Source: a candidate division FCPU426 bacterium
Lineage (GTDB): Bacteria > Oederibacteriota > Muellerivitia > Muellerivitales > Muellerivitaceae
DNA: 64,000 nt
Assembly (NCBI GenBank): GCA_963719085.1
Contig: CAVRAL010000001.1
Location: 768,001 to 832,000 of the forward strand
Direction of reading: 5' to 3'
The position numbers and the translations under genes are program-made. How positions within the stretch are numbered: the first letter of the stretch is position 1; each line of letters opens with the position of its first letter. Below, in pieces: positions 1 to 64,000 of this stretch. The notes under the pieces were generated by a model, which had not been told where the DNA came from, ran no database searches, and saw nothing but the letters and a program-made list of their open reading frames with translations.

Positions 1-183
1 CATTATTATCAAGTGGGGGTTCAGTATTTTAATCAAAACAACCTGTCCGCCGCTCTTTATGCCGCCCGTAAAGCCGAGGAGTTGGACCCGGATAATTACG
101 ACATTAAGGATCTTTTGAGAAAATTGGACACGACCCATAGCCAGGGCCTGGTTTCTCAAGACGAGGGAGCGAGTCTCAAATGA
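1..183 (+). CDS. Partial (3' end) TPR-containing protein
   Basis: Frame 1 is open from base 1 (HYYQVGVQYFNQNNLSAALYAARKAEELDPDN..., TPR-like) to TGA at 181-183, with an ATGA overlap onto the next ORF. Confidence 0.7.
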   Translation, partial: HYYQVGVQYFNQNNLSAALYAARKAEELDPDNYDIKDLLRKLDTTHSQGLVSQDEGASLK

Positions 184-827
184 AAATGAACCGGTTTTGT
201 TTGATCCTTGTTTTTTCATTTTTCTTTTTCCCCGGGTTTGGGCGCTGTCAAACGCCCGCGTCCGAGCCGACCCCCGGAGCCGTGACAGGGGATTCCCTTT
301 ATCAGCAGGCCTTGGACACTTATTTGAACGGGGATTATGACCAGGCGATTCTTTTGGCGGCCAAAGCGGTCCAAGCCGATCCTCAAAATCAAAAAGCCCA
401 AAATCTTTTAACGCTTCTCACCAATGAAAAGAAGGACATCGGTAAATATGAAATTTGGTTGTCCGGCCAAGGCGGCAAGGCGGCGACGCCGATCGATGAC
501 TCGGCGGGCGTGAACGCGGACGCGGGGATTCAGGACCAAATCCAGAAGGTTCAACAACACTTCAATTATTTTTATACGGCCCAGACCCGTGAAAATGGAC
601 AGTTTCAGGGACAAATTCAAGCGGTTTCGGAATTGCTTCGGGAAAACTCCAACCACCAGTACGACGAATTGCGGAAATCACAAAACGATTTGATCGGTCA
701 AGTTCAAGTGATCAGCCAGGGCCATGATCGAAGCTTATGGATCCTTTATTTTTTGTGTTTCATGAGCATGCTGCTGTCCTTCTGTGCGCTTTGGGCTATG
801 CTCCGAGGCCCCCGGGGCCGTGCCTAA
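180..827 (+). CDS. Exported TPR protein with Gln-rich coiled coil and C-terminal TM helix
   Basis: Signal peptide; TPR-like LYQQALDTYLNGDYDQAILLAAKAVQADPQN; hydrophobic C-terminus. Confidence 0.75.
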   Translation: MKMNRFCLILVFSFFFFPGFGRCQTPASEPTPGAVTGDSLYQQALDTYLNGDYDQAILLAAKAVQADPQNQKAQNLLTLLTNEKKDIGKYEIWLSGQGGKAATPIDDSAGVNADAGIQDQIQKVQQHFNYFYTAQTRENGQFQGQIQAVSELLRENSNHQYDELRKSQNDLIGQVQVISQGHDRSLWILYFLCFMSMLLSFCALWAMLRGPRGRA

Positions 828-853
828 GCCTTCCCTTACGGATCTTTACTTCC

Positions 854-882
854 TTGTTTTAACCCGACTCTTCGCTTAGAAT
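854..882 (+). promoter_or_regulatory. Putative sigma70 promoter upstream of purA
   Basis: TTGTTT (854-859), 17-nt spacer, TAGAAT (877-882). Confidence 0.45.
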
Positions 883-901
883 GTGCCAGCTTATCGACTT
901 T

Positions 902-2283
<1,382 letters not shown>

Positions 2284-2371
2284 CCGCCTCTTTTTGATTT
2301 TTTATAAAAAAGTATAATTCGGCGGTCGGTTGTCAGTATACTTTCGGTTCTTCTGTTGGAGGGTTTTGGGT

Positions 2372-2444
2372 GAGTCGTTAGCTCAGCTGGTAGAGCACCA
2401 CACTTTTAATGTGGGTGTCCCGGGTTCGATCCCCGGACGACTCA
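2372..2444 (+). tRNA. tRNA-Lys(UUU); CCA not fully encoded (followed by CCG)
   Basis: Acceptor GAGTCGT/ACGACTC, anticodon arm CCACA-CT TTT AA-TGTGG, T-loop TTCGATC. Confidence 0.96.
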
Positions 2445-2524
2445 CCGAGAACCCTCTTGAAATTTCCCCTGCTGGATCCCGAAGCGCTAGCTTAGTTTTT
2501 GTAGGACCTGATCAAGGAGCTTCC

Positions 2525-3106
2525 ATGTCAGCGACCCAATCCACCATGCTGGCCCTGGGCACCCAGGCGCCCGATTTTTCGCTCCCGGATGTGCGCACCG
2601 GCGCTATGGTCTCGCCCAAGGATTTTTTGGGCAAGCGGGGATTGTTGGTCATGTTCATTTGCGCCCATTGCCCCTATGTGAAGCATATCCAGGAAGAAAT
2701 CGCCCGGGTGGGGAAGGACTTTGGCCCGAAGGGCATCGCCTTCATCGCGGTTGGCTCCAATGACGCGGTGAATTATCCCGACGATGGGCCCCTGGGACTC
2801 AGGGCCCAGGCCGAGCGCTTTGGTTTTGACTTTCCCTATGTTTTTGACGAGACCCAGAACGTCGCCAAGGCCTACCGGGCGGCCTGCACCCCGGAGTTTT
2901 ACCTCTTTGACGCTTCCCAAAAGCTTTATTACCGCGGCCAGCTGGACGATAGCCGGCCTAAAAACACCCTGCCCGTGACCGGCCAGGACCTTCGCGCGGC
3001 CTTGGACTCGCTCTTGACCGGTCAAACTGCCCCCGGCGACCAAAAACCAAGTATTGGCTGTAATATAAAATGGAAAAAGGGAAACGAGCCGGATTACTTC
3101 GGCTAA
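2525..3106 (+). CDS. Thioredoxin-fold/peroxiredoxin-like redoxin (AhpC/TSA type)
   Basis: FICAHCPYV, YRAACTPEF and PSIGCNIKWK motifs; AGGAG before ATG 2525. The longer ORF from 2330 overlaps the tRNA. Confidence 0.9.
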   Translation: MSATQSTMLALGTQAPDFSLPDVRTGAMVSPKDFLGKRGLLVMFICAHCPYVKHIQEEIARVGKDFGPKGIAFIAVGSNDAVNYPDDGPLGLRAQAERFGFDFPYVFDETQNVAKAYRAACTPEFYLFDASQKLYYRGQLDDSRPKNTLPVTGQDLRAALDSLLTGQTAPGDQKPSIGCNIKWKKGNEPDYFG

Positions 3107-3195
3107 TGGCCCAAGACAGCCTTCCAATATCCCTGTTTTTATTTTTAACCAATTGGTTTATCATTAATCGATCAAATCAAAGTTAAGGTGTTCAT

Positions 3196-5673
3196 TTGAA
3201 CGTTCCACATAGGCTGAAAACCTTTTTGGACGATGTTTTGCTGAAAGCCATTGGGGACATCGGTGAGGGCATCCTTGTTTTAGAGGGTACCCGAATTGTC
3301 TATGCCAACGAGACTTTTCAGGAAATGACGGGCTATTCGGAAGCCCAACTCCTCGATAATTCCTCCTTCTTCGATCTTCTGGAAGACCTGAATAAAGAAA
3401 AACATCTTGAGAAGATCGCGGCCTTCCGAAAAAATCCAAAGGGTTTGCTCCGCTTCCAAGCTTCCATTCATGCCGATTCCATTCGAATGATTTCTGCTGA
3501 AATCACATTGACCGTTTTAAAAGATGATCCCCAAGACCGGATGGTGGCCCTGGTCCGTGATATTTCAGACCAGAAGCGGCTGCAAGAGGCGGTGAAGGAC
3601 CAAGAAGTTCAATATAAGCTTCTTTTTAAAAACAACCCGAATCCCATGTTCATTTACGACTTGGAGAACTTGAGGATTTTGTCGGTCAACGACGCCGCGA
3701 TTCAAAAATACGGTTATACGGAAAAAGAATTCCTCAAAATGACGTTGAAGGACCTTCGGCGCGAGGAGGATGTCCCGAAGCTTTTGGAGCTTTTAGACGG
3801 CCTGAAAACAGGCGTCAATGTTTTAAAAGACACCGTGATCCACCGCAAAAAAGACTCGAGCTTGATCGAGGTGGAGGTGATTTCCCATTCCACGCTTTTC
3901 GAGGGAAAGGCCGCGCGGGTCATGATGGCCTACGATATGACCGAAAGCCGGAAAGCTGAAAGCGCCCTGCGCGAGAGCGAGCAAAAATTTCGGGAGCTTT
4001 TTAATAACGCCAATGACGCGATTTTTTTATACACCCTGTCTGATGACGCGATCCCGGGTAAGTTTTTGGAAGTGAATGATATCGCCTGTCAAAAATTGGG
4101 ATACAGCCGCGCCGAGCTTCTGACCATGACTCCTTTAGATATCGTGGCGCCGGAAGACTTAAATGAAATGCCGAAGATTTACAAAAAGTCCCTCCGCCAA
4201 GAGCACATCACCTACGAGAAGATTCACGTCACCAAGACGGGGCTTAAAATCCCGGTGGAAGTGAACTCGCATACCTTTCTTCGCAACGGGCAAAAGGCCG
4301 TGCTTTCCATCGCCCGGGATGTCACCGACCGCAAGCGGGCCGAGGAAACCATCCGCCGGCAGGCCTATTACGACCCCTTAACCAATCTGCCCAATCGGAC
4401 CCTTTTTAAAGACCGCCTGGAACAGGCCATGAGCCACGCCCATCGAAACAAGCAGTCCCTGGGCGTGATCATTCTCGACTTGGACCGCTTCAAAAATATC
4501 AACGAGACCTTGGGGCATATTTTGGGGGACCGGCTTTTAGTGGCGGTGGCCGAAAGATTGATCGGATCCATGCAGGAAGGGGAAACCATCGCCCGTTTTG
4601 GCGGGGACGAGTTCACTTTGCTTTTGCCCCAAGTCAATCAAGTGGATGAAACCACCCAACATGCCCAGAAGATTCTTGAGATTCTGGCCGAGCCTTTTCG
4701 AATCAACGATCATGAACTGCACTTGACGACCAGTATGGGAGTCGCTTTTTACCCCGATGACGGTGAAAACGCTGAAATCTTGCTGAAAAACGCCGAGACC
4801 GCCATGTACCGGGCCAAGGAGCAAGGCCGCAATAACTTCCAGCTTTACGCCTCCGTCATGAATGTGAGCGCCTTTAAACAGCTGCTAATGGAAAACAGCC
4901 TTCGCCGGGCTTTGGAAAAAGAGGAGTTCGTCGTTCATTATCAACCGCAGATTGATTTGGTCAGCCGCCAGATGGTGGGGGTAGAGGCTTTGGTGCGTTG
5001 GCAGCATCCGGATTTAGGATTGGTTTTTCCGACCGAATTTATCGGGTTGGCCGAGGACACCGGTTTGATTGTCCCCATCGGGGAATGGATGATTAAAAAA
5101 GTCTGCCAGCAAAATAAAAAATGGCAGGACATGGGGCTTCCCAAAGTCTGCATTTCGGTCAACTTGTCCGCTCGGCAGTTCCAACAGCGCAATTTGGTGA
5201 CCTCGATCGCCAAGGTCATCGCCGAGACGGGCCTGGACGCCCAATATGTGGGTTTTGAGATTACTGAGAGCATCGCCATGAAGAACGCCGATTTCACCAT
5301 TTCGGCCTTGAATGAGCTTCAAAAAATGAAGATTCATCTTTCACTGGATGATTTTGGAACGGGTTATTCCTCGTTGAGCTACCTCAAAAGGTTTCCGTTG
5401 GAGACCCTGAAAATCGACCGCTCGTTTGTGCGGGATATCGCCACCGACCCCAATGACGCGGCCATCGTGACCGCGGTCATCGCTTTGGCCCACAGCTTAA
5501 AGCTGAGCGTGGTGGCCGAGGGCGTGGAGACGGAGGGTCAACTGGCGTTTCTCAAGAGCCATCAATGCGACCAGGTTCAGGGCTATTACTTCAGCCATCC
5601 CTTGTCCGAAGAACAGTTTTTCAGGATGTTGAAAGAGATGAAGAACAGCCAGGTGCCGCAGGCAAAGGCCTGA
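3196..5673 (+). CDS. PAS-PAS-PAS GGDEF-EAL diguanylate cyclase/phosphodiesterase
   Basis: Three PAS repeats; YDPLTNLPNR, RFGGDEF, VEALVRW and DDFGTGYSS all intact; no RxxD I-site (QEGE instead). Confidence 0.95.
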   Translation: MNVPHRLKTFLDDVLLKAIGDIGEGILVLEGTRIVYANETFQEMTGYSEAQLLDNSSFFDLLEDLNKEKHLEKIAAFRKNPKGLLRFQASIHADSIRMISAEITLTVLKDDPQDRMVALVRDISDQKRLQEAVKDQEVQYKLLFKNNPNPMFIYDLENLRILSVNDAAIQKYGYTEKEFLKMTLKDLRREEDVPKLLELLDGLKTGVNVLKDTVIHRKKDSSLIEVEVISHSTLFEGKAARVMMAYDMTESRKAESALRESEQKFRELFNNANDAIFLYTLSDDAIPGKFLEVNDIACQKLGYSRAELLTMTPLDIVAPEDLNEMPKIYKKSLRQEHITYEKIHVTKTGLKIPVEVNSHTFLRNGQKAVLSIARDVTDRKRAEETIRRQAYYDPLTNLPNRTLFKDRLEQAMSHAHRNKQSLGVIILDLDRFKNINETLGHILGDRLLVAVAERLIGSMQEGETIARFGGDEFTLLLPQVNQVDETTQHAQKILEILAEPFRINDHELHLTTSMGVAFYPDDGENAEILLKNAETAMYRAKEQGRNNFQLYASVMNVSAFKQLLMENSLRRALEKEEFVVHYQPQIDLVSRQMVGVEALVRWQHPDLGLVFPTEFIGLAEDTGLIVPIGEWMIKKVCQQNKKWQDMGLPKVCISVNLSARQFQQRNLVTSIAKVIAETGLDAQYVGFEITESIAMKNADFTISALNELQKMKIHLSLDDFGTGYSSLSYLKRFPLETLKIDRSFVRDIATDPNDAAIVTAVIALAHSLKLSVVAEGVETEGQLAFLKSHQCDQVQGYYFSHPLSEEQFFRMLKEMKNSQVPQAKA

Positions 5674-5734
5674 GGTTTAGCGGAACTTTCGCCCCATCTC
5701 CAACTCGTTCACGATGGGAAATTACCTTAAACAA

Positions 5735-6196
5735 TTAACGCCGGGAGCGGTTTTTGAGGGCCCGGTCGATATCGCGGTTGGCTTCTTTTTCCTTCAGCTT
5801 GTCCCGCTTGTCTTTGACGTTCTTACCCTTGGCGACCGACAATTGAATCTTTACTCGCCCGTCTTTGAAGTAAAGCTTCACCGGCACCAGGGTGAGGCCC
5901 TTTTCTTGAACCTTGCTGGTGAGATGTTCGATTTGAGAGCGGTTGAGTAATAGTTTTCGGGCCCGCGTGGGATCGGGATTGTAGCGGTTGCCCTGCGCGT
6001 AGGGGGTGACGTGCATCCCATAGAGGAAGATTTCGCCGTTTTCCACCCGGGCAAAACTGTCCTGGAGGTTGGCTTTTCCCAGGCGGATGGATTTCACCTC
6101 ACAGCCCACCAGGGCAATGCCGGCTTCCAGGCTTTCCAGGATGAAATAATCGTGGAAAGCCTTTCGGTTTTGCTGACTGGGCGCGCGTTCAGGCAT
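5735..6196 (-). CDS. smpB: SsrA-binding protein
   Basis: NRKAFHDYFI, EAGIALVGCEVKS and RKLLL motifs. Confidence 0.97.
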   Translation of the reverse strand: MPERAPSQQNRKAFHDYFILESLEAGIALVGCEVKSIRLGKANLQDSFARVENGEIFLYGMHVTPYAQGNRYNPDPTRARKLLLNRSQIEHLTSKVQEKGLTLVPVKLYFKDGRVKIQLSVAKGKNVKDKRDKLKEKEANRDIDRALKNRSRR

Positions 6197-8216
6197 ATTC
6201 TTTGGACAGGGTCAACCTTTGAAGGATGGGATCCACGGACACGACTCGGGTTTTCATTCTTTCGCCGTAGCGGACAAAAGAACCCCGTTGGCCGCGTAAG
6301 ACCATGGATTTCTCATCAAATTGATAATCATCATCGGTTAAATTTTCAATGGGCACAAAGCCTTCCAAACCGTAGGGCTCCATATCCACATAAACCCCGT
6401 GGGCGGTCATGTGGCGGACCAAGCCGGTGAAGATTTGGCCGACCTTGTCTTCCATGAACTTCAATTGCTTGATGCGCTGGCTTTCGCGCTCGGCCTTTTC
6501 GGCTTGGCGCTCTTGCAGGGAACAGTGGTGGGCCAATTTTTCATAGTGATGGATGTCGCCCTTGATCTTGGCCTTATCGAAAGACTTTTTAAGCGCCCGA
6601 TGGACCACCAGGTCCGGATAACGGCGGATGGGGGAAGTAAAATGACAATAGGACTTCAGGCCCAATCCGAAATGGCCCGCGTTATTGGAGGAGTAAACCG
6701 CCAATTTGAGGGATCTCAGCGACAAAATGGAGATGACCGGTTCCAGCGGGTGGCCCTTGACCGATTCCATCAAATGCCGCAAGCCGATCGGCGTGGTGAG
6801 GTCCTTTTTCTCGAAGGGAATCCGGTAAGCCTGCATCAAGGCGATGATTTCTTCCAAATCCTTCATGTCCGGAGGCTCGTGGATGCGGTACATGGCCGGA
6901 AGATGGTTTTCGCTTAAGTAGGTGGCGACGGCTTCATTGGCGGCCACCATGAAATCCTCGATTAACTTATGGGTTTCCAAACGTTCGGTTTTTTTGACAT
7001 CAATCGGGTTTCCGGCGGCGTCTAAAACCACCCGAATTTCCGGGAAATCAAAATCAAGGGCGCCGGCGGTTTCCCGGCCCTTTCGGATTAAATGGGATAA
7101 CTTCAACATTTCCCGCAGCATCGGTTCTAAGTCGGAATACTTCTGTTTGACTTGATCTGTGGCGGTTTTATTCAAAACGTCTTGGACTTCCTGATAGGTG
7201 CCCCGGCGGAAACTTTGAATCACGGAAGCGCAAAATTCTGTTTTTAACTGCTTGCCCGAAGGCGAATAAATTAAAAAGGCGCTGAGGGTCAAGCGGGGGA
7301 CGCCTTCGCGCAAAGAGCAAAGTCCATCCGATAGTTCGTGGGGAAGCATGGGCAAAACCCGGTCGGCTAAATAAAGGCTGGTCGACCTGGCTTGGGCATC
7401 GACGTCCAAGGGGCTGGTTTCGCGCACATAATGGGACACGTCGGCGATGTGAACCCCTAAGCGGTAATTGCCCTCGGGTGTGGTTTCCAGCGAGATGGCG
7501 TCGTCAAAATCCTTCGCGTCGGCGCCGTCAATGGTGAGGATGGGTGTTTTTCGAAGATCCAAACGGCCTTCCCAGTCTTTTGGCTGAGGATCCGGGGGCA
7601 GGGCCAGGGTTTCGGACATCGCGCCTTTCGAGAAGGAAGTCGGCCATTGATATTTGAAGATGACCGTTTTCATATCAACGCCCGGCTCATTGGGAAAGCC
7701 GAGGATTTCGGTCACGGTGCCTTGAAGAATCTCGGTGGCGCTGGGCCAATGGGTGATTTGGGCGACGGCCTTTTGGCCTTCTTTTCCATGGGCCGGCCAG
7801 CTTTTGAGGGCGACCATATCGGTCAGGCGCGCGTCATCCGGCTTTAAAAAAGCCCGGCCTTGCTCTTTGACCAGGGTTCCCACCAAGCTTTGATAGGCCC
7901 TTTTTTCAATGGAGAGGGTTTCGGCGATGAATTTACCGGCCTTGCGGGGATCGTTCATGACCCGGGCCTTGATGGTGTCGCCATTCATAATATCCCGCAT
8001 TTGATGGGGAGGGATGAAGGCGTCCGGTGAGCCGTCTTGGGGGATTAAGAACCCGAATCCCTTTTCATTGGCTTGAACAATGCCCAATACCTCATAGCCG
8101 CCGGAGGGTTTGTCTTTATGTGAGCGGTTTTCGTGGGAAGAATGTCCCGGGGCCTTGCCTCTGCGTCCGGAGCCTGAGGAAGAAGAGCGGTTTCTTGATC
8201 TGTTTTTTTTCGGCAT
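6189..8216 (-). CDS. rnr: Ribonuclease R
   Basis: Cold-shock domains, TIDGADAKDFDDA, HFTSPIRRYPD, C-terminal S1 domain; adjacent to smpB. Confidence 0.95.
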   Translation of the reverse strand: MPKKNRSRNRSSSSGSGRRGKAPGHSSHENRSHKDKPSGGYEVLGIVQANEKGFGFLIPQDGSPDAFIPPHQMRDIMNGDTIKARVMNDPRKAGKFIAETLSIEKRAYQSLVGTLVKEQGRAFLKPDDARLTDMVALKSWPAHGKEGQKAVAQITHWPSATEILQGTVTEILGFPNEPGVDMKTVIFKYQWPTSFSKGAMSETLALPPDPQPKDWEGRLDLRKTPILTIDGADAKDFDDAISLETTPEGNYRLGVHIADVSHYVRETSPLDVDAQARSTSLYLADRVLPMLPHELSDGLCSLREGVPRLTLSAFLIYSPSGKQLKTEFCASVIQSFRRGTYQEVQDVLNKTATDQVKQKYSDLEPMLREMLKLSHLIRKGRETAGALDFDFPEIRVVLDAAGNPIDVKKTERLETHKLIEDFMVAANEAVATYLSENHLPAMYRIHEPPDMKDLEEIIALMQAYRIPFEKKDLTTPIGLRHLMESVKGHPLEPVISILSLRSLKLAVYSSNNAGHFGLGLKSYCHFTSPIRRYPDLVVHRALKKSFDKAKIKGDIHHYEKLAHHCSLQERQAEKAERESQRIKQLKFMEDKVGQIFTGLVRHMTAHGVYVDMEPYGLEGFVPIENLTDDDYQFDEKSMVLRGQRGSFVRYGERMKTRVVSVDPILQRLTLSKEYA

Positions 8217-8348
8217 GTCTTTTTTAATCCTGTTCGTGTGTTTGATAGTTCTTTATTTTAAAGAGAGCGTCCAAAACAAGGTAAGAACGACTTGCGTTTC
8301 TCGGAAGAAGAGCAGTTTGTCTTGAATTTGACGTGCGGGGCCCATTGC

Positions 8349-8377
8349 TTGACACCCATCGGACGCTACTTTATACT
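8349..8377 (+). promoter_or_regulatory. Near-consensus sigma70 promoter for tRNA-Leu
   Basis: TTGACA (8349-8354), 17-nt spacer, TATACT (8372-8377). Confidence 0.8.
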
Positions 8378-8432
8378 ACGGCCTCTTTTTACACAAGGTT
8401 CCCTCAGTTTGAAAAGTTGAACGGTTCACCAG

Positions 8433-8519
8433 GCGGAAGTGGCGAAATTGGCAGACGCACTAGATTCAGGTTCTAGCGGGGGCAACCCCATGGGGGTTCA
8501 ACTCCCCCCTTCCGCACCA
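8433..8519 (+). tRNA. tRNA-Leu(CAG)
   Basis: Acceptor GCGGAAG/CTTCCGC, anticodon arm CTAGA-TT CAG GT-TCTAG, long variable arm, CCA encoded. Confidence 0.96.
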
Positions 8520-8575
8520 GTTTCTGGTGCTTCCAGCCCCGTCTTTTTCAAAAAGTACGATTTTGGACAATCCCT

Positions 8576-11182
8576 TTGAAATCTGATTTAAATTCTCCGG
8601 TCCTTTCCACTGTTCATCAAGTCCGTTTGTCCAATGGCGCCACCCTTCTCATTAAAAAAGACACTTCGGTTCCCGTGGTCTCGCTCAATCTTTGGGTCGA
8701 GGCCGGTTCCATCGACGAAATGCCGACGGAACGGGGAATGGCGCACCTGATTGAGCACATGATCTTCAAAGGCACTCAAAAACGGGGCGTGGGGGAGATC
8801 TCCCGGGATGTGGAAGCGGCGGGCGGCTATCTCAACGCCTTCACCAGTTTCGAGCACACTTGCTTTTATATCGTTCTTCCCAGCGCGCAAATTTTTAAGG
8901 CACTGGATATCCAGTTCGACGCTTTTTTAAATTCCACCTTTGACGCGGGCGAGCTGGAAAAGGAAAAGGAAGTTGTTTTTGAGGAAATGAAGATGCGCAA
9001 AGATGATCCTTGGAGCTGGTCCTGGGAATTATTGTTCAAGGCCGTGTTTAAAAAAAATCCCTATCATTGGCCCGTCATCGGGGATGAGAAAGTTTTAAAA
9101 GCCGTGCCCCGCCAAAATCTCCAAGACTATTACAAGCGCCATTATGTCCCGGAGAAAACGGTCATTTGCGTGGTGGGGGACGTCTCCATTGAGGAGACCG
9201 AAAAATGGGTTCGGGACCATTTTGAAAATGTCTCGCGGCCGGCTCCGCACGGACGCGGCTTTGAGATGGACCAGGAGCCCCGGGCGCTTCAGTTTTTGGA
9301 CCAGCCGGGGGATGTTCAACAATATTATGTCTCGCTGGCTTTTCCCACCGTGTCCATCGACCATCCGGACGCCGCGGCCCTGGAAATATTGGAATCCATC
9401 CTTTCCGACGGCGGCTCCAGCCGCTTAAGCCTTTCGATTCGGGAAGGCAGCCGGTCGGCCGATGAGGTGGGCGCCGATCATTTCACGGGAAAATACGGCG
9501 GGTCCTTTGTCTTTCAGGCCGCGACCGATCGAAAAAGAGTGGAGCGCTTTTTGACCGAAGTGATGGGGCAGGTGGCCAAGCTCAATGAAGCGGACGCGGC
9601 CCCGGATGAGCTTCATAAAATAAAAACACGCATCAAGGCTTCCAAAATATACGAGAAGCAAAGCGTGGATGGACAGGCGAAATCCTTGGGCTATTGGCAG
9701 TTGCAGGGGGATTACCGGCTGGAGGAAAAGTTTTTGGCCGCCTTGGACGCCGTGACGGCTTCCGACCTAAAGCGGGTTTCCCAAAAGTATTTACGGCCCC
9801 ACCGGGCCACGCTTCTTTTTTACCGTCCGGCGTCGGATAAGGCCTTTGCCCCGGGCACTTCTTGGCAAAGCTTACTTCAGGACGCTTTGTCTCCCGCCGC
9901 GCCGCCGGCCTCATCGCCCGTTCAAAAACGCGAATCGCTTCAAAGGTTTCGCCTTTCGAACGGATCAAAACTTTTGATCCGGGAGAGGCATGAGGTTCCT
10001 TTGGTTTCCTTGGGGGTTTATCTGAAGGGCGGATTCCGGGACGAACCCGCGCGGCAAAGCGGTTTGACCGCCTTGATGACCAAGGCATTGCTCAAGGGAA
10101 CCGAGAAAAAATCTTACGGCGAATATTCCCGGGCCGTGGAGCGGCTGGCGGCGCATGTGGACCCCATACTGGAAAAAGATTATTGGGGCCTGACGGTTGA
10201 GAGCTTGAGCGATCAGTTCGCCGAATCCTTCGCCTTGATGACGGAAACGCTTTTAACGCCCGCTTTTTTAAAAGCGGAAGTGGAGAAGGAAAAGCAAATG
10301 CAATTGGCCGCCCTCAAGCGGCTCAAGGACGATCCGGCCGAATACGCGCTTTTGCAATCCGATGTCTTGTCTTTCGCGGGAACTTGTTACGCCCATCCGC
10401 CTCAAGGAACCCCGGAGTCGGTTGTCCGATTGACCAGGGATCATGTCATTCATTGGTATAAGAAGTTTTTATTCGCGTCGAACATGACCTGGGTGGTGGT
10501 GGGGGATGTGGATCCGTTGAAGGTTAAAAAAATGATCGAGGATTCATTTGCCCGGGTTCCGAAAAAGATGACGGAAAAGTCCCGGGGCCCGATCCGGCCG
10601 GTGTCGTCAAAATTAAAGTCCTCATTTGAGAAAAGCAAGAGCCAGCAGTCGAACATGGTTTTGGGTTTCCGCGCGCCGCACTTTAACCAGGAGGATTATT
10701 TTGTCTTCCGGGTCCTGAATACTTTATTGAATGGAATGGGGGGGCGGCTTTTCGTTGAGTTGCGCGAAAAGAACAGTTTGGCTTACAGCGTCTTCGCCGC
10801 TCATGAAGCCTTGGAGTACGCCGGCATCTATCAAATTTATATTGGATGCGCCCCGGGGAAACAAGAAATGGTGAAAAGGGAAATGGCTCGAGTCTTGACG
10901 CGGATCATTGAGGAACCGATCCCGGCCGATGAGCTGAAACGGGCGAAGACTTATATGATCGGTCTTTACCAATTAGGTTTGCAGGCGAACCGTTCCCAGG
11001 CGGGTTCCTTCGCTCGGTATGAGTTGATCGGGCCCGGCGCCGAAGTGGTGCAGGATTTTTCGAAGCGGGTGGAGCGGGTGAGCGCGGATCAGATTAAAAA
11101 AGCCGCCCGTCAATACTTAAAACTCAAAGAGTCCAATTGGGTGATCTTATCGCCCGATTCTTCTCGAAAGGCGAAAGGCTGA
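8576..11182 (+). CDS. M16 (pitrilysin-family) zinc protease with two fused halves
   Basis: HLIEH (HxxEH) in the N-terminal half; second M16 repeat lacks it; GRLFVELREKNSLAY motif. Confidence 0.93.
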   Translation: MKSDLNSPVLSTVHQVRLSNGATLLIKKDTSVPVVSLNLWVEAGSIDEMPTERGMAHLIEHMIFKGTQKRGVGEISRDVEAAGGYLNAFTSFEHTCFYIVLPSAQIFKALDIQFDAFLNSTFDAGELEKEKEVVFEEMKMRKDDPWSWSWELLFKAVFKKNPYHWPVIGDEKVLKAVPRQNLQDYYKRHYVPEKTVICVVGDVSIEETEKWVRDHFENVSRPAPHGRGFEMDQEPRALQFLDQPGDVQQYYVSLAFPTVSIDHPDAAALEILESILSDGGSSRLSLSIREGSRSADEVGADHFTGKYGGSFVFQAATDRKRVERFLTEVMGQVAKLNEADAAPDELHKIKTRIKASKIYEKQSVDGQAKSLGYWQLQGDYRLEEKFLAALDAVTASDLKRVSQKYLRPHRATLLFYRPASDKAFAPGTSWQSLLQDALSPAAPPASSPVQKRESLQRFRLSNGSKLLIRERHEVPLVSLGVYLKGGFRDEPARQSGLTALMTKALLKGTEKKSYGEYSRAVERLAAHVDPILEKDYWGLTVESLSDQFAESFALMTETLLTPAFLKAEVEKEKQMQLAALKRLKDDPAEYALLQSDVLSFAGTCYAHPPQGTPESVVRLTRDHVIHWYKKFLFASNMTWVVVGDVDPLKVKKMIEDSFARVPKKMTEKSRGPIRPVSSKLKSSFEKSKSQQSNMVLGFRAPHFNQEDYFVFRVLNTLLNGMGGRLFVELREKNSLAYSVFAAHEALEYAGIYQIYIGCAPGKQEMVKREMARVLTRIIEEPIPADELKRAKTYMIGLYQLGLQANRSQAGSFARYELIGPGAEVVQDFSKRVERVSADQIKKAARQYLKLKESNWVILSPDSSRKAKG

Positions 11183-11183
11183 C

Positions 11184-11486
11184 ATGTTCATTCTGGCGAA
11201 TTTATTGACGGCGCTGGCTAAATTGTTGGACACCCTTTTGGACTTGGCGCTGATTGTGATCCTGGTTCGGGTGGTTTTATCCTGGGCTAACGCCGACCCC
11301 TACAATGCCTTGGTTCGGGCTGTTTTGGCCCTTACAGAGCCGATTTTGGCCCCATTTAGGCGCCTGGTGCCGCCTTGGAAGCTGGGAGGCGTGGATTTGT
11401 CCCCTCTTTTTGCCGCCCTCACTATAGAATTATTACAATGGTTTCTTGTGCCAACGCTCTATGAGCTGGCTTCGCGAATCCAGTAA
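11184..11486 (+). CDS. yggT: YggT family membrane protein
   Basis: RVVLSW...DPYN...LTEPILAPFRR...GVDLSP pattern. Confidence 0.9.
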   Translation: MFILANLLTALAKLLDTLLDLALIVILVRVVLSWANADPYNALVRAVLALTEPILAPFRRLVPPWKLGGVDLSPLFAALTIELLQWFLVPTLYELASRIQ

Positions 11487-11529
11487 ATTCCTTTTAAAAA
11501 ACGCATTGATTGGCAGGAGATTTTAAATT

Positions 11530-13887
11530 TTGAATTCATCGCTTATACCACGCACGATTACCTTTTTGTTTTTACTGGGATTTATCGTTGAACCTTCTTG
11601 GGCCATCGATCCGCTTCCCGTCCAAGACGCTTATGGAATTGGAATGGGGGGAGCGGACAGCGCCATCGTGGGCGGAACCCACTCGATTGAAGTCAATCCG
11701 GCCGGATTGGCCCAAGCCACGGTTCCCATGGGACAAATCGGGCTGGGGCTTGCTCCTCAAGGAACTTTTGATTTAAACAACGTTGTTCTTTATCCGCTTC
11801 AAGATGGGACGGTTTTCGCGCTCTCCCAATTCACCGGGTTTTACAGCGGTTATTCCAACACGGCCATTGTGGGATCCGTCGGCCTGCCGCTGGACTCGTC
11901 CCGGGATCTGTCTTTGGGATTGAACCTCAAATATCTGCTTCTTTCCAATCCGGCGAATTCGGTGGAAGGCCCTGGCCGCGGATTTGGAATGGATTTAGGT
12001 TTTACCTATAACCTCAGGGATTCCAAGGGAACCTTGGCCTCCTTTGGATTAACGATTAAGGATTTAAGCTCCGAGATTCGCTTTTCAAATACGGGCGAGG
12101 AATCCGTGACCCGCACCTTCTCCCTGGGCGCGGCCTATGACGCGATCCAAGACACGCGGATTGAAATGGACGCTGATTTTGTGGATAAGACTTTGGGGCC
12201 CACTTTGTTGCACGACCAGTTTGATTTGGGCGCGGAGCGGTTTTTTCAAGACCGGAATTTTTCGGCCCGGGTCGGTTATAACGACATGTTTCAAAACGAT
12301 GGGGCCTTCACGCTGGGCGGCGGCTATCATCCCGCCCAACCTTTTGAGATCACTTACGCCTTCGAGGTCTCGACCGATTTCAAGCAAGTTTCCAATTTTT
12401 TAACTTTTGTTTACCGGTTGGATGATTGGAATAAAAACAAGACCGAGCAAACCGATAGCAACGGCGAAATTACGCTGGGGCATTCCACGGAGCCTGAGGA
12501 ACAGGCCGCGCAAGAGCCGTCCGCGTCGATCTCCCATACCGGAAGGCCGGTTTCGGGAGTTCCTTTACGAAAAATGCAGGTTTCGGCGCAGCCTAGTTTG
12601 ATTTCGGAGTCCGGCGCCCAAAAAACAACTCAGATCACCTTCCCGGGTGAAAAGCCGGACGATATCGCGGGCTGGGAAATTTTGATTAAAAACTCGACCG
12701 GAAAAATTTACCGGAAAATCGACGGAACGGGCAAGCCTTTTTCGGCCCTGGCATGGGATGGAACGGATGACTCCGGAAAAACGCTTCCCGAAGGCGTTTA
12801 TCAAATCAATCTTCGAACCTTCAACGCTTCCAATGATTTGCTGTCCGACGATTTCACCGACTTGCAAATTGTTCCGGCCCGGTCGCGTTTTGGAATGACG
12901 GTCAACTCGCCTTATTTGTCCATGGCGAAGACGAACAAGACGCCCGGACTTTTATTCACGCCGGACCCGGGCGGTTCCTATGACGCTCCGACTTGGGAAT
13001 TGAAAGTGGAAAACGCCGTCACCCATGAGGTGGTTTATGAACATAAAGGCAAGGTTCGAATCCCGAAGACCCTCAAATGGAACGGACGGGGATTGAAAGG
13101 GTTGCCGGTCCCCGATGGAACTTATGAGTGCACTTTGAGCGCGGTGGATAAATTAGGGGACCAGTTAAGCACGGAGCCGGTTGAAATTATCGTCCGCAGC
13201 GCGCCGCCGGCGGCCGCTTTAAAAGGAGACGATCATTGGGTTGATTTTTCCAAAACGGAAAAATTGAGCCTTCATTTGAGCGCCGAGGATTCGGCGGGAA
13301 TTCAAAACTGGTCAGTGAAGTTATTGGATGAGGATGACAATGTTTTGAAGACTTTCCTGGGGCAAGACGCCCCGCCGGAAGAGGTGGCTTGGAACGGCAA
13401 ATTGGACTCTGCGGAGACCATTCCGGACGGAAGCTTTGTGCGGGCCGAGTTTTGGGTCCAAGATAAAGCCGGTAACATAACCCAAACCGACGATTTTCCC
13501 ATTCAAGTTTTAGTCAAGGCTCCCGCGGGCCAGGCCAGTCTTTCGCTTAACTTAACGACGGTCTATTTCGCCGATGAAGCGGATACCCTGAGCCCGGAAG
13601 CTAAAAAGGAAATACAACAAGCCGCCATTTCCATTAAACCTTACCTGGATAAAAGTATTTTTGTGATCGAGGGCTACGCGGACTCCGCTGAAAACGATGA
13701 TTTGGTGACGCTTTCGCATGACCGGGCCGACAGTGTCCGGGAGTATTTGATGAAGACCTTCTCGGTTTCGGCGGATAAGGTTTTCGCCTTGGGTTATGCC
13801 GCCCGTGAAACGCTGAAGGACGCGGCTGGGGCCGAGCCCGCCGATAAGCAGCGCCGCGCCACGATTACGCTTTATACCCAGCCTTAG
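11530..13887 (+). CDS. Outer-membrane protein: PorV/FadL-like barrel + three FlgD-Ig-like domains + OmpA-like C-terminal domain
   Basis: GMGGADSA...NPAGLA at the N-terminus; WDGTDDSGKTLPEGVY, WNGRGLKGLPVPDGTY and WNGKLDSAETIPDG repeats; VYF...IEGYADS...LSHDRADSV at the C-terminus. Confidence 0.7.
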   Translation: MNSSLIPRTITFLFLLGFIVEPSWAIDPLPVQDAYGIGMGGADSAIVGGTHSIEVNPAGLAQATVPMGQIGLGLAPQGTFDLNNVVLYPLQDGTVFALSQFTGFYSGYSNTAIVGSVGLPLDSSRDLSLGLNLKYLLLSNPANSVEGPGRGFGMDLGFTYNLRDSKGTLASFGLTIKDLSSEIRFSNTGEESVTRTFSLGAAYDAIQDTRIEMDADFVDKTLGPTLLHDQFDLGAERFFQDRNFSARVGYNDMFQNDGAFTLGGGYHPAQPFEITYAFEVSTDFKQVSNFLTFVYRLDDWNKNKTEQTDSNGEITLGHSTEPEEQAAQEPSASISHTGRPVSGVPLRKMQVSAQPSLISESGAQKTTQITFPGEKPDDIAGWEILIKNSTGKIYRKIDGTGKPFSALAWDGTDDSGKTLPEGVYQINLRTFNASNDLLSDDFTDLQIVPARSRFGMTVNSPYLSMAKTNKTPGLLFTPDPGGSYDAPTWELKVENAVTHEVVYEHKGKVRIPKTLKWNGRGLKGLPVPDGTYECTLSAVDKLGDQLSTEPVEIIVRSAPPAAALKGDDHWVDFSKTEKLSLHLSAEDSAGIQNWSVKLLDEDDNVLKTFLGQDAPPEEVAWNGKLDSAETIPDGSFVRAEFWVQDKAGNITQTDDFPIQVLVKAPAGQASLSLNLTTVYFADEADTLSPEAKKEIQQAAISIKPYLDKSIFVIEGYADSAENDDLVTLSHDRADSVREYLMKTFSVSADKVFALGYAARETLKDAAGAEPADKQRRATITLYTQP

Positions 13888-13975
13888 ACGGGTTGAGCCG
13901 AGTCATTCCAACCGACAAAATCCCGAAAATTTGTTAAAATAACAGCCTTACTTCCCAAGAAAGGCTTTCCTTTTA

Positions 13976-15277
13976 ATGAGAAAACTCTTAGGTCTTCTCG
14001 TTGTCGCCGGACTGGCGCTTGGACTGAGCCAGTTTCTCATCCAGGAAAACCGAAAAACCCTTCAAGATCAAACCGTGACCCATCTGGTGTTATGGGATCG
14101 TCCCCCGAAGTCCTTGCCCTTGGACCGGCAGATTTGGGATGAGACGGTCGATCGTTTTGAGGAAGCCAACCCGGACATCAAAGTGGAGAGCTATGAAAGG
14201 ACCTACCAGCCCGAAGAATTCATCACGGTGATGGCCGGCGGCAAGGGGCCGGATTTGGTGAAGGTATGGGTCGGCGCCGTCCAAACCTTGGCCAACATGG
14301 GTTTTTTAAAACCGGTGGATGACTACATCCAAACCTGGAGTCAAAAGGACTACATCAAACCTGTGTTATGGGAAAGCACCCAGGTGGGAGACCATACCTA
14401 TGGAGTTCCCGCGGACACTTATTTTTTATTTTTACTTTACCGCAAGGACCTTTTTGTTCAGGCGGGGCTTAATCCGGATACGCCTCCCGCCAATTGGGAC
14501 CAGTTGGCCGCCGCCGCGAAAATATTGACCCGAAGGGACCAGGGGCAATATGGGTTAGGGCTGGTGCCCAAAACCTGGTATTTTCAGGATTTTGTCTGGC
14601 AGGCCGGCGGGGACATGACAAAAATCGAGAATAATAAAGTGGTTTCGGCTTTCGCCGATCCGCCGGCGGTTCAGGCTCTTAATTTTTGGAAGGATCTTCG
14701 GTGGAAGTATGACGTGCTTCAACCGGATGTTTTAAATAATGAGACCGAGCTCCTTCATCTTTTCGCTTTGGGAAAAGTCGCCATGCTTTTTGGGGTGGCG
14801 GATGAATTACCGGCTTTGATCACCCGCTATAAAATTAAAGCGGATTCTTTTGGAATCGCACCTTTGCCGGCGGGCCCCGCGGGCCCCGCGGCCCATCTGG
14901 GCGGGCAAATTTACATCATTAATTCCACTTCCTCCAAGGACAAGCAGGACGCGGCCTGGAAATGGATCGAATTTGAGCTTTCACCGGCCAATCAGCTTTG
15001 GAAATGGAAGCGAATGCATGATTTAAATATGGTCATATTTCCGGGCGCGTTCAGCTCGGCCACCGATTTGTTAAACCAACCCGAGTTTAAAATGGTCCAG
15101 GACGCCATCACCACGGCTCACTTTGAGCCCCATGTCAATGGCTGGCCTGAAGTCCGGGATTTGCTGGACGAGGACCCGCTTCAAGAGGTTTTACTGGACC
15201 CGGACGCGGATCCGGCCCAACTGCTGCTGGATTACGCTAAAAAAGCCGACCGGGATATTTTTTCTAAATTGAATTAG
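13976..15277 (+). CDS. Carbohydrate ABC transporter substrate-binding protein
   Basis: FEEANPDIKV, YGVP, YRKDLF...AGL and PPANWDQL motifs (SBP family 1). Confidence 0.9.
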   Translation: MRKLLGLLVVAGLALGLSQFLIQENRKTLQDQTVTHLVLWDRPPKSLPLDRQIWDETVDRFEEANPDIKVESYERTYQPEEFITVMAGGKGPDLVKVWVGAVQTLANMGFLKPVDDYIQTWSQKDYIKPVLWESTQVGDHTYGVPADTYFLFLLYRKDLFVQAGLNPDTPPANWDQLAAAAKILTRRDQGQYGLGLVPKTWYFQDFVWQAGGDMTKIENNKVVSAFADPPAVQALNFWKDLRWKYDVLQPDVLNNETELLHLFALGKVAMLFGVADELPALITRYKIKADSFGIAPLPAGPAGPAAHLGGQIYIINSTSSKDKQDAAWKWIEFELSPANQLWKWKRMHDLNMVIFPGAFSSATDLLNQPEFKMVQDAITTAHFEPHVNGWPEVRDLLDEDPLQEVLLDPDADPAQLLLDYAKKADRDIFSKLN

Positions 15278-15287
15278 GAGCCGCCGC

Positions 15288-16574
15288 TTGCCGAAAGACT
15301 TTAAACCCTTTTCCATTTATGACGACGACGAAGAGCACAAGCCCGTTCAGATGCCCTCGGATTTGGGGAAAGAACCTGAGGGTGATTTGGGTTTGGAGAT
15401 CGAGGACGGTCCCGAGCCCGAATATATCAAGGCGCGGGAAGATCTTTTGAAACAACTGGGCTTGGATGGATCCTCCGAGGCGTCGAAAATTCCGGCGGCT
15501 TCTTCCGCGCCGGCTTCCGAGAATCTGGAAAACGCCCCTTTTTTACAAGGCCAAGTGGATCAGTCCGTGGAAGACCGGGCGAAATCCATTATTCAAAACC
15601 GGAAAGAAACGGGGAAAATACGCGACCGGCGGAAAGTCGCCTCGATTTTTGATAAGCCGATTGAGCCGGACAAACCGATCACACCGGGAAAGGCGAGTTG
15701 GCATCCCTTAAGCCATCGGGCCCAGGCCTTTTGGTTTTTGTTCCCAGCGCTTTTATTATTTTGTGTTTTTTATCTTTATCCCATGATCAAAGGTTTTCAG
15801 ATCAGCTTGACCCACTATAGTCCGCTGGGAACGAGCGATCCGGCGGGCTGGGATAATTACGAAAAGGCCTTCGGCGACTCTTTTTTCTGGCAAACGGTGG
15901 TGAACGCGGTCGCTTTCACCTTGGCGTCCCTCGTGATCGGGTTTTGGCCGCCAATTTTTTTAGCGATATTATTGAACGAGGTTACCCGGGGAAAGGGCAT
16001 GATGAAGGTGATGTATTTACTGCCTTTCGTGATTCCAGTGGTGCCCGCCGCCAATTTGTGGCGGTGGATGTTTGACGATGGGTTCGGGGTCTTTAACTCG
16101 ATCTTGCAAACGCTGACGGGCGACCCCCATTCTAGGATCGGCTGGTTGAGCGATCCCCGTTGGGCGCTGCTTTCCATTGTGGTGATGTTTGTCTGGAAGA
16201 ACATGGGCTGGTTTATGCTGATCTATTACGCGTCCTTGCAAAATCTGCCGGATGAGCTTTATGAGGCGGCGGAGCTGGACGGAGCGTCCATTCGAAAAAA
16301 GCTGGTCAGTATCACGTTGCCGTACCTTTTGCCGGTGATTCAAATTTTGCTCATTATACAGGTTTTGACGACCTTTCAAATTTTTACCGAAGTGTATGTG
16401 ATGACCAACGGCGGTCCCATGCATTCGACGGAGGTCATCGGCACCTATATCTATAAAACCGCCTTCGGAAACATGGATTTGGGCTACGCTTCGGCGATGG
16501 CCATGCTCATGTTTGGGGTATTGCTTATTTTTTCGATGATTCGTTTGTATCAGTTAAAACAAGTTTCCCGATAG
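15288..16574 (+). CDS. Carbohydrate ABC permease with long N-terminal extension
   Basis: EAA loop ELYEAAELDGA; TNGGPMHST; about 140 aa hydrophilic N-terminus. Confidence 0.9.
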   Translation: MPKDFKPFSIYDDDEEHKPVQMPSDLGKEPEGDLGLEIEDGPEPEYIKAREDLLKQLGLDGSSEASKIPAASSAPASENLENAPFLQGQVDQSVEDRAKSIIQNRKETGKIRDRRKVASIFDKPIEPDKPITPGKASWHPLSHRAQAFWFLFPALLLFCVFYLYPMIKGFQISLTHYSPLGTSDPAGWDNYEKAFGDSFFWQTVVNAVAFTLASLVIGFWPPIFLAILLNEVTRGKGMMKVMYLLPFVIPVVPAANLWRWMFDDGFGVFNSILQTLTGDPHSRIGWLSDPRWALLSIVVMFVWKNMGWFMLIYYASLQNLPDELYEAAELDGASIRKKLVSITLPYLLPVIQILLIIQVLTTFQIFTEVYVMTNGGPMHSTEVIGTYIYKTAFGNMDLGYASAMAMLMFGVLLIFSMIRLYQLKQVSR

Positions 16575-16578
16575 GAAA

Positions 16579-17517
16579 ATGGGAATGGAAAAAAATCAAA
16601 AAATAAAAAAGATCCCGGCGGCGCCCGCTCCCAAGATCCGCGGGCTTTTTTCCCCACAGGACCGGCGGAGCGCCTCAGTGAGGCTGTTTCTGGCGCTGGG
16701 AAATCTGGGCCTGTTTCTGGGCGCGCTCGTTATCATCTCCCCGATTTTATGGATGGTTTTAGGGTCGTTTAAGACTCCGGAAGAGCTTTACGCCGTTCCG
16801 CAAAGTTACTTGCCCCAATCCATTCAACTGGATAATTATTTCCAAGCTTTTCAATTGGTCCCTTTGGTGCGCTATCTTTTGAACAGCTTGTTCATTTGCT
16901 CGGCGGTGGTCGCGGGGCAACTGCTCTTTTGCTCCATGGCCGCCTATTCCATCTCCAAATTGCGGGTGAAGTTCGCCGGGGGGATTCTTCTTCTTTTCAT
17001 GACGAGTTTGATGGTTCCTTTTGAGGTTTTAATCATTCCGCTTTACTTGATCACTAAAAACTTCCCCTTGGGGCCCGGTTTCCCCGGCGTCAATATGCTG
17101 GATAGCTACTGGGCCATTATTTTGCCGTCCATTTTCAGCGCTTTTGGAATTTTACTTTTGAAGGATTTTTACGACTCAATTCCCAACGAAATTCTTTACG
17201 CGGCCAGAATCGACGGATGCGGCGAGCTGAAGGTTTTCTTTGGCTTCATCATCCCGATGACCAGGCCCATTATGGCTATTTTGGCCATTTTTTCCTTTGT
17301 AACGACTTGGAATAGTTTCTTTTGGCCTTTGGTGGTATTGAACAATCCGGATTTTTACCCCTTGGTTTTAGGGGTTCAAAAATTAATTGATATGGGCGAG
17401 CCATGGAACATTGTTTTGGCGGCGTTGGTCCTCACGACCTTGCCGTCTGTTTTGCTTTTAATCGCTTTCCAAAAAACGATTATCCGCGGAATCGCCTACA
17501 CGGGTGTTTACGGTTGA
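16579..17517 (+). CDS. Carbohydrate ABC permease
   Basis: EILYAARIDGC EAA loop; WNSFFWPL. Confidence 0.9.
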   Translation: MGMEKNQKIKKIPAAPAPKIRGLFSPQDRRSASVRLFLALGNLGLFLGALVIISPILWMVLGSFKTPEELYAVPQSYLPQSIQLDNYFQAFQLVPLVRYLLNSLFICSAVVAGQLLFCSMAAYSISKLRVKFAGGILLLFMTSLMVPFEVLIIPLYLITKNFPLGPGFPGVNMLDSYWAIILPSIFSAFGILLLKDFYDSIPNEILYAARIDGCGELKVFFGFIIPMTRPIMAILAIFSFVTTWNSFFWPLVVLNNPDFYPLVLGVQKLIDMGEPWNIVLAALVLTTLPSVLLLIAFQKTIIRGIAYTGVYG

Positions 17518-18089
17518 TTCGGGAAAATGAAAAACTAAAAGCCTGGGTGAAAAGCCAGGTCAGTCCCCGGCGGTTTAAGCATATCCAAGGGGTGGTCAAG
17601 ACTTCCGGCGATTTAGCGGGGCGATTCGGTCAATCGGCCTCGAAGGCTAGGCTGGCGGCATGGTTTCATGATTGCGCCAAGGAAATGACACGCGCACAAA
17701 TGTTAAGCTGGCTGAGGGGAACGCCTTTTCGATTGGACCGGCTCGAGAAACGGATGCCCGGGCTTTGGCACCCCCACGCGGGGGCGGCCATCGCGCTCAA
17801 AAAATGGAAATTAAAGGACGCGGCGGTTTTGGAAGCCATTCGATCGCATACGTTAGGCGGGGAAAGAATGGGGCCCTTGGCGCAAGTCGTGTTTGTGGCG
17901 GATTTCATTGAGCCGGGCCGGGTTTTTGAGGGAGTGGGGCTAGCCCGCGCCGCGGCCCGGCGTGGATTAGCTGAAGGGGTTCGAGTGAAAACAGTCCTCA
18001 CCTTGGAACAGCTTTTAAAGAACGGCGAGATGGTTCACCCCCGGCTGCTATTGACATGGAACGCTTTTTTATCAAAGGACGGAAAATGA
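17514..18089 (+). CDS. yqeK: HD-domain hydrolase, YqeK family (Ap4A hydrolase)
   Basis: RFKHIQGV, FHDCAKE, AIRSHT and ADFIEPGR motifs; TTG start overlaps the upstream TGA. Confidence 0.85.
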   Translation: MIRENEKLKAWVKSQVSPRRFKHIQGVVKTSGDLAGRFGQSASKARLAAWFHDCAKEMTRAQMLSWLRGTPFRLDRLEKRMPGLWHPHAGAAIALKKWKLKDAAVLEAIRSHTLGGERMGPLAQVVFVADFIEPGRVFEGVGLARAAARRGLAEGVRVKTVLTLEQLLKNGEMVHPRLLLTWNAFLSKDGK

Positions 18090-18937
18090 AGGCCTTGATC
18101 GGATGGTTAATGGGTTTCGCCCTTGTTTTGTTTTTGAGCTGGACAAGCTATCAGGCTTTGTCCCGCTCGCCGCTGAGCGTCTTTTGGGTTGAGAGGTCCT
18201 CGGAAGGGGTGGACGCCTTTCGAGTTAATTTATTTTTATCCGGGGCCCGGGGGCAAATGGCTCCGATCAGTTTGACCGACGCGCAAAAAAAAATATTACA
18301 AGACGCCTTTGATCAAAAAAACGTCAGCGCGATCGAGTCGCTGGGACAAGAAGTAAACGGGGGACAATGGTTGGTCGGCGTTTCCGGATCGCCGGGGGAT
18401 TGGCCTTGGTTTATCGGCGGGGGGCTGAAAAGCCTTTGGGGCGTCGACAACAACGTGGCTTTTGATAATCTGACGGCCCTGGACCGGATTTACCTGTGTT
18501 TGGCGACCCGGCCGCCCGCCGGTCTTCCGATCGAAGGTGTGCCGGCCGCCCAAACCACCAGCGCGCCGGCCCCCCATTCAACTCCCGTTCCCCCGACCGC
18601 GCAAACAACCGAAGCGGTGGTGCGAGTTAAAATTTTGAACGGATGTGGTATAACAAATGCCGCGGATTGGGTGGCGGGCCGTTTAAAGGGGCCGGGAATC
18701 GTCATTTCGGAAGTGACCAACGCGGATCAATTTCACTATCCCAAAACCCTTGTCCAATCCTCCATCGGCGTCCCGGTGGCGCTGGCCGAAGCGTTGGAGC
18801 GGCTCGGCGTGGGCCAAGAGGATGTGGATCAGACTGGGGCCGCGGAAGCGGACGCCGATGTGGTGGTGACCGTGGGAAAAGACTATCTGAATTTACGGGG
18901 AAAAGCGCGTGAGCGAGCTCATAACAGAAAAAAATAA
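18086..18937 (+). CDS. Membrane-anchored LytR C-terminal domain protein
   Basis: VKILNGCGITNAA...VTNAD...DVVVTVGKDY; ATGA overlap with yqeK. Confidence 0.8.
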   Translation: MKALIGWLMGFALVLFLSWTSYQALSRSPLSVFWVERSSEGVDAFRVNLFLSGARGQMAPISLTDAQKKILQDAFDQKNVSAIESLGQEVNGGQWLVGVSGSPGDWPWFIGGGLKSLWGVDNNVAFDNLTALDRIYLCLATRPPAGLPIEGVPAAQTTSAPAPHSTPVPPTAQTTEAVVRVKILNGCGITNAADWVAGRLKGPGIVISEVTNADQFHYPKTLVQSSIGVPVALAEALERLGVGQEDVDQTGAAEADADVVVTVGKDYLNLRGKARERAHNRKK

Positions 18938-19274
18938 GATCAAGCAGCTTTTTTCAAACCCCACTTCCCGAACCTTGATGGGAATTTGGGTTTTGTTGAA
19001 AGGCTCCCATTTTTCATTGAAGGCGGTGTCCGAGCTTTTGTCCGTCTCCGAAGAAGGACTGGACGCGAAGTTCCAAACTTTCGCCGGCTTGGGGCTCATT
19101 CATGTCAGCGCGGATTTTCAAGGGGAACGCCAAGTGGAGTTTTTGTCCGGCTCAAATCCCGATTTGGAAAGATCTATCGTGGAATTTTTCGAGGGGCGCA
19201 AAAATGATTTTGAGATGGTGGAGTTAAAGGTTCGTTCGCTCATTTATAAAACCATTTTGACCACGTTAGTTTAA
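18909..19274 (+). CDS. Hypothetical protein, possible winged helix-turn-helix
   Basis: Fills the operon gap; SLKAVSELLSVSEEGLDAKFQTFAGLGLIHV resembles a wHTH. Confidence 0.6.
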   Translation: MSELITEKNKIKQLFSNPTSRTLMGIWVLLKGSHFSLKAVSELLSVSEEGLDAKFQTFAGLGLIHVSADFQGERQVEFLSGSNPDLERSIVEFFEGRKNDFEMVELKVRSLIYKTILTTLV

Positions 19275-19279
19275 CCCCC

Positions 19280-20947
19280 ATGATTGACATTTTTTGGATT
19301 AAAAAAACACTGACCGACGCGTTTGAAAAGGCGCTGGGGGAGCTGGGCTTTTCCGACGTGGCGGCTTCCATCGAAATACCCAAAGAAAAGGGGCACGGGG
19401 ACTTTTCCTCGCCGGTCGCCATGTTCTTAGCTAAAAAAATGAAAAAGGCCCCCCTGGCGATCGCCCAAGAAATCGTCCAACATTTAAGCTTTTCCAAGGA
19501 TTTTTTGCTAAAGCTCGAGATCGCCCCGCCCGGATTCATCAACTTAACTTTAAACCCGCGGGTTTATCACGAAGCCCTTCTCTTCGCCATTCAACAAGAT
19601 CGGCAATTTGGGGAAAACAACCGCTCCAAAGGATCAAAAATTCTTTTGGAATTCGTGAGCGCGAATCCGACGGGTCCCTTGAATGTGGTGAACGCCCGGG
19701 CGGCCGCGCTGGGAGACTCGATTGGGAATCTTCTCGCGGCCTCAGGTTGGAAGGTGGAACGGGAATATTATGTGAATGACGCCGGGGTTCAATCCAAACT
19801 TTTTGGGGAGTCGCTTTGGGCGGCTTTTCAAAGGATCAACGGAAGCCCGGTGGAGGCGCCCGAAGGCGGTTATCAAGGCGCTTACATGGAGGATTTGGCC
19901 CAAACGCTTAAAGCCAATCCCGAGTTTAACGCGTTGTCCAAGACAATTTCCAAGGAAGAAATTTGTGATTGGATGGGAAAATGGGGAATGGACCAAGTCG
20001 TGGCTTGGCACCGCGCGGCCATGGAAAAATACGGGGTGCGTTTTGACCGCTGGTTCAGCGAAAATAAAAATTTGCATCAAACCGGGGAAGTTGAAAAAAT
20101 CGTCGAAACGCTAAAGAAAAAAGACTTGGTTTATGAAAAAGAAGGCGCGCTTTGGATCAAAACCGCCGAGTTTGGATCGCCCAAGGACGAGGTGATTGTC
20201 AAAGGAAACGGACTTCCCGCCTATTTTACCGCCGATATCGCCTATCATTCGGGAAAGTTCAACCGGGGTTTTGACCGGCTGGTCGATATTTGGGGGCCCG
20301 ATCACCATGGCCATATTCAACGGATGAAATCGGCGCTGTTGGCTTTAGGCTACCCGGTGGATCACTTCAGTGTTTTAATCGCCCAGCAGGTCAATCTGCT
20401 TCAAGACGGGGAAAAAGTGAAGATGTCGAAACGGGAAGGGAAATTCGTGACCATGGAGGAACTGCTCGACCAAGTCGGAAAAGACGCCGCTCGGTTTTTT
20501 TTCGTGATGCGAAGCGCCAATAGCCATCTAGATTTTGATATCGCGGTCGCGCAAAAGCAAACCGACGAAAATCCGGTTTATTACATCCAATACGCGCACG
20601 CGCGGATTTGCAGTTTGCTTAAAAAAGCCGTGGACGCCGGCTTTAAGGTCGCCTCCGATTTGGAGGATTTGAGCCAATTGGGGGCGGTCGAGGAGATGGG
20701 ACTTCTTAAGGAAATCCTGGAGTACCCTCAATGGGTGGAAGAAAGCGGCCGTAGTTATGAGCCCCATCGTATTGTCGCCTATCTTCAAAATCTGGCGGCT
20801 CAGTTCCATCTTTTTTACGCCAAACACCGGATTTTGGACTCCCCGCCCGCGCTGGGGAACGCCCGGTTAGCCCTCGCTTTTGGGGTCAAAAACGTGATTC
20901 GAAACGCCTTGGATTTGTTGGGAGTTTCGGCTCCCGAAACCATGTAA
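19280..20947 (+). CDS. argS: Arginine--tRNA ligase
   Basis: EFVSANPTGPL, REYYVND, WGPDHHG, KMSKR, NPVYYIQYAHAR and LGVSAPETM. Confidence 0.97.
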   Translation: MIDIFWIKKTLTDAFEKALGELGFSDVAASIEIPKEKGHGDFSSPVAMFLAKKMKKAPLAIAQEIVQHLSFSKDFLLKLEIAPPGFINLTLNPRVYHEALLFAIQQDRQFGENNRSKGSKILLEFVSANPTGPLNVVNARAAALGDSIGNLLAASGWKVEREYYVNDAGVQSKLFGESLWAAFQRINGSPVEAPEGGYQGAYMEDLAQTLKANPEFNALSKTISKEEICDWMGKWGMDQVVAWHRAAMEKYGVRFDRWFSENKNLHQTGEVEKIVETLKKKDLVYEKEGALWIKTAEFGSPKDEVIVKGNGLPAYFTADIAYHSGKFNRGFDRLVDIWGPDHHGHIQRMKSALLALGYPVDHFSVLIAQQVNLLQDGEKVKMSKREGKFVTMEELLDQVGKDAARFFFVMRSANSHLDFDIAVAQKQTDENPVYYIQYAHARICSLLKKAVDAGFKVASDLEDLSQLGAVEEMGLLKEILEYPQWVEESGRSYEPHRIVAYLQNLAAQFHLFYAKHRILDSPPALGNARLALAFGVKNVIRNALDLLGVSAPETM

Positions 20948-20971
20948 ACTTGCGGGAAATGGGAGGGTGGT

Positions 20972-21682
20972 TTGATTCGATTATTCGCCGCTTATCTAAT
21001 GGTGGGGATGAGTTGTCTTGGATGTTCCCGGCATGAGACGGCCGGAATTTCAAGCGATCCCAAACTCGCGCAAGCGCAAAAATCGATAGCGGATGGAAAC
21101 TACGACGCGGCGGTAAGCCAGACAAAAGAAATCGTTTCTCAAGCCCCGGCCTCCACTTTAACGTCGCAAGCGCTTTATTTGGAAGCCTATTCCATGGTTT
21201 ACGGATGGGGCGATTTTCATCAAGCCGCTCGGGCGCTCCGTCAGCTCTTGCAGTCTGATCCGAAGGGTTCGTTGGCCTCGCCGGCCCAAAGACTACTCGC
21301 CGATTGCGACTATTGGCAAGGCAACTATTCCAGGGCGATCCGTGAGTATGGCCCATTGGCGGCCTCGGGGGAAACCGACCCGCGCGAGGACGCCAATTTA
21401 CAGATCGCCAACTGCCTTCTGCTGAAAAACAAGGTCGGGGACGCGATCACCGCTTATCGCGCCATCGTGGACAGGGTCCCCGCCAGTTCAAGCGCGGATA
21501 AGGCTCAAATGATGATCGCGAATATTTACCTGAAGATACAAAACCCAACCCAAGCGAAGACCGAGTTTCAAAAATTATTGTCTTTCACGAAGAACAAAAC
21601 CTTCGAAGAAGACGCCCGAAATTGTGTGCGTCAAATTGACTCGCAGGCGCCTTTTCAAAAATCAAACGGGGACAAGGAATGA
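20972..21682 (+). CDS. TPR lipoprotein
   Basis: Lipobox-like CLGC; multiple TPR helices. Confidence 0.75.
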   Translation: MIRLFAAYLMVGMSCLGCSRHETAGISSDPKLAQAQKSIADGNYDAAVSQTKEIVSQAPASTLTSQALYLEAYSMVYGWGDFHQAARALRQLLQSDPKGSLASPAQRLLADCDYWQGNYSRAIREYGPLAASGETDPREDANLQIANCLLLKNKVGDAITAYRAIVDRVPASSSADKAQMMIANIYLKIQNPTQAKTEFQKLLSFTKNKTFEEDARNCVRQIDSQAPFQKSNGDKE

Positions 21683-22521
21683 GTTCGTTCTTTTGGATGT
21701 ATGGGATCGCTTTTGTCTCGGCGGCGGCCGTGGGTTTGCTTGTATTCTTTTTGTTCCGTCTCACTCGGGGTGACCGGATCCCGTCCTTTGGTTTTGGCCA
21801 GCGGTTCGCGGGTAAAAAAATGAAGGCGCCGCCGAAGGTTTACCTTTTTGGGGCGCTGGGTCTTCTCACGATCGGCTTGGGCTTTGTTTATTTTTTCGTT
21901 TTTTTGACCATGGGTTTGGCCTGGGGGACTTGGCGTTTTTATCCCGTTTTTTTAGCGCGGCAACGGTTGAAAAAGAGGATCGATAAAATGAACGATCTTT
22001 TTCCACAAACCTTGGGTATGGCCATTCAAGCCTTGAAAGCGGGGCAAACCATTCCGCAGGTTTTGGAATATCTTTCAAAGGAAAGCCCGGCACCGCTCCG
22101 GGATGAATGGAAACAAGTTTGCGCTGAAATTGATTTGGGAGCCTCCTCGGAGCAGGCCCTGATTAAAATGGGGGAACGCTATCCCGCTTTCGCCGATTTC
22201 CACCAATTTCTGCAGTCCTATAAGATATCCCGGCGCACGGGCGCGAACTTGACTCATTTATTGGAGGTTTTGCTCGAAGGAACGGAAACCAGAAGCCGTT
22301 TATTAAGAAAAATGGACTCCATGACCGCCCAAGCCCGGTTGTCGGGGCTTTTGATGGGGCTTCTCCCCTTCATTCTCGCCCTCGTTTTTTTTACCATGGA
22401 CCCGACCATCCTCAAGCCCTTGGTGACTCAAAAAGCGGGTTGGGGAATATTGGTTCTATCCGCTCTCATGGAAACCATTGGTTTTTTGTGGATCCGACAA
22501 CTGTTGCGGATTGAGGTTTAA
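21679..22521 (+). CDS. tadB: TadB-like inner-membrane platform protein (T2SS-F family)
   Basis: QALKAG, PAPLRDEW, RRTGANL and SMTAQARLSG motifs. Confidence 0.8.
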   Translation: MSSFFWMYGIAFVSAAAVGLLVFFLFRLTRGDRIPSFGFGQRFAGKKMKAPPKVYLFGALGLLTIGLGFVYFFVFLTMGLAWGTWRFYPVFLARQRLKKRIDKMNDLFPQTLGMAIQALKAGQTIPQVLEYLSKESPAPLRDEWKQVCAEIDLGASSEQALIKMGERYPAFADFHQFLQSYKISRRTGANLTHLLEVLLEGTETRSRLLRKMDSMTAQARLSGLLMGLLPFILALVFFTMDPTILKPLVTQKAGWGILVLSALMETIGFLWIRQLLRIEV

Positions 22522-23387
22522 TGATTTATTTATTATGCCTTATCATTTCCGGTTCGATCGGATTCATAGTTTTTCAAACGACTTCCACTTTGGTGCGCCG
22601 GGTGGATCTTTACCAAGAAAATTTGCAAATCAAAATACTAACCGGTCTTTCTCAACGCAAGGTGCCTTTGCGATTTTACGTGGAGCGCGTTGAGGCGTTT
22701 GTCGGAAGCCTGAAAAAATCCCGATTTTTATCGCGATATCTCGGCGCGCTGGGTGCCTGGATTGACCGCGCCTGCCGGCCGGAACTTAAGCCGACCCAGT
22801 TATTTTCTTATCAAATATTTTTGTTTTTCGCCGCGTTTTTCCTATTCCAGTTTTTGGTTCAAAATGTTCTTATCTCATTGGGAGCGGGGGTCCTGGGAAC
22901 TTTTTTGCCCTTTAGTTGGATCCGGGACAAAGCGCTTCGGCGCGAGGGGGAAATTTTAAGGGAGCTGCCCAACGCGCTGGAAATTCTGTCATTGTGCGCG
23001 GAAGCGGGATTGAGCTTGGAGCAGGGGTTGGTTCACTATTTGGAAAACGCTGCGGCCCAACCCCTGGTCGATGAGTTCTCGAAGGTTTTGGAACAGACCC
23101 GGATGGGCTCGAGCCGAAAAGAGGCCTTGCAAGCCATGGGCCGCCGGGTTAATTTGACGGATGTTTCCCTCTTGGTATCGAGCGTTGTTCACGCTGAAAA
23201 ATTCGGGACCGGGATCGCCAAAACGTTGCGCCAGCTATCCTCCTCATTGCGGGATAAACAAGCCCAACGGATTGAAAAAAAGGTAAATGAATTGCCGGTG
23301 AAAATGCTGCTTCCTTTATTACTTTTTATTATGCCGGTGACGTTCCTCATTATTTTCGGCCCCATCTTATTAAGTCTTTTAAATTAA
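22521..23387 (+). CDS. tadC: TadC-like inner-membrane platform protein (T2SS-F family)
   Basis: ELPNALEILSLCAEAGLS, AEKFGTGI and VKMLLPLLLFIMP motifs. Confidence 0.85.
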   Translation: MIYLLCLIISGSIGFIVFQTTSTLVRRVDLYQENLQIKILTGLSQRKVPLRFYVERVEAFVGSLKKSRFLSRYLGALGAWIDRACRPELKPTQLFSYQIFLFFAAFFLFQFLVQNVLISLGAGVLGTFLPFSWIRDKALRREGEILRELPNALEILSLCAEAGLSLEQGLVHYLENAAAQPLVDEFSKVLEQTRMGSSRKEALQAMGRRVNLTDVSLLVSSVVHAEKFGTGIAKTLRQLSSSLRDKQAQRIEKKVNELPVKMLLPLLLFIMPVTFLIIFGPILLSLLN

Positions 23388-23389
23388 AA

Positions 23390-23713
23390 ATGAAGAGCCA
23401 TTTGATTAAAAAGATGCGGGCGGCGGATAACTTTTGGCTGCGGTTGATTGGTTTGATGGGCCGGCTCCGCTGGCCGTCCGGGTATGATGTTCTGATGTTT
23501 CGGAATTGCCGGTATCTGCACACTTTTTTCACTTTTCTTCGGCCTGATTTGATTTTTACATCGAAAGATGGAAAAATCATCTCGGTTTTTCGTGCGGCGG
23601 GTCCTTGGAAATTTTGGGGGAGCTTTTCGGCCCGGCATAGTTTTGAAGCGCGCCCGGGATTCATCGACCGCCATCAAATGAAGGTCGGTGATCGGTTAAG
23701 ATTCGAAGATTAA
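23390..23713 (+). CDS. DUF192 family protein
   Basis: [14 protein letters not shown]...LHTFF...DLIF...VGDRL; this family commonly follows tadC. Confidence 0.75.
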
Positions 23714-23759
23714 CCAAGTTTGTGCTGGAATAGGCAACACTTCAATTCAAGGAGCGGAC

Positions 23760-25070
23760 ATGTTCTCTGATTTTTTAAAATCGGATCCCGAGGTATACAG
23801 CGCGAACGTAAATGAAATCAAACGGCAAAATGAGAAGCTGGAGTTGATCGCGTCTGAAAATTTCACCAGCCTAGCGGTGATGGCGGCCCAGGGCGGCGTG
23901 ATGACCAATAAATACGCGGAGGGTTATCCGGGGAATCGTTATTATGGCGGGTGTGAAAATGTGGATCGGGTTGAGAATTTGGCCCGGGAAAGGGCCAGCC
24001 GTCTCTTTTTTGACGCCGAATATGTGAATGTTCAGCCCCATTCGGGGAGCCAGGCCAATATGGCTGTTTATTTCACTTTTGTCCAACCGGGCGATGTGGT
24101 TTTAGGGTTGGATCTTTCCCATGGCGGTCACTTGACCCACGGCAGCAAGGTGAATTTCTCGGGGAAAATGTATAACTTTTTTCCTTATCAAACCCGCAAA
24201 GAAGATGGAAGGGTTGATTTGGATCAGGTTCGGGATTTGGCCCTCCAACATAAACCCAAGATGATCAGCATTGGCGCCTCGGCTTATTCACGGGACTGGG
24301 ATTACGCCGCCTTTCGAAAGATCGCCGATGAGGTGGGCGCTTTTTTATGGGCGGACATCGCCCATACGGCGGGTCTCATCGTGGCCGGGGAGCTGAATAA
24401 TCCCATGGCCTACTGCCATGTGGTTACCACGACTACTCACAAGACGCTGCGGGGACCCCGCGGCGGGTTGATTTTGATGGGGAAAGATTTTGAGAACCCC
24501 TTTGGAATTACGGCGCCTAAAAGCGGGCGGGTGAAAAAAATGAGCGAGTTGATCGACAGTCAAATTATCCCGGGAATCCAAGGAGGGCCTTTGATGCACG
24601 TGGTGGCCGCCAAAGCGGTCGGGTTCCGGGAAGCCCTGGATCCTTCCTTCAAAACTTACGCCAAGCAAATCAAGCAGAACGCCAAAGCACTTTGCGAGGC
24701 TTTGATTGAAAAGGGGTTTCAGATCGTTTCAGGTGGCACGGACAATCATTTAATGCTGATCGATCTTCGCAACAAGAAGGTCAATGGAAAACAGGCCCAA
24801 CTGGCTTTGGATGAGGCGGGATTGACCACCAACAAAAATGCGGTTCCTTTTGACACCGAGTCGCCGCTCTTAACGAGTGGCTTGCGGTTGGGAACACCGG
24901 CCTTAACCACCCGCGGGTTCAGGGAAAAAGAGATGAAACAAGTGGCTCAATGGATTAACGCCATTATTGAAAGCCCCGAGGACCCGGCGGTCCGACAAAA
25001 GGTTTTGGGCGAAATTAAGGAACTGACGCCGAAATTCCCGCTTTATCCGGAGCTTTTAAAGGAGATTTAG
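23760..25070 (+). CDS. glyA: Serine hydroxymethyltransferase
   Basis: [16 protein letters not shown] and [14 protein letters not shown] motifs. Confidence 0.98.
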
Positions 25071-25105
25071 ACAAGCGGCTTGGCGAAGAAGACTAAGGCG
25101 GCGGT

Positions 25106-26104
25106 TTATTTCCCGATGGGGGTGGGAAGCGAAACGGCCGCTTGGATCCCGGGAGCCCAAGAAGGCGAAGTGCCTCCGTCGGAAGTCAGCGCCTTGATGT
25201 TGGCGCCGCTTTGATCGGCTATGTCGATGTTTAAGGTATCATCCTCACTGGTGGCAGAACAATAAACTATTTTTTTGTCGTTTTGCGCGAAGTGGGGACA
25301 GAGGCTGTGGGTATTGGTGGTGAAATTGACGGGGTTGGTTCCATCGCTATCCACCGTGTAAATTTGGGTCATATTGGCCCGGTAAAGATTGAAAAGAATT
25401 TTTCGGCCGTCGCTGGAATAGGAGGGGGAGCCTACATTCCAATCGGTGTAGTTGGTCAATTTGGTGACGGACTTATCGGAAATGTTCAACAACCACAAGT
25501 TGTAAACGCTGTCGCTGGCGCTGGAAAGAAAGAGGACATTCTTTCCGTCCGGGGATAGGACGGGACAGATCGCCGAATGGTCGGTGAGCAATGTCTCGGG
25601 ATTGTAGCCGTCGGCGTCCATCATCCAGATGTCTCCCTCAATCGCGTAAACAATTTTTTCCCCATCCGCCGACCAAGAGGGGGAGTCGTTGATCAGTAAA
25701 TTCTCGTCGTTGGTCTTTAATGAGTTAGTTTCGTCGAAGGTCAGTTGTTCCCGGTGATGGGACCCGCCCAGATCGATTTTCCACAATTGATAAATTCCAC
25801 CTTCGGCGTTTGACCAATAGACGGCCGCGTCGCCTTTGGGCGAGCAAGCCGGAAACCATTCGGTGCTGGTTCCACTGGTCAGGGGGGTGATCTCACTCGT
25901 CACGAGATCCATCATGGCCAGATGTCCCCTTTGAACAAAAACAACCAGCCCCGCGGGCGCGGCGGGAAGGGGTGTGGGCGCGGGCGGGGGAGCCACGATT
26001 TCTTTTTTCTTACAAGAAAGAGCGGAAAGGCCGGCGAATGAGGCCAGTGTTAAAAAGGCGGCTAAACATAAAAAATAATGTTTTTTCATTTTAGGTTGGC
26101 TCAT
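25106..26104 (-). CDS. TolB-like beta-propeller lipoprotein (PD40 repeats)
   Basis: Lipobox ALSC; repeats PSWSADG, PVLSPDG, PSYSSDG. Start chosen at the ATGA overlap; alternative start 26089. Confidence 0.85.
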   Translation of the reverse strand: MSQPKMKKHYFLCLAAFLTLASFAGLSALSCKKKEIVAPPPAPTPLPAAPAGLVVFVQRGHLAMMDLVTSEITPLTSGTSTEWFPACSPKGDAAVYWSNAEGGIYQLWKIDLGGSHHREQLTFDETNSLKTNDENLLINDSPSWSADGEKIVYAIEGDIWMMDADGYNPETLLTDHSAICPVLSPDGKNVLFLSSASDSVYNLWLLNISDKSVTKLTNYTDWNVGSPSYSSDGRKILFNLYRANMTQIYTVDSDGTNPVNFTTNTHSLCPHFAQNDKKIVYCSATSEDDTLNIDIADQSGANIKALTSDGGTSPSWAPGIQAAVSLPTPIGK

Positions 26105-27423
26105 TTTCTCGACCAATCAGGAAATTGAATGCCGGCGACGGAAACTTCGGTTTTGTTCGATCCGTCGGCGTTCATCACCCAGAGATCACCCGATTGAAGA
26201 TAGGCTATTTTGGTTCCGTCCGGCGACCATAAAGCGTCGGTGACGCCGGGCTCGGTTAAATACTTGAGGGTTCCCGTATCGGTCAGGTCTTTACTCTTTT
26301 GATCCACCAAGGCCACCCGATAATCCGTCTCCGATAAGTCTTTTTTGGCCAGTAAAAGCAAATTGGCGGTTCCGGTTTCCGACGGGGAATAGCGAATCAG
26401 AGGGCCTAATTGGGGGCTCGCGTTTTGAATCACGGGTTGGGGAAGCGAGGTCTCCGCCGAAGCCGTGTAAATGAAATTAGAGTTATAGAGATAAGCCACG
26501 TGATCGGTATCGGCCGACCAGGACAAATCTTGCGCCGCATAGGGTATTTCAACCAATTCTAAACGGTCGAGCAAGCGGGGGTTCGCCAGCCAAAGCGCGA
26601 AGGCGCGTTGACCCTTTTGCACGAAAAAGGCGATCGATTTATTGTCGCGGTAAGGCGCCCAGTCAATATCGGTCACTGAAAAGCTGGGATCGCTCGGAGT
26701 AAACAACGAATTGCTGGATTGGGACTCAAGGTCCACTTGCCATATTTGATGATGGTAAATGTAGGCGATTTTATCGCTTTTGGGAGACCAGGAAATAGGC
26801 GGCTTGATCGTACCGGGGATTGGCAGATCCATGTCATCATAAAAGGTCAGTTGATGAGCTGTTTTTTCGCCCTTTTTCAGGAAGAATAGATTCACTTTTC
26901 CCGTTTCACCCTGGTTGGACAAAAAGGCTAAAAGCTTACCATTCGAGGACCAGAGAGGGTACCAAGCGCTGGTTCCCGGGGGGCTTAATCGAGTGGAGTT
27001 GGATCCATCGGTATTCATAGTCCATAAGGTTGGGTTTTGATTTTCAACCACGGTATAGGCGAATTCTTCCATATCCTCGGGGGTGGGAGTGGGGGTCGGC
27101 GGAACAGGAGCGGCGGAGGTAGTTTCAGACCCCAGGGATATTTCCATTTGGCTCTGGTCTTTAGGATGGGAGGCTCCGGGAGTCGAGAGCGCGCCGGGTT
27201 TGGCCGATCCCAAGGCGATCGGATTGGAAGAAACCGTGTTCACGGGGATAGCGCTCGTGGAAGAGGATTGGGGCGGCATCGGAAGGGAAGTATTGGTTGT
27301 TTTAAAGAAAGGAAGAGTTCTTTTTCCGCAACCTGGAATGTTAACAACGCATCCGGATGAAATCAGCAATAAGACCAAGAGCATTGCTGAAAAAATGGAG
27401 AGACTTTTAAAGGTTTCGCGCAA
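26101..27423 (-). CDS. TolB-like beta-propeller lipoprotein with Ser/Pro/Thr linker
   Basis: SSGC lipobox; PTPTPTP linker; WSSNG, WSPKS and WSPDG repeats. Confidence 0.85.
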   Translation of the reverse strand: MRETFKSLSIFSAMLLVLLLISSGCVVNIPGCGKRTLPFFKTTNTSLPMPPQSSSTSAIPVNTVSSNPIALGSAKPGALSTPGASHPKDQSQMEISLGSETTSAAPVPPTPTPTPEDMEEFAYTVVENQNPTLWTMNTDGSNSTRLSPPGTSAWYPLWSSNGKLLAFLSNQGETGKVNLFFLKKGEKTAHQLTFYDDMDLPIPGTIKPPISWSPKSDKIAYIYHHQIWQVDLESQSSNSLFTPSDPSFSVTDIDWAPYRDNKSIAFFVQKGQRAFALWLANPRLLDRLELVEIPYAAQDLSWSADTDHVAYLYNSNFIYTASAETSLPQPVIQNASPQLGPLIRYSPSETGTANLLLLAKKDLSETDYRVALVDQKSKDLTDTGTLKYLTEPGVTDALWSPDGTKIAYLQSGDLWVMNADGSNKTEVSVAGIQFPDWSRK

Positions 27424-27505
27424 TCGGATGACCTTGGTGATAACGTGATAAAAACCTTCTATTTGCAGGCAGTTTATGGCCTTGTGGATAAAAAGTCAAC
27501 AAAAC

Positions 27506-28366
27506 TCAATGCTTTTGGCCATTTTCCGCTTTCTCAAGCACAATAAGCCATCCGGCTTCCTCGTTAATGACTTCAGCCCTTATCGCGGTTGGCGTCAAAA
27601 AGGCGTTTTGGATTTTGCCGTTTCGCCCCTGTTTGAAAATTTCGAGTAAAGCGGGATGGGGTGATAGATCCAAAATATGATGCCCTAAAATCTGGTTTGG
27701 TTTTTTTTCGAGAAGGACCGCGGCTGTTTCCGAGGCGAACTTCACCAAATAGCCCTTATCCACCCTCAAGTGAGGGGGCTGGGTAGCCGAGAAGGCTCGG
27801 CTCGCTGTTTCCTCAATATTAGAAAAGGACAAGGGCGAGTCTGGTGCTTCGAATTCCTTTGAAAGGCTGTTCTCTTTATTGAAAAACAGAATCTTGATTC
27901 CTACCCCCATCAAAAGACAAAGAAGGCTGTTGAGGATCGCCCAAACCCAAGGATTGGGGACCAAAGGAAGACGAAGGCAGAGATCCAATTGAGAACCGGA
28001 CGATTCGGGGAGGGGTGTGATGGAATGGAAAATCCAATGGCCTGGAAATTCAAAATAAAACCCCGGAGAATTGTAACGCCGCGCCGGCGCGTGGTTAAGA
28101 TCGCCCAGTGAAATCGTGGTTTTTCCGCTCGAGGAGGCGTTGAGGGCTAAAAAAGGATTTGAATTTTTTAAAAAATTTCCAAAATCGATTAATTCCATGT
28201 CATCTTTTTCAGACAAGATATAAATTAATTGGGTTTGGATCAGCTGGGCGGTTTGGAGGGCGGACTTGGCGCTGGATTGATAAAGCGTGTAAAAAATCAA
28301 AAAACCGGAAAAACAGGCCGGAAGGCTGATCGTCCAAAGCCACTTGAGGCTATCAATCTTTTTCAT
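27506..28366 (-). CDS. Two-TM membrane protein with C-terminal PAS-like domain
   Basis: Two hydrophobic segments; VDKGYLVKFASETAAVLLEKKPNQILGHHI resembles PAS. Confidence 0.6.
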   Translation of the reverse strand: MKKIDSLKWLWTISLPACFSGFLIFYTLYQSSAKSALQTAQLIQTQLIYILSEKDDMELIDFGNFLKNSNPFLALNASSSGKTTISLGDLNHAPARRYNSPGFYFEFPGHWIFHSITPLPESSGSQLDLCLRLPLVPNPWVWAILNSLLCLLMGVGIKILFFNKENSLSKEFEAPDSPLSFSNIEETASRAFSATQPPHLRVDKGYLVKFASETAAVLLEKKPNQILGHHILDLSPHPALLEIFKQGRNGKIQNAFLTPTAIRAEVINEEAGWLIVLEKAENGQKH

Positions 28367-28442
28367 CTTTATTTACCGGCGTTCCCCTAAACTAAATATA
28401 ATTAACGCTCAAATCATATTAATCCCGTTTTGAGGTTTTCGA

Positions 28443-29525
28443 GTGAAAAAAGAAGATCAACGGTTAAAAAGACTACGAAATGTCATTGACGGCGTGGACG
28501 GGAAAATTGTCCGCCTTTTAAATGAACGGGCGCGGTCTGTGCTTCAAATTAAAACGATCAAAAGCGCCGGTTCTAAACAGTTTTACGCGCCCCATCGGGA
28601 GATGGAGGTTTATCGAAAGGTGACCCAGGCGAATCGAGGACCGTTTCCGGCCGAAGCGATTAAAGCCGTTTTCCGGGAAATCATGTCAGGCTCTTTGGCT
28701 TTGGAGAGCCCGCTGAAAATCGCCTATTTTGGTCCGCCGGGCAGCAACACCCACATTGCGGCGGTTCAAAAATTCGGCCATTCCTCGGTTTTCGCGCCGG
28801 TGCCGGCGATTAAAGACGTTTTTCAAGAGGTGGAGCGGGAACGGGTTCAATATGGCGTGGTTCCGGTTGAAAATTCCACCGAAGGAATTGTGAACCATAC
28901 CTTGGATTTATTCGTGGATTCGGATTTGAAAATTTGCTCTGAAATTTCCATTCCCATTACCTATATGTTGATGTCGCTTTCGGGTGATCCGTCAAAAGTG
29001 AAAGTGATTTACAGCCATCCGCAGGCTTTGGCGCAAACGAGGATGTGGGTGGAAACCCATTTGCCCGAGGTGAAAACTGTGGAGGTCGCGAACACGGCCA
29101 AGGCGGCCCAGATGGCCTCGAAAAATGGAAACGCGGCGGCCATCGCCACCGAATTGGCGGCGCGCTTGTATCATTTGAAATCGATCGCGAATCGAATTGA
29201 GGATTTAAGCGATAACCGCACGCGGTTTCTCATTATTGGAAGAACCCAAGCCAAGCCGACGGCCAACGACCGCACCTCCATTATGGTTTCCATTAAGGAT
29301 AAAGTGGGCGCGCTCTTTTCTTTATTGTATCCTTTCGAAAAAAGGGGGATCAGCTTAACCAATATTGAATCCAGGCCTTCCCGTAAAAAAGCCTGGGATT
29401 ATTATTTTTTCATCGATTTTTCAGGTCATATCAGTGATCCTTCAGTTCAAAAGGCCTTGGCCGAAATCGAAAAGGCGGCCTTGACCGTTAAAGTTTTAGG
29501 GTCCTATCCCCGCGGAGAAAATTAA
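28443..29525 (+). CDS. pheA: Chorismate mutase/prephenate dehydratase (P-protein)
   Basis: AroQ-type N-terminus; PVENSTEG, SHPQALAQ, NRTRF and IESRPS motifs. Confidence 0.96.
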   Translation: MKKEDQRLKRLRNVIDGVDGKIVRLLNERARSVLQIKTIKSAGSKQFYAPHREMEVYRKVTQANRGPFPAEAIKAVFREIMSGSLALESPLKIAYFGPPGSNTHIAAVQKFGHSSVFAPVPAIKDVFQEVERERVQYGVVPVENSTEGIVNHTLDLFVDSDLKICSEISIPITYMLMSLSGDPSKVKVIYSHPQALAQTRMWVETHLPEVKTVEVANTAKAAQMASKNGNAAAIATELAARLYHLKSIANRIEDLSDNRTRFLIIGRTQAKPTANDRTSIMVSIKDKVGALFSLLYPFEKRGISLTNIESRPSRKKAWDYYFFIDFSGHISDPSVQKALAEIEKAALTVKVLGSYPRGEN

Positions 29526-29530
29526 GTTCC

Positions 29531-30619
29531 ATGACGTTTCAAGTGCCTATTCGCCCCCATATTCAACGGATGACCCCTTATGTTCCCGGCAAACCCATCG
29601 AGGAAGTGGAACGGGAATTGGGGATTTCCGGAGTCTCCAAGCTGGCCTCCAATGAGAATCCGCTGGGCCCCTCGCCGTTAGCCTTGGCGGCGGTCAAAGA
29701 AGGCGTGGGTCAAATTCACCGTTATCCGGACGGCTCAGCTTTTTATTTAAAACAAGCTTTGTCCGAGCATTTAAACCTCAGCGCGGACCGGTTTTTAATC
29801 GGAAATGGATCCAATGAGCTGTTGGTTTTACTGGCCCAATTGGTGTTGAACCCGGGCGAGGAAGTGCTCTTCGCCGATCCGAGTTTTGTGGTTTATCCCA
29901 TTGTGACCCAATTATTTGAAGGCTCGGCGAAACCCATTCCATTGCGCGAGGCCGCGCATGACATGAAGGCTTTTGCCGAGGCGTTGAGCCCCCAAACCCG
30001 TCTGGTTTATCTTTGCAATCCGAATAATCCGACGGGCACCATGGTGCCCTTGCTGGCGATCGAGGCTTTTTTGAAGATTTGTCCCCCGCGGGTTTTAGTG
30101 GTGTTGGACGAGGCCTATTATGAATATGTGGATGAAAAAAATTACTTTGAGTCCACCCGATTATTGGAAAAATACCCCAACCTGGTTATTTTACGGACCT
30201 TCTCGAAAGTATTTGGTTTGGCCGGATTGCGGGTGGGGTATGGCATGGCGGACCCCGCTTTGGTGGACGCCGCCCAACGCGGCCGACAACCCTTTAACGT
30301 CAATAGTCTGGCCATGCTGGGGGCCCAGGCGGCGCTTCGGGATAAATCCCATGTGGAGCGGGTTAAAGATTTAAACCGGGCCATGCGGGAAAAAATTCAA
30401 ATCGGGCTTAAAAAAATGGGGCTGGCTTACGCGCCCAGCCACACCAATTTTATTTACTTTAATATTTCCGGCGCGGCCGCCGTTTACGAAAAATTATTGC
30501 GCGGAGGCATCATTGTCCGTCCCATGGGACCGGACGCGTTAAGAGTCACGACAGGCACCGAGGCCGAGACGGAAAAATTCTTGCGATCTTTGGAATCGAT
30601 TGTGGGGGACAAGGTTTAA
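29531..30619 (+). CDS. hisC: Histidinol-phosphate aminotransferase
   Basis: KLASNENPLG, NPNNPTG, DEAYYEY and RTFSKVFGLAGLRVG motifs. Confidence 0.95.
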   Translation: MTFQVPIRPHIQRMTPYVPGKPIEEVERELGISGVSKLASNENPLGPSPLALAAVKEGVGQIHRYPDGSAFYLKQALSEHLNLSADRFLIGNGSNELLVLLAQLVLNPGEEVLFADPSFVVYPIVTQLFEGSAKPIPLREAAHDMKAFAEALSPQTRLVYLCNPNNPTGTMVPLLAIEAFLKICPPRVLVVLDEAYYEYVDEKNYFESTRLLEKYPNLVILRTFSKVFGLAGLRVGYGMADPALVDAAQRGRQPFNVNSLAMLGAQAALRDKSHVERVKDLNRAMREKIQIGLKKMGLAYAPSHTNFIYFNISGAAAVYEKLLRGGIIVRPMGPDALRVTTGTEAETEKFLRSLESIVGDKV

Positions 30620-30620
30620 A

Positions 30621-31478
30621 ATGAAACACTCCCCGAAAAAACAAAAAAAAGTCGCCATCATTGGGGTGGGCTTATTGGGCGGGTCCCTGGCTTTGGCGCT
30701 GCGCAAACAAAAAAATTTTTCTTTGGTGGGTTGGAATCATCGGCCGTCTTCCCGCAAAAGGGGATCCCGGCTTTTAAAAATGGCCCCCGACCTCAACTCG
30801 GCGGTTCAAGACGCCGACCTCGTTTTGCTTTGCGCGCATTCCAGCGAGGTGGTTTCGTTGCTGCCGAAGATCTCACAATGGGCGTCCCCGGACGCGCTGA
30901 TTTTGGATGTTTCCAGCGTTAAAGGCGAGATCGTCCAAGGCGCGTCCCGCTTTTCGTGGGCCCCCGGGCATTTTGTTCCCAGCCATCCCATGGCGGGCCG
31001 GGAAAAGTCGGGGCCTGAGAACGCGGATGCGGATCTTTACTCGGGAAAGATTATTTTCATTACGCCGCTGCCCAAGACCCCCCCGCGTGTTTTAAAACGA
31101 GCGATAAGCTTTTGGCGGAGGGTGGGCGGAAAGCCGGTTGTTCTTTCGCCCGAACGCCACGACCAGTACGTGGCCCTGACGAGCCACCTGCCTCATTTAT
31201 TGGCGTCCGCATTGGTGGAGGTTTACGGAAAATACGCGAAATCCCATCCGGCGGTCCTGCAGGCGGTCGGAACGGGATTTCGCGACACGACTCGGGTGGC
31301 CGCGGGAAATCCGGCCATGTGGGCCGATATTTTGAGGTTGAACAGCCGTGAAATCGGTTTTTTCCTTTCGGCGTACCGGAAGAATTTATTGGAGTTGGAA
31401 AAAAAAGTGAGGCTGAAAGATTTTAAGCGTTGGCATGACTATTTTGAAAAAGCGAAAAAAACCCGAAATCATTTATGA
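30621..31478 (+). CDS. tyrA: Prephenate/arogenate dehydrogenase
   Basis: GVGLLGGS, DVSSVK, HPMAGRE, SHLPH and GFRDTTR motifs. Confidence 0.93.
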   Translation: MKHSPKKQKKVAIIGVGLLGGSLALALRKQKNFSLVGWNHRPSSRKRGSRLLKMAPDLNSAVQDADLVLLCAHSSEVVSLLPKISQWASPDALILDVSSVKGEIVQGASRFSWAPGHFVPSHPMAGREKSGPENADADLYSGKIIFITPLPKTPPRVLKRAISFWRRVGGKPVVLSPERHDQYVALTSHLPHLLASALVEVYGKYAKSHPAVLQAVGTGFRDTTRVAAGNPAMWADILRLNSREIGFFLSAYRKNLLELEKKVRLKDFKRWHDYFEKAKKTRNHL

Positions 31479-32770
31479 AAAAACTAACTGTCTCACAAGC
31501 GACGGCTCTTCAGGGAACGGTGGAAGTGCCCGGCGATAAATCCATCTCCCATCGATCGATTATGTTGGGCGCTTTGGCCGCTGGAGTGACGGAGATCACT
31601 CATTTTCTTCCATCGGCCGATTGTTTATCCACGATTAATATCTTTAAAAAGATGGGCGTTTCCATTAAACGCCAAGGCGAAAGGGTTTGGGTTCAAGGAA
31701 AAGGGCTGAATGGACTCACGCCTCCCCGAGGTGTTCTGAACGCCGGAAATTCCGGGACGACGTCCCGGATTTTACTGGGTCTTTTATCCGGACAGGCTTT
31801 TACCACACGGGTGACCGGGGATAAATATCTCAGGCGCCGGCCGATGAAACGCGTGGTGACGCCGCTGACGCTCATGGGCGCCCGGATCACGGGTCCGAGC
31901 GGTTCAGACTACCTTCCGCTGACCTTGACCCCGCGGAAATTGAAGGGCATTTCTTATCAACTGCCGATCGCCAGCGCCCAAGTGAAAAGCGCGATCCTGA
32001 TGGCGGGACTTTTCGCCGAAGGGACGACCCGGGTGACCGAGCCGGCGCAAAGCCGCGATCACACGGAACGCATGTTTCAGACTTTTGGAATTCCTTTAAA
32101 GAAGCGCGGGTTGTCAATCATTCACGAAGGCCCGGCCAAACCCTTTCGGGCGCGGAAAATAAGCGTTCCCGGCGACATCTCGTCGGCGGCTTTTTTCATC
32201 GTGGCGGCGTTGCTGGTCCCGAATTCGAAGCTCATTTTGAAAAACGTGGGCATGAATCCGTCCCGGACCGGTTTGATTGATGTTTTACTACGGATGGGCG
32301 GGAGAATTAAAATTTTTTCCCAGAAAACCGGCTCTGGAACCGAGCCCATGGCGGATCTTTTAGTGGAGTCCTCCAAGCTGAAGGGTGTGGTGGTGGAAGG
32401 CGATTGGGTCCCGCGCATGATCGATGAATTCCCGATTTTGGCGGTCGCGGCCACCCAGGCCGAGGGCCTGACCGTGATTCGCAACGCCGAGGATCTAAAG
32501 GTGAAAGAATCGGATCGAATTCTAATGATGTCCATGACGCTTCAAAAAATGGGGGCGGATATCGAACCTCAATCCGATGGATGGATAATTAAGGGGAAAA
32601 CCCCCTTGCGGGGAAGCCGGTTGTCCTCCGGGGGGGATCATCGGGTCGCCATGTCTTTGGCCGTTGCCGCCTTGATTGCGGTGGGCACTACGACTATTTT
32701 AGACACGGAGAATATCAACACGTCGTTTCCGGGCTTCGAAAAATTGTTGAAGGGCGTTGTTCAAAAGTAA
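31475..32770 (+). CDS. aroA: EPSP synthase
   Basis: PGDKSISHR, ASAQVKS, KESDRI and DHRVAM motifs. Confidence 0.97.
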   Translation: MKKLTVSQATALQGTVEVPGDKSISHRSIMLGALAAGVTEITHFLPSADCLSTINIFKKMGVSIKRQGERVWVQGKGLNGLTPPRGVLNAGNSGTTSRILLGLLSGQAFTTRVTGDKYLRRRPMKRVVTPLTLMGARITGPSGSDYLPLTLTPRKLKGISYQLPIASAQVKSAILMAGLFAEGTTRVTEPAQSRDHTERMFQTFGIPLKKRGLSIIHEGPAKPFRARKISVPGDISSAAFFIVAALLVPNSKLILKNVGMNPSRTGLIDVLLRMGGRIKIFSQKTGSGTEPMADLLVESSKLKGVVVEGDWVPRMIDEFPILAVAATQAEGLTVIRNAEDLKVKESDRILMMSMTLQKMGADIEPQSDGWIIKGKTPLRGSRLSSGGDHRVAMSLAVAALIAVGTTTILDTENINTSFPGFEKLLKGVVQK

Positions 32771-32812
32771 GGCAGGGTTGTCAATATTTCTTAATGATAG
32801 AGAGAACGATCC

Positions 32813-33508
32813 ATGAGCGGAGTGATTATTGTGGCGATTGATGGGCCGGCCGGCGCGGGGAAAAGCACGGTGGCGAAGCGGTTGGCGAAAAAACTGGGGT
32901 TTCTCCATATTGACACCGGGGCCATGTATCGGGCGGTGACGCTCTCGGCCCTTCGTCAAAAAGCCGATTTGAATAGTGACGTCGAGTTGGAGAAAATCGC
33001 GTTAAACTCCAAGATTGAGTTGAAGCCGGGCGATCCCGAGAATAAAGTTTTTTTAAATGGGGAAGACGTTTCCCAAGAAATTCGCACGCCCGAGGTGACT
33101 CGGGCTTCGGCCTATATCGCCAATTCGGTCCCGGTTCGCAAAATATTGGTGTCCCGCCAACAGCAGATGGGCCGGGTGGATAGCGCGCCTTATGGGGGCT
33201 CGGTGTTGGAAGGGCGTGATATCGGGACGGATGTTTTCCCGGACGCGCAATTTAAATTTTTTTTGGACGCTTCAGTGGAGACCAGATCCCAACGCCGTCT
33301 TTTGGAGTTGGAAAAAGCCGGCGTCGCCACGACGTTAGAAAAGGTCCAAGCGGAAGTCGCCGCGCGGGACGAACGGGACTACAACCGGCCGGTGGGCGGG
33401 CTCCGCAAAACGGCCGACTCCATTGTTTTGGATCATTCACACTTAAATGTGGATGAGTCGGCCGAGGAACTTTTCCAGTATGTTCAGAAAGCTAAAAATA
33501 AAAGTTAG
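32813..33508 (+). CDS. cmk: Cytidylate kinase
   Basis: IDGPAGAGKST, DTGAMYR and EGRDIGT motifs. Confidence 0.97.
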   Translation: MSGVIIVAIDGPAGAGKSTVAKRLAKKLGFLHIDTGAMYRAVTLSALRQKADLNSDVELEKIALNSKIELKPGDPENKVFLNGEDVSQEIRTPEVTRASAYIANSVPVRKILVSRQQQMGRVDSAPYGGSVLEGRDIGTDVFPDAQFKFFLDASVETRSQRRLLELEKAGVATTLEKVQAEVAARDERDYNRPVGGLRKTADSIVLDHSHLNVDESAEELFQYVQKAKNKS

Positions 33509-33520
33509 GGTTGGTGAGTG

Positions 33521-34558
33521 ATGTCCGAGGATTTTGAAGAAAGAGTCATGCCGACCATCAAACGCTCTTCCTGGGCCCGTTGGGGAACCATGACCTTGGC
33601 CTTTGTGGGGGTGCTTTCTTGGTATTTGTCCGACAATGTGATCGTGGGTGCGACTTCCGCGGCCGCGGCCCTGATCATCTTATTTTTTTCCTGGCGCGCC
33701 CTTTGGTTTCAAGCCCATATTTTATCCTTGAAGGAGCTTGAGCTTTTCCTCATGCGCAGCCGAATCCTGCCGCCCGAGTATAAATACTCAACGGTCAAAA
33801 ATTTGTCCCAGATACAAAAAGTCAAAAAAGATTTAATGGACTTAGGCTACGAGGGATTTAAAACCCATCAAAAAAAGCTGCAAGAAACCAAACACGTTTT
33901 GGATAAGTTCGTCGGAACCAAGGCCTCGCAATTCGCCAGTCAAACCGGGAACAAATCAGTTTGGGAAGGCCAGATTTCCAAAATTATCGTGCTTTTTTCC
34001 GACGTGCGGGGATTCACCTCGATGACGGAGAAGTTAAAACCCCAAGAAACGCTCCGCTATTTAAACCGCATGTTCTCGGAAATCGAGGAACACATCTTTT
34101 TGGCCGGCGGGGAAGTCAACAAATACATGGGGGACGCCATTTTGGCCTATTTTCCTTTTCCCGAGGAAAATCCCGGCCCTACGGTCAAAAAAGTGCTTCA
34201 GGCGGCGCTTCGCATGCAGGATAGTTTTCATGAGATGCAGAACAAGTTCAAGGACAGCTATAGCGAGATTGTGCACACCGGAATGGGCGTGGGGATCGCG
34301 GTGGGGGATGTCATTATGGGGAACCTGGGCTCCACCCGCCGGATGGAATTTACCTTGATCGGGGATACGGTGAATTTAGCCTCGCGCCTCTGTTCCATCG
34401 CCGAAGACGGCCAAATTCTTATCAATACGGACTTGGCCCATGTCGCCGCGGAGCAGTTTCGGATGGAAGCGCTGGATCCGGTTCGGATCAAGGGTAAATC
34501 GGGCACTTACACACCCTACGCGGTGACGGGTGAGCGGATTCAGCAGGGCCTGGCTTAA
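33521..34558 (+). CDS. Membrane-anchored class III adenylate cyclase
   Basis: Two TM helices; LFSDVRGFT, KYMGDAI and FTLIGDTVNLASRL motifs. Confidence 0.9.
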   Translation: MSEDFEERVMPTIKRSSWARWGTMTLAFVGVLSWYLSDNVIVGATSAAAALIILFFSWRALWFQAHILSLKELELFLMRSRILPPEYKYSTVKNLSQIQKVKKDLMDLGYEGFKTHQKKLQETKHVLDKFVGTKASQFASQTGNKSVWEGQISKIIVLFSDVRGFTSMTEKLKPQETLRYLNRMFSEIEEHIFLAGGEVNKYMGDAILAYFPFPEENPGPTVKKVLQAALRMQDSFHEMQNKFKDSYSEIVHTGMGVGIAVGDVIMGNLGSTRRMEFTLIGDTVNLASRLCSIAEDGQILINTDLAHVAAEQFRMEALDPVRIKGKSGTYTPYAVTGERIQQGLA

Positions 34559-34633
34559 AACTCGGGCCGGACGTTTTGAAAATCCTGTGGTTCGCGCGGT
34601 TGAAATTCTTTTAAAAACTCTTTGGGTGAATTC

Positions 34634-35041
34634 ATGGAAGAAAAAGTCGTCAAAACCGATGCCGAGTGGAAAAAAATCCTGACTCCGGAACAGTACGATG
34701 TTTTGCGCCGCCAGGGAACCGAACGGGCCTTTACCGGGAAATATTGGGACAACCATGAAAAGGGTCTTTATGTTTGCGCGGGCTGCGGATTGCCCCTGTT
34801 TACCTCGGCGACAAAATTTGACTCGGGAACCGGTTGGCCTAGTTTTTATCAACCGATTTACACCCAAAGCGTGGAAACCCGTGAGGATGTGTCGATGTTC
34901 ATGAAACGGGTGGAGGCTCGGTGTCCCCGTTGTTCGGGTCATCTGGGGCATGTCTTTGAGGATGGCCCGGAGCCCACCGGATTGCGCTACTGCATCAATT
35001 CGGCGTCCATTCTGTTTCAGTCCGCGGATGCCCGAAAATAA
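34634..35041 (+). CDS. msrB: Methionine-R-sulfoxide reductase
   Basis: [25 protein letters not shown] and RYCINS motifs. Confidence 0.97.
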
Positions 35042-35158
35042 ATCCGGGCGTCTTGGAGGCCCTCGCCCAGCCTTTTTTCCCGTTGGAGTCCCGAGGTGAC
35101 AACAAAGGCTTTTTTGATATGATGGCCCGGTTTTAGACTGGGATTTTAAAGGGGCGTC

Positions 35159-36862
35159 ATGCGGGATTGGGCGAAGCCGGCCACGACTTTATTGATGGCC
35201 CTCGTTTTGAGCTCGGCTTGTTTTTGTATTTATCTTTCCCATTTGGCCATCAACCACACTTACGACGGCATGGTTTTCGCCTCCCTCATTGAGCAGCCGC
35301 AAGTTTCTTTTTGGGAATTATTTCATCCCCATCATTTAATCTATAACTTTTTGGGCCGCCTGTTTTTTCTTTGGGGACACACCCACGGGGCGGATTGGGA
35401 CGGTCTGGAAGCCCTTCAATTTTTCGATCTTCTCACCGGCACCCTGGGCGTGTTGCTGGTCTTTCATCTCTTGGTCCGCCTGACCAGGGACCGATGGATC
35501 TCGTTTTTATCCGCGCTCGGGTTGTCTTTTACCTATAGTTATTGGTACTTTTCCACTTCCCCCGGGGTGCGCATTTTGGCGACCGTCACCCCGCTTTTGG
35601 CCTGGTACGTCTTTTCATACGTGAAAGATCGAGGTGTTTTTTACGGTTTGGTTTTAGGCCTGGCGCACACCTTGGCGGTTTTAGGACACCAAACCAACCT
35701 CCTTTTGGTTCCGGCTTTCCTGGGCGGGATTTGGTGTGTCCGCGAAAAAAGCAAAATGGAAAAGCTATGGATCAGTTTCTTTTACTTGGGGTCCCTCGCA
35801 GTGGGCGTGATAGGGGCTTACGCGTTTATTGGGCGTTTCTTATGTGAAAGAACCACCTACGCCGCTTGGGTTTGGTGGTTGATGTCCTACATGCACGTCA
35901 AGGAATGGGGAGGACACTTGGGACCGGCGGGTTTTGAGCGGGGAAAATTCGCGATGGTGTTTGCCTTTTTAGCCGGTGCTTACCCCACCAAGCCGCTGGG
36001 GGAGTTTTTGACCTTTGGATTCGCCAAGAGCATCTTTCAAAACGCCCTTTTATTCGTGCTGGGGGCCCTATTGATTCAAATTCGTTCTTTGTGGGAGAAA
36101 TACTCCTCAACGCTTTGGATTGGCTTGTTTTGGCTGCTGGCCTTTGTTCCTTTTTTTGTCTGGTGGGAACCTTGGAATATTGAGTTCTGGGTCTCCTCCA
36201 CCGTCCCTTGCTGGATTTTGATGGGAATCGTGGTTTCGGACCTGTCGTTGAAATTCACCAATCCGGTCCTTCAATACTCCAACCGATTTTTATTTATTTT
36301 TTTATGGGCCTGTTTAATCGGATTGCTTTTTCTCTATAACTTTGAGGGCCGGGCTCCCAAAAGCCCGGCTTCGTACGCCAATAAAACCCTTTTGACCGCC
36401 ATGGACCACTCGATGAAATCCCATGATCTTTTAATTTTAACGGGGCTGAACACGATCCCGTTTTACATCGACCGGTTTGATCATCGCCCCTATTTGAGCC
36501 TGCAGACCTATTTTAAAAAATACCGGCCGTCCACGGATGACGCCGACGCGGCACCGCAAGCGCCCGGCGATCCATGGCAAGATCTGGACACGCTTTTTCA
36601 AACCACTTGGAAAAACCACCACCGGGTTTGGGTTCTGGCCGAAGTGGTGGATCCACAGGATGGCTGGGGCTCGCGGTTGGAACAGATGGAAAAAATGCAG
36701 GATGGAAGTTTGAGGAATTTTTTTGATGGATACGATTTAAAACCCGCCCCCGATCAAGACCGGGCTTATTTTTATGAGGTTGTTCCAAAAGCGCCGGCGG
36801 GCACCGCGGCGGCCCCCTCGCCCACTCCCGCGTCGTCCCGCCAATCCGGTAAATCCCGATGA
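35159..36862 (+). CDS. Polytopic membrane protein, probable GT-C fold glycosyltransferase (DUF2723/PMT-like)
   Basis: N-terminal TM, then TYDG and HPHHLIY in the first loop; about 10 TMs; soluble C-terminal domain. Confidence 0.6.
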   Translation: MRDWAKPATTLLMALVLSSACFCIYLSHLAINHTYDGMVFASLIEQPQVSFWELFHPHHLIYNFLGRLFFLWGHTHGADWDGLEALQFFDLLTGTLGVLLVFHLLVRLTRDRWISFLSALGLSFTYSYWYFSTSPGVRILATVTPLLAWYVFSYVKDRGVFYGLVLGLAHTLAVLGHQTNLLLVPAFLGGIWCVREKSKMEKLWISFFYLGSLAVGVIGAYAFIGRFLCERTTYAAWVWWLMSYMHVKEWGGHLGPAGFERGKFAMVFAFLAGAYPTKPLGEFLTFGFAKSIFQNALLFVLGALLIQIRSLWEKYSSTLWIGLFWLLAFVPFFVWWEPWNIEFWVSSTVPCWILMGIVVSDLSLKFTNPVLQYSNRFLFIFLWACLIGLLFLYNFEGRAPKSPASYANKTLLTAMDHSMKSHDLLILTGLNTIPFYIDRFDHRPYLSLQTYFKKYRPSTDDADAAPQAPGDPWQDLDTLFQTTWKNHHRVWVLAEVVDPQDGWGSRLEQMEKMQDGSLRNFFDGYDLKPAPDQDRAYFYEVVPKAPAGTAAAPSPTPASSRQSGKSR

Positions 36863-39800
36863 GCGCTTCCACCCGATGGATCCTGATCGGATTTCTTTTG
36901 TGGGGTGGATGGGCGGGGGCGAACGCGTCCCTTGACGCCCAAGAGGATTCGATCGGTTTTCAACCCAACGCGACCCTCACGGTAGCGCCGGATTTGACGC
37001 CCAGCCCGACTGTTTCGGCGGCGGGGGAGCCCTCGGAGTCGCTGGGGCAAGACCGCCCTTGGTTGAACGATCTCTATTTGTGGAACGAATCCTATAACCT
37101 GGATAAGGGGGGGGTCTCCGCCCAAAAGGCTGGCGCCTATTGTGTGGGAAATGGGCATTCTTTCACATTGATTGGGTTGGAATCACCGCTTTGGGATTGG
37201 TCGAGTATTTATGGGGATTCTTATCAAGAGCCGGATCTGGGCCACTTTCAAATGGGGATTTCACGGGACGGCTCGGACGTGCGGCTGGCGCAGCAAAAAA
37301 TAGGATGGGTCCGCCGTTCCGGTGTGGTGAAGGTTCAAGCCCAAGGGAACGGACTGCTGGTGGAGTCTTATGACTTCGCGCCTTGCCAGTGGAATCGCAG
37401 TTGGGAAGACAATCCGCCGGCCTTGATCCGCGTGGTGCGTGTGGTCAACCAAGGCTCGGTGACTGAAAGCTCCTTGAGTCTTCATTTTAAAATCATTCCG
37501 GCTTGGAACGTGCAAGCCCAGTTCAAAACCGAAAAAAACGACTCGGTGATCATTCAAAAACCCACCCGGGCCAAACGAAGGACCTATTGGCGCCTGGCGG
37601 CTTTTGATGACCGGGGTTGTTCGGCTCAGCCCCGGTTATTGGATGATTCGCTCCCGCCGGTGGCTCCGGGCGGGGAAGTCTGGGCGGCTTACTTCCTCAT
37701 CTCCTCCGACAGCCCGGAAGAGGGAAAGGCCCTGGCGGCCCAACTACGCGCGCAAGGACCGGCCAGCCTTTTGGATGGAACCCGGGATTATTATCAAAAA
37801 TGGTTTCAATCGGGAACGGAATTTTCCGGAGCCCAGCGGATCACGGACCTCTTTGAAATTCAGTCCCTGATTTATAAAAGCGAGGAGTCCCATTCGGGCG
37901 GCTTTTCGCCCTTGATCGGTTATTCCTACACCTGGATCCGGGACAACAACGGGCCGATCCGCTGGTTTTTGAAAACCGGCCACGAAAAAGAGGCCAAGGG
38001 CGCCATTGATTTTTTTCATGGCGTGGCTTCCAGCATGGGTTCCTTGCCCAACAGCATCCGGGTGGACTATCCCTTGAGCTACCGTTTGCAGGATTTATCC
38101 GCCATTCATGTGGAACACGCGGAGACACCCAATTGGATTATTTTGCAGCATTGGTGGTATTACCTGGCCACGGGGGATTTGGGCACAATCCGTCAAAGGT
38201 GGCCCTATCTCAAACGCTGTTTGACCGGACAGGTTCAACAAGAGGGAAAATATTTTTTTCATCGCGACGAAACCTATCTTTGGTGTTTGGAATCACGCTG
38301 TTTCGACCATGAAACTTATCCCAATTACGATTTATCCACTTACGCCTTCGCGACGGACTCCAGTTTTGATTTCGTGGCGGCCGCGGACCGATTGGTTTAT
38401 TTGGGAAATCTTTTAGGCCTCTCCACCGTGGATATTAAAACCACGGCGGATTCGGTTCGGGACACCGCTGAAAAAACCTATTGGAACAAGGACAATCAAT
38501 ATTGGGCGCCCGCCCAGTCGCTCCTGGGGCCGCTTTATAACGCGCCTTACGCCAATATTTTAATCAATCCCTTCTGGTGCGGATACGCCCGCAACGATTT
38601 GGACCCTTTGGGCGAGACGCCGGACACGGAAGCGAAAGCCATCCAGGCGCTTTCAGCCGGTTATCAATGGCTGGGCAAAAGCGATGGATTTTGGAAGACC
38701 ACGCCGAACGTGGATTTTTTTGTCGGCATGAACCCGGGACAGCTTCTTTATGACCTTTGTAAAGCCCGCCTTCCTTGGGCCCAAAAGGCCTTCTCCAATG
38801 TTTTGGACATCGCCAGTCCTTCGGGGGATTTTTCCGAGATGTATGATGGAAAGTATTTGCCTTGGAATCCGCCGGCCTGGGGATTGGGGACCAGCGGACG
38901 GGTCCGCCCTTGGGAAGGGGGACTCAGTACGGAGTCGCTTTTTGAGTTCGTGACGGGATTCGCCCCGGACGCGGGTCGGGGCCGGGTCGTTTTCGCGCCG
39001 CATTTGCCGCCCCATGAAAATGAGTTCGCGGCGGAAAAATTACCGGTCAAGGATTGCAAGGTCTCTTTGGAAATGAGGCGGGTGAATTCCGACAGCTGGC
39101 AGGTTTTGACCCGATTGGATCAAGGGAGCTCGCTTCAAGTGGTCCTTGATTTTTGGCCCACGGACCGTTTGATCGCCGCCGTGGATATGCCCAACGGAGT
39201 GGACTGGCAAAAAACGGTCGATCAAACCCAGGGCGGCGAGGCCCGATTCCAGTTTAACTTGACGTCCGATCAACCCGAGACTTTTGTGGTTCATGAGGGG
39301 GCTTCGTTATCGGAGTCCGTCAAAAACCCGCCCGCGCCGGAAAAATTTAATCCCAAACCTTACTCAACGAACAATTCGGACATTCTATTGTTGACGACGC
39401 CCTCGGCGGTTTTTTCTTATCACGGCCACGTTTTGCCCGTTAACTTTTTAAAAGTGGGCCGGGAAGAGCTCGCTTTAATGAATCGTTTATCGCCTTCGGT
39501 TAGTTTTCTCGACTTGGATCTGCCGATTTCAACCCACGACGTGGCTTCCGCCTTATTGGATGAACAAGGCCATCCGAAAGTCAAACTGGCTGTCTGGGGC
39601 CGGGGGGCGCTGTCTTCCGGGAAACACGATTTTAAGCCGGATTCCTATTGGGAAGATGCCGAGATTGGAAACGCGGTTAAAAAATTCCTCGAGGCGGGCG
39701 GCAATGTGCTGATCGGCCCCTCTTACTTGGACCGGGAAGTCCAGCCTGCCTGGCTGGTGGATTTGACGAAGGGCGGCTGGGACGAGGGCGAGACGCCCGG

Positions 39801-40554
39801 GACGGCCGTCGCTTTGGGCCCGAAGGAAAAATCGCCGCTTAAATTCATGGATGAAATTGATGTCGCCAACGCCCAATCGGAAGCCGACCATCAGGTTCAA
39901 TCCGACGGATTGGTCTCCATGGACAAGGTGAGTTTGCCCGAATTGCCCCGCTTAACCAAAAGTGTGGAAGACGATGGGCGGAGTTTTAAGGGCTTTTACC
40001 AATTTACGGCCAAGACCGAGCCGGGCCTTCCGCATCGGGTTTGGGTCCGCGTGAATACGGGTAAAAATACCGCGGGAATGGCGTTGATGGTTCGAAAGGG
40101 AAGCGATTGGGTCCAAGCGGGCATTCGGACCAAAAATTCCGGGAACGGGACCAATTTTTTAACCTTCTATTTCGAGGTTCCTCAAGATCTGATTCAAGCG
40201 GATCAAACGGTCTTCCGCTTGGTCGACAAAAACACCGTGGAAATAAACGCCTATCATCTTTGGGTATTCCAATTGGCCTCGGAAGCGGAAGCCTCGCCGG
40301 CGGAGCTATTGGGTTTCCCGATCAACCAAACCGTGGGCCCAGTCGACCATGGATTGATTCCGAAGGGACCCTCCTGGGTCAAGCCCCTGGTCTTAAGTCA
40401 AAACCCTTCGGAAGCGGCGCTTTTAATGCAACGGATTGGGAAAGGCACCTTGATCCGAAGCCAGCTGAGCCTGGCGGATTCCTTAAGCTTGATGACGACT
40501 CTTTTGAACCCTTCGCCGGAAATGAGCGCGACGACCCCGGAGGCGAAGGAATGA
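36859..40554 (+). CDS. Large secreted multi-domain glycoside hydrolase-like protein, (alpha/alpha)6 GH15-like core
   Basis: Signal peptide; YSYTWIRD; WWYYLATGD; SGDFSEMY; accessory C-terminal domains. Confidence 0.6.
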   Translation: MSASTRWILIGFLLWGGWAGANASLDAQEDSIGFQPNATLTVAPDLTPSPTVSAAGEPSESLGQDRPWLNDLYLWNESYNLDKGGVSAQKAGAYCVGNGHSFTLIGLESPLWDWSSIYGDSYQEPDLGHFQMGISRDGSDVRLAQQKIGWVRRSGVVKVQAQGNGLLVESYDFAPCQWNRSWEDNPPALIRVVRVVNQGSVTESSLSLHFKIIPAWNVQAQFKTEKNDSVIIQKPTRAKRRTYWRLAAFDDRGCSAQPRLLDDSLPPVAPGGEVWAAYFLISSDSPEEGKALAAQLRAQGPASLLDGTRDYYQKWFQSGTEFSGAQRITDLFEIQSLIYKSEESHSGGFSPLIGYSYTWIRDNNGPIRWFLKTGHEKEAKGAIDFFHGVASSMGSLPNSIRVDYPLSYRLQDLSAIHVEHAETPNWIILQHWWYYLATGDLGTIRQRWPYLKRCLTGQVQQEGKYFFHRDETYLWCLESRCFDHETYPNYDLSTYAFATDSSFDFVAAADRLVYLGNLLGLSTVDIKTTADSVRDTAEKTYWNKDNQYWAPAQSLLGPLYNAPYANILINPFWCGYARNDLDPLGETPDTEAKAIQALSAGYQWLGKSDGFWKTTPNVDFFVGMNPGQLLYDLCKARLPWAQKAFSNVLDIASPSGDFSEMYDGKYLPWNPPAWGLGTSGRVRPWEGGLSTESLFEFVTGFAPDAGRGRVVFAPHLPPHENEFAAEKLPVKDCKVSLEMRRVNSDSWQVLTRLDQGSSLQVVLDFWPTDRLIAAVDMPNGVDWQKTVDQTQGGEARFQFNLTSDQPETFVVHEGASLSESVKNPPAPEKFNPKPYSTNNSDILLLTTPSAVFSYHGHVLPVNFLKVGREELALMNRLSPSVSFLDLDLPISTHDVASALLDEQGHPKVKLAVWGRGALSSGKHDFKPDSYWEDAEIGNAVKKFLEAGGNVLIGPSYLDREVQPAWLVDLTKGGWDEGETPGTAVALGPKEKSPLKFMDEIDVANAQSEADHQVQSDGLVSMDKVSLPELPRLTKSVEDDGRSFKGFYQFTAKTEPGLPHRVWVRVNTGKNTAGMALMVRKGSDWVQAGIRTKNSGNGTNFLTFYFEVPQDLIQADQTVFRLVDKNTVEINAYHLWVFQLASEAEASPAELLGFPINQTVGPVDHGLIPKGPSWVKPLVLSQNPSEAALLMQRIGKGTLIRSQLSLADSLSLMTTLLNPSPEMSATTPEAKE

Positions 40555-40614
40555 GTTTGGGCTTTTAAATTTTTGTTTTTATTTGCTAAAGTAATTGCGG
40601 ATTAGGAGGGCGGG

Positions 40615-41232
40615 TTGAAAACTTCGAAGCGGTTATTTCAAATTTCAAATGTTTTTGAAAAGGGCGGCGCGGTCCCCAAATCCGCGGAGACCCATCCGAT
40701 TCTCTCGATTTCCGAGACCCTGATGAAGGTCAAACCCACGATCTGGGTGGTGGGTTATGGTTATGTGATGGCGTTTGTTTTCTCATTTTTTGTCCACCGT
40801 TTTTTTCTCTGGTGCCCGCCTTATTTGCAGGAAATCGCTAAAAATTTGAGGGGACTCCCTTTTTCTTGGTTTCAGGTGATTCTTTACTGGATGGAGCGGG
40901 GCGTGATTGGAATCGCTTTTTTAAGCGCGATTTACCACAATGTCTGGAAGCTGGCGACGGTTTATAAATTGACGGATCACGATATCCAAATCGCCAATTG
41001 GTTTCCCATGCGCCATCTTCAAAGTATTCCCTATGGCGCGGTCAAGCGGCTGGGCTTTAAACAAAGTTTTTTGGGAGTGCTGTTGAATTACGGCCATGTG
41101 GAGATCGACACTGGGAGCGCCCAAGGGCCGATTCTTTTGGTCAATTGCCCTCAACCCAAAAAGTTTATGGAAACCCTTCAACATAAAGTCGAAGAAGTCC
41201 TACAGCCTCAATTGCTTCAAAATCGCTCGTAA
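40615..41232 (+). CDS. Membrane protein with bacterial PH domain
   Basis: Two TMs, then YKLTDH...KQSFLGVLLNYGHVEIDTGS; GGAGG before TTG. Confidence 0.8.
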   Translation: MKTSKRLFQISNVFEKGGAVPKSAETHPILSISETLMKVKPTIWVVGYGYVMAFVFSFFVHRFFLWCPPYLQEIAKNLRGLPFSWFQVILYWMERGVIGIAFLSAIYHNVWKLATVYKLTDHDIQIANWFPMRHLQSIPYGAVKRLGFKQSFLGVLLNYGHVEIDTGSAQGPILLVNCPQPKKFMETLQHKVEEVLQPQLLQNRS

Positions 41233-41254
41233 AACTTAAGGGGCGGCGGGGGGC

Positions 41255-41283
41255 TTGGCACTCGCCATTGAAAACCCTATAAT
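41255..41283 (+). promoter_or_regulatory. Putative sigma70 promoter for DAHP synthase-plsC
   Basis: TTGGCA (41255-41260), 17-nt spacer, TATAAT (41278-41283). Confidence 0.65.
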
Positions 41284-41325
41284 TCAGCCCACGTTCCTCA
41301 CAAGATCCATCAAAAAGGTTCCCGC

Positions 41326-42447
41326 ATGCCAACTCAAGCCGCTAAAAAAATAAAAAAACAAAAATTCCTGAAAATCGGCGGGGTCACGCTTCGAACCAAG
41401 GCGCAAGATACCCATGTGGCCGAATCCCAAATCCTCATTTCGCCCAAAAAGGTGAAGTCCAAACTTCCGGGGAATAAAAAAGCCTATGAGACGGTTTTAA
41501 AAGGGCGCCGTGAGATCGAGGCCATTTTGGACCATAAGGACCGTCGTTTATTCGTGGTGGTGGGGCCCTGTTCCATTCACGATCCGCAAGCCGCGTATGA
41601 GTACGCTACCCGGTTGAAAAAATTGGCCGGTATGGTGAAATCAACCCTGCTTTTAGTGATGCGGGTTTATTTTGAAAAGCCCCGCACCACCATCGGTTGG
41701 AAGGGTTTGATCAACGATCCGGACATGAACGATTCTTTTCATATTGAGAAGGGAATTCTATTGGCCCGGCGGCTGCTTTTGAAATTCAATGAAATGGGCC
41801 TTCCGACTTCCACGGAGGCTTTGGATCCGATTATCCCGCAATATATCGCCGATCTCATCACCTGGTCGGCCATCGGGGCGAGGACCACCGAGTCCCAAAC
41901 CCATCGGGAAATGGCCAGCGGACTCTCGATGCCGGTGGGTTTCAAAAACGCCACCGACGGCAGCATTCAAGTGGCGCTCAACGGCATCAAAGCGGCGCGC
42001 ACGTCCCATCATTTTTTAGGGATCGATCAAAACGGCAAAACCGCCGTCTTTCGAACCACGGGGAATCCTTACGCCCATATCGTGTTGCGGGGCGGAGCCA
42101 AGCCCAATTACGATCCTCAATCGATTAAAGCCTGCGAGACGGCTTTGGCGCAGGAAGGGCTTCCGAATAATATTGTGGTCGATTGCAGCCATGGCAACTC
42201 GAATAAGGATTATCGTCAGCAGCCCCTGGTTTTCGACCAAGTATTGGATCAAGTGATCGAAGGGAATCAATCCATCATGGGCTATATGGTGGAAAGCAAT
42301 ATTCACGAGGGCAACCAGCCTTTGGTGAAGGATCTCGGAAAATTAAAATACGGAGTGTCCATTACGGACGCTTGTATTAATTGGGAAACGACCGAGGAAT
42401 TGATTTTGAAGGCCCATGGCCGTCTGAAAAAGGCTTGGAATCGTTAA
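41326..42447 (+). CDS. DAHP synthase, class I-alpha (AroF/G/H type)
   Basis: GPCSIHD, RVYFEKPRT, IGARTTESQTHRE and DCSHGNS motifs; isoenzyme not assignable. Confidence 0.96.
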   Translation: MPTQAAKKIKKQKFLKIGGVTLRTKAQDTHVAESQILISPKKVKSKLPGNKKAYETVLKGRREIEAILDHKDRRLFVVVGPCSIHDPQAAYEYATRLKKLAGMVKSTLLLVMRVYFEKPRTTIGWKGLINDPDMNDSFHIEKGILLARRLLLKFNEMGLPTSTEALDPIIPQYIADLITWSAIGARTTESQTHREMASGLSMPVGFKNATDGSIQVALNGIKAARTSHHFLGIDQNGKTAVFRTTGNPYAHIVLRGGAKPNYDPQSIKACETALAQEGLPNNIVVDCSHGNSNKDYRQQPLVFDQVLDQVIEGNQSIMGYMVESNIHEGNQPLVKDLGKLKYGVSITDACINWETTEELILKAHGRLKKAWNR

Positions 42448-42463
42448 GCGACCGGAAACCAGC

Positions 42464-43096
42464 ATGGCCTCTTTTCCTTTAACCCGTGTTTTAACCACCT
42501 GGTTTGTCCGGCTTTATTTCCGAATATCGGTCCAGGGTGAAAACTCGATTCCCGCCGAGGGCCCCTTTGTGGTGGTGGCCAATCACGCCAGTTTTTTAGA
42601 TCCCTTTTTCATTGGTTACGCCAGTCACCGCCGCCAAGTCGGTTTTATGGCCAAGGAAGAGCTTTTTAAAATTCCTTTGTTTGGCGCCCTGATCCGCCGT
42701 TATGACGCTTTTCCGGTCAAGCGCGGCCAGCATGATTTGGACGCGGTTCAAAGGTTTCATGATTTTCTGCATCAAAATAAACCGCTTCTCATTTTTCCCG
42801 AAGGCACCCGAACCTTGACGGGCGAGCTTCAAAAGGCCAAAAAGGGCGTGGGGCTTCTTTTATATAAGGCTCAAGTACCGGTGATTCCGGCTTACGTGGG
42901 CGGTACTTATCAGAGCTGGCCAAAGGGAAAACTTTTTCCAAAGCCGTGTAAAACATCCGTTCGGTTTGGAGAGCCGCTTTTATTAACCGACCTTTATCGT
43001 GAAAAACCTGAAAAAGACACTTACCGCCGAATCGCGGAAAGGGTCATGGAAAGCATCGCTCGCTTAAAAGCGATCGAATCATCCGATCGCCTCTAA
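42464..43096 (+). CDS. plsC: 1-acyl-sn-glycerol-3-phosphate acyltransferase
   Basis: NHASFLD and IFPEGTR motifs. Confidence 0.92.
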   Translation: MASFPLTRVLTTWFVRLYFRISVQGENSIPAEGPFVVVANHASFLDPFFIGYASHRRQVGFMAKEELFKIPLFGALIRRYDAFPVKRGQHDLDAVQRFHDFLHQNKPLLIFPEGTRTLTGELQKAKKGVGLLLYKAQVPVIPAYVGGTYQSWPKGKLFPKPCKTSVRFGEPLLLTDLYREKPEKDTYRRIAERVMESIARLKAIESSDRL

Positions 43097-43228
43097 CGGA
43101 TATCATTTTAAGGCCATTTTCAACCTTTCCAGGTTTCCCCGCCTCGGCGTCTGATGTAGAATAACGCCATCTTCATTATCCCCTCCGGAAGGCCATCCTT
43201 CCTGGAGTGAAAGAACCCGAGGTTTAAC

Positions 43229-44941
43229 ATGTCCGAATCACCCATCCCCGAAATGACAATGGAAGAACTTTTAAACGAGGAAAAGCGGGTCGCCCGCGGC
43301 CAAGTGGTGAACGGCGTCATTGTGAAGATCGAGTCCGATGAGATCATCGTGGACGTTGGTTACAAAACCGAAGGTGTCATCCCCAAGTCCGAGTTTTTGG
43401 ATATTTCGGGTGAGTTGACGGTGAAGGTGGGCGACCGGGTGGATGTTTCGGTGGAGCGGATGTCGGACTCCAACGGTCGTTTAAGATTATCCAAAAGAAA
43501 TGTCGACAAAAGCCGGCTTTGGCAAACCTTGGAAGAAACCTTTGGCGCGGGACAATTGATCAAGGGCCGGGTGACCAAAAAAGTCAACGGCGGGTATCGG
43601 GTGGACATCGGGGGAGTGGAGGCCTTTTTACCGGCCAGCCAGGTTTCCTTGCAAAAAACCAGCGACTCGGACGAATACATTGAAAAAATTTACCAATTTA
43701 AAATAATCAAACTCGACCGGGCGCGCTCCAACGTGGTCATTTCCCGCCGGCCCGTTTTGGAACTGGAACGGGACTCGAACCGTCAGAAACGGCTGACGGA
43801 GTTAAATCCCGGGGACATTTTGGAGGGGCGGGTCAAGAGTTTGGTCAGTTATGGCGCTTTTGTTGATTTGAACGGTGTGGACGGGCTTTTGCACATCGCG
43901 GATATCGACTGGGGGCGGGTCAACAAGGTCGAGGACTATCTGAAACCCGACCACGCGGTGAAGGTCATGGTTTTGCAGGTGGACCGGGAGAAGGGAAAAA
44001 TCTCGCTGGGCATCAAGCAAATGGCCGTGGACCCCTGGACCGAAGCCGATAAGCGCTACCGCGGCGGGCAGATCGTGGAGGTGGAGATCACCCATTTCGC
44101 CGACTACGGGGTTTTCTTGAAAACCGCCGATCACTTGGAAGGTTTTTGCCATATCACGGAAATTTCATGGTCCAAAAAACTGAAGAAACCCTCCGAGCTT
44201 TTTAAAGTCGGGGATAAAAAACAGGCCCAAATCGTCGACATCGATTTTGAAAAACGGAAAATAAATTTCAGCTTCAAACGCCTGGAAAAAAGTCCTTGGG
44301 ACAATGTGGCCCAACGGTACCCGATTGGGGTGACGGTCAACGCCACGGTCACCAATGTCACCGACTTTGGCTTGTTTCTGGAGATCGAGGATGGGCTGGA
44401 GGGGCTTTTGCACCAATCCGACATCAGCTGGGATAAAAGGACCAAGGCCCCCCAAAAGGAATACAAAGTCGGTCAAAGTTTGTCCGTCAAGATGCTGGGA
44501 ATTGACTTGGAGAAAAAAAGAATTTCCCTGGGTTTGAAACAAGTCGATGGGGATCCCTGGGATAAAATCGAGGAAAAGTACAAGGCCGGCCAAGTTTTGA
44601 CTTCCCAGGTTTCCCGATTGGTGGAATTCGGTGTTTTTGTGGCCTTGGAAAAAAATGTCGAGGGATTGATCCATAAGACCGAGATCTCAAATCCTCCGCC
44701 CAAAAGCCTGGAAGAGTTATTCAAACCCGGGGATGAAGTGACCTTCAAGGTGATTGGAGTGGATTCGGGCAAACGCCGCATCTCCTTGAGCGTGAAAGCC
44801 TTGACGGGAAAGCCTCCGGCAACCGAGGAGCTCGATGACGAGCAAATTGTGCATCGCCGCACCAGCGCCTTCCAAAAGATGCTGAAGAAATTCATGAAGA
44901 CGGCGAAAACGGCCGAACCAGAAGAAGACGAAGACTTCTAA
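43229..44941 (+). CDS. rpsA: 30S ribosomal protein S1 (six S1 domains)
   Basis: Repeated S1 domains (YGAFVDL, FGLFLEI, FGVFVAL; ISLGIKQ). Confidence 0.95.
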   Translation: MSESPIPEMTMEELLNEEKRVARGQVVNGVIVKIESDEIIVDVGYKTEGVIPKSEFLDISGELTVKVGDRVDVSVERMSDSNGRLRLSKRNVDKSRLWQTLEETFGAGQLIKGRVTKKVNGGYRVDIGGVEAFLPASQVSLQKTSDSDEYIEKIYQFKIIKLDRARSNVVISRRPVLELERDSNRQKRLTELNPGDILEGRVKSLVSYGAFVDLNGVDGLLHIADIDWGRVNKVEDYLKPDHAVKVMVLQVDREKGKISLGIKQMAVDPWTEADKRYRGGQIVEVEITHFADYGVFLKTADHLEGFCHITEISWSKKLKKPSELFKVGDKKQAQIVDIDFEKRKINFSFKRLEKSPWDNVAQRYPIGVTVNATVTNVTDFGLFLEIEDGLEGLLHQSDISWDKRTKAPQKEYKVGQSLSVKMLGIDLEKKRISLGLKQVDGDPWDKIEEKYKAGQVLTSQVSRLVEFGVFVALEKNVEGLIHKTEISNPPPKSLEELFKPGDEVTFKVIGVDSGKRRISLSVKALTGKPPATEELDDEQIVHRRTSAFQKMLKKFMKTAKTAEPEEDEDF

Positions 44942-47908
44942 TGAGGGTGAAGGCGTTCCCGGCCTTCCGGAAGTTTATTCTTTCCGGTTTTTTAGTGATG
45001 GTTTGCGCCCCTTTTGAAAATCTCCATTCCGCGGGAATTCATCAGCCGGATCTTTTGGACCAAGGCCGGGTTCTTTTACGGGCCCGCGCTTATGAGCTCG
45101 CGCTCAACCGGTTTTTATGGTTGGAAAAAAACAGCGACAATGACGGGGAGCGGTCCTTGGCCCTGCGCATGGTCGGCGAGACCCAGTTCAAAAACGCGGA
45201 TTACGCCTCCGCTTATCAGGCTTATCAAGAGTCCCTTCGGCTGACCCCGCTTTCTTCCGGCAAGCTCAACCTCGAGTTTAAGGCGGCGATTTCGCTGGTT
45301 TATCTGAAAAAATACGACTCCGCCCTCGAGAAATTAACGCGGGTGGAAAATCGGGTGGCCGATAAGGGCTTTTTGACCGACCTCTATTTTTGGGAAGGGG
45401 AGTGCTATTTCCAGTTGGGCCAATATGACTTGGCCCGGCAAAAATACGGCAAGATATTCGCCACCAATATGCGTTACCGATACGTTTATCTGGTCCGCTA
45501 CCTCGATTCCTGGTGCGCGTTTGAGCAGAAGGATTATGACGCGGCCTTGGGAGGCTTTAGCGAAGTCGAGGCCAAAACGGATGATTCAACCTTGAAAAAG
45601 ACGGCCGCTTTCCAGGTGGCGGAGTCGCTCTATCGGGCCGGGCGTTATCCGGAAGCGCAAAAAAAATACGGCGATTTCGCGGCGGACTACCCGGCGGATC
45701 ATTTAAAACCCGCCGCGGTCTATGGACTGGGCTGGTCCTTTGAAAAACAAGGGAAACTGAACGACGCGATTCAGGCTTTCGACCAGGTCCAGACCCAATA
45801 TCCTAACGACCCCCTGGCGGCTTGGGCCGCGGTGCGGGAAGGCGCGGACGCCTCAGTCAACAACGATCCTGCGCTCGCTCAAAAGTCCTACCAAAGGACA
45901 TTGGAATTGGCGCCCAATAAAATCCCGTCGGATTTGGCCGAGTTCGGCCTGGGATGGCTGGCTTTTTCCGGCCAGCATTATGATGAGGCGGCCGCGCATT
46001 TTCTGAAGGTCTCGCTTTTCATCCCGGCAAGCCAGCTTTTGTGGGACGCGCAATATTTACGCGCCGGCGCGGCGTATTTGGAGGGGGATTACGTATCGTC
46101 CGAAAAAATTTATGAAAAGTGCTCGGCCGGCGCCGCGCCGGATCTGGCCCAGGCTTCCCAGTTTTGGATGGCTTGGTGTGATTATCATATGGGCCACTAC
46201 GAGGACGCCAAAAACTCTTTTGAAAAACTCGCCGAAGGCGCGCAAGACGATCCCTGGACCGCGCGGGCCCTTTGGGGCGCGGGGGAATCGGCCTATCAAT
46301 TGACCCAATATGACGGGGCGGTTTCGCTTTATCAAGGCGCTTTGGCGGTGGAGGACTGTCCCGTTTCCCAAGAGTGTTACTCGGGCATGGGGTGGAGTTA
46401 TTTTGAGGAGCAGAAATACCCGGAAGCTTTCAGCGCGTTTCAAAAAACGGTGTCGGTGAATCCGAGATCACCCCTGGCCTATGAGGCTCAATTGCGGGCC
46501 GGGGATTGCCAGTACAATCTGCACCAGTTCGATCAAGCGCAAATCGAGTATGAAAAGGTGATTAAAAACAAAGACGGGGCGCCCTATGAATTGGACGCGT
46601 TGGAACAGTTGGGCTGGTGCGCTTACCGATCCGAGTCTTTTGAGAACGCCGTAAGCTCGTGGAACCTGCTGGCTTCGCGGCCCGGCGCGGAGGAGCGCAA
46701 ACCCCGGCTTTTTTACTGGATGGCCTGGGCTTATTTCCGCGACAAAGCCTATGAAAAGTCCGCCGCTGAGTTTAAGGCGGTGGAAACTAATTTTCCGGAT
46801 GATCCGCTCGCCCCGGAGTCCCATTTGCGGGAAGGGGACTGTTATTTTAACCTGAAGGATTTTCATACCTCGAAAATAATTTACAAGAGTTTTTTGGACC
46901 AGTATCCCAATCATCCCCTCGTTCCCGACGCGCTTTATGGATTGCAATGGTCCGCGGATAAATTGGGGGAAAAGGACGAGGCGGATAAGGAGGCGCAGGA
47001 TTTCATGCAAAAATTCCCGGCCAGCCCCTATTCGCCGGATATCGAGCTTCGATTGGCGGACAGCCGTTTTCACGCGCAAGATTATTCAGGCGCCGTGAGC
47101 CAATATCAGGACTTTATCCAGCGTTTTGCCCAAAGCGATCTTTTGCCCCGGGCTTATTTTTGGATGGGCACGGCCCTGGTCAAACAAGATAAAACGGACG
47201 CGGCGGTTCCGGCTTTTCAAAAAGTCATTCAGGCCTATCCCTCGGATCCCCTGGCGCTGGAAAGCCAATTCAGCCTGGCATCGCTTTATTTTGAGCAAAA
47301 AGATTTCGCCGACGCCCTTAAAAACTATTCGGACATTTACCACAACTATCCCGATCATCGCCTGGCGCCTCACGCGCTTTTTAACAGCGCGGTGTGTGAA
47401 AAGCAGCCTGGGAGGGCCGGAGAAGGCCTTGGATGACTTTAACCAGCTCAGCCAGAAATATCCGGACGATCCGCTGGCCTTTGAGGCCGATATTCAGTCG
47501 GGTATTCTTTTGGAAAAGTTTTCCCGCTTTGACGACGCTTTAACCGCTTATTTCAAGGCGGGGCAGTCTCCCGACCCGGATTTGGCGGTCGAGGCCCATT
47601 TTTACCACGCCGATCTTCAACGCCAGCTGAAGCGCTATGACCCGGCGGTAAAAGAATTCAATGATTTGACGGCGAAGTTCCCCTCGGAGGACCAATGGGT
47701 GGTGACGGCTTTCGCCCAAATCGCGAAGTGCTATGAGGAACAAAATAAATACGACAAGGCTTATAAAGCTTATGAGCGGATTTTAAAATATACGAAAGAT
47801 AAAAGCTACCGGGCCGCCACCCTTAAACATATGAAGGCGCTGGGGCCTTATCTGAAAAAAGCCCCTTCCGCCGCTCCCGCCGCGGTTAAAACGGAGGCGC
47901 CGAAATGA
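44941..47908 (+). CDS. Large exported TPR protein (about 988 aa if joined), split by a 1-nt frameshift near 47407-47416
   Basis: ORFs 44941-47436 and 47126-47908 continue one TPR array (...NSAVCEKQ / LGGPEKALDDFNQLSQKYPDDPLA). Confidence 0.8.
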
Positions 47909-49746
47909 TTCGAACGAAAGGCCTTATGATGGGGTCTTGGATCGGTTTGGCTGGATTTTTTTTCACCTTTTCCAATCTTTCGGCTCAAACCGCCGCTCCC
48001 ACATCGGTTGACGCCGAAAGTTTGGCGTCAGCGACGCCGGCCGCCCTGCCGACTCCCCTCGGTCAAGCCGCCACCTTGGTCAAACCCAGTGATGTCGAAA
48101 TGGAACAAGCGCCGCAAACCCTAAATCAAAAACCTTCCCAAGCCGAGGGCGTAACGGCGCCGGCGGCGTCTAAACCCACGGAGGTTCCGCAGTTTTCACT
48201 TCCCGATGTGGTGATTACGGGTGACAACGAGTTGACGATTGGGGCCAAGCGGCTTGAGCGGCCGGAAAATGACGTGACCCTGGGAACCCGGGATTTGAGC
48301 GACTTAAACCGCTCTTCGGATGATTTGCCCGGACTGGATAAAACCATAACCGCCTTATCCACCGAGGACACCGGCTCACCCCGCGCCTCCGCGCTGATTC
48401 TTCATTTAGGCGGCGGGGATTTGGGGACTTACGGCGGCTGGGGGTTGTTCGGGCAAAGTTTTCAATCGTTCGAGTATTTGCTGACCGGCGGTTATTCCAA
48501 TTGGGGAGGGGAGCCGGCAGGGCCGGGGCACGATGGGGAGGAGCGCGCTAAAATCGGGTTTGACGGGGAGCTTTTACCCCAAGGCCCGCTGAACTTGGAT
48601 TTTTCCGCCAATGTAGAAAAGGCGGACGCGGAACTGCCCTATGAAAATTCCTCGAGCGAAACTCGATCGGGTCTGAATTTAAAAGGGACCCTGACGACGA
48701 AACTTTCGAATTTCACCGATCTTAATTTTCAAATTCAGGATGAGCAAACCCAATTGACCACTTGGGATCTAAATTTGAGCCAAGCCAGCGTCAATGAGTT
48801 GGAGGGGAAGGGCCGGTTGTCATTTGACGAGATAAACTCTTTCCTGGAAAATATTTCCCTGGAGGCGGGCGGCCGGGACGGGACGTCCTCCGATTTACCG
48901 CCGGGAGCGGTGAGTGATTATCACTGGGGATGGATGGAAGCGTCCGCCCAATGGAAGCTGGGCGATGAGGGAACCCTGACCACCCGGCTTCAAGGACAAG
49001 GCGGGGGAGGCGGCCTTGATTTACCGCTTCGGTTTTATCCTTCGGCGGATCTCTATTGGCATCTTTTTGAGGATACCCAATTGGAATTCAATTACACCAA
49101 CAGCCGGTCCATCGATGACTTTTACCAAAGTTATATGGAATCCGATCATGTTTCCGACTCGGCGGGATTCGCCCTTCCGACCGAGCGGATCAACGAGTTC
49201 GGCGTAAAGTGGACGCAAAAGGTCACCGATCAATCGATCTTCTCGATATTTGGATCGGATGGTGAGATCAGCAATTATCATCAATGGACCGACCTGTTGC
49301 CCTCGGGCGCGGTGACTTATATCCAAGACGATTCCACCATTGGGCTGATCGATTTGAAAAAGGCCGGCGTCAATTTTCAATTTGATTTCGACCGAAATTT
49401 GGCACTGTCGGCCAAGTATCAATGGGAAGAGGGGACCAACAAGTCAGATGGACAGAATTTAACCGAGCTGCCGGCCGATCAATTTTGGGCCGCCCTTTTG
49501 AAAACCGAGGACAATTGGGACGCCAAAATCGGGCTGCAATGGGTTTCCGCGCGAAACGCTTTCGCGACCCGTCCCGATCAACTGCCGGCCTATTGGACCT
49601 TGGGCTTTTCCGGAAGCTATCATTTTGAAAGAGCCCTGAGTCTTTGGTTTTCAGCGGAAAATTTGTTAGGGGAATCCTATCAGTTGGAGCCGGGGTATGA
49701 TGAACCGAGATTTTACACGCAGGCGGGGATCGAACTCATTTTTTAA
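47905..49746 (+). CDS. Outer-membrane beta-barrel, TonB-dependent-receptor-like
   Basis: Signal peptide; TonB-box-like LPDVVITG; amphipathic strands; ENLLGESY...RFYTQAGIELIF ending in Phe. Confidence 0.7.
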   Translation: MIRTKGLMMGSWIGLAGFFFTFSNLSAQTAAPTSVDAESLASATPAALPTPLGQAATLVKPSDVEMEQAPQTLNQKPSQAEGVTAPAASKPTEVPQFSLPDVVITGDNELTIGAKRLERPENDVTLGTRDLSDLNRSSDDLPGLDKTITALSTEDTGSPRASALILHLGGGDLGTYGGWGLFGQSFQSFEYLLTGGYSNWGGEPAGPGHDGEERAKIGFDGELLPQGPLNLDFSANVEKADAELPYENSSSETRSGLNLKGTLTTKLSNFTDLNFQIQDEQTQLTTWDLNLSQASVNELEGKGRLSFDEINSFLENISLEAGGRDGTSSDLPPGAVSDYHWGWMEASAQWKLGDEGTLTTRLQGQGGGGGLDLPLRFYPSADLYWHLFEDTQLEFNYTNSRSIDDFYQSYMESDHVSDSAGFALPTERINEFGVKWTQKVTDQSIFSIFGSDGEISNYHQWTDLLPSGAVTYIQDDSTIGLIDLKKAGVNFQFDFDRNLALSAKYQWEEGTNKSDGQNLTELPADQFWAALLKTEDNWDAKIGLQWVSARNAFATRPDQLPAYWTLGFSGSYHFERALSLWFSAENLLGESYQLEPGYDEPRFYTQAGIELIF

Positions 49747-49768
49747 TTCATGAAACGCGGAGGTTGAT

Positions 49769-50383
49769 ATGTTTCAAGATTCGTTATTACTTCAACTGCT
49801 TCAAAAGGGCGGATGGGTGATTTTGTTTTTATTGGTTCTTTCGGTGGTGGTTTTCGCCGTTTTCTATGACCGGTGGCGTTTTTACCGGAAAAACCTTCAA
49901 CCTTTGAGCCGGGTTTGGATGGATTTGGAGAATAAGGTGGAAGGAAAATCATGGAAAGAGGCTTTGGAATCCTGCCTGAGGAACGACAGCTTTTTGGCGC
50001 TGGTCGCGGCGGCGGGAATCAAAGCGAGGCTGGCGAAGCAGGAACCGGTTCCCGCGATGGAACGGGAAGCCAAACTTAATTTGTTGAAGCTGGAGGCCCG
50101 GCTGCCCTTCCTGGCCACCACGGGAAGTATCGCCCCCTTCATCGGCTTATTCGGCACGGTCTTGGGCATCATGAACGCTTTTAAGGATTTGGCCGCCACC
50201 AATTCGGGCGGCGCCGGGGTGGTTTCGGAGGGAATCGCCGAAGCCTTGATCGCGACCGCCAGCGGCTTATTCGTGGCGATCACCGCGGTCTTTATTTTCA
50301 ACACCTTTCAAGCCCGGCTGAATGTGGCGGCCCAAGAGGCTGAAATCATCATCTCGCTCATGTCGGAAAAATTAGCCGCTTAG
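49769..50383 (+). CDS. exbB: ExbB/TolQ/MotA proton-channel protein
   Basis: APFIGLFGTVLGIM and GIAEALIATASGL motifs. Confidence 0.88.
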   Translation: MFQDSLLLQLLQKGGWVILFLLVLSVVVFAVFYDRWRFYRKNLQPLSRVWMDLENKVEGKSWKEALESCLRNDSFLALVAAAGIKARLAKQEPVPAMEREAKLNLLKLEARLPFLATTGSIAPFIGLFGTVLGIMNAFKDLAATNSGGAGVVSEGIAEALIATASGLFVAITAVFIFNTFQARLNVAAQEAEIIISLMSEKLAA

Positions 50384-50391
50384 GAGACCCC

Positions 50392-50838
50392 ATGCAAAGC
50401 CGATTGAGGGCAAAGTCAAAACTGATGGCCGAGATCAATATGGTTCCTTTTACGGATTTGGTGCTCGTGCTTTTGGTGATCTTTATGGTTACAACGCCTT
50501 TTTTGTTTCAAGGCCATTTTCAAGTTCAGCTGCCCAAAGTGGCGGCGCCGACCCCGAATCTTCCCGAGGTCATTACCTTGACCATTACGGAGGGGGACAA
50601 GATCTATTTGAACAATCAAGAAACTTCCGCTGAGGATTTGACCGGCCAGCTCAAGGCTTTGGTGGCGGCCAAACCGGATGATTTGGTGATGATCAACGCC
50701 GATAAAAATGTGTCCCATGGAACCGTGACCGGCGTGATGTCCCAGGCTTATCTGGCGGGCGTCACCAAAGTCGGGATCGCGGTCGAGATTCCGAATTCCA
50801 CTGGAAGCGGCGCGGCCGCTCCAGCGGTTACCCCGTAA
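50392..50838 (+). CDS. exbD: ExbD/TolR protein
   Basis: EINMVPFTDLVLVLLVIFMVT and INADKNV motifs. Confidence 0.88.
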   Translation: MQSRLRAKSKLMAEINMVPFTDLVLVLLVIFMVTTPFLFQGHFQVQLPKVAAPTPNLPEVITLTITEGDKIYLNNQETSAEDLTGQLKALVAAKPDDLVMINADKNVSHGTVTGVMSQAYLAGVTKVGIAVEIPNSTGSGAAAPAVTP

Positions 50839-50846
50839 GGAAAAGC

Positions 50847-51614
50847 ATGGAACAGCGTTCTTTTCTTAAACCCGTTGTTTATTCCACCTTGCTCCATTTG
50901 TTTATTCTTTTGCTCCTGGCGTTTCTTTTAAGCTCCTTTTTGACGCCTAAGACGCCTTTGATGATGGAACTCACTTTAATCGGGCAGATGTCCAAAGGAG
51001 AAGGATTAGGCTCCATCGCTTCCAATCCCGGAAAACAGCCGGATCAATCGCCCGAAGTGAAAACCCAAGGGACTTTTTCCAGTCCGCAAAAAACCGCCTC
51101 CAATCCTGAAATCACGGCGGCCCCGTCAAAGGTTTCCATCCGCAAGCCGCTCCCCACGCAAAAGGTTTCGGGAAGCGCCTCCGCGGAATCGTATCTGGAA
51201 AGCTTGGACAAAACCGCGCCGATCGGATTGTCGATCCACAAAGAGGCGACCAATGAGATTAAAACGACCGCGGGGCTCGGGCACTTAGGAGTCGCGGGCG
51301 CGCCGGATGGGAACGCCCAAATTGAGGGGGAATTGGCGGCCCGGGAAATTAAGACAAAGGTTTTTCCCAAGTATCCGGACTGGGCCCAAAAACAGGGTGT
51401 GGAAGGATCGGTTCGCTACCGGTTGACCGTTCTGCCGAATGGGCTTTTGAAAGATGATTTGGAATTGGAGCAAACTTCCGGTTATCCCGAGCTGGATCAG
51501 GATGTTTACGCGGCCTTGATCCAATGGGAATTCAGCGCCTTGACCCCCAGTTCCCCTCAAGTGGATCAATCGGGCGTGATCACCTTTTCTTTCAATTTCG
51601 CGAAAAGCCAATGA
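50847..51614 (+). CDS. tonB: TonB family energy transducer
   Basis: N-terminal TM with STLLH; PKYPDWAQKQGVEGSV...SGYPELD C-terminal domain. Confidence 0.85.
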   Translation: MEQRSFLKPVVYSTLLHLFILLLLAFLLSSFLTPKTPLMMELTLIGQMSKGEGLGSIASNPGKQPDQSPEVKTQGTFSSPQKTASNPEITAAPSKVSIRKPLPTQKVSGSASAESYLESLDKTAPIGLSIHKEATNEIKTTAGLGHLGVAGAPDGNAQIEGELAAREIKTKVFPKYPDWAQKQGVEGSVRYRLTVLPNGLLKDDLELEQTSGYPELDQDVYAALIQWEFSALTPSSPQVDQSGVITFSFNFAKSQ

Positions 51615-51667
51615 TGGAAGCCGCTTTTTCGGGGTTAGATTAAACCGATATTTTAAAGGGACTTTTT

Positions 51668-52606
51668 ATGACCAGGGCGGCCGCGGTTTTTCCCAACGAA
51701 GGATCGCACTATGTGGGAATGGGGAAAGAATTTTATGACAAATCGCTGACCATCCGAAAATATTACGATGACGCGGAAAAAATCCTCAAAACTAAAATCG
51801 CCAAGGTTAACTTTTTAGGCCCGCCGGAGGAGCAAGACTTGGCGGTCAACGCCCAGGTGGGGACTTTTTTAAGCGACACGGCGTTTTTCGACCTGTTGGT
51901 CCAGTACAAACGCAAGCCGGAGTTACTGACCGGCGTCGGCGTGGGAGAGGTCGCCGCCCTGGTTTGGGCGGAGTGCTTATCCTTCAGCGCCGCCCTGCAA
52001 TTTGTGGCCAAAAGGGCCGCGCTCGTCCAAGATTTCGCGCTTCAAAATAAGGGGATGGGGCTTTTTCTTTCCGGTGTTACCCAGGAACAACTGACCCCGC
52101 TGCTTGATCGCGAGGAGGGGAAAATCACCGTGACCCATTTTTTGTCCCCCGAGCATTTCATCGTATGGGGCCCGATTGAGGCGATCGGCTCGGTCGAGGC
52201 CGAGTTAAAAGACGTTCGGCCGATCAAAATGAAACGGCAGTTGTCCCGGGGTCCCTTGTTCAGCGAAATGGCCCAAGGGCTGGAGGCGAAAGTGGAGGCC
52301 TTGTTGGACGAGTGCTTGACCGAAGGCCCTTTAAAACATCCGAAGATGACTTTTTTATGCTCGGATGAAGGACGGCACATCGCTACCGCGGGCGATGCCC
52401 GCGCCCTTTTGATTCAACAGTATTCCAAGCCCGTTCAATGGGTGAAGACGGTTCAGGCGGCCATTGGCCGGGGGTTTCGCACCTGGGTGGAAGTAGGTCC
52501 GGGTAAGACCTATACGGGTTTTGTCAAGAAGACGGATGTGGATACCCGAATAATGAATGTGGAAGACGTTAAAAGTCTCTCCACAACTGTTAAGATAACC
52601 GGGTAA
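51668..52606 (+). CDS. FabD (malonyl-CoA:ACP transacylase)-like protein with degenerate active site
   Basis: FPNEGSHYVGMG, PVQW and EVGPGK retained; GHSxG replaced by GVGVG. Confidence 0.8.
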   Translation: MTRAAAVFPNEGSHYVGMGKEFYDKSLTIRKYYDDAEKILKTKIAKVNFLGPPEEQDLAVNAQVGTFLSDTAFFDLLVQYKRKPELLTGVGVGEVAALVWAECLSFSAALQFVAKRAALVQDFALQNKGMGLFLSGVTQEQLTPLLDREEGKITVTHFLSPEHFIVWGPIEAIGSVEAELKDVRPIKMKRQLSRGPLFSEMAQGLEAKVEALLDECLTEGPLKHPKMTFLCSDEGRHIATAGDARALLIQQYSKPVQWVKTVQAAIGRGFRTWVEVGPGKTYTGFVKKTDVDTRIMNVEDVKSLSTTVKITG

Positions 52607-53043
52607 TGATGAACTTTAAAAGCGGATTAATGGTGGGGGGCTTGGTTTGGGGGATGGGCGGGTTTGCGCCGGGATTATTCGCCGCCAATGGCGCGCCTGT
52701 GGCGACGGCCGCGGCTTCACCCACTCCGGGAGCCATGGTATCGCCGACGCCTTTGTTAAAGCCGCCTCTTCCGGGTTCCATCACGCTGGTCCCCAACCCC
52801 TTGGGGAATGAAATTACATTCAGGGCTTTGGTATCGGCTCCTTCGTCCCTTAAAATCAGTATTTACGACCACTTTTACGCGCCGGTCACTGTTTTGGCCG
52901 CCAAAGGCGACGGTTGTTTTGATGTTCTGTGGAAATTGAAAAAAGTTCGGGATGGAATTTATTATTTCGAATCCCAAATTAAAGATGTCAAAAGCGGCGT
53001 GGTTTCAAAACTGCCGATTCAAAAAGTGATTGTGACCAAGTAA
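52606..53043 (+). CDS. Small secreted protein resembling a stand-alone T9SS type-A/FlgD-like C-terminal domain
   Basis: Signal peptide, Pro/Thr linker, then LVPNP...ISIYD...GIYYF...KVIVTK. Confidence 0.6.
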   Translation: MMNFKSGLMVGGLVWGMGGFAPGLFAANGAPVATAAASPTPGAMVSPTPLLKPPLPGSITLVPNPLGNEITFRALVSAPSSLKISIYDHFYAPVTVLAAKGDGCFDVLWKLKKVRDGIYYFESQIKDVKSGVVSKLPIQKVIVTK

Positions 53044-53059
53044 ACAAACTTAAGGTGAA

Positions 53060-54469
53060 ATGATGCCTCTACCGCAAATCCTCATTGTCGGCCGGCCCAA
53101 TGTGGGAAAATCTACTTTTTTTAACCGCTTGATCGGAAAGTCCATGGCCTTGGTGGACAATCAGCCCGGGTCGACCCGGGATTTAAAAAGCCATGACGTG
53201 GATTGGAACGGGACTTATTTTACCGTGTTTGATTCCGGGGGCTGGGTTCCCGGGGACGATGATCCGATCGGCGTCAAAATAGGCGAGATGCTCGAAAAAA
53301 AAGTGAAGCAAGTCAAAGCGCTGTTGTTTATGGTGGATGCCCAGGATGGAATCATGCCGGCGGATGAGCTGGTCGCCCGGTCACTTCGAAAATACGGCGT
53401 CCCGACCCTATTGATCGTCAATAAAGCGGACGAATTTGATAAACGGCACGAGATTTTGTCGGATTTTCAAAAGCTGGGATTCGAGAAAATATACCCGATT
53501 TCAGCCACCCATGGTCTTGGCATTGATGATTTGCTGGACGAGCTCATCCTGGTTTTTTCGAAAGACGATGATACCGCGGCCGTGGAAGATGAGAAAAAAC
53601 CCATGCGGATCGCGGTTTTAGGCAAACCCAATGTGGGCAAGTCCTCACTCGTCAACTCACTTTTGGGACAAAAACGCTTGATTGTGGATGATTTTCCTGG
53701 AACCACCCATGACGCCATTCCGGTCGTCATCGAGACCGAAGGGGAAACCCGGGTGGTGGTGGATACGGCCGGGATCAAATCCGGGAAACAGCAGGACAGC
53801 CGGATTGAGAAAATCAGCGCCGCGCAGGCCCTGTTTGAGCTTCAAACCTGTCAAGTCGGATTCTTCTTATTGGACGGCGAGAAGGGAATCACTCATCAGG
53901 ACGTGACCGTCGGGCGGATTATCGCCGAGGCCTTTCGGCCGGTGATTGTTTTGGTCAATAAATGGGATATCCATCCCAAGGGCGCCGAACAAGCCAACGC
54001 CGAGAGGATTATCCGGCGGCAATTGCGCCATTTACCCTTCGCCCCGATCCGGTTTATCTCGGCCAAAACCGGAAAAGGATTGGAAGGGCTGATGGATCTG
54101 GTCAGCCAAGTCTATGAGGAGAGCTGCCGTCAAATCCCCACCCGAAAAGTAAACGACGTGCTCCACGAGGCGGTTTCGAAACATCCGCCGCCGTTTAAAT
54201 ACGGGCATCAGGTGAAGGTTTTGTATGGGTATCAACGCCAGGGTCATCCGCCGGCTTTTGAGGTTTTCGCCAATCACCCGGAAAGTGTGACACCCAGCTA
54301 TTTGCGCTATTTGGAACAAGAAGTTCGAAAAGGCTTCGAGATGGAATTTACCCCGCTCCAAATCGTCATGAAAGAGAAGAAGCAACCGGAGGAGGTTCGG
54401 CGAGCCCACCATAAAAACCGGAATAAATTCAAGCGAACCAAACCCGCGGAAAAAGGCCGAAGAAAATGA
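53060..54469 (+). CDS. der: Ribosome biogenesis GTPase Der
   Basis: Tandem G domains: GRPNVGKS/DSGG/NKAD and GKPNVGKS/DTAG/NKWD. Confidence 0.96.
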   Translation: MMPLPQILIVGRPNVGKSTFFNRLIGKSMALVDNQPGSTRDLKSHDVDWNGTYFTVFDSGGWVPGDDDPIGVKIGEMLEKKVKQVKALLFMVDAQDGIMPADELVARSLRKYGVPTLLIVNKADEFDKRHEILSDFQKLGFEKIYPISATHGLGIDDLLDELILVFSKDDDTAAVEDEKKPMRIAVLGKPNVGKSSLVNSLLGQKRLIVDDFPGTTHDAIPVVIETEGETRVVVDTAGIKSGKQQDSRIEKISAAQALFELQTCQVGFFLLDGEKGITHQDVTVGRIIAEAFRPVIVLVNKWDIHPKGAEQANAERIIRRQLRHLPFAPIRFISAKTGKGLEGLMDLVSQVYEESCRQIPTRKVNDVLHEAVSKHPPPFKYGHQVKVLYGYQRQGHPPAFEVFANHPESVTPSYLRYLEQEVRKGFEMEFTPLQIVMKEKKQPEEVRRAHHKNRNKFKRTKPAEKGRRK

Positions 54470-55071
54470 CGCGCTTATTTTTCCTTGTTTTGTTTTCTTA
54501 TTTGGTCGGTTCCATACCGACCGGCTATTGGCTGGTTTGGCTGGTCAAGAAAAAGGATGTTCGCTCCCAGGGCAGCGGCAATATCGGGATGACCAATGTT
54601 TGGCGGGTGGCCGGGGCTCCCTGGGGAATTTTGACCTTGCTTTTGGATATCTCAAAAGGTGTTTTGGTGATTTGGGCGGCCCGAGTCTTCTTTCCCCAAG
54701 ATCAAATCGCTTTGTTACTGGCGGCGCTGGGTGTTTTATTAGGCAATGTTTTCACTGTTTTTCTCAATTTTAAGGGCGGCAAGGGTATTGGCGTCAGCGT
54801 CGGGGTTTTCTTCTCAATATTACCCTTGGAAAGCACGCTGGGCTTGATCGGTTTTTGTCTCGCGGTCCTTTTGACCCGTATGATTTCCATGGGAAGCTTG
54901 GTGGGGGTGACCTTGATGGTCGTCGCCGCTTTCGTCAAATTAGGGCTTGGATGGTTATCCGGTTTCGCCTTATTATCCGGGGCGTTGGTTTGGTGGACCC
55001 ACCGGGAAAACATCAAAAGAATTATGGCGGGAACCGAGAATCGAATCGGAAAAAAAGGCCCGAGAAAATAA
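54466..55071 (+). CDS. plsY: Glycerol-3-phosphate acyltransferase PlsY
   Basis: GSIPTG, GSGNIGMTN, FKGGKG and HRENIKR motifs. Confidence 0.96.
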   Translation: MTRLFFLVLFSYLVGSIPTGYWLVWLVKKKDVRSQGSGNIGMTNVWRVAGAPWGILTLLLDISKGVLVIWAARVFFPQDQIALLLAALGVLLGNVFTVFLNFKGGKGIGVSVGVFFSILPLESTLGLIGFCLAVLLTRMISMGSLVGVTLMVVAAFVKLGLGWLSGFALLSGALVWWTHRENIKRIMAGTENRIGKKGPRK

Positions 55072-55072
55072 A

Positions 55073-56068
55073 ATGAAAATAGCGGTCTTAGGCAGTGGAA
55101 GCTGGGGAATCACGCTGAGCATCCATTTAGCCAATACGGGACACCAGGTTTTTCTATTGGCGTCCAACGAGTCCAAAGCCAAAGAGTTGGGCCTGAAACG
55201 GGAAAACAACCGGATCTTGCCGGGCATTCAACTTCCCCCGTCGGTCACGGTTACCTCGGATATGGAAAAAGCCCTGGCGGCCGCGGAAGGCGTTGTTTTT
55301 TCCATTCCTTCCCATGGGTTTCGGGCGGTGGCCCAGCGGGCCGCGGCCCATTGGCCCAAGGGCGCTTGGGCGCTTTCGGCCAGCAAGGGTTTGGAAGAGT
55401 CGAGCCATGACCGCATGAGTCAAATTTTGGCCCAGACCCTGCCGAAGGGAACACGATTAGGCGTGCTTTCGGGTCCCAGCCACGCGGAAGAAGTCTCCAA
55501 AAAAATTCCCACCACGGTCGTCGTGGCGTCCACCGACGAGAGCCTCTCCACCCAGATTCAAAATGTCTTCCACGCCGATTATTTCCGGGTTTATACCTCG
55601 CCCGACATCATCGGGGTGGAGTTGGGCGGCGCCCTTAAAAACGTCATCGCGATCGCCGCCGGGATATTGGACGGGCTGGGTTTGGGCGACAATACCAAGG
55701 CCGCGCTCATGACCCGCGGTCTCCATGAAATGAGGCGCTTGGGTGTGGCTTTAGGCGCTTCGGCGGAGACCTTTTCAGGATTAACCGGAATGGGGGATTT
55801 GATGGTGACCTGCGTGAGCCGCCATAGCCGCAACCGCCTTTTAGGCGAAAAGATCGGCCGGGGTGCGAATTTGACCGAGGCGCTCCAAGAAATGTCCATG
55901 GTGGCCGAAGGCGTTCGGACGGCCCAATCGGCGGTGGAACTTGCCCAACAGGTGAAAGTGGAGGTCCCGATTATGCGGGAAGTTTACGCTGTCTTGATCG
56001 AGGGAAAGAACGCGAAAGAATCCATGATCAACCTGTTATCCCGTTCCGCCAAACCGGAGAACGGTTAA
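55073..56068 (+). CDS. gpsA: NAD(P)H-dependent glycerol-3-phosphate dehydrogenase
   Basis: GSGSWG, SGPSHAEE, GGALKNVIAI and SRHSRN motifs. Confidence 0.97.
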   Translation: MKIAVLGSGSWGITLSIHLANTGHQVFLLASNESKAKELGLKRENNRILPGIQLPPSVTVTSDMEKALAAAEGVVFSIPSHGFRAVAQRAAAHWPKGAWALSASKGLEESSHDRMSQILAQTLPKGTRLGVLSGPSHAEEVSKKIPTTVVVASTDESLSTQIQNVFHADYFRVYTSPDIIGVELGGALKNVIAIAAGILDGLGLGDNTKAALMTRGLHEMRRLGVALGASAETFSGLTGMGDLMVTCVSRHSRNRLLGEKIGRGANLTEALQEMSMVAEGVRTAQSAVELAQQVKVEVPIMREVYAVLIEGKNAKESMINLLSRSAKPENG

Positions 56069-56080
56069 AAAAGAGCCCCC

Positions 56081-56365
56081 ATGACACGCCGTGAAATTTT
56101 GAAAAAACTCATCGCCTTAGGATTGACGGAAGCCCACGCCAAGAAAGCCATCGATGGGTTCTTTAATTCCATGCTTCACGCCTTGGAGGCGGGAAAAAAA
56201 GTTTCGATCACGGGGTTTGGGTCCTGGGAATGGAAACAGACCAAGCCCCGCAAGGCCCGCAATCCCAAAACAGGCCGTTCGGTTTATCTGGCCGCGCGAA
56301 AAGTTCTTGTTTTTAAACCCAGTTCCATATTAAAAGATAAGTTAAATAGTGCGGAAAAAACCTGA
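56081..56365 (+). CDS. HU/IHF family DNA-binding protein (IHF-alpha-like by synteny)
   Basis: VSITGFGSW...RKARNPKTG...FKPS; followed by merR and tRNA-Pro. Confidence 0.9.
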   Translation: MTRREILKKLIALGLTEAHAKKAIDGFFNSMLHALEAGKKVSITGFGSWEWKQTKPRKARNPKTGRSVYLAARKVLVFKPSSILKDKLNSAEKT

Positions 56366-56406
56366 TTTAAGTGGATAATAGGGGAAATGATCGGCTCGGG
56401 GTTAAC

Positions 56407-56853
56407 ATGGCAAGCGACGATAAGCTTTTTTACACAATCGGTGAAGTCTCAAAATTGGTGGATGTGAAGCCCTATGTTTTACGTTATTGGGAGACAGAGT
56501 TCAAGCTTTTGAATCCCCAAAAATCGGTGACGGGACAGCGAACCTACCGAAAAAAAGACATCCAAGTCGCCGTGACGATTAAACGCCTGCTTTATGATCA
56601 AAAATTCACGATCGCGGGAGCGGTTAAAAAATTGGAAGAGCTTGAAAAAGAGGGTTTGGATCAAATCGATCTTTTCATGGAAAAGCAGGCGTCCCCGGCG
56701 GGGGATCACGAGGCAAGCGAACGACTGCCGCGCCCTTTATCGCTGGAGATGTCCGATTTCTCCGAACAAGTCCAGCTGGAGCCGGATGTGAAGCTGATGG
56801 AGCTGGAGCGCTTGATTGTGGAATGCGGCGACATTTTGAAGAAATACGGCTGA
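56407..56853 (+). CDS. MerR family regulator
   Basis: [24 protein letters not shown]...KFTIAGA; alternative GTG start at 56371. Confidence 0.92.
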
Positions 56854-56901
56854 AATGATTTGTTTTAAGGGTTTTTCCGTTCCTGCCCGTCTTTTCTTTT
56901 C

Positions 56902-56930
56902 TTGAAACTGGCGGTTTTTTAAACTATATT
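56902..56930 (+). promoter_or_regulatory. Putative sigma70 promoter for the tRNA-Pro pair
   Basis: TTGAAA (56902-56907), 17-nt spacer, TATATT (56925-56930). Confidence 0.55.
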
Positions 56931-57020
56931 AACTTTCCCTTTTTAGTCTTTGCCTGGCCACGGCACAGTTGTGAATTGGTTGTTTTAAGAATGTTTCTGA
57001 CCACGAAATGGTATCTTGAG

Positions 57021-57097
<77 letters not shown>

Positions 57098-57142
57098 GAT
57101 GCCATTTTGGTTGGTTGGATCCCGCTGGAAAATAATAAATGT

Positions 57143-57219
57143 CGGGGCGTGGCGCAGCCCGGTAGCGCAGTTGCATGGGGTGCAAAAGGTCGCAGGTTCA
57201 AATCCTGCCGCCCCGACCA
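57143..57219 (+). tRNA. tRNA-Pro(GGG)
   Basis: Acceptor CGGGGCG/CGCCCCG, anticodon arm GTTGC-AT GGG GT-GCAAA, CCA encoded. Confidence 0.93.
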
Positions 57220-57250
57220 TTTTATTTTCTGGTTTCGCTCAAGGATCCAC

Positions 57251-57997
57251 ATGGTTCGGAATAAAAAAGTCATTGTCGTGATGCCCGCCTATAACGCTGA
57301 AAAAACCCTCGCTGAAACCTATCAAGAAATTCCGTTGGATTTGGTCGACAAGGTCATTTTGGTCGACGACGCCAGCTCGGATCATACGTCGGAACTCTCT
57401 GAAAAATTAGGCTTGGAAACGATTGTCCATCCCCAAAACCGCGGGTACGGGGCGAATCAAAAGACCTGTTATCGGGCGGCTTTAGACGCGGGCGCGGACA
57501 TTGTGGTCATGCTTCATCCGGATTATCAGTACACGCCCAAGCTCATCTCCGCCATGGTTTATCTGCTGGAATCCGGGACTTTCGAGGTCGTATTGGGATC
57601 CCGGATTTTGGGCGGGAAGGCGCTTTCGGGAGGTATGCCGGTTTATAAGTACTTCAGTAACCGGGTTCTGACCTTCCTCCAAAACTTTTTGATGGGCGCC
57701 AAGCTTTCCGAATACCACACCGGCTACCGGGCCTATGACCGCGCGGTTCTGGAGGCGATTCAATGGGAAAAAAACTCGGATGACTTTATTTTCGACAACC
57801 AATTTCTTTCTCAAATCCTGTACAAAGACTTTAAAGTAGGGGAGATCAGCTGTCCCGCCAAATATTTCGCGGAAGCCTCCTCAATCAATTTTAGCCGCAG
57901 CGTAAAGTACGGGTTGGGTTGCTTATGGACCGCCCTGGAGTATCGACTGGCCAAATGGGGTTTTCCCTCCCGTTCGTTCCCCGTACCGCATGCCTGA
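57251..57997 (+). CDS. GT2 glycosyltransferase (polyprenol-phosphate sugar synthase-like)
   Basis: [26 protein letters not shown] and HPDYQY motifs. Confidence 0.92.
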
Positions 57998-58104
57998 TTC
58001 GTCAAAAAATAAACTTCAAACTCTAAAAATTTGACAAGAAACTGGATCGATCGATAAGGTTTTAACGGCTCATTTTGAGTCTTTTCACGACAGGGCGGTT
58101 TAAC

Positions 58105-58380
58105 ATGAAAAAAGCCGTTTTATCCATTGTCCATGGAAGGGTTCAAGGGGTCGGATTTCGGTACTTTTTGCTAAATAAGGCCAAATTACTGGGTATTTCA
58201 GGTTGGACGAGAAACCTGGCGGATGGAACGGTAGAAACCATGGCTGTGGGGGAAGGGGCGGCGTTGGAACGGTTTATGCATGAATTAAGGACAGGACCTG
58301 TTGGAAGTCGGGTTCGATCGGTTGATTTCCAGTGGGTGGATGGTTCCTTTGAGTTTCAGGATTTTGAGATCCGGGGATGA
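58105..58380 (+). CDS. acyP: Acylphosphatase
   Basis: GRVQGVGFRY and GWTRNLADGTVE motifs. Confidence 0.95.
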   Translation: MKKAVLSIVHGRVQGVGFRYFLLNKAKLLGISGWTRNLADGTVETMAVGEGAALERFMHELRTGPVGSRVRSVDFQWVDGSFEFQDFEIRG

Positions 58381-58384
58381 ATTC

Positions 58385-59365
58385 ATGCAACGACGTTCGG
58401 CCCTTAAAAAATATTCGGATGAGCTCGAGTCCAAACTGCCGTTGGGCAGATCCGTTTTATTGTCCCCGAAGAAAAACGTTTTTTTGTATTCCATTAAAAC
58501 CTCCCCGTCCGCCGATCGAGTCACGACCGACAGCTTAAAACTGTATTTCAAGGAAATCTCCAGGGTCAAATTATTGACCGGGCCCGAGGAAGTCCAACTG
58601 GCCAAGCGGATCGAAAAGGGCGATGAGGCGGCCAAGCAGGCCCTCATTTCGGCCAACCTCCGTTTGGTCATCAATGTGGCGAAAAAATACGTCAACCAAG
58701 GCCTTTCTTTCCAAGATTTAATCGAGGAAGGGAACTTGGGGCTCATCAAAGCCAGTGAAAAATTTTCCTGGCGGCGGGGATTTAAATTCAGCACTTACGC
58801 GACTTGGTGGATCCGCCAATCGGTCACCCGGGCCCTTTCGAACCAGTCCCGCACGGTGCGGATTCCGGTTCATATCTCGGAAGATATCAGCCGGATGGAA
58901 CGGGTTTCCCGGAATTTAGCCAAGAGCTTGGGTCGCGACCCGAATCAGGCCGAAATCGCCAAGGCCGCTAAGCTGAAACTGGAGAAAATTCATAAGCTCC
59001 AACGATTGGGGCAGCGAAGCGTTTCCTTGGAAGTCCCGGTGAATGGCGACGCGAACGCCAAATCCATCGGCGATTTTATCGAGGATAAAAACAGCGAGAG
59101 CCCGGCCGAAAGCGCCTTTTTGAGCTTGCGCGCAGAGAAATTGAGCGAGCTGATCCATCGGTTGAACGAAAAGGAACAACAGGTTATTTCGATGCGGTTC
59201 GGTTTTCAGATCGACGCGCCTCAAACCTTGGAACAAACCGGGCGGTGCTTAGGCGTGACCCGGGAGCGGATCCGTCAAATCGAGGAAAAAGCCCTTCAAA
59301 AAATAAGGTCTCTCATGAAAATCCATCTGGAAGAATATCGTGAACTTTTACACGAATTTGTGTAA
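58385..59365 (+). CDS. Sigma70-family factor lacking region 1.1 (group 2, RpoS-like)
   Basis: DSLKLYFKEI, ANLRLVINVAKKY, DLIEEGNLGL, KFSTYATWWIRQ and GVTRERIRQIE motifs. Confidence 0.9.
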   Translation: MQRRSALKKYSDELESKLPLGRSVLLSPKKNVFLYSIKTSPSADRVTTDSLKLYFKEISRVKLLTGPEEVQLAKRIEKGDEAAKQALISANLRLVINVAKKYVNQGLSFQDLIEEGNLGLIKASEKFSWRRGFKFSTYATWWIRQSVTRALSNQSRTVRIPVHISEDISRMERVSRNLAKSLGRDPNQAEIAKAAKLKLEKIHKLQRLGQRSVSLEVPVNGDANAKSIGDFIEDKNSESPAESAFLSLRAEKLSELIHRLNEKEQQVISMRFGFQIDAPQTLEQTGRCLGVTRERIRQIEEKALQKIRSLMKIHLEEYRELLHEFV

Positions 59366-59420
59366 TCTGGTCCCCGCCTAGCCGAAGCTCAACCGTCATT
59401 CAATTTAATTGAGGAATTCC

Positions 59421-59933
59421 ATGGATCTAAAGGCCATTATCCGTGACGTGCCTGATTTTCCCAAAAAGGGCATCCTGTTTAAAGATATCACCCCGCTTTT
59501 AAAGGACCCGAAGGCTTTTTCGTTTGTCATTGATACTTTCGCGAAGCGGTACGCGTCTTACCAACTGGACGCGGTGGTGGCCATTGAGTCCCGCGGATTC
59601 ATTTTGGGCGGCGCGCTGGCCAAAGCGTTGGGCGTTTCGTTTGTTCCGGTTCGTAAACCGGGAAAGCTGCCCTGGAAATCCATCCAACAAAGCTATGCGC
59701 TTGAGTATGGGACGGATAAATTGGAGATTCACGAGGATTCTTTCTCGAAGAACTCGAAGGTTTTAATTTTGGACGATGTCTTGGCCACTGGCGGCACGGC
59801 GGCGGCCACCGTTCAACTGGTGGAAAAGGCGGGCGGCCAAGCCGTGGAAGCGGCCTTTTTGATTGATTTGACCTTTTTGAACGGCCGGCTCAAATTGAAA
59901 AACACACCGGTCTATTCTATAATCCAGTACTAA
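59421..59933 (+). CDS. apt: Adenine phosphoribosyltransferase
   Basis: PDFPKKGILFKDI, ESRGF and DDVLATGGT motifs. Confidence 0.97.
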   Translation: MDLKAIIRDVPDFPKKGILFKDITPLLKDPKAFSFVIDTFAKRYASYQLDAVVAIESRGFILGGALAKALGVSFVPVRKPGKLPWKSIQQSYALEYGTDKLEIHEDSFSKNSKVLILDDVLATGGTAAATVQLVEKAGGQAVEAAFLIDLTFLNGRLKLKNTPVYSIIQY

Positions 59934-59953
59934 TTTCGACGCTAAACCAAGCT

Positions 59954-60030
59954 GCCCTCGTAGCTCAGTTGGATAGAGCGACCCTTTCCTAAAGGGTAGG
60001 TCACGCGTTCGATTCGCGTCGAGGGTACCA
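59954..60030 (+). tRNA. tRNA-Arg(CCU)
   Basis: Acceptor GCCCTCG/CGAGGGT, anticodon arm ACCCT-TT CCT AA-AGGGT, CCA encoded. Confidence 0.95.
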
Positions 60031-60069
60031 TTTAGATAAGTTTAAACTTTAGGCACTAAAAGAGGTTTT

Positions 60070-60765
60070 ATGGTTTCGCCCATGGATCATTCGCATCATT
60101 CGTCACCCGAGCTGATTTTTTGGAAAAAGTTGTTGGTGAAGGCGAAAGCCCATCAAGAGGCCCTGGCCGTCGCGGGGATCATCGTCATTATCATCGCGCT
60201 TTTTGTGCCTTATTACCTGAAGAGCAAAGCCCAAAGCGAGAAAGACGCGGCCGATGTTTTAAACCTGGGGCAATACTATTTAAGGGCGGGCGTGGGAACC
60301 CCCAACGCGCCTTTTAAGAGCGAGGCCGAAAAGTACCAGCAATGTTTGCAGACCTTTCAGCGCATCAAGACGGATTTTCCGGGAACCTCATCCAGCAAGG
60401 TCGGGGAGTATTATTTGGCCAAATGCCAATACTTCATGGGCCAATACACCCAGTCCTATTCCAGCTTTGAGGAATCTTCCCGCGAATTAAAGGGAACCCC
60501 TCTGGGGGAGGAGGCTAAGGTGGGGCAAATTTTGAGCCTGGTGGCTCAAAAACAATGGGAACCGTCCCAGCAATTGGCCCTGGCCTTTGTCAGCGACCAT
60601 CCGGATAGCTTTTTAATCCCGGAAGTCAAATTGGACTTATCCGATATTTATCTTCAATTAAACGAAAAGGACAAAGCCGTCGCGGAGTTAAAAGAGGTGG
60701 CGGCTGTTTCGGATACCGGCTGGAGCCAAGAGGCGTCCCGTCGTTTGAAGAATCTTCAGTCCTAG
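60070..60765 (+). CDS. Membrane-anchored TPR protein (YfgM-like)
   Basis: Single TM followed by TPR helices. Confidence 0.75.
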   Translation: MVSPMDHSHHSSPELIFWKKLLVKAKAHQEALAVAGIIVIIIALFVPYYLKSKAQSEKDAADVLNLGQYYLRAGVGTPNAPFKSEAEKYQQCLQTFQRIKTDFPGTSSSKVGEYYLAKCQYFMGQYTQSYSSFEESSRELKGTPLGEEAKVGQILSLVAQKQWEPSQQLALAFVSDHPDSFLIPEVKLDLSDIYLQLNEKDKAVAELKEVAAVSDTGWSQEASRRLKNLQS

Positions 60766-60800
60766 TTAAGGGCGGGGAAAAGGGCGGTTCTTCGACTTTT

Positions 60801-61964
60801 TCATCTTTCCGCCAAGTATTTTTCCAGCCGGAGCGCACCTTCCTGAAAGACTTCGGGTTGGGAAAGTAAACTCAAGACCCAAAAGCGCCGGTCCGCGGGG
60901 AAGTCGTAAAACCCGCCTGGGTGCACCAGAACCCGTTTTTTTTCGAATAAATCCAAGGCCAGCTCCTCGTCGTTCGACTCTTCGTGAAATATCTCAATCA
61001 AAGCCACCCATCCGCCTGGGCTCGGCCAAAGCTTCGCTTTGGAGGTGCGGGACAGCGCTTGGCTCAAAAAATCACGGTTGGACAGGACTCGGCCCAGAAT
61101 ATTTTTTTGGATAACGGGCGCGAAAGAAAATAAATGGGGAAGGGTCGCTTGAACCGGCGTATTGACCGACAGATAAGTATCGGCGATCAACTCCAGCCGC
61201 TGCTTGCAGGAGGCCACGGACTTGGAAGGCCCCTGTAACAGCATCCAAGATAGCTTGAGCTGGGGCAGGCCCAAACTTTTTGAAAGGCCGCCCAATCGAA
61301 AAGAAAGAACATTTTCCGGAATCCAAGGCGCGGGCACCGGAGGTGCGTGAAAATAATCCCGAAAAACCTCGTCCGAGATGGCGATCCAATCGTTTTTTTG
61401 ACAAAGTTCCGTCATCATATTTTGATCCGATTGATTCAAAAAGGTTCCCGTGGGATTGTGCGGATTAATGGTAATGAAGCCCTTGGTATTGGGCTTGATT
61501 TGCCCGGACAAGGAGTCCCTGTCCAAAGGCCAATCCGCCTGGGGCTTTAAGGCGTAGGGAAGCATCTCCAGGCCTTCCAAGGCGCCCAAGTGGTCTAAGA
61601 GGGGATAGCCGGGCGTTGGAATGAGGAAGGCGTCTCCCGGATTCCCGAAAAGTTTAAAAAGATACGAGTAGGCTTCACTGGTGCTTGAGGTTAAAACAAT
61701 ATTTTCAGGCTCCGCCTTTTCGCCTTTCGAGTTTAAATAAGCGGCCACCGCCTCACGGGCTTGTGGGCTTCCGAAAGGATGGGGATCATAGGCGTAAGAG
61801 TCTTTCGCGTTGAGGCCTTCCAAAAGATCCTTGGGATAGTCAAACCCGCAAAGCGTGGGATTGGTTTGGGTCAAATCCCAAAATTTTTCCGTGGAAGATT
61901 TTTCAATCGCGTTGAAAATTTCATTATGGGATAAGTCATCCGGTGTCCGGTTTGAAAAGCGCAA
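60801..61964 (-). CDS. PLP-dependent aminotransferase class I/II
   Basis: NPHNPTG, SDEVF and GGLSKSLGLPQLK motifs. Confidence 0.92.
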   Translation of the reverse strand: MRFSNRTPDDLSHNEIFNAIEKSSTEKFWDLTQTNPTLCGFDYPKDLLEGLNAKDSYAYDPHPFGSPQAREAVAAYLNSKGEKAEPENIVLTSSTSEAYSYLFKLFGNPGDAFLIPTPGYPLLDHLGALEGLEMLPYALKPQADWPLDRDSLSGQIKPNTKGFITINPHNPTGTFLNQSDQNMMTELCQKNDWIAISDEVFRDYFHAPPVPAPWIPENVLSFRLGGLSKSLGLPQLKLSWMLLQGPSKSVASCKQRLELIADTYLSVNTPVQATLPHLFSFAPVIQKNILGRVLSNRDFLSQALSRTSKAKLWPSPGGWVALIEIFHEESNDEELALDLFEKKRVLVHPGGFYDFPADRRFWVLSLLSQPEVFQEGALRLEKYLAER

Positions 61965-61965
61965 G

Positions 61966-63027
61966 TTAGGCCCTCGGTTTTTGCATTTTACGGAATTGTT
62001 TTAACACCGCGTCCATTTCTGAAATCGGCGTTAAATTCAAGGCCTGGGTCCCCGGGCCCGCGCCAAAGGCCCTCCCATGGGCTTTGCGGGCACCCGTGGA
62101 AGCCAGCTTCACGTAGCTTTCACTGACCACAATGCTGGAATGGCCCATTAAATCCCGAATCTCATAGGCGGAAGCCCCGGATTCGGCTAATTGGGTTCCA
62201 AAGGAGTGGCGCAGGGCGTGGACGGTGATATCCTCGGCCATTTCCAATCCGGCCCAGGCGGCGGCCTGTTTCACCCAAGTCTCAATGTAATCCGGATGGA
62301 TGGGTTTGGCCGCGCTCCGCGGGCTTGAGAATAAATAATCGGAAGCCGGCAGGCCCGCCGCGTTTTTTTCCGCCAGGTACCTTTTTAATTGGGTCTGGAG
62401 CATTTTGGTCATGGGGATGGTTCGTTCTTTGTCGCCCTTGCCGATGACGGTGACTAAGCCTTGGTCCAGGTTGACGTCGCTCAATTTCACGCGAGAAATT
62501 TCGGAGACCCGCAGGCCGCAGTGGTAGCCCAAAAGGACCGTCAGGCTTATTTTGAGGTCGTTGAACTCCTGGACCCTTAACCCCTGGACGAGGCGGTCCC
62601 GGTCCTTGATCGCCAGCGGATGGGGGTTTCTTTGGGGGCTTCGGATGTTCAAGTTATGGAAGACGGCCGTGGGATCATTGGTGATGTACTGGATGGAGGC
62701 CAAATGCCGGTAAAAAGAGCGGGTGGCGGCCAAAATTCGTTTCATGGACCTGGTTGAGTAGGCCGCCCGCGGCTTGCCGCTGGGAGTCAAGCCGGGCTTG
62801 GTCAAGGACGCCGCGAAGCGGATCAAGTGCTCGGGTTTTACATTTTGAGGCCCCTCAATGCCCAAACCATCCAAAAACTGCTTCAGGATCCTTAAATCTT
62901 GATGATAGTTTTCCTGGGTGTGGGTTGACTTGCGCAGGGACAAAAAGTCGTCGTAGGGGCTGAGGAGGCGCAAATCTTGCGCGGGTTCGTTAGGATTGGC
63001 CGATGGATGGGATGGAGTCGGTTTCAT
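61966..63027 (-). CDS. Xer-type tyrosine recombinase
   Basis: N-terminal SAM-like domain; catalytic R (GLRVSE), K (GKGDKER), HALRH, MGH and Y. ATG 63027 preferred over TTG 63090. Confidence 0.93.
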   Translation of the reverse strand: MKPTPSHPSANPNEPAQDLRLLSPYDDFLSLRKSTHTQENYHQDLRILKQFLDGLGIEGPQNVKPEHLIRFAASLTKPGLTPSGKPRAAYSTRSMKRILAATRSFYRHLASIQYITNDPTAVFHNLNIRSPQRNPHPLAIKDRDRLVQGLRVQEFNDLKISLTVLLGYHCGLRVSEISRVKLSDVNLDQGLVTVIGKGDKERTIPMTKMLQTQLKRYLAEKNAAGLPASDYLFSSPRSAAKPIHPDYIETWVKQAAAWAGLEMAEDITVHALRHSFGTQLAESGASAYEIRDLMGHSSIVVSESYVKLASTGARKAHGRAFGAGPGTQALNLTPISEMDAVLKQFRKMQKPRA

Positions 63028-63055
63028 ATTTGGTATAACTGTAATTATACCGAAT
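63028..63055. other. dif-like recombination site (11-6-11)
   Basis: ATTTGGTATAA CTGTAA TTATACCGAAT; the arms are 10/11 inverted repeats with the inner ATAA-N6-TTAT typical of dif. Confidence 0.75.
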
Positions 63056-63071
63056 AACTTTCCGGGTTCAA
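63044..63071 (-). promoter_or_regulatory. Putative promoter of the recombinase gene, overlapping the dif-like site
   Basis: Minus strand TTGAAC (63071-63066), 16-nt spacer, TATAAT (63049-63044). Confidence 0.6.
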
Positions 63072-63090
63072 GCCTAAAATGAAAGCCCAA

Positions 63091-63858
63091 TTAAATCTGG
63101 TTGATCGCCCGCTGAAAACCATCGGGGTCTTCCAACGGGACCAAGTGCCCCGCGCCCTCAAAGATTTTCAATTCGCTATCGGGGATGGCCTGGGCCATGG
63201 TTTGAGATTCGCTATTCGGAAACATGGCGTCTTCTTGGCCGGCCCAGACATGAGCCTTCACTTTGATATTTGGCAGCCATGCGCTTTGATCCCGGCGGCT
63301 GGCCATGACCCTTTGGGCTAAAGCGACCCCTGGGGCCGGGGCTTCTTGGAGCCATTGGCCCAGCAGTGCGGCAGTTTGGGGTTTATTCCGCAAGGTCGTC
63401 TTGCCCAGTAAGCCCGGAACCATCCCTTCGGCTATGCCGGCCATTCCCTCTTTTTCCACTTGATCGGCCATCTGAAGCCGTTTGGACCGTCCCTCGGGCT
63501 TATCCACGCCGGCCCGGGTGGAGATCAAAAGGAGTTGTTCGATCCGATTAGGGAACAAGCGGGCAAATTCCATGGCCCAATAGCCGCCCATCGAGATTCC
63601 GCCAAGAGTAAAGGGCGTTTGAACGCCCAGGTCGATCAAATGCTGTTCCAGTGACTGGGATAAGAGGGTGAAATCAGGCACGTCTATTGGTCGGGGCAAA
63701 GGCGAAAGTCCAAACCCGGGAAAATCGGGAAAAATAAAACGGGTTCCCGCCCGGGGCTGGAGGGTCCGCCACATTTGATGGGAAAGGGGAAAAGCGTGCA
63801 AAAGAATGACAGGTTTCCCCTGTCCAACGGTCACTGACTTAACAAGCAGTTGAGCCAC
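63091..63858 (-). CDS. Alpha/beta hydrolase
   Basis: LLHAFP, PDFPGFG, GISMGG and GAGHL motifs. Confidence 0.92.
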   Translation of the reverse strand: MAQLLVKSVTVGQGKPVILLHAFPLSHQMWRTLQPRAGTRFIFPDFPGFGLSPLPRPIDVPDFTLLSQSLEQHLIDLGVQTPFTLGGISMGGYWAMEFARLFPNRIEQLLLISTRAGVDKPEGRSKRLQMADQVEKEGMAGIAEGMVPGLLGKTTLRNKPQTAALLGQWLQEAPAPGVALAQRVMASRRDQSAWLPNIKVKAHVWAGQEDAMFPNSESQTMAQAIPDSELKIFEGAGHLVPLEDPDGFQRAINQI

Positions 63859-63905
63859 CGTTGTTTCCTCGAAATTTTGACGGCAAAGGGCCTAAACGAG
63901 GCGGT

Positions 63906-64000
63906 TTAAGAGGCGTTAGGGGTTACGGTGCCCGTGGGAACTTCTTTAGGGTTAACCGCGTTTTTGACCTTATCCCAGAGGGTGGGCCCCGGGGTGGGCG
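63906..64000 (-). CDS. Partial (3' end) Pro/Thr-rich protein
   Basis: Open minus frame PTPGPTLWDKVKNAVNPKEVPTGTVTPNAS* running off the window edge. Confidence 0.45.
   Translation of the reverse strand, partial: PTPGPTLWDKVKNAVNPKEVPTGTVTPNAS

What the first reader, a model, noticed from the sequence alone, without database searches (positions are those of the whole stretch)
61966..63055. Candidate single-recombinase Xer/dif system: symmetric dif-like site abutting the recombinase start codon
Seen: the 28-mer ATTTGGTATAA-CTGTAA-TTATACCGAAT (63028-63055) has 11-bp arms that are inverted repeats at 10/11 positions around a 6-bp asymmetric spacer. It begins at the base next to the likely ATG (63027) of an intact tyrosine recombinase, and the flanking genes are housekeeping-type with no mobile cargo. 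Known: dif sites are 11-6-11 with inner ATAA/TTAT. Two-enzyme XerCD sites have dissimilar arms, whereas XerS, XerH and archaeal XerA act alone, and difSL lies just upstream of xerS. Inference: a self-contained chromosome-dimer resolution module that may be undescribed for this lineage.
Basis: partly seen in the sequence, partly recalled or inferred. Interest (0 to 1): 0.88.

Follow-up and report, generated by a model that had tools for sequence, protein, structure and literature searches.

The report
Xer-like recombinase with built-in dif-like site
A chromosomal recombinase gene of an uncultured bacterial lineage carries, inside its own promoter, a conserved mirror-symmetric 28-base site that looks like the target such enzymes use to separate joined daughter chromosomes, but its position at the replication end point is not shown.

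Summary
The 28-mer sits at 63028-63055, with 10 of 11 complementary arm positions. It abuts the ATG (63027, minus strand) of an intact 353-aa tyrosine recombinase.

In the window alone such a repeat is only mildly unusual. The weight comes from comparison. All 14 orthologous loci with upstream DNA carry an 11-6-11 site at the same place. Both arms change together at 7 of 11 positions.

The recombinase is vertically inherited, syntenic, flanked by housekeeping genes and catalytically intact. It falls below every XerC, XerD, XerA and XerS cut-off and lies in a clade apart from canonical XerC/XerD.

New here: the gene-proximal half of the site supplies the -10 of a sigma-70-type promoter, with a -35 at the right spacing in 11 of 14 loci. 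This suggests autoregulation.

The dimer-resolution reading is the best explanation but is unproven. GC skew does not invert at the site in the window or in most relatives. A conserved convergent switch of gene orientation lies 2.3 kb away. Replication polarity through the locus differs between genomes. Absence of XerC/XerD could not be tested.

Verdict: a likely new member of the single-recombinase Xer/dif kind. Interest is moderate.

The parts
63028..63055 (.). 28-bp dif-like site. Arm 63028-63038, 6-bp spacer 63039-63044 (CTGTAA on +, TTACAG in gene orientation), arm 63045-63055. GC is 7 of 28.
   Evidence: Conserved with covarying arms in 14 of 14 loci. It is the only ATAA-N6-TTAT in the window.
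61966..63027 (-). Tyrosine recombinase gene, 353 aa plus stop. The catalytic Tyr305 codon is at 62113-62115. R173, K197, H270, R273, H296 and Y305 are invariant in 21 aligned sequences.
63044..63071 (-). Sigma-70-type promoter-like element: -35 TTGAAC at 63071-63066, 16-nt spacer, -10 TATAAT at 63049-63044. The -10 is made of the inner five bases of the gene-distal arm plus the first spacer base.
   Evidence: 10 of 12 consensus matches. A -35 with at least 4 of 6 matches lies 16-18 nt from the same arm position in 11 of 14 loci, against 14% of 294 displaced control anchors. This is a consensus match only; no transcript data exist.
60766..60800 (.). Context, not part of the module: intergenic point where gene orientation switches from + (44 of 48 listed genes upstream of it) to -. 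The convergent arrangement is conserved in relatives.

Best explanation
A self-contained, single-recombinase Xer/dif-type module. Shown: the gene encodes an intact two-domain tyrosine recombinase, and a unique 11-6-11 site with symmetric arms has been kept next to it through deep divergence, with both arms changing together. Inferred from that symmetry: one protein species binds both arms as a dimer. Inferred from what is known of XerS, XerH, XerA and XerL: two copies of the site on a chromosome dimer synapse, Tyr305 cleaves at the arm/spacer borders, and the asymmetric 6-bp spacer (Y-T-R-Y-A-R in all 14 loci, never fully symmetric) fixes the alignment, so strand exchange resolves the dimer into monomers. 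The inner half of the upstream arm is also the -10 of the gene's promoter. In 8 of 14 loci the start codon lies within -7 to +2 nt of the site. Bound recombinase would therefore block its own transcription, which would give autoregulation (inferred). Whether FtsK controls the reaction is unknown.
For: Site and gene. Orthologues are one per assembly in 16 assemblies, at 57-70% identity. More than 100 90%-identity clusters share 53-89% identity. The site is present in 14 of 14 loci that have upstream DNA. Seven of 11 arm positions changed on both sides, four never vary, and 93.5% of cells are complementary. No second copy (up to 8 mismatches) occurs within 10 kb in any locus or within the 64-kb window. 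Gene order is conserved on both sides and there are no mobile genes. The catalytic residues are invariant. The fold and nearest sequences are XerD, XerA and XerH. The family lies in a clade split from XerC/XerD-labelled representatives with SH-aLRT 100. Site GC is 25% against about 52% for the window; low GC, palindromicity and non-coding position are dif hallmarks in PMC2731167 (abstract and passages). Recombinase genes next to their dif are reported for XerS and XerH (PMC5357621, sections 12-13). A convergent switch of gene orientation lies 2.3 kb from the site and is conserved in relatives. The polarity of fourfold-site skew through the same gene order differs between genomes, which is easier to explain near a terminus.
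Against: GC skew does not invert at the site. It is positive in every 4-kb window up to 64000. Coding-strand fourfold-site skew of the three minus-strand end genes is -0.085, -0.277 and -0.208. That resembles the internal minus-strand genes (pooled -0.33) more than the plus-strand genes (+0.015, sd 0.11). In L002 the 10 kb beyond the site keep the same polarity (up -0.19, down -0.01). In L005, L014 and L003 the polarity is the opposite but again runs through the site. Raw skew changes sign at the site in 2 of 7 loci with 10 kb on both sides, and weakly. Only 945 nt lie beyond the site in the window. Absence of xerC, xerD and a canonical dif elsewhere in the genome was not tested. No binding or recombination data exist. 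The palindrome would also fold as an RNA hairpin (-12.6 to -19.4 kcal/mol).
Confidence: 0.55

Rival explanations
1. The recombinase does bind and perhaps recombine this site, but its role is not dimer resolution. The site could be mainly an operator that lets the enzyme repress its own promoter, while the enzyme's real substrate lies elsewhere. Examples are a distant inverted copy that makes an invertible segment, or a docking site for integrating elements. The lineage would then have an ordinary XerCD/dif as well.
For: The site overlaps the -10 and the start codon. Skew does not invert at the site. Single extra genes are wedged between the hydrolase gene and the site in L002, L003, L008 and L013.
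Against: No second copy or half-site pair flanks the extra genes or occurs within 10 kb or 64 kb. An operator alone does not need a conserved asymmetric 6-bp spacer or an invariant catalytic set. A vertically inherited, syntenic, single-copy recombinase is not the usual picture of an accessory recombinase.
Confidence: 0.25
2. The palindrome is not a recombinase site. It would be an RNA hairpin in the 5' leader that controls translation or stability, or the operator of an unrelated dimeric transcription factor.
For: The RNA fold is stable, with z-scores of -3.8 to -6.95. Compensatory changes in a stem look the same as covarying arms. In 8 of 14 loci the start codon lies at or inside the 3' arm.
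Against: If the conserved -35/-10 is real, transcription starts inside the palindrome and the 5' arm is not transcribed. The loop-equivalent positions 2 and 5 of the spacer and the TATA of both arms are invariant, and the length is exactly 11-6-11 in all 14 loci, which is the core-site format of Xer-type enzymes (PMC2958812 passages). Of the 10 non-complementary cells in 154, only 1 further cell is a G-U type pair. No Rfam family matches there (gathering thresholds).
Confidence: 0.1
3. The gene and site are the integrase and attachment site of an integrated or decayed mobile element.
For: The Pfam names are Phage_integrase family. Integrase genes usually lie next to one att site.
Against: The same housekeeping genes flank the pair on both sides in genomes whose recombinases are only 57-70% identical and whose GC ranges from 44 to 60%. 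No phage, plasmid or transposon genes occur in the window. There is no direct repeat of the site. The identity spread of the family parallels that of ribosomal protein S1.
Confidence: 0.03

Closest known systems
XerA/dif of Archaea (Thermococcales, Thermoplasma)
   Same: A single recombinase acts on an 11-6-11 site whose arms have few or no mismatches (PMC2958812 passages; PMC5357621 section 14). XerA structures are among the best sequence and fold matches (4a8e at 113 bits; 5hxy is the top Foldseek hit).
   Different: The protein scores 133.8 bits against the XerA model, below its cut-off of 220, and lies in another clade than the XerA-labelled representatives. In Thermococcales dif is not next to xerA. 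The host here is bacterial.
XerS/difSL (streptococci, lactococci) and XerH/difH (Helicobacter, Campylobacter)
   Same: A single recombinase gene lies next to its site as one module, and protein length is about 350-360 aa (PMC5357621 sections 12-13; PMC2731167). The model superposes best on XerH-difH complexes (TM 0.61).
   Different: The XerS model scores 83 bits against a cut-off of 267. XerH 5jjv scores only 49.5 bits by profile. difSL is 31 bp with an 11-bp central region, and difH has unequal arms. Here the site is 28 bp with nearly perfect dyad symmetry.
XerC/XerD with dif (most bacteria)
   Same: The closest sequence models and solved structure are XerC (162.5 bits), XerD (154.1 bits) and 1a0p (126 bits). 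The site has the same 28-bp 11-6-11 format with ATAA/TTAT inner arm ends and low GC.
   Different: Scores are less than half of the cut-offs of 335 and 330. The family lies in a separate clade. The arms are symmetric, so one enzyme suffices. The protein has a 10-residue insert in the N-terminal domain and about 40 extra C-terminal residues relative to E. coli XerD.
XerL/dif of Legionellales
   Same: It is a single recombinase with long uninterrupted inverted-repeat arms, and it was missed by homology searches (bioRxiv 10.1101/2021.09.12.459815, passages).
   Different: There, gene and site are more than 400 kb apart and the site lies at the GC-skew maximum. Here they abut and the skew position is unproven.

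Membership tests
Simple (two-domain) tyrosine recombinase | N-terminal SAM-like core-binding domain plus C-terminal catalytic domain | tested here: met
   PF02899 (42 bits, cut-off 22) and PF00589 (105 bits, cut-off 27) match. The AlphaFold model has mean pLDDT 84.1, and its top PDB folds are XerA, XerD, integron integrase and XerH.
Simple (two-domain) tyrosine recombinase | Catalytic R-K-H-R-H/W-Y set | tested here: met
   R173, K197, H270, R273, H296 and Y305 are invariant in 21 sequences. They align with the corresponding motifs of E. coli XerD. Which Lys of GKGDKER is the catalytic one was read from the alignment, not tested.
XerC or XerD (NCBIfam equivalogs TIGR02224, TIGR02225) | Score at or above the curated cut-off | tested here: not met
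   XerC scores 162.5 against 335.15, and XerD 154.1 against 329.6. The family's 50%-identity representative P0071 and the next 21 representatives that were scanned (22 of the 107) match no Xer model at E <= 1e-70.
XerC or XerD | Placement inside the XerC or XerD clade | tested here: not met
   In a quick IQ-TREE of 56 rows, the 31 non-canonical rows (10 family, 5 sister, 16 intermediate) split from 25 rows labelled XerD, XerC or XerA with SH-aLRT 100. I chose the rows myself. XerS, XerH and XerL references were not available.
XerA (NF040815), XerS (NF003462) | Score at or above the curated cut-off | tested here: not met
   XerA scores 133.8 against 220, and XerS 83.1 against 267.
dif site | About 28 bp: two 11-bp inverted arms around a 6-bp central region, with the inner arm ends palindromic | tested here: met
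   The definition is taken from PMC2731167 and PMC2958812.
dif site | Low G+C relative to the chromosome, and non-coding position | tested here: met
   Seven of 28 bases are G or C, against 0.49-0.54 for the window. The site is intergenic in 13 of 14 loci. In L008 the start codon lies inside the arm.
dif site | Single copy in the replicon | tested here: inconclusive
   It is unique in the 64-kb window and in each locus within 10 kb on either side. The rest of the 1.44-Mb contig (length) was not available.
dif site | Located at the replication terminus (cumulative GC-skew switch) | tested here: inconclusive
   Against: there is no inversion in the window or in L002, and polarity runs through the site in L005, L014 and L003. 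For: a conserved convergent gene-orientation switch lies 2.3 kb away; polarity differs between genomes; and L007 and L004 fit a switch at the site. Only 945 nt lie beyond the site in the window and 10 kb in the loci.
dif site | Recombined by the cognate Xer enzyme; loss gives a segregation defect | not testable with these tools
   This needs gel-shift, cleavage and resolution assays, and genetics.
Single-recombinase Xer/dif module (kind, not a sequence family) | Recombinase gene genetically linked to its site | tested here: met
   The site lies -7 to +14 nt from the start codon in 14 of 14 loci.
Single-recombinase Xer/dif module (kind, not a sequence family) | No second, paralogous Xer recombinase in the genome | not tested
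   None of the 51 proteins scanned from the 64-kb window is a second recombinase. The rest of the genome was not searched, because the cap on genome-contig scans was reached.

The most novel reading that the evidence does not exclude
This is a further, so far undescribed bacterial single-recombinase chromosome-dimer-resolution system that replaces XerCD in a deep uncultured lineage. Its dif site is built into the core promoter and translation start of the recombinase gene. Occupancy of dif would then set the enzyme's own level. The flips of the spacer relative to the gene between close relatives would reflect turnover of the site's polarity.
Probability: 0.35. Interest if true: 0.6.

Novelty: new member of a known kind. 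Interest (0 to 1): 0.5.

Why it matters
If confirmed, this adds another independent case to XerS, XerH, XerA and XerL in which one recombinase and a symmetric site do the work of XerC, XerD and dif. It would come from a lineage known only from metagenomes. The covarying arms give a natural series of matched protein/site pairs (three arm types in 14 loci) for studying how a tyrosine recombinase re-specifies its DNA target. The overlap of site and promoter would be a simple feedback circuit that I did not find described in the Xer papers I read (the sections and passages named in the report). The site could also serve as a terminus marker for assembling and orienting genomes of this lineage.

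Tried and rejected
**GC skew**
- Raw GC skew in 2-kb bins around the site in 11 sources is dominated by gene-specific composition. The recombinase gene and the 1076-aa gene are negative in nearly all genomes, so it gave no usable terminus signal.
- Fourfold-site skew was clearer but did not settle the question.
- I compared spacer polarity with skew polarity by eye, and saw no consistent link. L006, L008 and L009 break it.

**Integrated elements at the site**
- I searched for a second full site (up to 8 mismatches) and for half-sites (up to 2 mismatches) around the extra genes in L002, L003, L008 and L013. Only scattered chance-level half-site hits turned up.
- The first generic scan had an indexing error and returned nothing useful. 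The own-site search in the same call is valid.

**Other searches**
- The ESM Atlas search returned only generic recombinase clusters and no help with taxonomy.
- Rfam found only 4 tRNAs in the window.

**Analyses not run**
- A KOPS-type polar-word analysis was considered and dropped. Gene orientation flips at the same place as the expected polarity switch and would confound it.
- A homo-oligomer prediction was not run, because all tyrosine recombinases oligomerise and a pass would not separate the hypotheses.

Full report
**What is in the sequence**

On the + strand, 63028-63055 reads ATTTGGTATAA-CTGTAA-TTATACCGAAT. The two 11-nt arms are complementary at 10 of 11 positions. The repeat finder extends them to 12 nt at 92%. 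The base before the site is the T of CAT at 63025-63027, which is the ATG of a minus-strand ORF ending at 61966.

The ORF listing starts this ORF at a TTG at 63090, giving 374 aa. However, 19 of the 20 relatives aligned begin at the Met that matches 63027 (the twentieth, P0089, lacks its first 48 residues), and hits are 338-361 aa long. I therefore take the protein as 353 aa.

It carries Phage_int_SAM_1 and Phage_integrase domains. The 28-mer is unique in the window at up to 3 mismatches.

**Is it more than chance?**

Within the window alone, only weakly. Three 11-6-11 inverted repeats with at least 10 of 11 matches occur in 64 kb. Block shuffles give 0.5 on average, and 42% of them have at least one. 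It is, though, the only ATAA-N6-TTAT in the window.

The decisive evidence is comparative. A scan of one genome per species returned 56 loci. Sixteen of them (L001-L016, one per assembly) encode orthologues at 57-70% identity. Three of these (L012, L015, L016) start inside the gene and have no upstream DNA. In the other 13, and in the window, an 11-6-11 palindrome sits at the same place.

The arms fall into three types, written in gene orientation:

| Inner arm sequence | Loci |
|---|---|
| ...CGGTATAA / TTATACCG... | window, L001, L002, L004, L007, L010 |
| ...TTCTATAA / TTATAGAA... | L003, L005, L006, L009, L011, L013, L014 |
| ...TCATATAA / TTATATGA... | L008 |

Counting the arms as pairs:
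- 93.5% of 154 cells are complementary, against 33-42% when the partner is slid by 1-3 columns.
- 7 of 11 positions show changes on both sides.
- 4 positions never vary (the TATA of each arm).
- 0 of 500 shuffles reach the observed values.

The sequences are related, so the shuffle count is not a probability, but the slide control keeps relatedness. Both arms of the site therefore evolve together. This is what a site read by two copies of one protein should do.

**The gene and its family**

- The catalytic residues R173, K197, H270, R273, H296 and Y305 are invariant in 21 sequences and align with the E. coli XerD motifs.
- The nearest curated models are XerC (162.5 bits, cut-off 335), XerD (154.1, cut-off 330), XerA (133.8, cut-off 220) and XerS (83, cut-off 267). 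None is reached.
- In a profile search of 1.84 billion representatives, the family collapses to one full-length 50%-identity cluster (P0071). It is followed by a sister group at 270-300 bits and other unnamed groups.
- Of the 107 representatives scanned, the 22 highest-scoring match no Xer model at E <= 1e-70. Canonical XerD and XerC appear only lower down.
- A quick maximum-likelihood tree of 56 rows that I selected puts family, sister and intermediate rows (31) on one side. The 25 rows labelled XerD (15, all above cut-off), XerC (8, of which 4 are above cut-off) or XerA (2) fall on the other side, with SH-aLRT 100.
- The AlphaFold model (pLDDT 84.1) is a two-domain recombinase. Its best PDB folds are XerA 5hxy, XerD 1a0p and, by TM-score (0.61), XerH bound to difH.
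- Relative to XerD the protein has a 10-residue insert in the N-terminal domain and about 40 extra C-terminal residues that end in a predicted helix.

**Setting**

The window is ordinary chromosome. It holds purA, RNase R, argS, glyA, the aromatic amino-acid pathway, cmk, rpsA, tolQR, der, plsY, gpsA and a sigma-70 factor. None of the 51 proteins scanned is another recombinase or a mobile-element protein.

The order S49 peptidase, 631-aa protein, 1076-aa Omp85/PD40 protein, 220-aa protein, 2-hydroxyacid dehydrogenase, hydrolase, SITE, recombinase, aminotransferase, then TPR protein, apt and the sigma factor on the other strand recurs in the 20-kb loci. Those loci range from 44 to 60% GC.

The identity spread of the recombinase (53-89%) parallels that of ribosomal protein S1 (70-97%, then a drop to 57% and 40%). 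Six contig lengths recur in both hit lists. The gene is therefore vertically inherited and not mobile.

The lineage is labelled only 'bacterium', 'uncultured proteobacterium', 'Proteobacteria bacterium' or 'Candidatus Firestonebacteria' in record titles. I could not name its phylum.

In gene orientation the upstream arm ends in TATAA. With the first spacer base this makes TATAAT or TATAAC. In the window a TTGAAC lies 16 nt further upstream. A -35 with at least 4 of 6 matches lies 16-18 nt from the same position in 11 of 14 loci, against 14% of 294 displaced anchors.

Distance from the site to the start codon, as I read the starts:

| Loci | Distance | Shine-Dalgarno |
|---|---|---|
| window, L001, L002, L007, L010, L011, L013 | 0-2 nt | none |
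| L008 | start codon inside the arm | none |
| L003, L004, L005, L006, L009, L014 | 12-14 nt | GGAGG-like sequence present |

The site therefore spans the -10, the likely transcription start and often the translation start of the recombinase gene. Bound recombinase would be expected to shut off its own synthesis. This is inference from consensus matches only.

**Is it at the terminus?**

This is the weak point.

Against:
- Skew on the + strand is positive in every 4-kb window to the end, and only 945 nt lie beyond the site.
- At fourfold-degenerate sites the 44 plus-strand genes have a coding-strand skew of +0.015 (sd 0.11). The four internal minus-strand genes pool to -0.33.
- The three end genes are at -0.085 (aminotransferase), -0.277 (recombinase) and -0.208 (hydrolase, beyond the site). 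They look lagging or intermediate, not like leading-strand genes of the other replichore.
- In L002 the seven genes beyond the site pool to -0.19, against -0.01 on the other side. In L005, L014 and L003 the contrast is reversed (-0.18, -0.07, -0.12 against -0.41, -0.43, -0.36).
- Raw skew changes sign at the site in 2 of the 7 loci with 10 kb on both sides (L007, and trivially L005).

For:
- 44 of 48 genes before 60.78 kb are on the + strand. From there on, all genes are on the - strand: three in the window, and a further seven to nine in relatives. This is a convergent switch conserved across genomes.
- The polarity of mutational skew through an unchanged gene order differs between genomes. 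That is expected if the fork-meeting point wanders around this locus, and it is hard to get in mid-replichore without inversions.
- L007 and L004 fit a switch at the site: both flanks are alike and the recombinase and aminotransferase genes are more negative.

I rate this feature inconclusive.

**Other readings**

- *Mobile-element att site.* Excluded in practice by the synteny and by the lack of any second copy.
- *Integration at the site.* Single extra genes lie between the hydrolase gene and the site in L002 (NmrA-like), L008 (214 aa, opposite strand), L003 and L013. No second site or half-site pair flanks them.
- *RNA hairpin.* It cannot be excluded on energy. It fits poorly with a promoter that starts inside the palindrome, and with the invariant 11-6-11 format and invariant spacer positions 2 and 5.
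- *Operator only.* A pure operator would not need an intact catalytic set.

**Spacer**

The spacers are TTACAG, TTGCAG, TTATAG, TTGTAA, CTACAA, CTATAA and CTGTAA. All fit Y-T-R-Y-A-R and none is fully symmetric, which is what a recombination site needs to keep a direction. With seven types this is not significant by itself; my estimate is about 0.13 under free choice.

Relative to the gene the spacer can read as the reverse complement in loci with identical or near-identical arms (L003 against L009; window against L006). I found no link between this polarity and skew polarity.

**Comparison with what is known**

Gene-linked single-recombinase modules are described for XerS/difSL and XerH/difH (PMC5357621, sections 12-13 read; PMC2731167, abstract and passages). 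XerA/dif has an 11-6-11 site with few or no arm mismatches (PMC2958812, passages; PMC5357621, section 14). XerL/dif has perfect inverted repeats, but with gene and site more than 400 kb apart (bioRxiv 10.1101/2021.09.12.459815, passages).

A classification of tyrosine recombinases notes Xer-related groups in candidate phyla without describing their sites (PMC8138268, passages).

Two full-text searches listed no paper that describes this family or a dif site inside a xer promoter. Supplements were not read. That is the extent of my claim that it is not in print.

**Verdict**

The site is very probably the recombinase's own binding and recombination site (my estimate is about 0.8). That it is the lineage's chromosome-dimer resolution system is the best reading, at about 0.55. 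I file it as a new member of the known kind 'single-recombinase Xer/dif module', with the promoter overlap as its own twist.

Noticed in passing
window 60766-60800; L002, L003, L004, L005, L007, L008, L014: There is a convergent switch of gene orientation between the TPR gene and the aminotransferase gene, 2.3 kb from the site. It is conserved in relatives. In the window, 44 of 48 genes before it are on the + strand.
   Followed up: partly
L002, L003, L005, L014 against window (whole loci): The polarity of fourfold-site GC skew through the same gene order is opposite in different genomes. The window and L002 go one way; L005, L014 and L003 go the other; L004, L007, L008 and L013 are about equal on both sides.
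   Followed up: partly
L002:8996-9850; L008:9146-9790; also L003 and L013 just upstream of the site: Single lineage-specific genes are wedged between the hydrolase gene and the site: an NmrA-like protein in L002, and a 214-aa Thr/Pro-rich protein on the opposite strand in L008. No second site flanks them.
   Followed up: partly
L003:4193-4220 against L009:2897-2924; window 63028-63055 against L006:9932-9959: In loci with identical or near-identical arms, the 6-bp spacer reads as the reverse complement relative to the recombinase gene (TTATAG against CTATAA; TTACAG against CTGTAA).
   Followed up: partly
L008:9953-9980: The start codon of the recombinase gene lies inside the gene-proximal arm of the site. 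The protein P0058 begins MKYKTT.
   Followed up: no
window 2372-2444, 8433-8516, 57021-57093, 57143-57216 (+): Four tRNA genes were found. Two overlap the 5' ends of the mechanically listed ORFs 2330-3106 and 57035-57997, whose real starts are probably further downstream.
   Followed up: no
representatives P0253, P0254, P0257, P0259, P0261-P0263, P0265-P0267 and others: Many proteins of 600-870 aa match the recombinase profile in two or more separate stretches. They may be tandem fusions of two tyrosine recombinases.
   Followed up: no
PDB 9i5v chain 14: A 401-residue chain named 'Ribosome-associated translation inhibitor RaiA' matches the recombinase profile at 108 bits over positions 89-338. 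The name may not fit the chain.
   Followed up: no
window 3196-5673 (+): This is a large PAS-GGDEF-EAL protein (cyclic-di-GMP turnover). It is the only obvious signalling gene in an otherwise housekeeping window.
   Followed up: no
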